Virus record (IMG/VR): IMGVR_UViG_3300044452_000162
Coordinates: 1 to 25,119 of that record
Length of the DNA stretch: 25,119 bases
Source: a virus
Taxonomy: Duplodnaviria > Caudoviricetes
Direction: 5' to 3' (one strand)
Shown: piece after piece, positions 1-25,119 of the stretch
Layout: the number at the start of each line of letters is the position of its first letter
Numbering within the stretch: the first letter of the stretch is position 1
Made by a program: the position numbers and the translations under genes
Notes under the pieces: model-generated
The model's input: the letters and a program-made list of their open reading frames with translations, nothing else
What the model was told of the DNA's origin: nothing
The model's database searches: none

Positions 1-759
1 TTCTTCAGCCTCTGGATCGGCCAACGATGGCACAGCGATGCCTGCGTTGCTGGCCACCTGCGTATAATACCCCACCAAGGATTGGCTCTCTGGCGTAGAA
101 AAGGTGAAAAACTCCACGTTGGAATTTGTTCCGTTCGGGTCGACTAAAATATCATTCAAATGCGTGGCAATTGGCTGCTCATAGCTCCCCTCGCCAAGAC
201 ACAGCAAAAACTCATACACCTGGCGCTCGGTACCGATTTCACGGCACACCGGCACCGATACCAGCGGCGGCATCCAACGGTTGCGGCCAAAGGTTTCGGG
301 GATGGGATCGCGCACCGTCGCCAATTTATTCTGCAGGTTGCCGACGCTCACTTGCCTGCCGGCGTCGCGGTCTTCCGGCGTCGGTGGCTTTGGTGGCTTG
401 ACCAATGAACCAGCCAACATCGCCGCACCACCAACCGCTATGCCAATGCCGATGCCTGGTGCGAACGGTGCAATCGCCAAACCGGCCACCAACATAGCAC
501 CGCCGACAGCGCCGCTCTTTGTTTGCGGGTCTCCGTCTTGCGCAACCGCCTGAATCACCACCTGGGCATCTTCGGCCAGGCAGATCGCCATCCAATGGGA
601 TGGCCCGTAATATTCCCCATCGACCTTAGCAATAAATGGTTGGTGACGGGCAAATACCCCCGCCTTGATCGCAGCTGCGCCCAGGCTCATGCCGCCTTCG
701 GCCTCGAATCGGTCACAAACCGGTGAAAATGGTTCCCGGTAAATAATCAAACAGGGCAT
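1..759 (-). CDS. Tail tip protein, gpI-gpJ-like fusion (central tail fibre/host specificity), 3' truncated by window edge
   Basis: Not in the ORF track. Manual translation from ATG at 759 (MPCLIIYREPF...) stays open to base 1. It has a short N-terminal domain, a Gly/Ala-rich hydrophobic stretch (GAVGGAMLVAGLAIAPFAPGIGIGIAVGGAAMLAG), then DPIPETFG and LLCLGEG motifs typical of TipJ N-termini. It follows the gpL/gpK-like genes. Confidence 0.8.
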   Translation of the reverse strand, partial: MPCLIIYREPFSPVCDRFEAEGGMSLGAAAIKAGVFARHQPFIAKVDGEYYGPSHWMAICLAEDAQVVIQAVAQDGDPQTKSGAVGGAMLVAGLAIAPFAPGIGIGIAVGGAAMLAGSLVKPPKPPTPEDRDAGRQVSVGNLQNKLATVRDPIPETFGRNRWMPPLVSVPVCREIGTERQVYEFLLCLGEGSYEQPIATHLNDILVDPNGTNSNVEFFTFSTPESQSLVGYYTQVASNAGIAVPSLADPEAEE

Positions 760-1199
760 GCTAAACGCTCCAGGCAGGTGTGATGGATCACATGACGATC
801 GATGACCCAGCCCTGCAGGTTGATCTGGGCCGCGCGGCCGATGGTCGCGCCAAATTGATCACTGCAGTGGGCATACATATCATCACCCAGGCAGAGGCCC
901 ACATGATGCGGCACGGCTCGACTGCCCTTGCGCATCAACGCCACCGCGCCAGGTATCGCAGCGGCTGGCAGCCATTGGTGGGTGCTGAGCTCACCCGCCA
1001 CGGTGGCGGCGCAGGATGCCGTGTAATCACGTGGTCGGCCGTGCGCTACTGGCAAGCGTGGCAATTCGATCTTAAATGCCTGCTGCAGCACGGATCGGAC
1101 CAGCGTCCAACAATCATTGACCCCTGCCTGCCAAGGCTGGGCTCGCGCGACGTGCTGCACGGCGATTTCAGCGACATCATCAGCGGTGATTGGGGTCAT
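747..1199 (-). CDS. NlpC/P60-family tail assembly protein (gpK-like)
   Basis: PWQAG..DCWTLV catalytic Cys motif, HVGL and AHC His residues; position between gpL-like and gpI/J-like genes. Confidence 0.85.
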   Translation of the reverse strand: MTPITADDVAEIAVQHVARAQPWQAGVNDCWTLVRSVLQQAFKIELPRLPVAHGRPRDYTASCAATVAGELSTHQWLPAAAIPGAVALMRKGSRAVPHHVGLCLGDDMYAHCSDQFGATIGRAAQINLQGWVIDRHVIHHTCLERLACPV

Positions 1200-1732
1200 T
1201 ATTTGGCCATGCCTTTGAATAATCGCCGGTTAAAATTACGCCGCGGAAATCGGCGGTTGGCATGATCAACATACACCGCCTTGATCTCAACCCTGGTCAA
1301 CGTGCAGGCTACCGACACTGCCGTTTGCCGTTCGATCAAGTCCGGCCCAGGCAAGACCAAGGCCTCATTCTCTGGTTCAGGGTGTACAAATTCGCGGTAC
1401 ACAATGCCCACCGGGTTGCCGTCCAGATCAATATCGTCGATGGCACGCATCACGGTACCAGAAACGCCATCGACATGGATGGTCAATTCGGCTTGACCAG
1501 AATCATCAATGCTTGGTCGATCGACGCTGAACGACGCCTTGCTAAACGTCACCTGCTGGCTGGCATCATTCGGCGCATTGTGTTCCAGTGTTGCCAATAA
1601 ATCACGATAATCAGCCACGAAACGGAACGGTGCCGGCCAGAGAGCGCAATACAGTTCGATCGTCCCCAAAATAGGCGACGATCGATCCAGGTAATTATAG
1701 CAATCACGCAGGGCCTGCGAAAACTCTGGCAT
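1199..1732 (-). CDS. Minor tail protein, DUF1833/gpL-like
   Basis: TIEL..LW..PFRFV.D, LLATLE.NAP, F.VDRP, LTI.VDGV, VYREF and RRFPR..F pattern typical of this family; synteny in the tail tip module. Confidence 0.75.
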   Translation of the reverse strand: MPEFSQALRDCYNYLDRSSPILGTIELYCALWPAPFRFVADYRDLLATLEHNAPNDASQQVTFSKASFSVDRPSIDDSGQAELTIHVDGVSGTVMRAIDDIDLDGNPVGIVYREFVHPEPENEALVLPGPDLIERQTAVSVACTLTRVEIKAVYVDHANRRFPRRNFNRRLFKGMAK

Positions 1733-1734
1733 GG

Positions 1735-3708
1735 TTAAACTGAATTGATCGAAGGGGCTATTGATTGTGCCAGCAGGATGCCCCCGGCGGAATTTGGGTG
1801 TAAATTGTCAGATGTGTATTCAGATAAATTTATCAGATTTATCCCGCTGATGGAAAAGAGGTCGCAAACTGGGGTGCCAAAAAGCATGCAAACGTCTTTG
1901 ATAGCCTGCGCGTATTCAGGCAGCGTTGCCCCCACGCCGTTTGCTGCTGGATAAACGGGCTGGGATGAGAAAGCGCCGCGAATGAGTGGGGTGCTGAAGA
2001 TGATTCGGACTGTTGGCTTGAGCGTATACAGCGATTCTAAAGTTTGAAATACATCATTGTAAAAAGACTCTGAAACAGATCCGCTGAATGCATCGCTAAT
2101 GCTGCCTAGCTGCCGATTGCCACCATAGTCATTAGTCCCGCCAAATATGTGGATTATATCAGTATTCGCCAGATCGCCAGATGTCAGATCTGTGCCAGCA
2201 GCGTCTTTCGCCATGTCCCTTACGCTGCGACCCGATACCGCGAAGTTATTATCGGTAATCAATCCGGTTCTTAGGAGTGTTTCCGTGATGAAAAATCCAG
2301 CTACCGATATGCTGTCACCTACCCAGCTAACTTTTTTGCCTTGCCAAGGCCGGCTATTTCGATCGAAAGGCTTGAAACCTGCCAAAGGCGCCGCTTGCCG
2401 CAGCAACTGAAACCGGTCTATGAATGTGATATTAAAAATATGCAGGCGAACAAAGTGTGCGTTGCTCGGGGCTGTAAAGGCGGTGTTGTCTTGTACGGAA
2501 GTATTCGATGAGATGAATTCTCTATCGATGTCATAAAAACAAACCGCATTTGAATCATGGGATATAATTAATTGAGAACCTGGAAGAATATCAATGAAAT
2601 CAGTTGTAAAATAGTTACTGAATCCATAAGTGGACCCTGTAGTTGGGTTGATTGCCGTGTCAATCGCTGAGCGATCCGGGTCATGCGCATTAAAGTCTTG
2701 CGGCAAGCTGGCGAGGAGGGCTGTTTTTGATTTAATAAATGCCGAAGAAAGCGTTGCGGTGGGGCTTTGTGAATGCGGGGTGTACTGCACAGGAAGTGTA
2801 TCACTTGCTACCAGCATCAATTCATCGGATGCTGACAGTGGTGTTACATGCATTCGAATATAATACCCCCTTTCAGGAACAACGAACGAAACATCTTTGG
2901 TGATCGACATTTGCATGATGTGATTTTTATTTTCGTCGTAAAATGACATGGCGTTTGAGTCATGACTTGAAATCCATGACTCACCTGGATTTACCAGAAT
3001 GAATTCAGTGGTTATATAGTCTGAAAAACTGTACGTTGACCCGTTGGCAGCAAGCGCCGTGTTTTCCATCGCGTCATCAGGGTCGAAATAATTGAATTCA
3101 GAAGAAACGGTGCTTTTAATCCCGTTACGCACTATTTCCAAACGACTGCGCATAGCTGATGCTCGGTCATCTGGACTATACGAAACGAACTGATCGGGCA
3201 GTTCAGAGCCATTCACAAAAACCTGTTCAGTTAAGTCAGCATTTAAGGCTGAAAAGCGGATGTAGGTTGCATTTGCAGGTGCGACAACAGATCCGCCCGC
3301 GCTAACCCCTGCTACATAACTAATGAAATTTCTTAGATAATCATAAAAAGCAACATGCGCAACTTGGTTCGCAAATGAGTAATTTTCATTCGCGAAAATA
3401 AAAATAAATGGCGTCGCCTTCCATCCACTCTGGGAGGCAGGGTTGCCGTTTGAGAGAATATATGTATCATCAATCAATTGAGAGTCGTCTAATAAATTCT
3501 GCTGCTTCGGATAGCGATTTGATAAATCAAACGTGCGTCTGGTCACGGCTTCGTCGTGGATTGCTTTTGCGAGGGATGGCACGACGCCAGAATCGGTCGA
3601 TACGGTGTCCGTTTCGTCGCCATGCACCATTTCATGCAATAAATCAGCATCGGTGCTCACTTGCGTGGCTTTGGTCGTAATCGTATTGAGGTCATCTTGC
3701 AGGGTCAT
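1735..3708 (-). CDS. Putative receptor-binding protein/tailspike: N-terminal virion anchor, three repeated beta-rich modules, C-terminal SGNH/GDSL esterase
   Basis: Anchor motif LHEMVHGDETDTVSTDSGVVPSLAKAI; three ~85-130 aa repeats (T.FI...P, FYD....I, P..A.YIR); SGNH blocks WVGDSI, AVSG, GGTNDY, DNLHPN. Visibly more AT-rich than its neighbours. Confidence 0.8.
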   Translation of the reverse strand: MTLQDDLNTITTKATQVSTDADLLHEMVHGDETDTVSTDSGVVPSLAKAIHDEAVTRRTFDLSNRYPKQQNLLDDSQLIDDTYILSNGNPASQSGWKATPFIFIFANENYSFANQVAHVAFYDYLRNFISYVAGVSAGGSVVAPANATYIRFSALNADLTEQVFVNGSELPDQFVSYSPDDRASAMRSRLEIVRNGIKSTVSSEFNYFDPDDAMENTALAANGSTYSFSDYITTEFILVNPGESWISSHDSNAMSFYDENKNHIMQMSITKDVSFVVPERGYYIRMHVTPLSASDELMLVASDTLPVQYTPHSQSPTATLSSAFIKSKTALLASLPQDFNAHDPDRSAIDTAINPTTGSTYGFSNYFTTDFIDILPGSQLIISHDSNAVCFYDIDREFISSNTSVQDNTAFTAPSNAHFVRLHIFNITFIDRFQLLRQAAPLAGFKPFDRNSRPWQGKKVSWVGDSISVAGFFITETLLRTGLITDNNFAVSGRSVRDMAKDAAGTDLTSGDLANTDIIHIFGGTNDYGGNRQLGSISDAFSGSVSESFYNDVFQTLESLYTLKPTVRIIFSTPLIRGAFSSQPVYPAANGVGATLPEYAQAIKDVCMLFGTPVCDLFSISGINLINLSEYTSDNLHPNSAGGILLAQSIAPSINSV

Positions 3709-4208
3709 GTGACTAGGCTCGCTGGAAAGTCAGTGTGAACAGTGGTGTGCAATTGATCGGCGGCGGGATTGATTAAATCAACCATTTCGCCCAGATCGAG
3801 GTCGTCAGTCAGCAAGGCATCGAGGTCGTCTTTGCTCAGCTGCGTTGGCTTACTGATTTCCAAAGTCAGGGAGATTTCCCAGTACTTGCCCGCACGCTTA
3901 GCGCGTGGAAACGATGCCTCTAAAAAGCGGGCGCTGTGCGTTGATTCAATGCCGGCGCTGGTCTGCAAGGTAACCCCGGTTGCCCATGCTGCGCCGGCTG
4001 ACAAATAATAATCATACCAGGCCTCAAAAATTGCCAGTTGATCGGTGGTCATTATCCATGTCGCACGACAACGAACCGGCACCGTCGTGAAGCGACGGCG
4101 CACGATCGCGTGACCATACTCGCGCTCGGTTCGGATCGTCGCCGCTAACGGCTGATAATCCTGACGCCGCCCACACAGCGGCAACGTGGCTGGCCAAGCG
4201 GTACTCAT
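3705..4208 (-). CDS. Distal tail protein, gpM-like
   Basis: AWPATLP, IRTE.EYG....RRRFT, W.MT.DQLAIFEAWY...L.AGAAW, ARF, WEIS..LEI; directly after the tape measure gene with ATGA overlaps. Confidence 0.75.
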   Translation of the reverse strand: MSTAWPATLPLCGRRQDYQPLAATIRTEREYGHAIVRRRFTTVPVRCRATWIMTTDQLAIFEAWYDYYLSAGAAWATGVTLQTSAGIESTHSARFLEASFPRAKRAGKYWEISLTLEISKPTQLSKDDLDALLTDDLDLGEMVDLINPAADQLHTTVHTDFPASLVT

Positions 4209-6436
4209 CGCGACAAGCCCCCCGCCACCGGCAGGCCACGGCGTTCAAGCGCACTATTTAACGGCCCACGGCGTGATAAAATATCGCCCGCCAACATCGA
4301 GGCCACCTGCCGGCCAAAAGTCAAAATGCGGCGCCCTTCGCCGTCCGTGCTCTCTTCCGGCGGCGGTCCGTAATTGTTGATGATGATCGGCTGGCCGCCG
4401 ATTTGATGCGACGGCACCACCTCGCCACGCTCGCCGGCAAACATCCATTGCTTGCCCCCGGCGCGCCAAATCTCGGGCCCGTTTTCACCGACACGCGCCG
4501 TCGATCCGGCCGGCACAATCCCGCCATGCATCCGCCCACCGGCATACGGTGTGGCAGCAATTTGGGCGGCTGCGCCGAGACCGGCCGACAAATTGATACC
4601 GGCCAACACCTGCGCAAAGGTGGTATTCAATGGCCCGCCAAATTTCGTCGCCATCGCCAAGGTATTCGAAAACGCCAACCACGCATTGGCCGTCGCGCTG
4701 GCCACCGCAAACACCTTGTGCGCGTAAAATGCGGCCCGGTTGTTCTCGGCAGCTTGTTCCATCAATTGCGCAAGGTTTTGGTTCGCGTCGGCAATGCCGC
4801 GCACGTACAGGTCATTTTCCTGCAACTTGGCCCGGCGCTCTTGCGCGGCGCGCTTCATTGCCTGTTCGGCATGGTTCTTCAGGTTATTGTAGAAGTTCTT
4901 GGCCATCGATCCGGCCTGCTTGTAAAAGCTCGACATCGATTGCAGGTAAGATTTCCGGGCCGCATCACCACCCTTGCCCGGTGAATGAATCGAGGCCGCT
5001 TTGCCAGTCGTTTCTTCGGCCGCTGCATCAACGTCCGCGAACCATCCACGGATGGTTCGGCGCCAGCTTGCGGATCGGCTTCCGAATGTGCTGACCAACG
5101 CATCAAGCCAATTTGTTTCCTCTGCCAACTTCAGGCGTTGCGTACGCACGATGTCGTCAAGCCACGGGGTTTGAACCTTCGCATTGCCAATCGTGTTGAT
5201 TTTATCAACAAAATTATCAGTCGCATGCGATAAGTTATCAACGGCTTCATTCAGTTGTTCTTTGAGTTTGTCTGCCCCAAACCTGAAATCTGCGCCGATG
5301 GCGAAGAGCTCTGAAGCTATCGCGTCCATGCCCAGCTGGCTCGCTAGACCTGACATGGCCAAAGCAAATTCACGATAATCCTTGAGCCAATTGTTCATCG
5401 TATCGCGGAAGCCAAGCTGCATTTCAGCCCAAATTTTCTTGGCACCAGCGAACGCTAAATCAAAGCCGGCGATGATCGTATTGCCGATGTTTTGCATTTC
5501 GGACCAGAGGCGCTTGCGCATCTGCACGGTCACACGAATGAATTCCCAGGTCCATACTCGGGCTTGATAAAATGCTGTGCGCATGGCCTGCCAAAGAATG
5601 CGAAACCGTTGGCTCCAATCGGAAAAAAATGTCATCGTTTTTTCAACGCTGATACCAATTTTTTCGACAATCGCCGGCATGCCTCCGGCCTCGCGGGTCC
5701 ACATCACAATTTTATCAGTGATCACTGCGATCCCTGGAGCCAGGCGCACCGCCAGTTGTCTGGCAAACCCAGCCGCAATCTGGCCCATGCGGGCCAGGTT
5801 CGTGCCGGCCTGCTCGATGCGCGCGGCATCAAAGCGGCTCACGGTCAAGCCAAGCTCTTTGGCTTCTTGCGCCGCCCCATCCAGGTCTTCGCGCATGACG
5901 TCCAACATGGCGCTACCGCGTTGGCCCCAGATCTGCATAGCAATGCGCACGCGATCGCTTTGGGTGTCCAGGCCATTCATGGCTTCGGCGATCGCCTTGA
6001 ATTGATCGGCCGGTTGCATGCGGGCCAGCTCTGCGGCGTTCAGGCCCAGTTCATCCATGATCTTCACATAGGTGCCCATGCCGCTCTTGGCTTCGGACAC
6101 AAAGCGCGTTTGGCGCGCCAGGGATTTGTTGACCATTTCGCCAGATTGGCTGGCTAGCGTGGCGGCATGATGCAGGCCGGCCAGGCCTTCAGTGGATTGG
6201 CCCAGACGATCGGACACCTTGGCTAAGTCGTCTACCGCATCTAACTGACGTTTGACGGCATACCCCAGGCCAGCTGCTGCAGCGGCTCCGGCCACAGCTG
6301 CCGCTTTCACCGTCATTTTACTTTGCTGAGCAAACTTTTTCCAATGCTGCTGGGCATTTTTCAACCCCGCTTTCAGCTTAGCCGCATTCGCGGTCAGCTG
6401 TAAGGCGACGGTTCCAGCAGTCAGTTGTTTGCCCAT
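4205..6436 (-). CDS. Tail tape measure protein
   Basis: 743 aa, Ala-rich and helical; N-terminal G.VALQLTANA..LK.GL; C-terminal GGRMHGGIV....RVGENGPE and IIINNY motifs; follows the tail chaperones. Confidence 0.9.
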   Translation of the reverse strand: MGKQLTAGTVALQLTANAAKLKAGLKNAQQHWKKFAQQSKMTVKAAAVAGAAAAAGLGYAVKRQLDAVDDLAKVSDRLGQSTEGLAGLHHAATLASQSGEMVNKSLARQTRFVSEAKSGMGTYVKIMDELGLNAAELARMQPADQFKAIAEAMNGLDTQSDRVRIAMQIWGQRGSAMLDVMREDLDGAAQEAKELGLTVSRFDAARIEQAGTNLARMGQIAAGFARQLAVRLAPGIAVITDKIVMWTREAGGMPAIVEKIGISVEKTMTFFSDWSQRFRILWQAMRTAFYQARVWTWEFIRVTVQMRKRLWSEMQNIGNTIIAGFDLAFAGAKKIWAEMQLGFRDTMNNWLKDYREFALAMSGLASQLGMDAIASELFAIGADFRFGADKLKEQLNEAVDNLSHATDNFVDKINTIGNAKVQTPWLDDIVRTQRLKLAEETNWLDALVSTFGSRSASWRRTIRGWFADVDAAAEETTGKAASIHSPGKGGDAARKSYLQSMSSFYKQAGSMAKNFYNNLKNHAEQAMKRAAQERRAKLQENDLYVRGIADANQNLAQLMEQAAENNRAAFYAHKVFAVASATANAWLAFSNTLAMATKFGGPLNTTFAQVLAGINLSAGLGAAAQIAATPYAGGRMHGGIVPAGSTARVGENGPEIWRAGGKQWMFAGERGEVVPSHQIGGQPIIINNYGPPPEESTDGEGRRILTFGRQVASMLAGDILSRRGPLNSALERRGLPVAGGLSR

Positions 6437-6676
6437 TTAAGTTCCAGTCATCTTGGCAAAGGCTTCGGCGGAGGTTCGGCAGCTGTCCCAATCAGCGGCT
6501 GCGGTGGGTGGTCCGGCGGATGGATCGGGGCCTTCCGCCAAGTATTCAAAATATGCTTCCCATTCGATAAATTCGCGGCGGGTCATGACCGCTTGTAATT
6601 CAGCAACGGTGCGGCCGCCTAGTCGGTCGGCGATTGCGAACCAGGCGAATCGTTCGTAATCGCTTCGGAATTTCCC
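6437..6676 (-). CDS. Tail assembly chaperone gpT-like segment, expressed as a G-T fusion by -1 frameshift
   Basis: The -1 frame from the slippery site reads GKFRSDYERFAWFAIADRLGGRTVAELQAVMTRREFIEWEAYFEYL...MTGT and stops at TAA 6437-6439, abutting the tape measure ATG. The LG.TVAEL...M...E..EW.AY pattern is typical of gpT-like proteins. Confidence 0.8.
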   Translation of the reverse strand, partial: GKFRSDYERFAWFAIADRLGGRTVAELQAVMTRREFIEWEAYFEYLAEGPDPSAGPPTAAADWDSCRTSAEAFAKMTGT

Positions 6677-7014
6677 TGGATATCCTCGGCCTGTTGCACG
6701 GTCATGCCGTTTTCTTGACTAATGATTTCAGATAAATGCATCAGATCATCGAGCGTCAGCGCCGCTGAAACGGCCTGTAAATCTTCGGCATTTTCAGCAT
6801 TGAATAAGTAATGCCCCTCTTCATCGCACAACGACGCGGCAGCCATAAGGAGTGGCTGGCGGGCGTCTTCCTCGCTGCCCTCGGCGTCCATAAGCCGGTT
6901 CATCAGGACAAAACGCTGATGCGTCAGGCGCGCGATGGCCACCTGACGGCTGCTGGGCAGGTCCACCTTGATGGCCGGTGATGGGGTTTTTTGAAAGTCT
7001 TCGCGACTAAACAT
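6619..7014 (-). CDS. Tail assembly chaperone gpG-like
   Basis: 131 aa acidic protein with ASLCDEEGHYLF motif, between tail tube and tape measure genes; contains the slippery site. Confidence 0.8.
   Translation of the reverse strand: MFSREDFQKTPSPAIKVDLPSSRQVAIARLTHQRFVLMNRLMDAEGSEEDARQPLLMAAASLCDEEGHYLFNAENAEDLQAVSAALTLDDLMHLSEIISQENGMTVQQAEDIQGNSEAITNDSPGSQSPTD
6670..6676 (-). promoter_or_regulatory. -1 programmed ribosomal frameshift slippery heptamer G GGA AAT
   Basis: XXXYYYZ heptamer GGGAAAT in the correct register near the 3' end of the gpG-like ORF; lambda G/T uses GGGAAAG. Confidence 0.8.
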
Positions 7015-7054
7015 TTTTGTTCCTCGTTCAAACGTGGGCGGGATTAGCGGGTGC

Positions 7055-7477
7055 TTACGAGCCCGCCACCAAGACGTAGTCTTCCAGCTGTTTCACCGTG
7101 ATGTCCTGCGTCATTTCGGCGCCGCCTGGTTCCATCGTGGGGTTGCTCAGCTTGGTCATGATGCCTTTGATCACGCAGGTACCGGCGGTGGTTTCCCCCT
7201 GCAGTAGCGGGAACGTGACGGTCAGGGTCGCTTTTTCGCCGACCGTTGGCTGGTTGGCCAGGTCAAGCGTCACGGTCACCACCGCTTCCGTGGCAACGCG
7301 TTCGCCGCTGTCGGCGGTTTGTTCCATCGCATCACCCAAGCGAGTCACGTTGGCTTCAACGATTTCCTTGGGTGGCAATTGCAATTTTTTGACCTCGAAA
7401 TTCTCATAGGTCGTGGCGGTTTCGGTGATGGCAAGGCTACAGCCTTTGCTGAAGCGCATTGGTTTCGGTGTAGGCAT
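7055..7477 (-). CDS. Major tail (tube) protein
   Basis: 140 aa Thr-rich beta-type protein; strong SD (AAGGAGG); canonical position before the chaperones. Confidence 0.7.
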   Translation of the reverse strand: MPTPKPMRFSKGCSLAITETATTYENFEVKKLQLPPKEIVEANVTRLGDAMEQTADSGERVATEAVVTVTLDLANQPTVGEKATLTVTFPLLQGETTAGTCVIKGIMTKLSNPTMEPGGAEMTQDITVKQLEDYVLVAGS

Positions 7478-7489
7478 GATGGCCTCCTT

Positions 7490-8032
7490 TTATTTGGTTA
7501 ATTTGGCCAATTCTTGGCCGGTGCGTTGGGTGAAGTGCGGTGGCACGGTGGTGCGCATGCGATCGAATTCTGGGGCCAGGAACGGATCAGCGGGGCGTAC
7601 GTGACGGCCCAGGGGATCTTCGAATGAGCGCTGGCGCGGGTTGCCGGTCGGGACGTGGCCGGTTTCTATGATAATTGCATAAAAATGCGGCGGCGCGCCG
7701 CGGTGGACACGCTTCCCTCTTTGTCGGGCGCGTTTGGCTTGCTTGGCTGACGTCGTCACAGCGCGATTGCCGGCACTAAATGACCGGCGCGGCTGAATAA
7801 AAAAGTGCATCTCGCCGGTACTGCGGTTTAGCTTGGTGACAATGCCCATCGAATCGCGCAACAGGCCACTGGCGACTGGTGCTTGTGCCTTCACGCGGGC
7901 CAAAGGATCTTTCAAAACCGCGCGGCCAACTTTGCGCACGATCTTATTGTGCTGCTTCGGATCATCGAGTTTTTCCAGCGTGCGCTGGATGCGTCGCAGA
8001 TCCGCAGGGTTCCACTGTGCTTCCATGGCCAT
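7490..8032 (-). CDS. Tail completion/neck protein, HK97 gp10-like
   Basis: Basic protein with K.QAPVASGLLRDS, FYAIIIETG and PFLAPEF motifs. Confidence 0.8.
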   Translation of the reverse strand: MAMEAQWNPADLRRIQRTLEKLDDPKQHNKIVRKVGRAVLKDPLARVKAQAPVASGLLRDSMGIVTKLNRSTGEMHFFIQPRRSFSAGNRAVTTSAKQAKRARQRGKRVHRGAPPHFYAIIIETGHVPTGNPRQRSFEDPLGRHVRPADPFLAPEFDRMRTTVPPHFTQRTGQELAKLTK

Positions 8033-8499
8033 TACGCTTGCCGCTCATCGATCTGTACCGCGATAACAATGGTCAGGCGGTCTTTGTGGCTTTTGCGCAG
8101 GGCCTGCGGCGTGCGGGCCGCACGTTCTAACGTACGGATGCCTTGCACGGGAAAGTCCTGTGTCGCGGCGTCGATCAATTCGATCATCATTTGCGACACG
8201 CGATCAAAGAATTGATGAATGGCTTCGCCTTCTGCGATGGCGGCTGGGGTGTTGGCGCGGACAGCCAACAACAATGAACCGGCCACCTGCACGCCGGTAC
8301 CCCAACCACGCGGATCCATGTCCAGGTCATTGCCCCAATCGATTTGCAAGGCCAGGTCTTGCTCTTCAGGCGGTACCACATGCCAATAGATATGCTCTTT
8401 GGCGGCTGCCGCATCAGCGGCGCCGGTCCAGGCCTGCCAGGTTGGCGTATCCGCCAAGGCCTGTTCGAATTTCACCAGATAATCGTTCAAAATCGACAT
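8032..8499 (-). CDS. Putative tail terminator/head-tail connector protein
   Basis: 155 aa, translationally coupled to both neighbours, located in the neck module; function inferred from size and synteny only. Confidence 0.5.
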   Translation of the reverse strand: MSILNDYLVKFEQALADTPTWQAWTGAADAAAAKEHIYWHVVPPEEQDLALQIDWGNDLDMDPRGWGTGVQVAGSLLLAVRANTPAAIAEGEAIHQFFDRVSQMMIELIDAATQDFPVQGIRTLERAARTPQALRKSHKDRLTIVIAVQIDERQA

Positions 8500-9113
8500 C
8501 AGGCAGCCTTCGCATATTTCACGATGGTTTTGGTCGTGGTTGATTGCTGCGTGCCCAAGGCGACGTCTAATTGGTCAGTCGGTATTTGCGGATCGTCGCG
8601 CACGTCCTGAATAGCAGCAATGGTTTCGTTGAGCGCGGTCCAGACGGTGCATAAACGGCCGCGCATCGGCACCGCGACGCCTGTGGCGCCAATGGTAATG
8701 CCACCAACAATCTGCAGGGCCAGCATCCACCATGGGGTGCCGGCCTCGATGTTGCTGATGGTCCCCTGCAGGGTCGCGGTGGTTGTTTTGGCCTGGCGAA
8801 TCAAGGCGCGGGCCATATCCAAGCGCTCGCGCTGGGCCTGGGCCAAGGCGCGCGCGTCAGCTGCTGCGTCGGCGGCTGCGGTGGTTCCCGATTGTGTGGC
8901 ATGACGTTCGGCCACCTGGGCCAAGGTCTCTGCTGTATGCAGGCCGGCTTCCAACGCAGGCAGCGCTTGCTCCACCTGCTCAATGGTTGCTTGAGCTTCA
9001 GCCAGCTTGGCGTTCAGGGCGTCCAGGTCTTCGCGGCTGGCGCTGCTGCAGCCGGCTAGCCAACATAGGAGAAAACAAGCAAAAACAGTGCGGAACATCA
9101 GAACCCCTTTCAT
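8499..9113 (-). CDS. Lipoprotein with coiled coil and a second, C-proximal hydrophobic helix (spanin-like)
   Basis: Signal MFRTVFACFLLCW-LAGC lipobox, Ser at +2; Ala/Gln-rich heptad region; hydrophobic WWMLALQIVGGITIGATGVAV segment. The start may be ATG 9098. Confidence 0.65.
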   Translation of the reverse strand: MKGVLMFRTVFACFLLCWLAGCSSASREDLDALNAKLAEAQATIEQVEQALPALEAGLHTAETLAQVAERHATQSGTTAAADAAADARALAQAQRERLDMARALIRQAKTTTATLQGTISNIEAGTPWWMLALQIVGGITIGATGVAVPMRGRLCTVWTALNETIAAIQDVRDDPQIPTDQLDVALGTQQSTTTKTIVKYAKAA

Positions 9114-9493
9114 GGCAGGATCGCACGCGACGAGGCGCGGCCTTGTAGTCGTAGAATTTCCAGGTCTTGTTCGGCCTGTTTTTGCTTGATCTTATTGTTT
9201 TCTTGTTGCAGGGCCGTTATTTCAGCTTGGCAGTTGATCAGCTCTTGCTTGAAAGATACTAGGTCGTTGGCATGGCCATTAATTTTCTCTTGAATAACCG
9301 CTAATATCTGCCCATGCGATACTGAAGCAGTGATCAGATAAATAATGCCAGTGGTGGCCAAGGTTGCGACAAAACCAGCGATCCCCAGGATGGCTTGCAT
9401 CAACAGCCGGCTGACAAAGACGACTTCGCCGGTCACTGCTGGGGTATTCAATTGCGTCGTGGTATCGGTCACATTTGCTCTTTTGCGGGTCAA
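9110..9493 (-). CDS. Single-pass membrane protein with C-terminal coiled coil (holin- or i-spanin-like)
   Basis: TM segment LLMQAILGIAGFVATLATTGIIYLI followed by heptads (LVSFKQELINCQAEITALQQENNKIKQKQ); ATGA overlap with the lipoprotein gene. Start codon uncertain. Confidence 0.55.
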   Translation of the reverse strand: MTRKRANVTDTTTQLNTPAVTGEVVFVSRLLMQAILGIAGFVATLATTGIIYLITASVSHGQILAVIQEKINGHANDLVSFKQELINCQAEITALQQENNKIKQKQAEQDLEILRLQGRASSRAILP

Positions 9494-9494
9494 A

Positions 9495-9875
9495 TTAATA
9501 ACGGCTTAAAGGATCGCTGACGCTGGTGGCTTTGGCTACCGTCAGGTGCCAGCGGTACAAATCGATCGGACGATAATCGATGATTTCCCAGGTTTCGGGA
9601 TCTGCTTCGCCATCCTTGGTGATCGTGGCGTGACCATCAATCACATTCAGACGACTGCGCAAGATCACCACAGTGGCCGTGCCGTTGTAGGCACTGCCGG
9701 CCGGGGCGTCTGGTTGATCGGTGGTTTTTTCTTCCGTCCACCGAACAACCAAACCCAGTACCGGGTCTGGTACCGGATCGCCCTGCGTGGGCGTATAGGT
9801 CACCGCGATGCAATGCCCGTCGTCTAACGTGAATTGCGCCTCTAAATCGGCGATCATGGCGGCTGCAGCACTCAT
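9495..9875 (-). CDS. Head-tail joining protein (gpFII-like)
   Basis: 126 aa directly after the capsid gene; F.....AVTYTP..G and WEIID....D...W.L pattern. Confidence 0.55.
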   Translation of the reverse strand: MSAAAAMIADLEAQFTLDDGHCIAVTYTPTQGDPVPDPVLGLVVRWTEEKTTDQPDAPAGSAYNGTATVVILRSRLNVIDGHATITKDGEADPETWEIIDYRPIDLYRWHLTVAKATSVSDPLSRY

Positions 9876-9910
9876 GACGGTGACCCAAACAAACCCAGTC
9901 AGCCAAAGGC

Positions 9911-12163
9911 CTAGGCGGCTGCCGTGGCTTTTTGGATGCCCGAAACGCGGGTATTCGTCCCGTCGCTATGGGTCGCGGTCGTGGCTTGGAAGGGCAACAT
10001 CACTTTCCATTTTTCGGCCGCTACGGCGCCGGCATCGAATGGCATGATCATTGGGGTTTCGATACCTTCGAGGAAGTTCACCAGCACCGAATCCATGATA
10101 TTCGGATTCCCGACCAGGTAATAATCGCTGGACAAGGCACCGGCCAGCAGGCCAGTATCGCTGACGTACGCCGATTCGATCGGTACAATCGAGCGCGCTG
10201 CGTTGGAAGCAGCGATGGTTTGGCCGCCGGCTGCAACGATGCCCAGGGCTTGCTGCACGGCGGTGGTGTTGCCGATGTCATGGATCAGGAAACGTGGGGT
10301 CAGGTGCAGGCGATCGCCGTTGTGGTTCTTTTTCTTGCTGAAGTCGGCACGAACCTTGTCCAGGTTGCCAGCGGTGCCGATCGCGGCCGAACCGGTCCGG
10401 TCGTGAGTGTACGTTGCATTCAATAACTTTTTGAAGGCTTCTTTTTCAACCGTGGCGCGACCAATCGAACCAGTACGCATGAACATCTGCAACCAGGCGC
10501 CCAAATCGTCGCCGACCAAGGCTTGGAAGGTTAAAGCGATGGCGGCGCCGAACATGCCCAGGCTGCTATCGTATCCACCATCGGCCTTGGTGAGTTCTTG
10601 AAAGGCCGCGTTTTCTGCGGTTTCTTTCAGGGTGCCCAAGCTCAGACCGGCATTTTTCACGGTCTTGAACGAGGAAACCGAACGCACGGTGCACCAGCGC
10701 TGGTACGTTGTATCTTCAAACGCCATAAAACCCTGAACCAAGGCTTTTTCAGCTGAGTTCGATAGAATATGCGTAAAGTCAGTGGTGGCGGCTCTGGAAT
10801 AAACGGCGCGGCTTTGGGCATAACTGGCGCAATCAACCGGGCCCCAGAATTCCGCCTCGGCGATGCCTTCGGCCTTGGCGCAGGCGCGCACGATCGCATG
10901 GATGCCCATGTGGCGTTCGTTGCGGAATTCGTGCTCTACGTCACGTTCACCGATGGTCACCCCGGCCGAGTTCATCAAACCAGCGGTGGCACGGGCGCGG
11001 AATTTATCTGCTTGATCGCGCACAACATTGGTACCGGTACCTGATGGCGCCAGCGGGATCGTTGGGGTGCCGCCGTTGTCGGCGGCGCGTTGCGCGTGGG
11101 CCTGGGCGATCGCGCGATAACCTTCCTCAAGGCTGTCGAAACCGCGATACGCTTCGTTTTCAAGGGTCACGCCCATGTCCTGCGCAAAGGCGCGCAGGGT
11201 ATTTTCGCGTTGCGATGCAAGCAAACTGGCGCGCTGCCCTTCGTCGCCGGGTTCGATGCCGGTGCCAGCCGGGGGCGTTGTTGCAGGAGGCGGGTTGCCG
11301 CTGGTGTTGCGGGCTTGCATAGCCGCCGCAAAATCGCGTTGCAGTTCTGCCAGTTGGACATCGGTCAACTTGGACTTGTCGATGCCGCGTGCTTTGAGCC
11401 AGTCGTCAAAGTTCATGGGGAAATCTCCTTGGCCTCGTTGGCCGGTGTGTGGGTGAATCGTTGATTGATTCGGTGATTGTTCTTGGGTTTGAGTGATAAA
11501 TGCCGGGCGCTCGCGCAGGCCTGCCAGGCCATCAGCGGGAATCGGGGTCAGGCTGACTTCTAACAGCCGCCACTTGTGCACCGTGAGGGTTTCGGTTTTG
11601 TCGTCCCAGGTGGTATCCCGCCAATGGTAGGTATAGCCAATCGAGACCCCACGCAGGGCGCCGGAATCAATGGCATCACGGGCCAAGACGCCTGAATCCA
11701 GACGGGCCCCGTCAAGCAAATCAGCGGTGAAATGTGATTCGCCGTTGCGGATTTCTTTTTTATGCAGCGTGCCGGCAATATGCGTTGAACGGTGCATCAG
11801 CAGCAGGGCGGTGGCGGAATCCATTTCAACGGCTGCTGCGTCGTGAACCAGGCGCTCATACCAGCCACCCATGTCCACGGCGCGGTCAGTGCTGCCCAGG
11901 ATATTCAGCATCACCTGGTCGTCGGCATCATCCTTGCCACCGTCCATGCGAATTTGGTGCTGGTGGAAACGATAAAACATGCGCTCACCGTCTCCGCCAG
12001 CCAATCCGGCCGGGCCTCCCCCAAGGCCTGCTGGTGTCGCGGCGTCGCGGGTGTGGGCCGCTCCGCCCAAGGAGGACGACGCCAGCACTGCTGCCGCTAC
12101 AGTTGGCAACATCCGGCCGGACGGTTGACGAAACATTGGGTGACTATTTTTGATGTCGCTCAC
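9911..12163 (-). CDS. Fused prohead protease (HK97-type) / scaffold / major capsid protein (Mu gpT-like)
   Basis: Protease motifs YERLVHD..AV, LLLMH, GVSIGY, WRLLEVSLTPIPAD; low-complexity linker; capsid motifs TTDF..IL.N...K.L..GF, TYQRWC..RSVSSFK, FG..I.LT.QALV.DDLG, L.LTPRFL. Confidence 0.9.
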   Translation of the reverse strand: MSDIKNSHPMFRQPSGRMLPTVAAAVLASSSLGGAAHTRDAATPAGLGGGPAGLAGGDGERMFYRFHQHQIRMDGGKDDADDQVMLNILGSTDRAVDMGGWYERLVHDAAAVEMDSATALLLMHRSTHIAGTLHKKEIRNGESHFTADLLDGARLDSGVLARDAIDSGALRGVSIGYTYHWRDTTWDDKTETLTVHKWRLLEVSLTPIPADGLAGLRERPAFITQTQEQSPNQSTIHPHTGQRGQGDFPMNFDDWLKARGIDKSKLTDVQLAELQRDFAAAMQARNTSGNPPPATTPPAGTGIEPGDEGQRASLLASQRENTLRAFAQDMGVTLENEAYRGFDSLEEGYRAIAQAHAQRAADNGGTPTIPLAPSGTGTNVVRDQADKFRARATAGLMNSAGVTIGERDVEHEFRNERHMGIHAIVRACAKAEGIAEAEFWGPVDCASYAQSRAVYSRAATTDFTHILSNSAEKALVQGFMAFEDTTYQRWCTVRSVSSFKTVKNAGLSLGTLKETAENAAFQELTKADGGYDSSLGMFGAAIALTFQALVGDDLGAWLQMFMRTGSIGRATVEKEAFKKLLNATYTHDRTGSAAIGTAGNLDKVRADFSKKKNHNGDRLHLTPRFLIHDIGNTTAVQQALGIVAAGGQTIAASNAARSIVPIESAYVSDTGLLAGALSSDYYLVGNPNIMDSVLVNFLEGIETPMIMPFDAGAVAAEKWKVMLPFQATTATHSDGTNTRVSGIQKATAAA

Positions 12164-13674
12164 AGATTATTCCCTTGCGATGCCGGGGCCGCATCGTCGG
12201 CGTTGTGTTGCGTGAAGATCGCCAGCAGCAGCTGGTCCGGGCCAAGCGGTGGCAGTTGCTTCTCGATGCGGTCCTGCTGGGCCTCGGCCATTTCTTCCAG
12301 CACCTGGTCGTACACCTTGCCACGGCGGGCGCAGACTTCTTGCAGGCTGCTGATGCCGTACGCCACCTCGAGAATATCGGTCTTGACCGCTTCCAGGCGG
12401 TTGGCGGACCCCGTCACGTCCGGGCGCAATTCAACGGCTAACACCGCCTCCCGGCGGTCAGGATCGCTTGGCAGGCGTTTGCCTTCCAGCATCCACAAAT
12501 ACGGCGCCACGCGTTGCCAGGGCTCTTCGGCGATCAATTGGCCAATCTCATCCTGCACCGGACCAATCAGTTTCTCACTGCGCAATTGGTCGTCACGGCT
12601 GGCCGAAAAATTGACCCGCGCGTTGTCGCGGTCCAACCAGCGTTGGCTGGTCCGGGTGATGGCAGCCACATCGCCGCGGGTGGTATGGCGGAATTCGTGC
12701 ACCTTGGTTGACGGGCGCTCTGACTTGATCTGGTGAAAAGTTTCCCCGGCTTCGCCGTGAAAAATTGAGCCGATCGGCATTTCGGTGATTGGTTCGGCTC
12801 CCTCTTCGGTACCCATCATGTCGCTGGTCGTGAAGACTGATGGGGTATTGGCCACCGTGCCGGCGCGCAATTCATTGACTACCATCGTGCCGTCTTGGAA
12901 AATACGCTCGACGGCTGGGGCCAGGCCTGGCTCACCAACCGATTGCCCGGCCAGGCGTTCCTCGAACACATAGGTGATCCATTGCGCATCGACGCGCTCA
13001 CCGTCGCTGCCGGGCTCTTCAGGGTCGCTCAGGTGATAGGCCGCCGCGCGGCCCATGCGGTCCAGCTCCACCCCGCCGGCAAACGTGTGCCCCTTTGGCA
13101 CTTTCACGACTTCAGACGTCGATAGCCATTCCGCCGGCAAGGCGCGGATCGATACCGGCGGCAGGCCACGCTTGGCCTTGTCTGGATCCGCGACCCAGCG
13201 CCACAGCACACCGCCGGTGCGCGGCATCGATCGCGCGGCCTGGCGTTGCAGCGTCCACAAACTGCGGCCGGTCACGCTGGCAGTTTTGCACCAGCGGCGC
13301 CAGCGTTTCATGATCTTTTTCTTGAATTTCTTATCTTTTATGCCGACCGGCTGCACGTCGATCGAGCGGCCAATGAGTTCAGCGGTGAAGCCCTCAACCG
13401 CACCACGGCCATACGGCGTATTGCAATCCAGCTTGGCCCCCTGCGCCTGCAACTTGGCCAATGATGGCACCAGGTGCTGATCAGGTGTGCCGCGCCTGGC
13501 CTGCATCTCGGCCAGGATCTTCCGGCGGTTGTTGGTGGCATCATAGGTATCACCACCAACGCCCAGGGCCTCGCCCTTGTTCCAGCTATTGCCGACCGAT
13601 GCCCGGCGCCCCTTGCTGCGCATCTTGCGACCCAAGACAGTCTGATGACGATGTCGATAGCTGTGGCGTCCCAT
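12160..13674 (-). CDS. Portal protein, lambda family
   Basis: L..N.PY..GAV, GGVELDRMGR..AYH, RLAGQ..GEP.LAP, NFSASR, YGISS..EVCA.RG..Y..VL.E.A motifs; position after gpW. Confidence 0.92.
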   Translation of the reverse strand: MGRHSYRHRHQTVLGRKMRSKGRRASVGNSWNKGEALGVGGDTYDATNNRRKILAEMQARRGTPDQHLVPSLAKLQAQGAKLDCNTPYGRGAVEGFTAELIGRSIDVQPVGIKDKKFKKKIMKRWRRWCKTASVTGRSLWTLQRQAARSMPRTGGVLWRWVADPDKAKRGLPPVSIRALPAEWLSTSEVVKVPKGHTFAGGVELDRMGRAAAYHLSDPEEPGSDGERVDAQWITYVFEERLAGQSVGEPGLAPAVERIFQDGTMVVNELRAGTVANTPSVFTTSDMMGTEEGAEPITEMPIGSIFHGEAGETFHQIKSERPSTKVHEFRHTTRGDVAAITRTSQRWLDRDNARVNFSASRDDQLRSEKLIGPVQDEIGQLIAEEPWQRVAPYLWMLEGKRLPSDPDRREAVLAVELRPDVTGSANRLEAVKTDILEVAYGISSLQEVCARRGKVYDQVLEEMAEAQQDRIEKQLPPLGPDQLLLAIFTQHNADDAAPASQGNNL

Positions 13675-13895
13675 CAGATACCGCCAATCTGCGCCCGGCG
13701 GAAGGGCCCACCGTTTTGCGCGCGGCTGATCTGCTTCTCCAGCTGGCGCCGCTCGCGATACAACGTTGCAAGCTGGGCCCGCTCGGTCGACGCGCCATCT
13801 TCGTGACTGTATTTTTGGCCACCCGTCTCGACCCGCGCAATCGCGGTTTCGATATTGGCTAAACGTGTCTGTAGGACTTCAAGCGAAGCAGGCAT
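13674..13895 (-). CDS. Head-to-tail joining protein gpW-like
   Basis: L..RLA.IETAI..VETGGQ.YS...G....RA.L..LY.ERR.LE..I pattern; immediately before the portal gene. Confidence 0.8.
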   Translation of the reverse strand: MPASLEVLQTRLANIETAIARVETGGQKYSHEDGASTERAQLATLYRERRQLEKQISRAQNGGPFRRAQIGGI

Positions 13896-13930
13896 GGACC
13901 CACGCTAAACACCACTTTTCCAGAAGTCAA
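13896..13930 (-). promoter_or_regulatory. Putative sigma70-type promoter for the head/tail operon, probably leaderless
   Basis: Minus strand TTGACT (13930-13925), 17 bp spacer, TAGCGT (13907-13902), then 6 nt to the gpW ATG with no SD. Confidence 0.55.
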
Positions 13931-13950
13931 AAATGGTTTGCCTCTGCCAT

Positions 13951-14007
13951 TTTTTTTGCCCCTGTTTTGAACCCCATTGACCCTGTTTTGACCCCTTTTT
14001 GAGGGTC
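13951..14007. repeat. Five helically phased T-tract/TTG(A/C)CCC-like repeats
   Basis: The G of each TTG falls at 13958, 13969, 13979, 13990 and 14001 (spacing 11,10,11,11). Confidence 0.7.
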
Positions 14008-14056
14008 TTTCAAAAATTAAATGTGTGACAGAAAAGCCTTGTTTTTGTGTTTTCTG

Positions 14057-14071
14057 TGTTACAATAAAACC
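14057..14071 (+). promoter_or_regulatory. Extended -10 promoter of the TA operon, probably leaderless
   Basis: TG-T-TACAAT at 14057-14065, then 6 nt to ATG 14072; no SD. Confidence 0.6.
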
Positions 14072-14308
14072 ATGTTGATCAATTGGAACGACCACAACCG
14101 CGCACACATCGCCAAGCACGGCGGTAGCGAAGCGTTGTTCGAACTGGTGCTGGCCAACAGCGATCAGTGGGTGCTTTCCGAGCCGCTCTATGGTCACACG
14201 GCCATTGCAACCATTGATGGGAAGGAATGGCAAGCAATTTTCATTTTCATCCATGACCTTCAGGAAGTCACCCCGATCACGATCTATCCAACAGAAAGAG
14301 GTGCTTAA
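14072..14308 (+). CDS. Type II toxin, BrnT/RelE-fold-like
   Basis: 78 aa, MLINWNDHNRAHIAKHGGS resembles the W...N..H..KHG.S start of BrnT-like toxins; C-terminal PITIYP strand; toxin-first order. Confidence 0.65.
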   Translation: MLINWNDHNRAHIAKHGGSEALFELVLANSDQWVLSEPLYGHTAIATIDGKEWQAIFIFIHDLQEVTPITIYPTERGA

Positions 14309-14309
14309 A

Positions 14310-14660
14310 ATGAAACATAAACTCGACGAAAAAACAGCTCGGAAAACAGCTCAGAAAATAGCTCACAAAATGAAAAACCTCACCGAGGAACAGATTGCTG
14401 CCAATCGGCGTGCCGCAGCACGCGTGCCGCGCAACCCTGATGGGTCCATCGACATGGAACAAGCCATTGCCGACGGTGAAGAAATGCGGCGTGAACACAT
14501 CGAGGCCCGCAAACGTGGCCGCCCTGTTGGCCCCCCCACCAAAGCCCGCAGCATCCGCCTGACCGTCGATCTCTGGGAACAAGCCGAAGAAAAAGCCCAA
14601 GCCAACGGCCAAAGCCTGAATGCCTGGGTCGCCGGCCTGGTGCAAAGATCAATCGGCTGA
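14310..14660 (+). CDS. Antitoxin with C-terminal ribbon-helix-helix (BrnA/HicB-like)
   Basis: ATG 14310 with SD AGAGGTG, 1 nt after the toxin stop; RGRP followed by SIRL..DLW......A...GQSLNAWV RHH pattern. Confidence 0.75.
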   Translation: MKHKLDEKTARKTAQKIAHKMKNLTEEQIAANRRAAARVPRNPDGSIDMEQAIADGEEMRREHIEARKRGRPVGPPTKARSIRLTVDLWEQAEEKAQANGQSLNAWVAGLVQRSIG

Positions 14661-14662
14661 CC

Positions 14663-14704
14663 GCCACCAGGTGGCTGCCCCGCTAACCCTTTCAAAGCGG
14701 GGCA
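14663..14704. terminator. GC-rich inverted repeats at the convergence of the TA operon and the minus-strand genes
   Basis: GCCACC-A-GGTGGC (14663-14675) and TGCCCCGCT-11nt-AGCGGGGCA (14676-14704); no clear U-tract. Confidence 0.4.
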
Positions 14705-14707
14705 ACA

Positions 14708-14726
14708 CCCAAACCAAGTGTTGGGC
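14708..14726 (+). other. attI-like simple recombination site
   Basis: CCCAAAC-CAAGT-GTTGGGC: degenerate L box, 5-bp spacer and GTTRRRY R box, the same geometry as attI1 (CCCTAAA-ACAAA-GTTRRRY); lies at the head of the attC-like array. Confidence 0.5.
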
Positions 14727-14735
14727 GGCACTGGT

Positions 14736-15023
14736 TTACGCAGGCATTTCCCCGTAAGCACTGCATTCTGGTTGCTCGCGGGGGTCGTACTCTTCCCAGT
14801 CGTCGCATAACTTATCTTCATCAGGGACTCTATCGTCTAGTGGTGTAAAGTCATTCTTCCAGAACACCCTCGGGACCAATTTCCCTATATCGTGCACAAG
14901 AATCCGCTGCAATGTCTCTGGGTTTTGCGCGCAATCTTCCTCGGTGTAAATTTTGGTCGGTTTGCCTGTGCGTATAATCCCGCTACGCATTGCACATCGA
15001 CGCTTTGCTGTTTCGTAGTCCAT
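14736..15023 (-). CDS. Cassette-borne hypothetical protein, weak resemblance to DUF2829/Tad2
   Basis: ATG 15023 with SD GAAGGAGA; 95 aa; M.Y.TA......SGIIR.G and P.ED.L.DDWE.Y termini. Confidence 0.55.
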   Translation of the reverse strand: MDYETAKRRCAMRSGIIRTGKPTKIYTEEDCAQNPETLQRILVHDIGKLVPRVFWKNDFTPLDDRVPDEDKLCDDWEEYDPREQPECSAYGEMPA

Positions 15024-15047
15024 AATTTTCTCCTTCGATTTCGCCCC

Positions 15048-15110
15048 ACCCAACAACGTGTTCAAGAAATCGGAGCCGCTAACGCGGCCCGCTTAACGCT
15101 GAGGTTGGGT
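15048..15110 (+). other. attC-like site A (63 bp)
   Basis: ACCCAAC-AACGT-GTTCAAG-AAATCGGAGCCGC-TAAC-GCGGCCCG-CTTAAC-GCTGAG-GTTGGGT: RYYYAAC/GTTRRRY cores, 5- and 6-bp spacers, extrahelical C at L'' position 4, second unpaired A, 4-nt bulge. Confidence 0.8.
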
Positions 15111-15466
15111 TACTTCTTGTTCTTACGACGCGTCTCGGCGTGTAGCTCGGCGTCGTATCGTAAATGGCAACGCTGGCACAGTGCGGCCAAGTTGGCGTGG
15201 TCGTTATTGTTGGTGTCGTGGTCAAGGTGCGCGATGGTAAGAACAACTCGGATTGGCTTGTTGTATAAACCAATGTCAAAACCGCGACATGTTTGATTGT
15301 CGTTGTCCTCGATATAGATATAATTTGCGCCATTAATTTTTGACCTGCGGATCATTTTATGATTTCTTACTCCGCAATTTTCGCAGCAATCGCCGGATCG
15401 CTTTAGTATTGCCGGACGAATCACTGTTTTCCAGTCGGTCGGGTATTTTGAATAATCGCAAGGCAT
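15110..15466 (-). CDS. HNH endonuclease (cassette-borne)
   Basis: DYSKYP.DW...IR..IL.R....CENCG and LTIAHLDH...NN...NL.ALCQRCH..YD; ATG 15466 with SD GAGG. Confidence 0.9.
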   Translation of the reverse strand: MPCDYSKYPTDWKTVIRPAILKRSGDCCENCGVRNHKMIRRSKINGANYIYIEDNDNQTCRGFDIGLYNKPIRVVLTIAHLDHDTNNNDHANLAALCQRCHLRYDAELHAETRRKNKK

Positions 15467-15493
15467 AATTTCCTCTGCTTTCCGATGGGCGTA

Positions 15494-15544
15494 ACCCAAC
15501 AAATGCGTGCAGGTGAGCAAGCCACCTGACGCTTGTGGTTGGGT
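15494..15544 (+). other. attC-like site B (51 bp, unusually short)
   Basis: ACCCAAC-AAATG-CGTGCAGG-TGAGCAAGCCA-CCTGACG-CTTGTG-GTTGGGT: 7/5/8...7/6/7 box layout, extra base at L'' position 4 and a second unpaired A. Confidence 0.75.
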
Positions 15545-15553
15545 GGCGCTGGG

Positions 15554-16033
15554 TTACTGGACCGCCGCTCGACCGTTCGCGTGCTCAAACGCCGCGGCGA
15601 CTGAATCGGTGATCAAGCGCTTGTTTTCATCAGGTGTATTCCGTGGACTGCATTGGCAGGTTGGCAAATCAGGGTATCCGTGCCATTTGCCATGGATGCC
15701 ATGCCAGCCATCTGACTCATGCAGCTCAATCAATGTTTTTGTGACCTGCTCCTGATCGCCTTTTACTCCGGCAAAAGCATGGCGATCAAACATAAAACAG
15801 CACTTCAATATCATTGGTTCATCATTGATTTTCTTTTGGGCATCTTGATATGAGTCAAACCCTAATTCACGGGCCACCGCATTCATGCAATCAATATGCT
15901 GCACCTGATCTGCCGAAATATGATCTTCCTCCACTAGATGATAATTAACGCGATTCAATGCGTCAATATCACCTGTTCTTGCCTGTTTCTTTAATCGTTT
16001 GGCTTGTTTTTTAATCATTGTTATCTGTGACAT
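15554..16033 (-). CDS. Hypothetical protein with N-terminal glyoxalase-superfamily-associated helical domain
   Basis: IKKQAKRLKK....NAVARELGFDSY pattern; ATG 16033 with SD AAGGA; AT-rich. Confidence 0.6.
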   Translation of the reverse strand: MSQITMIKKQAKRLKKQARTGDIDALNRVNYHLVEEDHISADQVQHIDCMNAVARELGFDSYQDAQKKINDEPMILKCCFMFDRHAFAGVKGDQEQVTKTLIELHESDGWHGIHGKWHGYPDLPTCQCSPRNTPDENKRLITDSVAAAFEHANGRAAVQ

Positions 16034-16078
16034 TTCATTTTCCTTTTGCAATTATTTCATTGCTTCGACGCTCGCTGC

Positions 16079-16312
16079 TCATGGGTCAGCCCTAATCTTT
16101 GGTGCGTTCGATTCTTCGACGAGCGTGAACTTGCGGGTGTATTCCTGAACCATGCTGAAATCGGTGACAGGATCGATGGCGGTGACAGTGTATTCTGCCG
16201 TGATTTGGATAGGCTCACCGATTTCCAAGGTGATCACCGCCTTACGGCAACCGTGCACGGGGATGCCAAGTTGGCGCAAGAGCTCCGGCCCAAGCACGCG
16301 ACTGCTGTTCAT
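16079..16312 (-). CDS. Hypothetical protein (77 aa)
   Basis: ATG 16312 in an ATGA overlap with the upstream stop; globular-looking sequence (MNSSRVLGPELLRQLGIP...). Confidence 0.55.
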   Translation of the reverse strand: MNSSRVLGPELLRQLGIPVHGCRKAVITLEIGEPIQITAEYTVTAIDPVTDFSMVQEYTRKFTLVEESNAPKIRADP

Positions 16313-16626
16313 GCCTGCCCCCCGGTCACCTGAATGGTATCGCCGCCTGATGGAGTGATGATACGGCGCAGCGGGGTGCCGCAGGCGCCGCAAATCAATG
16401 AATACACCAGGTTGCCATTCTCCAGCTTGCGCTTGCGCTTTTGCAGCGGCGTCATGCCACGACCGCAGCATGGGCCAATAATGCCCATGGCGGGCGGTTG
16501 CGGGACCTCGACATGAAGCGTTGGTTCTGCCTGAGGTTGGGCAGCCAAGTCGGTTTTGCGGGGGCGCCCACGGCGGGTGCCGCTGGATTGGGCATGCTGC
16601 GGGTTTTCAGTCTGTTTGTGTGGCAT
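16309..16626 (-). CDS. AT-hook plus zinc-ribbon protein, possible Ogr/Delta-like late regulator
   Basis: ATG 16626 with SD AAGGAG; RRGRPRK; PCCG...CGACG Cys pairs. Confidence 0.55.
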   Translation of the reverse strand: MPHKQTENPQHAQSSGTRRGRPRKTDLAAQPQAEPTLHVEVPQPPAMGIIGPCCGRGMTPLQKRKRKLENGNLVYSLICGACGTPLRRIITPSGGDTIQVTGGQA

Positions 16627-16643
16627 GTCGGGTGCTCCTTGTT

Positions 16644-16862
16644 TCATGCGCTCAAGTAGAAAAACAGCCAAGCAATGGCACCTGCGAGGTACCGGGTGGC
16701 TGCAGGGTTGGCTGCGGGGATGGCGCGGGTTGGCGGCAGGTTGATTGGCCGGATTGGCCTCGGCGTGCGCACGCGGGCGCCGATTGGGCCAATGGGGCAT
16801 TGATTCCTGATATAAATCACCGGTTCTGGCGATAATGCATCCGTTTGCGGGGGCGTGCTCAT
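16644..16862 (-). CDS. Possible small Pro-rich protein with hydrophobic C-terminus
   Basis: ATGA overlap with the terL stop; low complexity, may be non-coding. Confidence 0.3.
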   Translation of the reverse strand: MSTPPQTDALSPEPVIYIRNQCPIGPIGARVRTPRPIRPINLPPTRAIPAANPAATRYLAGAIAWLFFYLSA

Positions 16863-18889
16863 GCCGCCCCCCCGACGCGGCCAATAATGCCGGATCGACG
16901 TTGGTGTTGGGTGGTATCAAACCAGCCGCGTATATTCACCACGGCCATTTGTTGCACTTCACAATCAAACCAATGGTTGTCGGTGCGTACGTGCATGGTG
17001 CCTTTTTCGTCTTCCCACTCGCGCGGGCGCCAGATCATGCGGAGCTGGCGACGGCCACGGGTGGAAACCATCTCTTGGACTCGCTCTTCTGAGGTCAACG
17101 ATTCAGTATAAAATTCCGGGGCATCGGGTGGGATAAACCAGGCCTGCGGGGCAGCCTGCATCGCGGCCGACAGGTAATCGCGGTGGCTGTGGGCATTGAA
17201 AAACCAAACCCGTTTCAGGCCGGCCAGCTTGGCGCGGTTTTGTGGGCTTGATTTTATTTCTGACCACGGGTTGTCAGGGGCCATGGTGCCTGATCCGGCA
17301 ATCGATAAGCGGCGCTGGGGTTGTTTGGCGCACCATTGCCGGATGAATTTTTGCATCGGACCGTTGGCGCTGTCCATGGCGCTCAGGTCAATGCCGCGCG
17401 GTTGACCCCCCATCACCCATTCACGTTCCAGCAGCTGATCGCAGGCGTCAAAGCCGTTGACGTGACCGGCCTCGACCAAGTAGGATTCGCCGCTTTGTAG
17501 CCAGGCACGAACCACGTACGGGAACCATGATCGCAGCGGATCGATACCTTGCTGGTCCAGGGTCGCCAAGACGCGCCATGGCACCACCGGGCATTCGCTG
17601 TGCCGGTACGTCAGGCCCTCGGGCGTGGCCGGCAGCTGCACGTTTTCGACAGCTTCCTGATCGATGCCGCCGGCGCTGGCAATGTACGGGTCGCCGTCCC
17701 AGCCATTCACAAAAGCTTCGCGATCAGATTCACCGGCGCCGTGCGCCTCGATGCGTTTAGATACATACCGCGAAAGCGTGATAAATGCGGAATACAAACT
17801 ATTCATATGGCCACTCCGGTTACGGGCCCGCAATGGCGCCACGTGGTCTGGATTGATTTGATGTTGCCGATCGTATTCCACTACCGGGCGCCAGCTGCCG
17901 CCGGCCTTGTGTTGATCGTCAGCCGTCCAGATTCCGGCCAGCCAGCCGCCTGATTCAGAATACCACGGCACCACACAGGCCAGGTGCACGGCCTGGCGTA
18001 TTTCCTGCGTGGTTAAAGGCGTGCTGCAGGTTGGACATTTCCAACGGCCCAGATCTTCGTTCTCGATGGCGTCCGGATCGGTGCATTTCTCCAAAGCCAT
18101 CAGGCAATCAGGTTGCAGCCAGTGGTGGGCGCCGCAGTGCGGGCAGGCAACGTGCAGCCGTTCATGCGTACCCCGGCACAAGCGCGACCAGCCGTGATTG
18201 CTGACCGTGGTGGGCGTAGTCACGCCAAGAATAAATCGAGAATGTGGGAAGCCTTTTTGACGGTCTTCGACCAAGGCAATCGGGTTGCCTTCCCCCTGGC
18301 AGTCGATCGGGAAGGCGTCGAATTCGTCCAGTGCGACCAAGGGCAGGTCGTACGATCGCAGGTCTTGGGCGGAGTTACCGACCATCCAATGCAAGTCGCA
18401 CGTTGATAGCTTCCAGACTTTCACGCCCAGGCGGCGCTCAACCTCGGTCTGGCCCCCTGGTAATAATTCCCGCAGGCGCGGGGTTAATTCAAACATCGGT
18501 TGCAAGCGCGTGGTCTGCGCCTTGCGCAGGTCTTCGTTGCGCTGCAGGACCATGCCCATCGATCGCGGGCGCACGGCTGCGGTCCAACCGACCAATGGCT
18601 GCACCAAGCCTTGCGTTTTGCCCAACTGATTGGCGCAAACGTTGTAGATTGATTCAACCAGGTGCGCATGCGGATCATGGTCCAGCGGCTGGCCACTGAT
18701 GCGGGCCTGCGCGATGTTGAGCCAATGTTTCCAGTAAGGTGTTAAATCAGGATTGTACGGCGCCGGGCCCGATCCCCGGCTAATTTTCAAATGATCCCCC
18801 AGCCAATCATTGATGTTAGCACCGCGATCTTCGCGGACCCTGGCCTGCATGTCGCGGGCCTCATTGAAAATTGCCTTGGCAATGCTCAC
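16859..18889 (-). CDS. terL: Terminase large subunit, lambda GpA family
   Basis: YNPDLTPY Q-motif, Walker A ANQLGKT, Walker B VALDEFDAF, GVTTPT, CPHCG...CPTC zinc motif, C-terminal nuclease with LDQQ, MDS.NG, DNHWFDCEV. Confidence 0.95.
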   Translation of the reverse strand: MSIAKAIFNEARDMQARVREDRGANINDWLGDHLKISRGSGPAPYNPDLTPYWKHWLNIAQARISGQPLDHDPHAHLVESIYNVCANQLGKTQGLVQPLVGWTAAVRPRSMGMVLQRNEDLRKAQTTRLQPMFELTPRLRELLPGGQTEVERRLGVKVWKLSTCDLHWMVGNSAQDLRSYDLPLVALDEFDAFPIDCQGEGNPIALVEDRQKGFPHSRFILGVTTPTTVSNHGWSRLCRGTHERLHVACPHCGAHHWLQPDCLMALEKCTDPDAIENEDLGRWKCPTCSTPLTTQEIRQAVHLACVVPWYSESGGWLAGIWTADDQHKAGGSWRPVVEYDRQHQINPDHVAPLRARNRSGHMNSLYSAFITLSRYVSKRIEAHGAGESDREAFVNGWDGDPYIASAGGIDQEAVENVQLPATPEGLTYRHSECPVVPWRVLATLDQQGIDPLRSWFPYVVRAWLQSGESYLVEAGHVNGFDACDQLLEREWVMGGQPRGIDLSAMDSANGPMQKFIRQWCAKQPQRRLSIAGSGTMAPDNPWSEIKSSPQNRAKLAGLKRVWFFNAHSHRDYLSAAMQAAPQAWFIPPDAPEFYTESLTSEERVQEMVSTRGRRQLRMIWRPREWEDEKGTMHVRTDNHWFDCEVQQMAVVNIRGWFDTTQHQRRSGIIGRVGGAA

Positions 18890-19479
18890 GATATTTCCTT
18901 GACCGGCGTCAGGGCATCAGCAATGGCGTTTTCGATCAGGGTGCTGATCAAATTCATCATCCGAGTTTGGTCGTGCGAACAGGCCAGGACCTCGGCCACC
19001 CATTCCGGCGACATCAGGTTGCGCGCATTCATTTTGCAGTTTTCCAGGCAACGGTTGACGATGCCCGCTGCTTCGCGAATGTATTTCTGCTCGAGGCGAT
19101 TATTGCCGATTTTCAGTCGTTTTAATTGTTCACGATCCTTGGCGGAATTCCCCTTGATGCGCAACACCTCTTCGCGACGGGCCCACAGCCACACATACAC
19201 CGGCAGCTGCTCGATGCCGGTGCCGTCAGCAGCTGCTGGGCAGCCCTTCGCCACCAGGCCGCGCAGCTTGGCCTGACTCATGCCCAACTCGCGCGTGGCG
19301 GCTGCCTGGCTGGGCCAGGTCTTGCCGGCCGCTGGCGCGCCGGCGTTGGTCAGCTGCTGGCGGATTTTATCGAGGCGCTGCTGCTGATTCGTTGTCAGCG
19401 GTTTTTCTCGGGCTGCGTTCAATAAACCGGTGAGTTCGGCCTTGAATGATAATTCAAGCAGATCATTCATCGCTATCAC
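18886..19479 (-). CDS. terS: Terminase small subunit (Nu1-like)
   Basis: Winged HTH SQAAATRELGMSQAKLRGLVAKGCP...V..W followed by a coiled coil; overlaps the terL start. True start may be ATG 19470. Confidence 0.75.
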   Translation of the reverse strand: MIAMNDLLELSFKAELTGLLNAAREKPLTTNQQQRLDKIRQQLTNAGAPAAGKTWPSQAAATRELGMSQAKLRGLVAKGCPAAADGTGIEQLPVYVWLWARREEVLRIKGNSAKDREQLKRLKIGNNRLEQKYIREAAGIVNRCLENCKMNARNLMSPEWVAEVLACSHDQTRMMNLISTLIENAIADALTPVKEIS

Positions 19480-20035
19480 CGCCTTCGTCTAATGGTTCAC
19501 CGCAATGCGGGCACACGCGCGGCCCCCGGCGTCGTTTCGTGCCGCTGAGGGGCTTTTCTTCCTGCGTGCCTTGATTGCCCCCTTGATTCAATTCGCGGTC
19601 CAATTCGGCCTGCATTTTGGCCAATTCGTCATCAAGCGCCTGCGCATCGATCTGCAGATCTTTTAGGTCGATGCCTTCGGCCGTCAGATCCTCCAACACA
19701 TCGCGCAGGGCGTCGTCATCCCACTGCCCGGCGTGACCGTTGAGTTCCAGCAGCAGGCGCCGTTCGGTCACATCGTCGCACTCAATCAACGACACCCGCG
19801 CCGTCGTCCACCCCAGTTCCCCCATCACCACGGCGCGCTGGTGCCCGCTGATGATCCGCGCCCGTCCCTTGGCCATCTTCCGCGCCAGCAACGGCTCCAC
19901 CTGACCAAAAGCAGCCAATTGGGTTTTGAGTTTCTCCTTGCGGTCGTCGGTGATCGTGCGTGGGTTCTCTGGGTTCGGGTCCAACTGGTTCAGCGCGAAG
20001 CTGTTCTTGGTGACGATCTTGGGCGTGGTTGGCAT
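19463..20035 (-). CDS. ParB/Srx N-terminal domain protein with C-terminal CPHCG knuckle
   Basis: L.PNPENPR, L..FGQVEPL, IISGHQR, LN...GQWD...L; SD GAAGGA; typical position upstream of terS. Confidence 0.85.
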   Translation of the reverse strand: MPTTPKIVTKNSFALNQLDPNPENPRTITDDRKEKLKTQLAAFGQVEPLLARKMAKGRARIISGHQRAVVMGELGWTTARVSLIECDDVTERRLLLELNGHAGQWDDDALRDVLEDLTAEGIDLKDLQIDAQALDDELAKMQAELDRELNQGGNQGTQEEKPLSGTKRRRGPRVCPHCGEPLDEGGDSDE

Positions 20036-20103
20036 GTGATTCCTTCGTGGTCGAATGGGTTGGGATGGGTTCAGCCGTGGACCCGCTCTGAGCGGTCAAT
20101 GGC

Positions 20104-20461
20104 TAGACACACTTGGACAAAATCTCTCTCTATTCTTTCTTTGGAAAAAAAAGAAAGATTGAACTCGCGCGTGCGCGCGCACATGTACGCGCGCGAGGCT
20201 CGATTTTGTGTTTCTGTGTCTAAATTATAAAAATACTGTGTTTTTATTGGGTTTTCGTAATCTCGAATAGACACACTTGTAGACACACTTAGACACAGAA
20301 TCAGGTAAACAAACGCAATCCTGTGTTTATTCATTTGAACCCATATGGGTTCAAGATAGGTCAGGAGAGACGTGGTTTTATTTGTTACAACACCAGAAAA
20401 CGACACAGAATAACGAATGTGTACACGATTTTGTGTCGTTCTGTGTCTACAGTTGTGTCTA
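20104..20461. repeat. Iteron cluster, putative replication origin
   Basis: (TA/AC)GACACA(CTT/GAA) direct copies at 20104, 20268, 20280, 20290, 20400; inverted copies at about 20212, 20429, 20439, 20452; AT-rich spacers; directly downstream of the primase-helicase. Confidence 0.75.
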
Positions 20462-23179
20462 TTCATTTGGACCTATCCCCTTATGTGAATGGGTCAATTT
20501 CACGCCGTCATGATCTGTAGCCTCGTTGAAATATTCGCCGGAATTCGGGACTAAATCAGGGCGGCAATTCTCGTGGTCGTGGCGTAATCGAAGGCCGGCA
20601 AAGCCGGTCACCGAACGCCCTTTCTCCGTGTCATAAACGGCCGCATCGCTAGCACCGCGACCTCGTAAGCGCTTAAACAAGTTCTTCGCACCTAACGGCC
20701 GTGCACCGTTCTCTTGGCACCATTCTGCATAAGCGGCGCGAAATCGACCGCGGGTAATTTGATTGCCGTCACCCCAGATCGTTGATTCAGCCAGAAAATC
20801 GCCAATCGGGTCTTGCTCCTTCCGGTACATGTGCGACCACTCCTGCACGCATTCGGGCTCTTCCAGGCTGCGGTTTTCCCAATAAGCGATTGAACCACGG
20901 ACCATCCACGCCAACACCGCCTGCTGACCCTTGGGGTCCGTGGTCAGGTGCTTGAGCAGGTCCTTATCTTTGGTCTTGGGCTTATGATCACAGCGCACCA
21001 TCCGCAGGCGGCGCCAAAAACCGCTATCGGTATCCTGCACGGCCGGCAAGTCATTAGCCACCATCCAGATTTTGAATTTCGGTCGATAATCAAAAGGATG
21101 GCCAAATTTGTGCTGCGCCTCCAGCACACTGTCACCCGTGACACGTTTCACGATATGCGAATCAAATTGCTTGCCTTCAGGAGCCTCTTCACATGAAACC
21201 AAGCGCATTTTGCTGATCTTGGCAAAGGTCCATTTGTGATCCCCACCATCGTTTAAGAATGCCTCAAACGGAATAGAGCTGTGATAGGTGCCCATCACGG
21301 CACCTATTGCTTGCACAAAAGTCGATTTCCCGGTACCGCCTGGTCCTGTGATGAAGAAAAAGCCCTGCTCACCAACATCACCTGACATGGAATATCCAGC
21401 CGCTCGGGCCAGAAAACCCTGAAGCAATACATCATTGCCAGTTAATTCATTCAGGAACCTCATCCAGCGATCGTCCTGGGCGTAAAAATCGAATTCAATA
21501 TCACACAAACGGGTAATGCGATCAGCGGGGTCGTGTTTTTGAAGTTTACCCGTTCGTAGATTTATGGTGCCATTTCGAACCGAAAATAACTCTTCATTAA
21601 AATCTAAGTCATCAGCAAGAACCGACACCCCATCAATGGCTGCCGCTCGTTCCAGGCTATTTTTAATTGGCCGATCATTGCGGTTTTTAATCCGCCAACG
21701 CTCAATCTCGACGGCCTTCTTACCGTTGCCGTATTTGTATTCCCATTCGTATTCTGCCGCGCAGGTCGTGTTAATCGCATCGTCAATCCACCGCTGCACC
21801 GTGCGATTCTTGTCCATTTCCCAATGCGTGCCCTGCCAGGTCAACCACGCCGACCAAGTGTGACAAAACAGCACTCGATCGCCATAGACATGGAAAAATC
21901 GCTGGGCATTACCGTGTTCATTCAACTCAAAGCGCGGTGGTTGATCTGGAATTTCCCGCACAAATTGATCCGGCACATCATCGATATTACCAGCATCAAC
22001 ATCATCAAAACCCCCAGGCCCCCCAAAGTCCTTGCGGCGATTCTGTGTTCCTGTGTCGTCGGCGGCAGCGGCGGTATCGGCGGCGGGCTGGCGATGCTGG
22101 TAATGCAGATGACGTACATCAGAACCACGATATTCAGCCGCTAACGCTGCTGCAGCGGCCGTCGCATCGCCGTTGTATTCCAACTGCGTTAGCAAATCGA
22201 ACAAGGAATAGCCCTGTTCTTCCTGCAGCGGCGCACAGCTGCTGCTGTACACATAAAACACACGTTTGGACTCGTTCCAGGTCGCGCTGGTGCCGGTCGA
22301 CTTACCTGGTCGGGTCCAGTGCTCGTTGTCGCCCTTCTCACAGTCGAAGGCCCAGCCATGCCTGGTCAGCAATTCATGGTGGTTGCCTTCATCGGCATAG
22401 CGATCGCCAGGCCGGCGCGTGTCACCAGTGACCTTTGGCTGGCGGGGTGCGGTCCGCTTTGACGCAGCGCGTTGTCGCTCGCCCCCAGGTCGCTGATCCG
22501 ACAACCGCTGCGCCGCGGTAATCAAGACAGCCCGTTCTTCGGCGGTCAGCTGTGGCATATCGGCCAAAGCCACCTGGCCATCAACCTGGTACCCAGCCGA
22601 TGGTGCCACCACCAACCAACCACCCAGGCCGCGCGTTTCGATTGCTCCGGCTACAGCAAAATATTGCCCGCCGATTTGCATCGCCTTGTATTGCTTCGGT
22701 GCATCACCGAAGGCCACCATACGCACATCATTGGTCCCAATTGATCCGTGAATCGTCACCGAAACCCCGGCCCGTTCATGCGTGCTGGTGCCTTCGGACC
22801 ACGGCAAATACCAGTTGGTCAACTTGCTGTTTTTTTCTGGCGCATCACACCGAAAAACCACATGCTTGCCACCAGACGGCGACCTCTCGATGTAGCAGCG
22901 ATCAAGCAGGCCTGGCGCCTGGCGCTCTACCTCCACGGCCCAGGTCGCAAAAGCCGCCCCGGCCAAATCAAAATCGATCGCCTCAACGCCAGCAAAACCG
23001 CAGATCACACCAACCGCTTCACAACCGGCCTGCCACTGCTTCCATTCATCTGCCGTCGGCGAGCGCTGCTGGTACTCCCGCCACGACGGCACCGCCGGCG
23101 TCTTGGTGGCTACATCAGCCGGTAAAACACATAACCCCGCGCGAAAAGCCGCGCGGGCCACACTCAAACAATCAGCCAT
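20459..23179 (-). CDS. Primase-helicase: N-terminal Prim-Pol, D5_N and SF3 (P4 alpha/D5-like) helicase
   Basis: K.PA..SW.EYQ, GVICG, AIDFD, SPSGGKHVVFR, ETRGLGG.LVVAPS; NEHGNAQRF, NGTINL.TG, Walker A GPGGTGKST, K.VTGD, F.Y.PKFK, NDLP, GFWRR; SD AGGAGG. Confidence 0.93.
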   Translation of the reverse strand: MADCLSVARAAFRAGLCVLPADVATKTPAVPSWREYQQRSPTADEWKQWQAGCEAVGVICGFAGVEAIDFDLAGAAFATWAVEVERQAPGLLDRCYIERSPSGGKHVVFRCDAPEKNSKLTNWYLPWSEGTSTHERAGVSVTIHGSIGTNDVRMVAFGDAPKQYKAMQIGGQYFAVAGAIETRGLGGWLVVAPSAGYQVDGQVALADMPQLTAEERAVLITAAQRLSDQRPGGERQRAASKRTAPRQPKVTGDTRRPGDRYADEGNHHELLTRHGWAFDCEKGDNEHWTRPGKSTGTSATWNESKRVFYVYSSSCAPLQEEQGYSLFDLLTQLEYNGDATAAAAALAAEYRGSDVRHLHYQHRQPAADTAAAADDTGTQNRRKDFGGPGGFDDVDAGNIDDVPDQFVREIPDQPPRFELNEHGNAQRFFHVYGDRVLFCHTWSAWLTWQGTHWEMDKNRTVQRWIDDAINTTCAAEYEWEYKYGNGKKAVEIERWRIKNRNDRPIKNSLERAAAIDGVSVLADDLDFNEELFSVRNGTINLRTGKLQKHDPADRITRLCDIEFDFYAQDDRWMRFLNELTGNDVLLQGFLARAAGYSMSGDVGEQGFFFITGPGGTGKSTFVQAIGAVMGTYHSSIPFEAFLNDGGDHKWTFAKISKMRLVSCEEAPEGKQFDSHIVKRVTGDSVLEAQHKFGHPFDYRPKFKIWMVANDLPAVQDTDSGFWRRLRMVRCDHKPKTKDKDLLKHLTTDPKGQQAVLAWMVRGSIAYWENRSLEEPECVQEWSHMYRKEQDPIGDFLAESTIWGDGNQITRGRFRAAYAEWCQENGARPLGAKNLFKRLRGRGASDAAVYDTEKGRSVTGFAGLRLRHDHENCRPDLVPNSGEYFNEATDHDGVKLTHSHKGIGPNE

Positions 23180-23355
23180 GCAGGCCTCCTAAAAATGATG
23201 AAGAAAACCGCCCAGCGTACTCCCAAACCAACCAACCCCCCCAAATTTTTTTCAGAAGAAAAAAGGGAAGGCTCGAGAGAGGAAACGCAGAGAGGACCCG
23301 TTGGGGGGTTAGACGTATTGTTGTTGATTTTTAGTGATAATCCCACGACAACCGC

Positions 23356-23685
23356 CTATCGCTGCCATTGGAGTGCGGGGGTTGTGGGGCTTTGATCTTT
23401 TCTTTGGTCTTTTATGCGAAGAAAGCTGCTGTTGTGCGCTACATCGATCAGGCCAGCAGCTGCGCACGCAAGCACTTCGCCAGGGTCGGCATCGAGTTCT
23501 TCTTTCAGCTCATCGGGGCTTGAGAAGATCAGCACCTTGCCGGGTGCCTCGGCGCATCGATCGAGGATGCGTTTGGCCAGCGCTTTCCACCATGGCATAG
23601 TGCGGTCGTTGACGGCTGGCAAGGGCGTGGCGGTATAATGCCAATCAATGCGATTGGCCAGCATTGCATCATCGAATGGTGACAT
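23356..23685 (-). CDS. Hypothetical early protein, possibly winged helix
   Basis: ORF track 23356..23730; ATG 23685 just after the upstream stop is a plausible start. Confidence 0.5.
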   Translation of the reverse strand: MSPFDDAMLANRIDWHYTATPLPAVNDRTMPWWKALAKRILDRCAEAPGKVLIFSSPDELKEELDADPGEVLACAAAGLIDVAHNSSFLRIKDQRKDQSPTTPALQWQR

Positions 23686-23686
23686 T

Positions 23687-23980
23687 TTAGATCTCGTCAA
23701 AGCAGCGGGGGTTTGATTGCACGTATTCATCGAGCGCGACGAATTCGGTGCGGGTCAGGTAAAACGCTTTGCGTCCACCTACTGATTTGACTTGGCAGGC
23801 GATGGCGATTACTTGCCGTAATTTTTTCCACTCCACACCTGAAAAATGGTCTTCGATTTCTGGCCGGCTGTATGTCGCCTTGGGCTTGGTCGTTTGGGCA
23901 AGTAAATTGGCATTGGTGATGGTCAGGCGTTGGATCGCTATGGTCAGGGTCTGGGCCTGCTGGGCGGTCATGATCGACAT
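23687..23980 (-). CDS. Hypothetical early protein (97 aa)
   Basis: ORF with purine-rich SD (AAAGGGGG), packed in the early operon. Confidence 0.55.
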   Translation of the reverse strand: MSIMTAQQAQTLTIAIQRLTITNANLLAQTTKPKATYSRPEIEDHFSGVEWKKLRQVIAIACQVKSVGGRKAFYLTRTEFVALDEYVQSNPRCFDEI

Positions 23981-24117
23981 GCGCCCCCCTTTCGCTTGGT
24001 GCGATTCAGGCGGGCTCGGATCTCTTGAGCCTTTTCAAGAGCAGCTGCTGGGGTGTGGACTAAGTTTGGAAACTTGCTCACCATGCAGAGTTTGGGTGCT
24101 TTGCTGGTCAGTTTCAT
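23968..24117 (-). CDS. Small basic hypothetical protein (49 aa)
   Basis: Below the ORF track cut-off; MKLTSKAPKL...KRKGGACRS; TAATG overlap upstream and ATGA overlap downstream fill the gap exactly. Confidence 0.5.
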   Translation of the reverse strand: MKLTSKAPKLCMVSKFPNLVHTPAAALEKAQEIRARLNRTKRKGGACRS

Positions 24118-24389
24118 TAGGCGGCAGTGGTGGCTTCAGCCATTGGATTCAACGGAGTGGATGGGTCATTTCCGATTGGATATAGGTCCAATACATCCTT
24201 GGTGTCTACAATTCGTCTGGCTGTTTCGTTTTTACCGTATTGAATTGTGTAACATTTTATTCTACCCTGTTTACAATCCCGCAGTAATGTGCCGCGTGGT
24301 AGATTTAGAAATGCGTCAGCATGGTATACCGTAACTCGGCCGCCATATTTGAATGCTAGTGCTACTTTATTGTAGGTTTTCTCATTCAT
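24117..24389 (-). CDS. Excisionase/MerR-like HTH DNA-binding protein in the cro position
   Basis: ATG 24389 with SD GGAG; VTVYHADAFLNLPRGTLLRDCKQGRIKC...RRIV...DV fits the T..EAA..L.....TL......G.I HTH_17 pattern. Confidence 0.6.
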   Translation of the reverse strand: MNEKTYNKVALAFKYGGRVTVYHADAFLNLPRGTLLRDCKQGRIKCYTIQYGKNETARRIVDTKDVLDLYPIGNDPSTPLNPMAEATTAA

Positions 24390-24419
24390 TTTCCACTCCG
24401 TAGAAGGTTTGCAAAGTCG

Positions 24420-24532
24420 TCTATTTAGGCGAATCAGTAACGTTGTGCTATACTGTATAGTATACAAAACATATAACGCAATGATATAATAATGATAGTT
24501 CACGTTTGGTGTCTCATAAGTATACATGAGTT
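24420..24532. promoter_or_regulatory. Divergent immunity control region with candidate promoters and operators
   Basis: AT-rich; extended -10 boxes TG-C-TATACT (24446-24454) and TG-A-TATAAT (24482-24490) on +; palindromes CTATAC-T-GTATAG (24448-24460) and CTCAT-8nt-ATGAG (24513-24530); AGTATACA occurs twice. Confidence 0.6.
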
Positions 24533-25119
24533 ATGTCTGAAGACGTGGTGGACCGTATAAACCTGGGCTTAATGGCCCATGCAAAGACTGGCACATGGCT
24601 GGCAGAGCAGATCGGTGTCACAAAAGGCTTTATTTCGCATGTAAGAAATCGGCGATCTTCAGGTAGAAGTTACTACCCTAAAATCGCGGAAGTCTTGGGA
24701 TGCAGTGTTGAATGGCTCGCTACCGGGAACGGCGCGGCCCCTGACTGGTCGGTGCCGCTGCAGGTTCCAGACGAAATGCTTCCAGAGGCGTTCCGTGATG
24801 TGAGCGGCCATAAAGAGGCGCTGCGCATGCGTGAGCGCAAGGCTATGGCGATGGCGATCGCTGAGGAAGTAGCCGAGATCATCAACCGGCGGAACCTTGT
24901 CACCACTCCAGGCGAAGAGGGCGCGGTGGTGCCCAATGCCAGCAAGGACAATGCTTGGACCATCGAAATCAATAAGGTGATCGATCTTTTAGGCGGCGTC
25001 GCCGAAGCAGCGGTCAAAACCAAGATACCGGTTGAACGGTTGGGGTTGATTGCGCTTGGCTTACGTGAATTGAATGACGCTGATTATGACGCGCTGCTGG
25101 AAACGGCACAAATCGAGTA
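24533..25119 (+). CDS. XRE-family repressor (cI-like), 3' truncated by window edge
   Basis: Not in the ORF track. Manual translation: MSEDVVDRINLGLMAHAKTGTWLAEQIGVTKGFISHVRNRRSSGRSYYPKIAEVLGCSVEWLATGNG...; open to the window end; divergent from the early operon. Confidence 0.85.
   Translation, partial: MSEDVVDRINLGLMAHAKTGTWLAEQIGVTKGFISHVRNRRSSGRSYYPKIAEVLGCSVEWLATGNGAAPDWSVPLQVPDEMLPEAFRDVSGHKEALRMRERKAMAMAIAEEVAEIINRRNLVTTPGEEGAVVPNASKDNAWTIEINKVIDLLGGVAEAAVKTKIPVERLGLIALGLRELNDADYDALLETAQIE

Follow-up and report, generated by a model that had tools for sequence, protein, structure and literature searches.

A phage contig carries two integron-type cassettes whose genes run against the usual cassette polarity, and these were likely inserted or exchanged at G|TT crossover points by an IntI-type recombinase acting in trans. 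The contig (hereafter the window) is a whole virus record of 25,119 bp, with an estimated completeness of 36%. Three observations stand at the center of this account: the anatomy of the two sites, at 15048-15110 and 15494-15544, which are genuine attC-type sites; the inverted orientation of the genes that they delimit; and the different neighbors found at G|TT in co-occurring contigs.

IntI integrases recombine the folded bottom strand, and this choice of strand aligns cassette genes with Pc, as set out in parts of two articles (PMC5371416, PMC8946536). Here the folded bottom strand would be the minus strand, which is also the coding strand. Newly acquired cassettes would enter at 14720, where the gene run has its downstream end, and each would bring an attC and an RBS ahead of its gene. 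Because the genes are inverted, the attI side offers no read-through of the Pc type; instead of Pc, the phage transcript that runs in the terL direction would express them by read-through.

The minus strand carries nearly all genes of the window: a gpA-type terL (16859-18889), a lambda-type portal, a protease-capsid fusion, tail genes, a primase, a ParB-like gene, and small ORFs. The gpW-like adaptor gene lies at 13674-13895, and a CI-like gene on the plus strand runs off the right end. In lambda-type phages, terL and gpW are adjacent. About 3 kb of accessory DNA (13895-16859) separates terL from the gpW-like gene in the window. The initial annotation had set the array between these two genes, and it does lie in this interval; however, it does not abut gpW directly, because a two-gene plus-strand operon (14072-14660) lies between. 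This operon, which runs against the phage direction, encodes a 116-aa protein that ends in an Arc/RHH-like domain (phrog_6506, E 3e-7) and a 78-aa protein that has no family match and for which a PDB sequence search gave nothing significant. We take the pair to resemble a toxin-antitoxin pair of the BrnT/BrnA type. The operon was also considered as a canonical cassette, which is not supported: no fitting G|TT start is evident. Past its stop, just left of the array head, lies a GC-rich hairpin (14677-14703, no strand assigned). GC content is 0.58-0.62 for the capsid, terL, and portal genes versus 0.45-0.52 for the array units. Far from the array, in the tail region, a 657-aa protein (1735-3708, minus strand) ends in a GDSL esterase domain (PF13472, E 1e-12).

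Searches with terL and with the portal found no related phage with an empty locus; terL gave a single locus, at 25% identity, and the portal gave none. Among the matches listed, GenBank phage portals are 24-27% identical and none is close. A search for close relatives of the window returned DNA-level matches limited to HNH fragments.

Both attC sites have the coordinates, cores, and lengths that the initial annotation had given for two palindromes. The first, attC1 (15048-15110, top strand plus), comprises an R'' box (ACCCAAC), a 5-nt spacer, an 8-nt L'', a 7-nt L', a 6-nt spacer, and an R' box (GTTGGGT); its R boxes pair at 7/7 positions and its L boxes at 6/7. The second, attC2 (15494-15544, top strand plus), pairs at 7/7 positions in both R and L. 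Each folded bottom strand presents an extrahelical base in the L arm: G in attC1, and in attC2 the less usual C. Constrained folding of the bottom strands gives rough probabilities of 0.023 (attC1) and 0.49 (attC2) for the recombinogenic form, and palindrome folding gives z-scores of -3.1 to -3.8. A box scan that demands R pairing of 7/7 and L pairing of at least 6/7 yields, in the window, attC1 and attC2 on the plus strand and, less well, attC2 on the minus strand; in 200 dinucleotide shuffles, the mean yield was 0.005 and the maximum 1. A covariance model was trained on 45 of 116 bacterial attC sites of 50-76 nt, none from the window. It scores attC1 at 31.5 bits on the plus strand and 8.4 on the minus strand, and attC2 at 35.1 and 12.5 bits, so that both sites score far higher on plus; the best unrelated match reaches 14.1 bits. 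Box anatomy, shuffles, and model scores thus bear out the proposed identity of both palindromes as attC sites. An Rfam scan gave no attC-type match.

The sites delimit two single-gene units, of the sizes originally noted and each with a purine-rich, RBS-like leader: cassette 1 (14721-15104, plus strand; 384 bp, GC 0.52), with a gene for a 95-aa protein (14736-15023, minus strand), and cassette 2 (15105-15538, plus strand; 434 bp, GC 0.48), with an HNH endonuclease-family gene (15110-15463, minus strand; phrog_1571, E 6e-25). Neither had appeared to have a promoter, and a promoter scan indeed found no minus-strand consensus promoter directly before either gene. The layout had been described as that recombined by IntI. 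Its attC sites and units hold up, but its inverted genes had been overlooked: both lie on the minus strand whereas the attC top strand is on plus, so polarity is opposite to that of a canonical cassette. Each attC therefore stands in front of its gene, at a distance of 25-30 nt that includes the RBS-like leader, and the stop codon of the HNH gene overlaps the R' box of attC1.

A third unit (15539-16060, plus strand; GC 0.45) starts at G|TT 15538 and contains an orphan gene for a 159-aa protein (15554-16033, minus strand). Its start is of the cassette type, and the covariance model found no attC at its far end. Its first 20 nt are identical at 17/20 positions to the start at 14720, and pairs that agree this well number 5 of 2,701 in the viral set and 9 of 7,750 in the bacterial set. 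This rarity suggests that the two starts are likely related by descent; the 20-nt start motif itself was absent from 316 loci. The third unit is probably a fixed ex-cassette.

Cassettes elsewhere tend to pair with their own start rather than with the next one: own pairing wins 59:21 among 100 viral cassettes and 48:14 among 75 bacterial cassettes. Cassette 2 obeys this rule, with its own ends paired over 10 consecutive bases versus 7 for the next start, and a full cassette from the HNH family at another locus (L296) shows own-end pairing of 7/7. Cassette 1 breaks the rule, with a run of 6 for its own start, 7 with 15104, and 9 with 15538; its R'' pairs at 11/12 positions with the 15538 start versus 9/12 with its own. 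Insertion of the HNH cassette into attC1 was considered and is not established, as ordinary sequential insertion fits the 10-bp own-end pairing equally.

To what extent is the inverted polarity shared? The same pattern, scanner, and gene caller were applied to viral contigs (52 loci) and to bacterial genomes (122 loci, from 9 of 64 parts). The pattern was modeled on the sites of the window and hence samples one attC sub-type; the gene caller was a custom one, whose scored calls replaced a longest-ORF orientation classifier that shadow ORFs had misled. Fifteen of the 52 viral loci had no distinct site, and all of the other 37 were inverted (flank calls: 121 inverted, 0 same-strand, 23 without a call). 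Among the bacterial loci, 28 of 122 had no site; of the other 94, 75 were same-strand and 7 inverted, with 12 ties. The control, a class 1 integron, was same-strand. Canonical orientation was seen in two phage exceptions: a viral contig (L077) and the attC cluster of phage TJE1, in which three attC sites and the annotated genes are all on plus. The L077 contig carries five canonical attC sites (1869-4318) near a tyrosine recombinase that falls below the IntI cut-off. We propose that the array in the window belongs to a widespread pool of reverse-polarity phage cassettes, with cargo of phage type.

The HNH family is common in phages, with 1,412 homologues, and the covariance model detected attC at 2 of 99 of its loci; both were inverted, and their attC sequences are unlike those of the window. 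The 95-aa protein also belongs to a phage family, with 115 representatives at E<=0.001 and 32 viral loci. Five apparent duplicates were left out (L054 stands for L056), and attC was found at 2 of the 27 loci scanned, again with sequences unlike those of the window. A search of bacterial genomes for this family, a weak test with a single peptide pattern, found no locus. It is an open question where integron cassettes come from. The cargo genes, both of them ordinary phage genes that occur with and without attC, would provide a handle on how cassettes are made.

For the 95-aa protein there is a weak lead to the Tad2 fold. Language-model features score 0.89 toward Tad2. Foldseek searches with two models of the family placed Tad2 structures in the top rows; of the PDB rows listed, Tad2-family entries made up 14 of 17 for one model and 10 of 11 for the other, none of them significant (E 0.1-1.5, TM 0.33-0.48); a viral structure library also pointed weakly to Tad2. 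A profile search placed SPO1 Tad2 at rank 2 (E 0.8), and the N- and C-terminal motifs of the family are colinear with those of this protein. Structural re-alignment of a shorter homologue (P0014) with Tad2 gave Z 4.3 and 3.0 Å over 52 residues. No Pfam call was made in 38 members of the family (Tad2 is PF11195), and PDB sequence searches returned no significant match. The cargo thus resembles the Tad2/AcrIIA7 sponges (PF11195) in its colinear terminal motifs and top fold matches, but differs from them in having no significant sequence, Pfam, or fold match. From the models, a distant Tad2 fold is reasonably probable; that the protein is a putative nucleotide-signal sponge is a more tentative suggestion.

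Variation with junctions at G|TT, which the initial annotation had proposed to look for in related prophages, was seen in related contigs from the same samples. The region was found in eight runs, in each as contigs only; contigs show presence rather than frequency and drop rare forms. Six of the eight runs are possibly the source of the window DNA, so the runs are not independent. A 151-nt contig from run X2 agrees with 14691-14725 except at one position and then passes into different sequence, so that the 14720 junction is seen in one contig of depth 2; the new sequence, on the minus strand, has its stop codon at the R box, as in the HNH gene. A variant HNH cassette differs from that of the window at 17 positions within 15104-15259, and an identical 11 recur among the substitutions listed for X2, X3, X4, X5, and X6. 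This variant has two different left flanks across runs. In X2 a foreign 24-nt flank, similar in its last bases to the 14708 site, gives way to the variant precisely at G15104. The match to the window begins at 15093 in X4 and X6, where it runs through the attC1 arm, and at 15098 in X5. The middle of the variant agrees with protein P0019 (67% identical), and the N-terminal extension of P0019 repeats the cassette leader of the window.

Further along the array, contigs from X2 and X3 follow the window over 15473-15502, up to and including the R'' box, and from there apparently enter another attC body, and X4 holds two contigs with attC1-like sites followed by other sequence past the R box. Neither an empty site nor a joint that jumps over an entire cassette turned up in the contigs of the eight runs; X7 and X8 leave some stretches uncovered, and these carry no weight. 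Related DNA from the same samples thus differs exactly at G|TT, in variant contigs that may be phage or host DNA. The array is probably still exchanging. Separately, one X4 contig shares 16007-16043, at the start of the orphan 159-aa gene, with the window and differs from it on both flanks.

What recombinase might act on the array? The initial annotation had noted no adjacent integrase, and a search of the whole 36%-complete contig for tyrosine recombinases (PF00589) was empty at E<=10. Nowhere in the contig does intI stand beside attI, the arrangement of a complete integron; with two close attC sites, and no integrase across a contig that extends 14 kb beyond it on one side and 9.5 kb on the other, the array has the makeup of a CALIN. 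A PF00589 gene is present in 5 of 39 viral records with such attC sites, and in 2 of 8 among those at least 90% complete. One of the five, a 47-kb record, passes the IntI cut-off (TIGR02249, 426 bits), and its IntI led to 47 viral loci with IntI relatives. With duplicates kept, these loci have 63 attC-like sites, of which 62 are on the strand opposite to intI and upstream of it; 60 of the 63 are inverted (1 same-strand, 2 without a call). The phage IntI loci (L310 and L317-L363) have in common an attI-like motif immediately ahead of the intI start, in which two GTTRRRY boxes are set 31 nt apart and GAATT precedes the second of them (the R box). A profile of this 43-nt motif was built from 27 occurrences (26 or 27 distinct) in 29 loci examined.

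Such loci show that phages can encode IntI, and the array might therefore be run by the phage's own recombinase, of IntI or Xer type, from a part of the genome that was not assembled. The low completeness of the contig would leave room for this gene, a longer contig (34,947 bp) holds two of the proteins, and the CI-like gene suggests a temperate phage. Yet phage integrons have intI right beside a motif-bearing attI, a place that another operon occupies here, and 6 of the 8 viral records that are at least 90% complete and have such attC sites show no PF00589 match; this source of recombinase is very unlikely. Still less credible is a reading of the hairpins as terminators, or as inverted repeats that arose by chance between ordinary phage genes. 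Although a terminator scan picks up part of attC1 on the minus strand, and homologues of the cargo genes mostly lack attC (25 of 27 loci for the 95-aa family, 97 of 99 for the HNH family), this reading is set against the exact attC box geometry, the extrahelical base, the strand-asymmetric model scores, and the junction-precise variation.

The remaining alternative turns on the head of the array. The attI simple-site geometry reported at 14708-14726 (plus strand) is borne out: a 7-nt left box, a 5-nt spacer, and G|TT at 14720-14722, exactly at the cassette start. AAC-N5 precedes 12 of 719 GTT positions in the window, and of these only this site, read on both strands, is a 5/7 dyad. Similar mini-dyads near other arrays numbered 2 in 231 kb of viral and 2 in 233 kb of bacterial sequence, none at an array head. 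The site could be an attI or the remnant of a decayed attC. In the latter case the array would be a relic, made of real cassettes that were captured en bloc or one by one at a secondary, attG-type GTT site, with 14708-14726 as an attC that has decayed or collapsed rather than a working attI. Insertion of cassettes by IntI at GWT sites in genomes is described in a preprint (bioRxiv 10.1101/2022.09.11.507474), and the third unit has lost its attC. The published TJE1 array includes a 16-nt collapsed R''-R' dyad (L364:306-321), which makes a remnant possible at 14708 as well. The site is identical to the attI1 simple site (taken from L290) at 9/15 positions. On the phage attI profile it fails, at -48.4 bits and rank 165 of 718, versus leave-one-out scores of 15.6-57.7 bits for the 27 sites; the array therefore does not head a phage integron of that class.

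Against a relic stand the scores of the site as attC: 7.8-8.6 bits on the covariance model and, taken as R'' plus spacer, 0.6 bits, below every training site, which leaves a collapsed attC unsupported on the plus strand. (A decayed attC at 14681-14726 was likewise rejected, as it would need several changes and the attC model has no match there.) Against it, too, are the contig that shares the same 35 nt and then diverges, and the second cassette behind a similarly ending flank. A relic array is unlikely, and 14708-14726 is slightly more likely than not a working attI. The preferred reading, exchange in trans by an IntI-type recombinase, can be extended, with less assurance, to a live, integrase-free docking site: 14720 would be a true attI, the phage would borrow a host IntI to load cassettes from a phage-specific pool of reversed polarity, among them a hitherto unrecognized, distant counter-defence family of Tad2 type, and the contigs would capture this exchange in the population.

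Phage CALINs (attC clusters without integrase) have already been published (Qi et al. 2023, PMC9892861); that article reports recombination with IntI1 for 5 of the 6 phage attC sites that it tested. The array shares with those described there its at least two attC sites, which delimit small genes with no intI nearby, and it adds a candidate entry site next to which the first gene varies. The one example checked from that article, TJE1, has genes and attC top strands on one strand, whereas in the window they are opposite. Inversion of genes relative to attC is not described in the portions of its main text covered here, and no reversed phage cassettes appeared in the integron and phage literature as judged by titles and the starts of abstracts, with subscription papers mostly outside the scope. 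Phage CALINs are therefore known, and the inverted layout was not found in print.

Compared with classical integrons, the array has the same attC boxes, G|TT crossover, own-end complementarity, and promoterless single-gene units; it differs in its contig without intI, its reversed gene polarity, and the lack of a Pc that reads into the genes from the attI side. With the phage-encoded IntI integrons of the 47 viral loci, it shares the reversed polarity, in which genes are read toward the attI end. In those that have attC, however, intI adjoins an attI that is conserved, with GAATT ahead of its R box and a GTTRRRY repeat located 31 nt upstream, whereas the site in the window has no such motif; also unlike them, the array lies among packaging and head genes.

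Reverse-polarity phage cassettes would presumably be silent in a host integron and expressed from phage operons. If this is true, phage and bacterial cassette pools would stay functionally apart while sharing one recombinase. The locus contributes population-level evidence on junctions together with an integrase-free candidate docking site, and hijacking of host IntI is directly testable. Finally, the replication region of another phage (L054:800-7650) contains at least eight inverted attC-like sites dispersed among small genes, and these include two near-identical 49-nt mini sites at 3908 and 6542.

Follow-up and report, generated by a model that had tools for sequence, protein, structure and literature searches.

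A phage-borne integron-type array in which both cassette genes face away from their attC sites

Integron cassettes are taught as units in which a gene is followed by its attC site and is read from a promoter at attI. The presence of two neighbouring phage cassettes with genes pointing the other way raises the question whether such an array is a genuine integron-type element, and how its cassettes are exchanged and read. The DNA analyzed here (the window) comprises 25,119 bases, the full length of one IMG/VR virus record, for which a completeness of 36% was estimated. The genes coding for the primase, a ParB-like protein, the terminase, the head-tail adaptor, the portal, the capsid and the tape-measure protein are all located on the minus strand. 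The cassette array lies between the terminase large subunit gene (16859-18889, minus strand), which is upstream of the array on the minus strand, and the head-tail adaptor gene (13674-13895, minus strand), which forms the left flank of the insert. A two-gene unit on the plus strand (14072-14660) converges on the array from the attI side. Its second gene displayed weak HicB and Arc-like matches, and we take the pair to be toxin-antitoxin-like. Our main reading, to which we assign a probability of about 0.78, is that the locus is a two-cassette integron-type array with genes facing away from their own attC sites, which likely gains and loses cassettes at a docking site by bottom-strand recombination and likely depends on a host IntI acting in trans.

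The attC sites were located with a structural detector scoring R boxes, spacers, an L pair with one unpaired base and the folding energy. Two sites were obtained, attC1 at 15048-15110 (63 nt) and attC2 at 15494-15544 (51 nt). The R'' and R' boxes of both sites are perfectly complementary (ACCCAAC/GTTGGGT; 7/7 each). A 5-nt spacer follows R'', the L''/L' pair contains one unpaired L'' base, and a 6-nt spacer precedes R'. Complementary R'' (RYYYAAC) and R' (GTTRRRY) boxes, L boxes with an extrahelical base, spacers of 5 and 5-10 nt and a stable hairpin are thus all present, as is characteristic of attC. Folding of attC1 and attC2 was far better than that of shuffled sequences on both strands (z -3.4 to -3.7). 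In 100 dinucleotide shuffles of the window we obtained a mean of 0.23 sites, two sites in a single shuffle and perfect R boxes in none, compared with two sites with perfect R boxes in the real window. The detector is conservative, as published TJE1 sites were missed. With two attC sites in close proximity and no intI nearby, the array in this 36% complete record constitutes a CALIN; as intI beside attI is absent from the window, it does not represent a complete integron. Searches with TIGR02249 and PF00589 revealed neither an integron integrase nor another tyrosine recombinase in the window, which is 36% complete; the rest of the phage beyond this record may encode a recombinase of its own. 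Rfam searches gave 0 matches in the window.

Unpaired bases near L'' have been reported to steer the integrase to the bottom strand and thereby to set cassette orientation (Nivina et al. 2016, PMC5027507). In attC1, the unpaired base is a C on the top strand, corresponding to a G on the bottom strand, and geometry as well as unpaired base are those of the attCaadA7 control in Table S3 of Qi et al. (PMC9892861). In attC2, it is a G on the top strand, corresponding to a C on the bottom strand. This site is nearly symmetrical, with detector L scores of 7 for the plus and 6 for the minus strand, and its strand call is therefore weaker. A preliminary description of this DNA had assigned the attC top strand to the plus strand, and box and spacer geometry together with the unpaired base bear this out, again with the weaker call for attC2.

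Cassette 1 extends from 14721 to 15104 (plus strand, 384 bp) and cassette 2 from 15105 to 15538 (plus strand, 434 bp). The ends of cassette 2 show a 10-bp complementarity to each other. The span 14721-15538 singled out in the preliminary description corresponds exactly to these two cassettes. Cassette 1 carries a gene for a 95-aa protein (gene 1; 14736-15023, minus strand), likely a remote Tad2-fold protein, which is inverted relative to attC1. Cassette 2 carries a gene for a 118-aa HNH endonuclease (15110-15466, minus strand), which is inverted relative to attC2. Shine-Dalgarno-like motifs are located at 15030-15035 (gene 1) and 15470-15475 (HNH gene), and the ATGs of the two genes lie 24 and 27 nt from R'', respectively. 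Coordinates and motifs confirmed that both cassette genes are on the minus strand and that each attC lies upstream of the ribosome binding site of its gene. The proposed overlap of the HNH stop codon with R' of attC1 was found as well, since this codon (15110-15112) covers the last base of R'. The longest plus-strand open reading frames inside cassettes 1 and 2 comprise only 29 and 63 aa. A canonical cassette contains an open reading frame on the attC top strand that ends at R''; here, both genes are on the bottom strand instead. The GC content of the cassettes (48-52%) differs from that of the flanking genes (59-62%). Since inversion of a whole cassette cannot flip a gene against its own attC, the orientation would have arisen when the cassettes were made.

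To the right of the array lies gene 3 (15554-16033, minus strand, 159 aa, 45% GC), for which no usable family or fold match was obtained. The 21 nt to the right of the attC2 crossover (15539-15559) match the first 21 nt of cassette 1 (14721-14741) at 16 positions, and a stop codon occurs at the same offset in both. From this resemblance, gene 3 may derive from an ancient cassette whose attC was lost.

At the opposite end of the array we found a lone attI-like simple site on the plus strand (14708-14726), which consists of a 7-nt L box, a 5-nt spacer and the R box GTTGGGC, with the crossover between 14720 and 14721. We take its layout to resemble that of attI1. It does not fold as an attC (z 0.1-0.45), and a degenerate attC of the neighbouring gene pair at 14682-14726 was ruled out because this region did not fold. 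A GC-rich hairpin without a U-tract on either strand is located just to the left (14676-14704). For information on cassette junctions, contigs of eight of the ten listed public runs, a list that contains no RNA run, were compared with the region; among the runs, X1-X6 are possibly the source of the window and not independent of it. One 151-nt contig from run X2 (record 3; depth 2, one mismatch) agrees with the window between 14691 and 14725. Beyond this point it continues into other sequence, in which the R box is retained and a minus-strand stop codon overlaps R'. We read this single contig of depth 2 as a different first cassette at the docking site. Record 4 of the same run, a variant also found in X4 and X6, represents a diverged HNH cassette starting at the crossover base G15104. 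It shows 17 differences over 15104-15259 (156 nt), and its middle part is replaced (202 nt instead of 184 nt). The 24-nt flank of record 4 is identical to the lone docking site of a second phage (records G051-G053), and only these 24 nt link the two. Record 7 of X2, paired with record 4 by depth (6.4 and 6.3), leaves the window at 15502, two bases after R'' of attC2, and enters a different attC body. This switch of attC body in the HNH variant could reflect an occasional top-strand crossover or a gene that was packaged twice. Judged from these contigs, the HNH cassette family is common to the window phage and to the docking site of an unrelated phage.

The cassette junctions at the exact crossover base share just 6-7 bases. 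In two distinct sets of contigs, the junctions coincide precisely with G|TT of a docking site, which supports the earlier suggestion that the lone site at 14720 is attI-like. The site 14708-14726 likely acts as a docking site, with receipt of a cassette documented by one low-depth contig. An excision joint of cassette 1 or 2 was absent from the contigs of the eight runs, an assembly product that drops rare variants, and a close relative of the phage with an empty docking site was not found. In run X4, record 4 matches 15070-15108 and belongs to another attC that shares the central hairpin of attC1 and has different arms and flanks. This site points to a larger local cassette pool.

Record G052 of the second phage has a length of 46 kb, is 100% complete and showed no match to IntI or PF00589. 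DNA stretches common to G051-G053 and the window are of attC size only. All three records carry another first cassette, and the HNH gene was matched in 0 of 3. The two docking sites agree at 23 of 33 ungapped positions, a value within the range of chance matches selected by pattern (16-24 of 33). The G052 array uses the same R boxes as the window and contains four attC sites on one strand. It comprises one cassette without a clear open reading frame, one canonical gene and two inverted cassettes, one of which codes for a DNA methylase. The canonical gene (738-1091 of locus L313) is on the same attC strand as the inverted genes and is associated with a 172-nt attC. Two such 172-nt sites are present (534-705 and 1091-1262 of L313), the first of which closes a 471-bp cassette with no open reading frame above 43 aa. 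As canonical and inverted genes occur on one attC strand, the G052 array serves as an internal calibration of the strand call. Other phages carry the array at positions different from that in the window: G052 has it upstream of the terminase genes, and a provirus, G007, upstream of intI. The second docking site (150-233 of L313) shows two direct repeats of a GTTAGCG-type motif, and just past it follows a hairpin whose U-tract is on the gene strand; the window has one motif of this type in its hairpin, on the other strand. Among 50 viral matches to the docking-site motif, an attC array was detected only in the three records of the second phage, along with one weak single site elsewhere. The motif had two matches in metagenomes, neither with an attC or an integrase. 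A scan with the pattern TAACCCAACAA gave detector matches in 4 of 119 loci, three of them from the second phage.

To place the two arrays in a wider context, we surveyed gene orientation at attC sites of phages and bacteria. Pattern scans covered 13 and at least 130 viral loci and at least 121 bacterial genome loci, with 80 loci per larger scan retrieved with full flanks. Before orientation was counted, duplicates were discarded, as were sites lying 250 nt or less from a locus end. A symmetrical test recorded the strand of a ribosome binding site-backed open reading frame of at least 45 aa starting within 60 nt of the attC. Among the matches listed, the 205 viral sites comprised 119 inverted, 3 canonical, 4 both and 79 uncalled cases, versus 7, 24, 2 and 113 of 146 bacterial genome sites, in a comparison that draws mostly on different patterns and in which most bacterial sites were left uncalled by the test. 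These counts support the proposal that inverted cassettes are a phage-specific class. Counted by non-overlapping loci among the matches listed, inverted outnumbered canonical ones by 66 to 2 in the viral set (89 loci), and the relation was 5 to 19 in the bacterial set (77 loci; Fisher p 3e-13). When an equal pattern was applied to both sets, the listed matches gave 6 inverted, 3 canonical and 5 unclear of 14 viral sites and 15, 100 and 41 of 156 bacterial sites.

An open reading frame-length test gave a weaker contrast for the viral TAAC set, with 80 inverted, 30 canonical and 80 unclear sites among the 190 matches listed. Applied to delimited cassettes, the length test yielded 65 inverted, 28 canonical and 32 unclear of 125 viral cassettes versus 3, 60 and 21 of 84 in genomes among the matches listed, with a choice of regions biased to canonical ones. 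As in the window, start codons were located 18-29 nt from the site in 77 of the 114 genes followed among the matches listed. At least 900 nt past the last detected attC were available in 37 of 68 inverted viral loci listed. Among these 37, the genes past the last attC, some of them possibly undetected cassettes, read in the direction of the cassette genes in 28 loci, in the opposite direction in 3 and unclearly in 6. Inversion is the rule in the phage arrays listed, though not universal in phages, as TJE1 is canonical. The exact R-box pair of the window was absent from all bacterial genome loci among the matches listed, and sequence searches with the portal, the terminase and gene 3 indicated no host. 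The seven bacterial sites called inverted are located in L174, L195, L215, L224, L225 and L273.

We searched for the integrase in 50 phage records. They correspond to 48 of the 143 survey loci, the choice of which was guided mostly by inverted arrays, together with the loci L001 and L016 of two cargo homologues. IntI above the cut-off was present in one of the 50 records and in one of the 12 near-complete records. The positive record, the provirus G007, encodes a true IntI (425 bits). The intI gene lies immediately downstream of two inverted cassettes, with which it shares the reading direction; this arrangement places attI at the gene-distal end. The cassettes of G007 (L285 1480-2454 / L028 697-2566) code for a DNA methylase and a radical-SAM-like protein, and an attI-like site lies 31 nt before the intI start. 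The plus-strand gene pair of the window at 14072-14660 faces the array where G007 carries intI; intI itself is not found there.

The protein of cassette 2 is a phage HNH endonuclease with a full-length profile match to phrog_1571 (E 5e-25, residues 1-117). Its closest homologue (55%, L001) has, as judged by eye, an inverted attC half-site upstream. This half-site precedes the HNH gene at 3925-3980 of L001, and the remainder of the site is replaced by a GGTC tandem run. A canonical cassette at L001 was considered and rejected by eye, because the spacer and the unpaired base place the R''/L'' half on the gene strand. A homologue of gene 1 (57%, L016) resides in another inverted array, being one of three viral relatives. 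Before this homologue, a 39-nt hairpin with R-like ends (3950-3988 of L016) is perhaps a shrunken attC. No attC was detected beside the gene in 14 of 15 viral HNH relatives and in two of three gene 1 relatives, and the cargo therefore occurs mostly outside cassettes.

The gene 1 protein belongs to a family of 72 representatives and had no match in the GenBank phage set. Sequence searches named no family for it: none of 14 members matched PF11195 at E <=1, and PDB profiles returned no Tad2 chain. Sub-threshold PF11195 matches occurred in two of 71 distant members (E 0.0096 and 0.081). Language-model features (ESM) placed the protein near Tad2-like clusters (0.89). Structure models were obtained with a pLDDT of 85 for the gene 1 protein and of 92 for a 67-aa homologue. 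In a Foldseek search of the PDB, the best 13 rows for the gene 1 model all belonged to the Tad2 family, with weak scores (best E 0.18, TM-score 0.35). For the 67-aa homologue the Tad2 family also came first, again weakly (E 0.54, TM-score about 0.5), and the best BFVD match of the gene 1 model was Tad2-like (E 0.03). VIA comparisons gave Tad2-family Z scores of 4.6 and 4.5 for the gene 1 model (54 residues, 3.0 A; next 2.8) and of 4.4 and 4.4 for the short homologue (next 2.6). Like the immune-signal sponges Tad2/AcrIIA7 (PF11195; PMC10680739; bioRxiv 2025.08.24.671296), as far as these members are documented there, the protein displays an N-terminal helix, a conserved Arg and a C-terminal D-W motif. 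An insert of about 29 residues, absent from the short homologues, corresponds to the optional insert after the first strands of long Tad2 forms. In contrast to Tad2 members, the protein lacks a significant Pfam or sequence match, and the W-N-G stretch with which HgmTad2 binds gcADPR (PMC10680739) is not evident after its conserved Arg. Weak yet concordant scores make a Tad2 fold of the modelled protein probable; sponge activity is conceivable, with the odds somewhat against it.

All these observations can be combined into a model of the array. A host integron integrase would likely act in trans on the phage attC sites and the docking site, and cassettes would enter and leave the docking site by ordinary bottom-strand recombination with crossover at R'. 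The bottom strand is favoured because there are two hairpins for two genes and a lone site after the last gene, and because both junction polymorphisms fall at G|TT; the 10-bp complementarity of the cassette 2 ends fits either recombining strand. The cargo would be phage genes of the ordinary kind that became packaged in cassettes, and one of these genes may code for an anti-defence sponge. Transcription would start from a phage promoter at the far end, either that of the terminase operon or a site in gene 3, and pass through genes and hairpins towards attI. Due to their orientation, no sense reading is expected from a Pc on the attI side. A sigma-70-like site inside gene 3 (15966-15938, minus strand, 10 of 12 matches) points into the array and is a candidate Pc-like promoter. 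The promoter and terminator scan found 6 sites compared with 2.3 expected and no minus-strand promoter-like site inside the cassettes. The terminase transcript may extend into the cassettes, as the preliminary description proposed. The site in gene 3 could drive them instead; as a sponge would be useful before late transcription, this internal site seems favoured. Reading from an attI-distal promoter implies that new arrivals come last. The preliminary description had drawn the same consequence for the minus-strand message, and our analysis supports it.

Three other explanations were considered. Recombination of the opposite strand, with crossover in R'', would let each gene travel with the hairpin behind it, would make the cassettes canonical in function and would call for a phage recombinase of reversed strand preference. 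The near-identity of the HNH variant up to R''+2, followed by another attC body, agrees with this explanation, as do the score of attC2 on both strands and the end complementarity, which is compatible with either model. However, two independent junction polymorphisms are at G|TT of lone gene-distal sites, no full attC follows the last gene, the canonical gene of G052 is on the same attC strand, a true IntI is found at the distal end in G007, and G052 gave no tyrosine recombinase match. We regard recombination of the opposite strand as unlikely. Alternatively, the array might be a piece of a host chromosomal integron with inverted, self-promoted cassettes that was captured by chance and no longer functions in the phage. 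The capture of integron fragments by phages is documented (Qi et al. 2023, PMC9892861). The cassettes have a GC content below that of the flanking genes, and a toxin-antitoxin-like pair adjoins the array. Such a capture is nevertheless quite improbable, given that the cargo families are present in phage contigs, that inverted genes prevail in viral contigs and are scarce in bacterial genomes among the matches listed, that another cassette was seen at the same docking site (X2 record 3) and that the cassettes lack a minus-strand promoter-like site.

The hairpins might also be transcription or translation elements, such as terminators or processing sites, which resemble attC and at which genes move by homologous recombination. 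Their position 24-27 nt before each start codon and the weak terminator score of attC1 on the minus strand would suit such a role. It is hard to reconcile with the full R/L-box geometry including the unpaired base of the control, with junctions at the exact crossover base sharing only 6-7 bases and with the linkage of IntI to such an array in G007, and we consider it highly improbable. Returning to bottom-strand exchange at the docking site, the inversion itself invites some speculation. It might keep phage cargo silent under a host Pc and captured host cassettes silent in the phage message, as either would be antisense to the transcript that it enters, and the canonical gene near attI in G052 might fit the capture of host-type cassettes. 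A further speculative consequence is that the recombining strand becomes the non-template strand, with a possible gain in turnover. For V. cholerae, relocation of attC bottom strands to the lagging-strand template has been reported to increase excision from <7e-5 to 3e-2 (PMC13108822). Again as a speculation, this geometry would apply to inverted genes co-oriented with replication. A still broader scenario, which we hold tentatively and think more doubtful than probable, is that unrelated phages of one community trade a private pool of inverted counter-defence cassettes (Tad2-fold sponge, DNA methylases) at their own attI via host IntI, with inversion as a firewall that silences phage cargo in host integrons and host defence cassettes in the phage.

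Phage CALINs and the activity of IntI1 on their attC sites have been reported (Qi et al. 2023, PMC9892861). As described there, such CALINs comprise at least two attC sites within 3 kb in a phage without intI, and the window is alike in this respect. TJE1 from that study and the window both have a lone GTT site behind a hairpin at the start of the array, and the DNA methylase cargo of related arrays recurs in the CALINs of Qi et al. In contrast, TJE1 is canonical, with the tested bottom strands on the minus strand and the genes on the plus strand, whereas both genes of the window are on the bottom strand. Genes inverted against attC are not described in the available sections of Qi et al. 2023 (PMC9892861). 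Literature searches covering few subscription journals found no paper on inverted phage cassettes, including the available parts of PMC8876359, PMC11551772 and PMC13676570. Clusters of attC in phages are thus already published, and gene inversion is the new element, for which the same searches, with few subscription journals covered, yielded no paper. With classical cassettes of class 1 integrons and the Vibrio SCI, as presented in PMC5027507, the array shares the R''/L''/L'/R' boxes, the unpaired L'' base, the G|TT crossover and, as is likely, insertion at a lone attI-like site. Unlike those cassettes (PMC5027507), the genes read away from attC and towards attI, and no intI is located beside the site. 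In further contrast to the classical arrangement (PMC5027507), the promoter must sit distal to attI, and new arrivals would come last, not first.

In sum, the locus represents a genuine CALIN of a phage, with inverted cassettes and a likely docking site. It adds junction evidence of exchange, a complete attC-type relative without a recombinase and a candidate remote Tad2 family. To our knowledge, there is no agreed account of the first acquisition of an attC by a gene. The phage pool demonstrates that a hairpin can come to lie before its gene when a cassette forms, and every model of cassette genesis has to account for this. Bacterial integrons have been reported to store anti-phage genes (bioRxiv 2024.07.02.601686). 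If phages swap counter-defence genes by the same recombinase, inverted cassettes would point to places in which new anti-defence proteins may be sought, and the remote Tad2-fold family found here is a candidate for such a protein. The locus lends itself to tests, as its sites are short, its docking site is defined and junction variants occur naturally. Elsewhere in the window, a tail-region gene of low GC content (46%) on the minus strand (1735-3708) codes for a 657-aa protein with repeats and, as judged by eye, an esterase-type-looking end.

Follow-up and report, generated by a model that had tools for sequence, protein, structure and literature searches.

A temperate phage that carries a nuclease gene between two integron-type hairpins raises the question of how this gene came to lie there, and whether it arrived as a mobile cassette. 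The window, by which we mean the whole stretch of DNA that was analyzed, is the entire virus record of 25,119 nucleotides (nt), estimated to be 36% complete. Its minus strand encodes a D5-type primase, a GpA terminase, a lambda-type portal, a protease-capsid fusion and a head-tail adaptor. Between the terminase (ending at 16859) and the head-tail adaptor (starting at 13895) lie several small genes, including orf3, the HNH gene and orf1 on the minus strand and a toxin-antitoxin (TA)-like pair on the plus strand, and this is where a short, integrase-less array is found. When searching for sister phages, the terminase returned a single locus with 25% identity and the portal none, and a search of INPHARED gave short HNH matches only, in 8 records. 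Proteins encoded at the locus are also on record from a contig of 34,947 nt. Two repeat-containing stretches were also observed: imperfect short direct repeats rich in C/T runs (e.g., CCCTGTTTTGA, present twice) at 13960 to 14060, in the gap that separates the TA-like pair from the start of the head-tail adaptor, which are possibly operator or packaging-related, and an imperfect inverted repeat (62 nt, 76%) at 20265 to 20464, where the sequence from the primase to the ParB-domain gene is richer in AT.

The two hairpins, designated sites A and B, are well-formed attC sites on the plus strand. Site A (15048 to 15110) consists of R'' (15048 to 15054), a 5-nt spacer, L'' (15060 to 15067, with an extra base at 15063), L' (15091 to 15097), a 6-nt spacer and R', with the G|TT crossover at 15104. 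Site B (15494 to 15544) is built in the same order, with R'' (15494 to 15500), a 5-nt spacer, L'' (15506 to 15513, extra base at 15509), a 6-bp stem, L' (15525 to 15531), a 6-nt spacer and R' with G|TT at 15538. Both end in the inverse core/core pair ACCCAAC ... GTTGGGT (fitting RYYYAAC/GTTRRRY), and their L'' and L' boxes pair at 6 of 7 (A) and 7 of 7 (B) positions. In an attC scan of the window, A and B alone combined complete R pairing (4/4) with L pairing of 6/7 or better. When 60 dinucleotide shuffles were scanned in the same way, on average 0.017 such sites appeared, and in no shuffle were there two; scans of this kind overlook some true sites, since only one of the three sites of the published phage array TJE1 was called and the other two were located via short motifs. 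The folds of A and B had z-scores from −3.4 to −3.7 on both strands, with at most 2 of 200 shuffles being equally stable, and an Rfam search of the sites gave no match at E ≤ 1. Lying on the same strand and 434 nt apart, the two sites fall within the definition of a CALIN (at least two attC sites on one strand within 4 kb). As to a second extra base, a T six pairs from the first, the bottom strand of site B reads, by eye, T-N6-C, with the T placed at the loop edge by the fold, and attC sites of the T-N6-C type are described as efficiently excised by IntI1 (PMC3053210). Site A has a 4-nt bulge between its two extra-base positions, which might lower recombination. Compared with its relative in sequencing run X4, it appears to carry three more A residues after L'' (15068 to 15070), giving this bulge.

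The HNH gene (15110 to 15466, minus strand) encodes 118 amino acids with CxxC and H-N-H motifs, has a GAGG 5 nt upstream of its ATG, and matches the phage HNH endonucleases of phrog_1571 over its full length (E = 5e-25). It may act as a terminase cofactor, like HK97 gp74. Its TAA stop lies within the 10-bp right end of site A (15104 to 15113). The gene together with site B constitutes what we call cassette 2, with inferred limits 15105 to 15538 on the plus strand and 10-bp complementary ends, and this unit is almost certainly a cassette. The gene has 455 relatives at E ≤ 1e-20. The flanks of 34 HNH relatives were compared, and complementary ends of at least 7 bp were found for two, L054 (7 bp; of ambiguous polarity and counted solely as a cassette) and L059 (11 bp). 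Non-cognate end pairs reached 7 bp in 1.2% of 1,190 controls for HNH and 0.7% of 1,056 for orf1. The count for HNH, like that for orf1 (2 of 32, see below), is a lower bound, because several loci had truncated or misplaced gene ends (e.g., L014, L018, L048, L063, and L065). The locus L001, with a possible core upstream of HNH and no partner end, was left out of the count; a GGTC tandem run (2900 to 2985) lies there within an apparent decayed attC upstream of this closest viral HNH relative (55% identity). The gene studied here thus differs from other PHROG 1571 members in being packaged as a cassette, as 32 of the 34 relatives lack such ends. The initial annotation had proposed that HNH homologues without flanking cores would speak against its reading; they are indeed the rule, but since the HNH family is an ordinary phage gene, this test is ill-posed as a refutation.

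The neighboring cassette 1 (inferred limits 14721 to 15104, plus strand) holds the inverted orf1 and site A, and its ends, the core at 14720 and the left end of site A, are complementary over 6 bp and, after one mismatch, 2 more. orf1 (14736 to 15023, minus strand; 95 amino acids) belongs to a phage gene family of 14 proteins at 32 viral loci, two of which have complementary ends of at least 7 bp (L016, 9 bp, and L038, 10 bp). The family is therefore seen in three settings: bare, as a normal cassette (L038) and as an inverted cassette (L016). While sequence searches of Pfam and PDB gave no match for orf1, three measures, each below a firm threshold, provide a weak lead toward a Tad2-like anti-defense fold: ESM features of 0.89 relative to Tad2-like clusters, a best Foldseek E value of 0.18, to Tad2, and a VIA comparison with Tad2 giving Z 4.6, rmsd 3.1 and 54 aligned residues, with the next unrelated row at Z 2.7.

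On its left, the array is bordered by site 0 (14655 to 14726, plus strand), where the leftmost crossover core, G|TTGGGC (14720 to 14726), is preceded by a 9-bp hairpin (14676 to 14704). Site 0 has no paired L boxes and was not called as attC by our scans; by eye it resembles the attI1 L box and core as quoted in PMC12901181, and it may be an attI-like site or a decayed attC. Further left lies the TA-like pair (14072 to 14660), on the strand opposite the late genes, with genes at 14072 to 14308 (78 amino acids) and 14310 to 14660 (116 amino acids). The second matches an Arc-like repressor (E = 3e-7) and weakly HicB (E = 0.0014, below the cut-off), no family was found for the first in the searches made, and together they have the look of a toxin-antitoxin pair. 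The TGA stop of the antitoxin sits within an inverse-core-like heptamer (14655 to 14661), so that these two genes might constitute an old, normally oriented cassette, site 0 being what is left of its attC after decay. No sigma-70-like sites were listed on the plus strand between 14017 and 14997; a Pc-type promoter on that strand would in any case be unable to express the minus-strand genes of the array. On the other side, the right flank (15539 to 16033) holds orf3 (15554 to 16033, minus strand; 159 amino acids), for which one weak partial match, no protein relative beyond itself and no function were found in our searches. No complementary inverse core was detected for this flank in 16001 to 17200 (best 4 bp). 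It may represent an older cassette minus its attC, or a native target gene.

The initial annotation had drawn attention to swapped flanks around the HNH gene, and the observation itself was verified. The right end of site A is the 10-bp reverse complement of the left end of site B (15491 to 15500), and the left end of site A (15046 to 15054) pairs with the right end of site B (15538 to 15546) over 9 bp, compared to only 7 bp for each site in place, as counted in Watson-Crick pairs outward from AAC/GTT. The near-identical direct repeats at 14720 and 15538 were likewise confirmed, with cores agreeing at 9 of 10 positions and the match extending to 17/20, a level reached by only 2 of the 258,121 pairs of GTT-starting 20-mers in the window, this pair among them. 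Taken alone, the swap's gain of three pairs over the 7 present in place has a p of about 0.016, and the swap is therefore convincing mainly when combined with the attC anatomy. Swapped ends are, moreover, the normal, textbook signature of any cassette array: TJE1 has 8, 8 and 8 bp swapped versus 3, 5 and 4 in place, L038 has 10 and 10 versus 3, 5 and 5, and L059 has 8, 8 and 10 versus 4, 5, 3 and 3. The second match here, at 9 bp, exceeds the equivalent 3 to 7 bp of those arrays because cassette 1 and the right flank start alike, being identical at 17 of their first 20 nt. For the same reason, this match does not show that HNH was inserted into site A. The swap is also symmetric, in that circularizing 15499 to 15054 on the minus strand with site A gives 10 bp as well, and by itself it is neutral as to which hairpin belongs to the HNH gene. 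What stands of the earlier claim, a circle of 15105 to 15538 integrated at G|TT, is the integron-type cassette with a G|TT junction, favored by the bulge position and by a variant allele that leaves the window sequence at 15104 (see below); reading a former circle from the swap was overstated, since such ends are ordinary and symmetric with respect to site A.

Which strand is the attC top strand is better judged from the anatomy. In both sites the extra base falls in the left arm on plus (L pairing of 6 versus 4 for A and 7 versus 3 for B), and the plus strand of site A matches TJE1 attC1 at 18/20 positions over R''-L'', as read off the alignment. This places the attC top strand on plus, and all three minus-strand genes are thus antisense to it, unlike typical cassettes, where the gene lies on the top strand and is followed by its attC. 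The initial annotation made no mention of this inverted orientation. With plus polarity, by which body B travels with HNH, each gene has at its 5' end the hairpin that would belong to it, and we regard this polarity as fairly probable. The same inversion was found at 5 sites in L016, where one further call overlaps, and at 4 sites in L059, while gene orientation is normal in L038 and TJE1. A common reading phase across the junctions fails here, the stops lying 16, 6 and 16 nt from the G. Three of the related loci have features of their own. In L038, about six attC-type cassettes with small phage-like genes (1850 to 3620 and 3693 to 4763) lie in normal orientation, facing an Xer-like tyrosine recombinase. 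In L016 (460 to 4560), the small genes of a replication region are separated by many inverted attC-like sites and half-sites, with a 40-nt stretch repeated at about 1905 and 4540 and some start codons within hairpins. The inverted array of L059 (2813 to 4690) comprises HNH, two small genes and a DNA cytosine methyltransferase-like gene, and adjoins lysis-like genes.

Assembled contigs of eight sequencing runs (X1 to X8) hold the region, with X7 and X8 covering it in patches; six of the eight are possibly the source of the record itself, so the runs are not independent. Five of them (X2 to X6) contain a second, diverged HNH allele on a shallower contig, with the same 11 listed differences in all five (9 of 11 synonymous) and a middle part 18 nt longer. 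This allele corresponds to protein P0016 (124 amino acids; 39/39 C-terminal residues), whose N-terminal extension enters the variant right body. On the left, agreement of the X2 variant contig with the window breaks off exactly before G15104, and the 24 loose letters beyond this point (depth 6) resemble an attI or the right-hand half of a different attC. The left ends in X3, X4 and X6 are site-A-like apart from mismatches or a small number of loose letters, and that in X5, also site-A-like, matches to 15098, where the contig stops. On the right, X2 and X3 both pass into one different attC body after 15502. The X4 contigs contain another two hairpins that resemble site A and whose flanks differ on both sides, and in X2 a 151-nt contig matches 14691 to 14725 and then runs into other sequence exactly at the site 0 core; the X2 left end and this contig (depth 2) are short and shallow evidence. 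The expectation that the HNH and attC unit would occur in other contexts was thus borne out for the diverged allele, whose ends are those of the window allele but whose neighbors differ, placing the cassette in more than one position. The identical allele was not seen elsewhere. The presence of this second allele in the same communities points to recent or ongoing cassette exchange. An empty allele (15104 joined to 15539), a circle junction and a skip joint across the cassette, the first of them proposed as a check by the initial annotation, were not listed in the contigs of any of the eight runs, and contigs drop rare forms. The 15104-15539 joint had been taken as the allele before insertion; it is equally the expected excision product.

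As far as the record goes, the array is not part of a complete integron, as it holds no intI: the tyrosine recombinase family PF00589 had no match in the 25-kb record, at least 10 kb on each side of the array, and no recombinase was found in the record of L016. The recombinase beside the L038 array is Xer-like, scoring 41.7 bits against an IntI cut-off of 265. Weak searches for a host array of this type gave 0 matches in GTDB with the site A pattern, and 42 GTDB loci and 1 viral locus with a looser pattern, none of them within a called attC. In viral contigs, the core pattern matched 119 loci, and no attC was called at any of these positions.

Taken as a whole, these observations are best explained if the HNH gene arrived as the circular cassette 15105 to 15538, with hairpin B as its own, which we consider likely. 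An integron-type integrase acting in trans, either a host IntI or one encoded in the missing part of the phage, would join circular cassettes at G|TT. Cassettes would enter at or near site 0 (14720), the fixed left partner, with orf3 probably the oldest arrival, followed by HNH and then by orf1 as the newest. The attC of orf3 would since have been lost; loss of attC through slippage is mentioned in 10.1101/2022.09.11.507474. By this order, 14720 would have been joined to 15539 before HNH arrived, and excision of the cassette would join 15104 to 15539. The genes may be reversed so that a leftward phage transcript, rather than Pc, reads them from the far end of the array, each with its own ribosome-binding site and a stop codon 6 to 16 nt from the crossover. 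The explanation counts in its favor the relatives found as cassettes (2 of 34 for HNH and 2 of 32 for orf1, compared to about 1% of non-cognate pairs), and the several left neighbors and single right body of the variant allele, together with the site 0 contig, agree with plus polarity. Counting against the explanation are the lack of an empty allele, circle junction or skip joint in the contigs and of a tyrosine recombinase in the record. Against the plus polarity, the window allele and the variant have different bodies on the B side, which it does not predict, and a search over 2.5 kb on the R'' side of the outermost L059 hairpin gave no partner end, the best pairing being 5 bp.

The L059 array end suits better a model of mirrored polarity, where the cassette is 15499 to 15054 on the minus strand, i.e., the gene followed by its own hairpin A, and a recombinase of the other strand, possibly an Xer-like phage or host enzyme, crosses over on the R'' side. 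Gene orientation would then be ordinary for its own system, and a hairpin does follow each of the three genes (B, A, and site 0). The 10-bp swap is equally compatible with this model, the left end of the variant allele resembles site A in four runs while its B-side body is a different one, and an Xer-like recombinase adjoins the L038 array. However, bulge and spacer polarity match a top strand on plus, site 0 lacks paired L boxes, the same allele occurs with two kinds of left end and one right body, and recombination of the top strand by IntI1 is given as 1,000 to 10,000 times rarer (PMC5027507). We therefore consider this mirrored polarity rather unlikely, though clearly ahead of the readings below.

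It is improbable that the cassettes were first normal and that each gene was later inverted between its own 10-bp inverted ends, by recombination between the bottom strand of one attC and the top strand of the next, and kept so for the phage transcript. The ends being perfect inverted repeats, such a flip would leave no scar, and relatives of orf1 occur in both orientations (normal in L038, inverted in L016), but the inversion of all called L016 and L059 sites and of both HNH alleles would require many rare events, and the flipped joint was absent from the contigs of the eight runs. Slightly less probable still is that the whole array was acquired in one piece through homologous or illegitimate recombination, its donor being another phage or a host integron, with the scars made elsewhere. 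Such uptake is suggested for phage CALINs by Qi et al. (PMC9892861), and it agrees with a record without integrase and with the otherwise flanked site-A-like hairpins of X4, whereas the cargo families are mostly ordinary phage genes, other sequence follows site 0 exactly at the core, and the two patterns, in weak searches, found no host array of this attC type in GTDB. Finally, one terminator-like stem does lie inside site A on the minus strand, and most HNH relatives lack such flanks, which would suit terminators or chance repeats beside an HNH gene moved by homing. Given that R boxes, L boxes, spacers and bulges are all attC-like, that shuffles never yield two sites, and that the variant junctions coincide with the cores, we regard this as highly improbable. 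Arrival of HNH as a circular cassette with hairpin B thus remains the preferred explanation.

Phage arrays of attC sites are already in print. The locus shares with the phage CALINs of Qi et al. (2023, PMC9892861), exemplified by Tetrasphaera phage TJE1, the presence of at least two attC sites without integrase in a phage and small, phage-type cargo. The swapped end complementarity and the resemblance of site A to TJE1 attC1 are further likenesses, but the TJE1 genes run with the top strand, whereas the array genes here run against it. Divergent attC directions in P12002L are mentioned in that paper, and arrays of inverted genes do not appear in its examined text; nor was this layout found in any paper within the mostly open-access literature searched. 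With integron attC sites, as described in the available text of Bouvier (2009, PMC2727003), Nivina (2016, PMC5027507), and Larouche and Roy (2011, PMC3053210), the hairpins have in common the R''-L''-L'-R' anatomy, extra bases in the L'' arm, 5 to 6-nt spacers and the G|TT core. Site A, at 63 nt, is inside the quoted length range of 57 to 141 bp, and site B, at 51 nt, is slightly under its minimum. Unlike integron cassettes, the genes here are antisense to the top strand, with no intI in the record and no sigma-70-like site listed that could serve as a Pc. The SALINs, small CALINs and attG insertions described by Loot et al. (10.1101/2022.09.11.507474) similarly include two-cassette clusters far from an integrase, explicable by an integrase in trans, and the attC loss by slippage in that system could account for orf3. 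They differ from our locus, on the evidence of the text seen, in its phage setting, its inverted genes, and two ends that are both cassette-start-like (17/20) rather than a bare GWT target.

As the swap alone is textbook, the value of the locus rests on the inverted layout and on the second allele with the same ends and other neighbors. It offers a small, testable case of genes opposing attC polarity, which the standard model of expression from Pc does not predict. We tentatively suggest that phages may hold their own pool of integron-type cassettes made from ordinary phage genes (nucleases, methylases, and possibly anti-defense genes), reversed relative to attC for phage transcripts from the far end and still exchanged at G|TT among co-occurring phages, and that such arrays could be a birthplace of new cassettes. 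How cassettes are first made has been termed a long-standing question (10.1101/2024.07.02.601719), and since the families found here include plain phage genes (32 of 34 and 30 of 32 loci) alongside cassettes of either orientation, the origin of cassettes becomes traceable in them.
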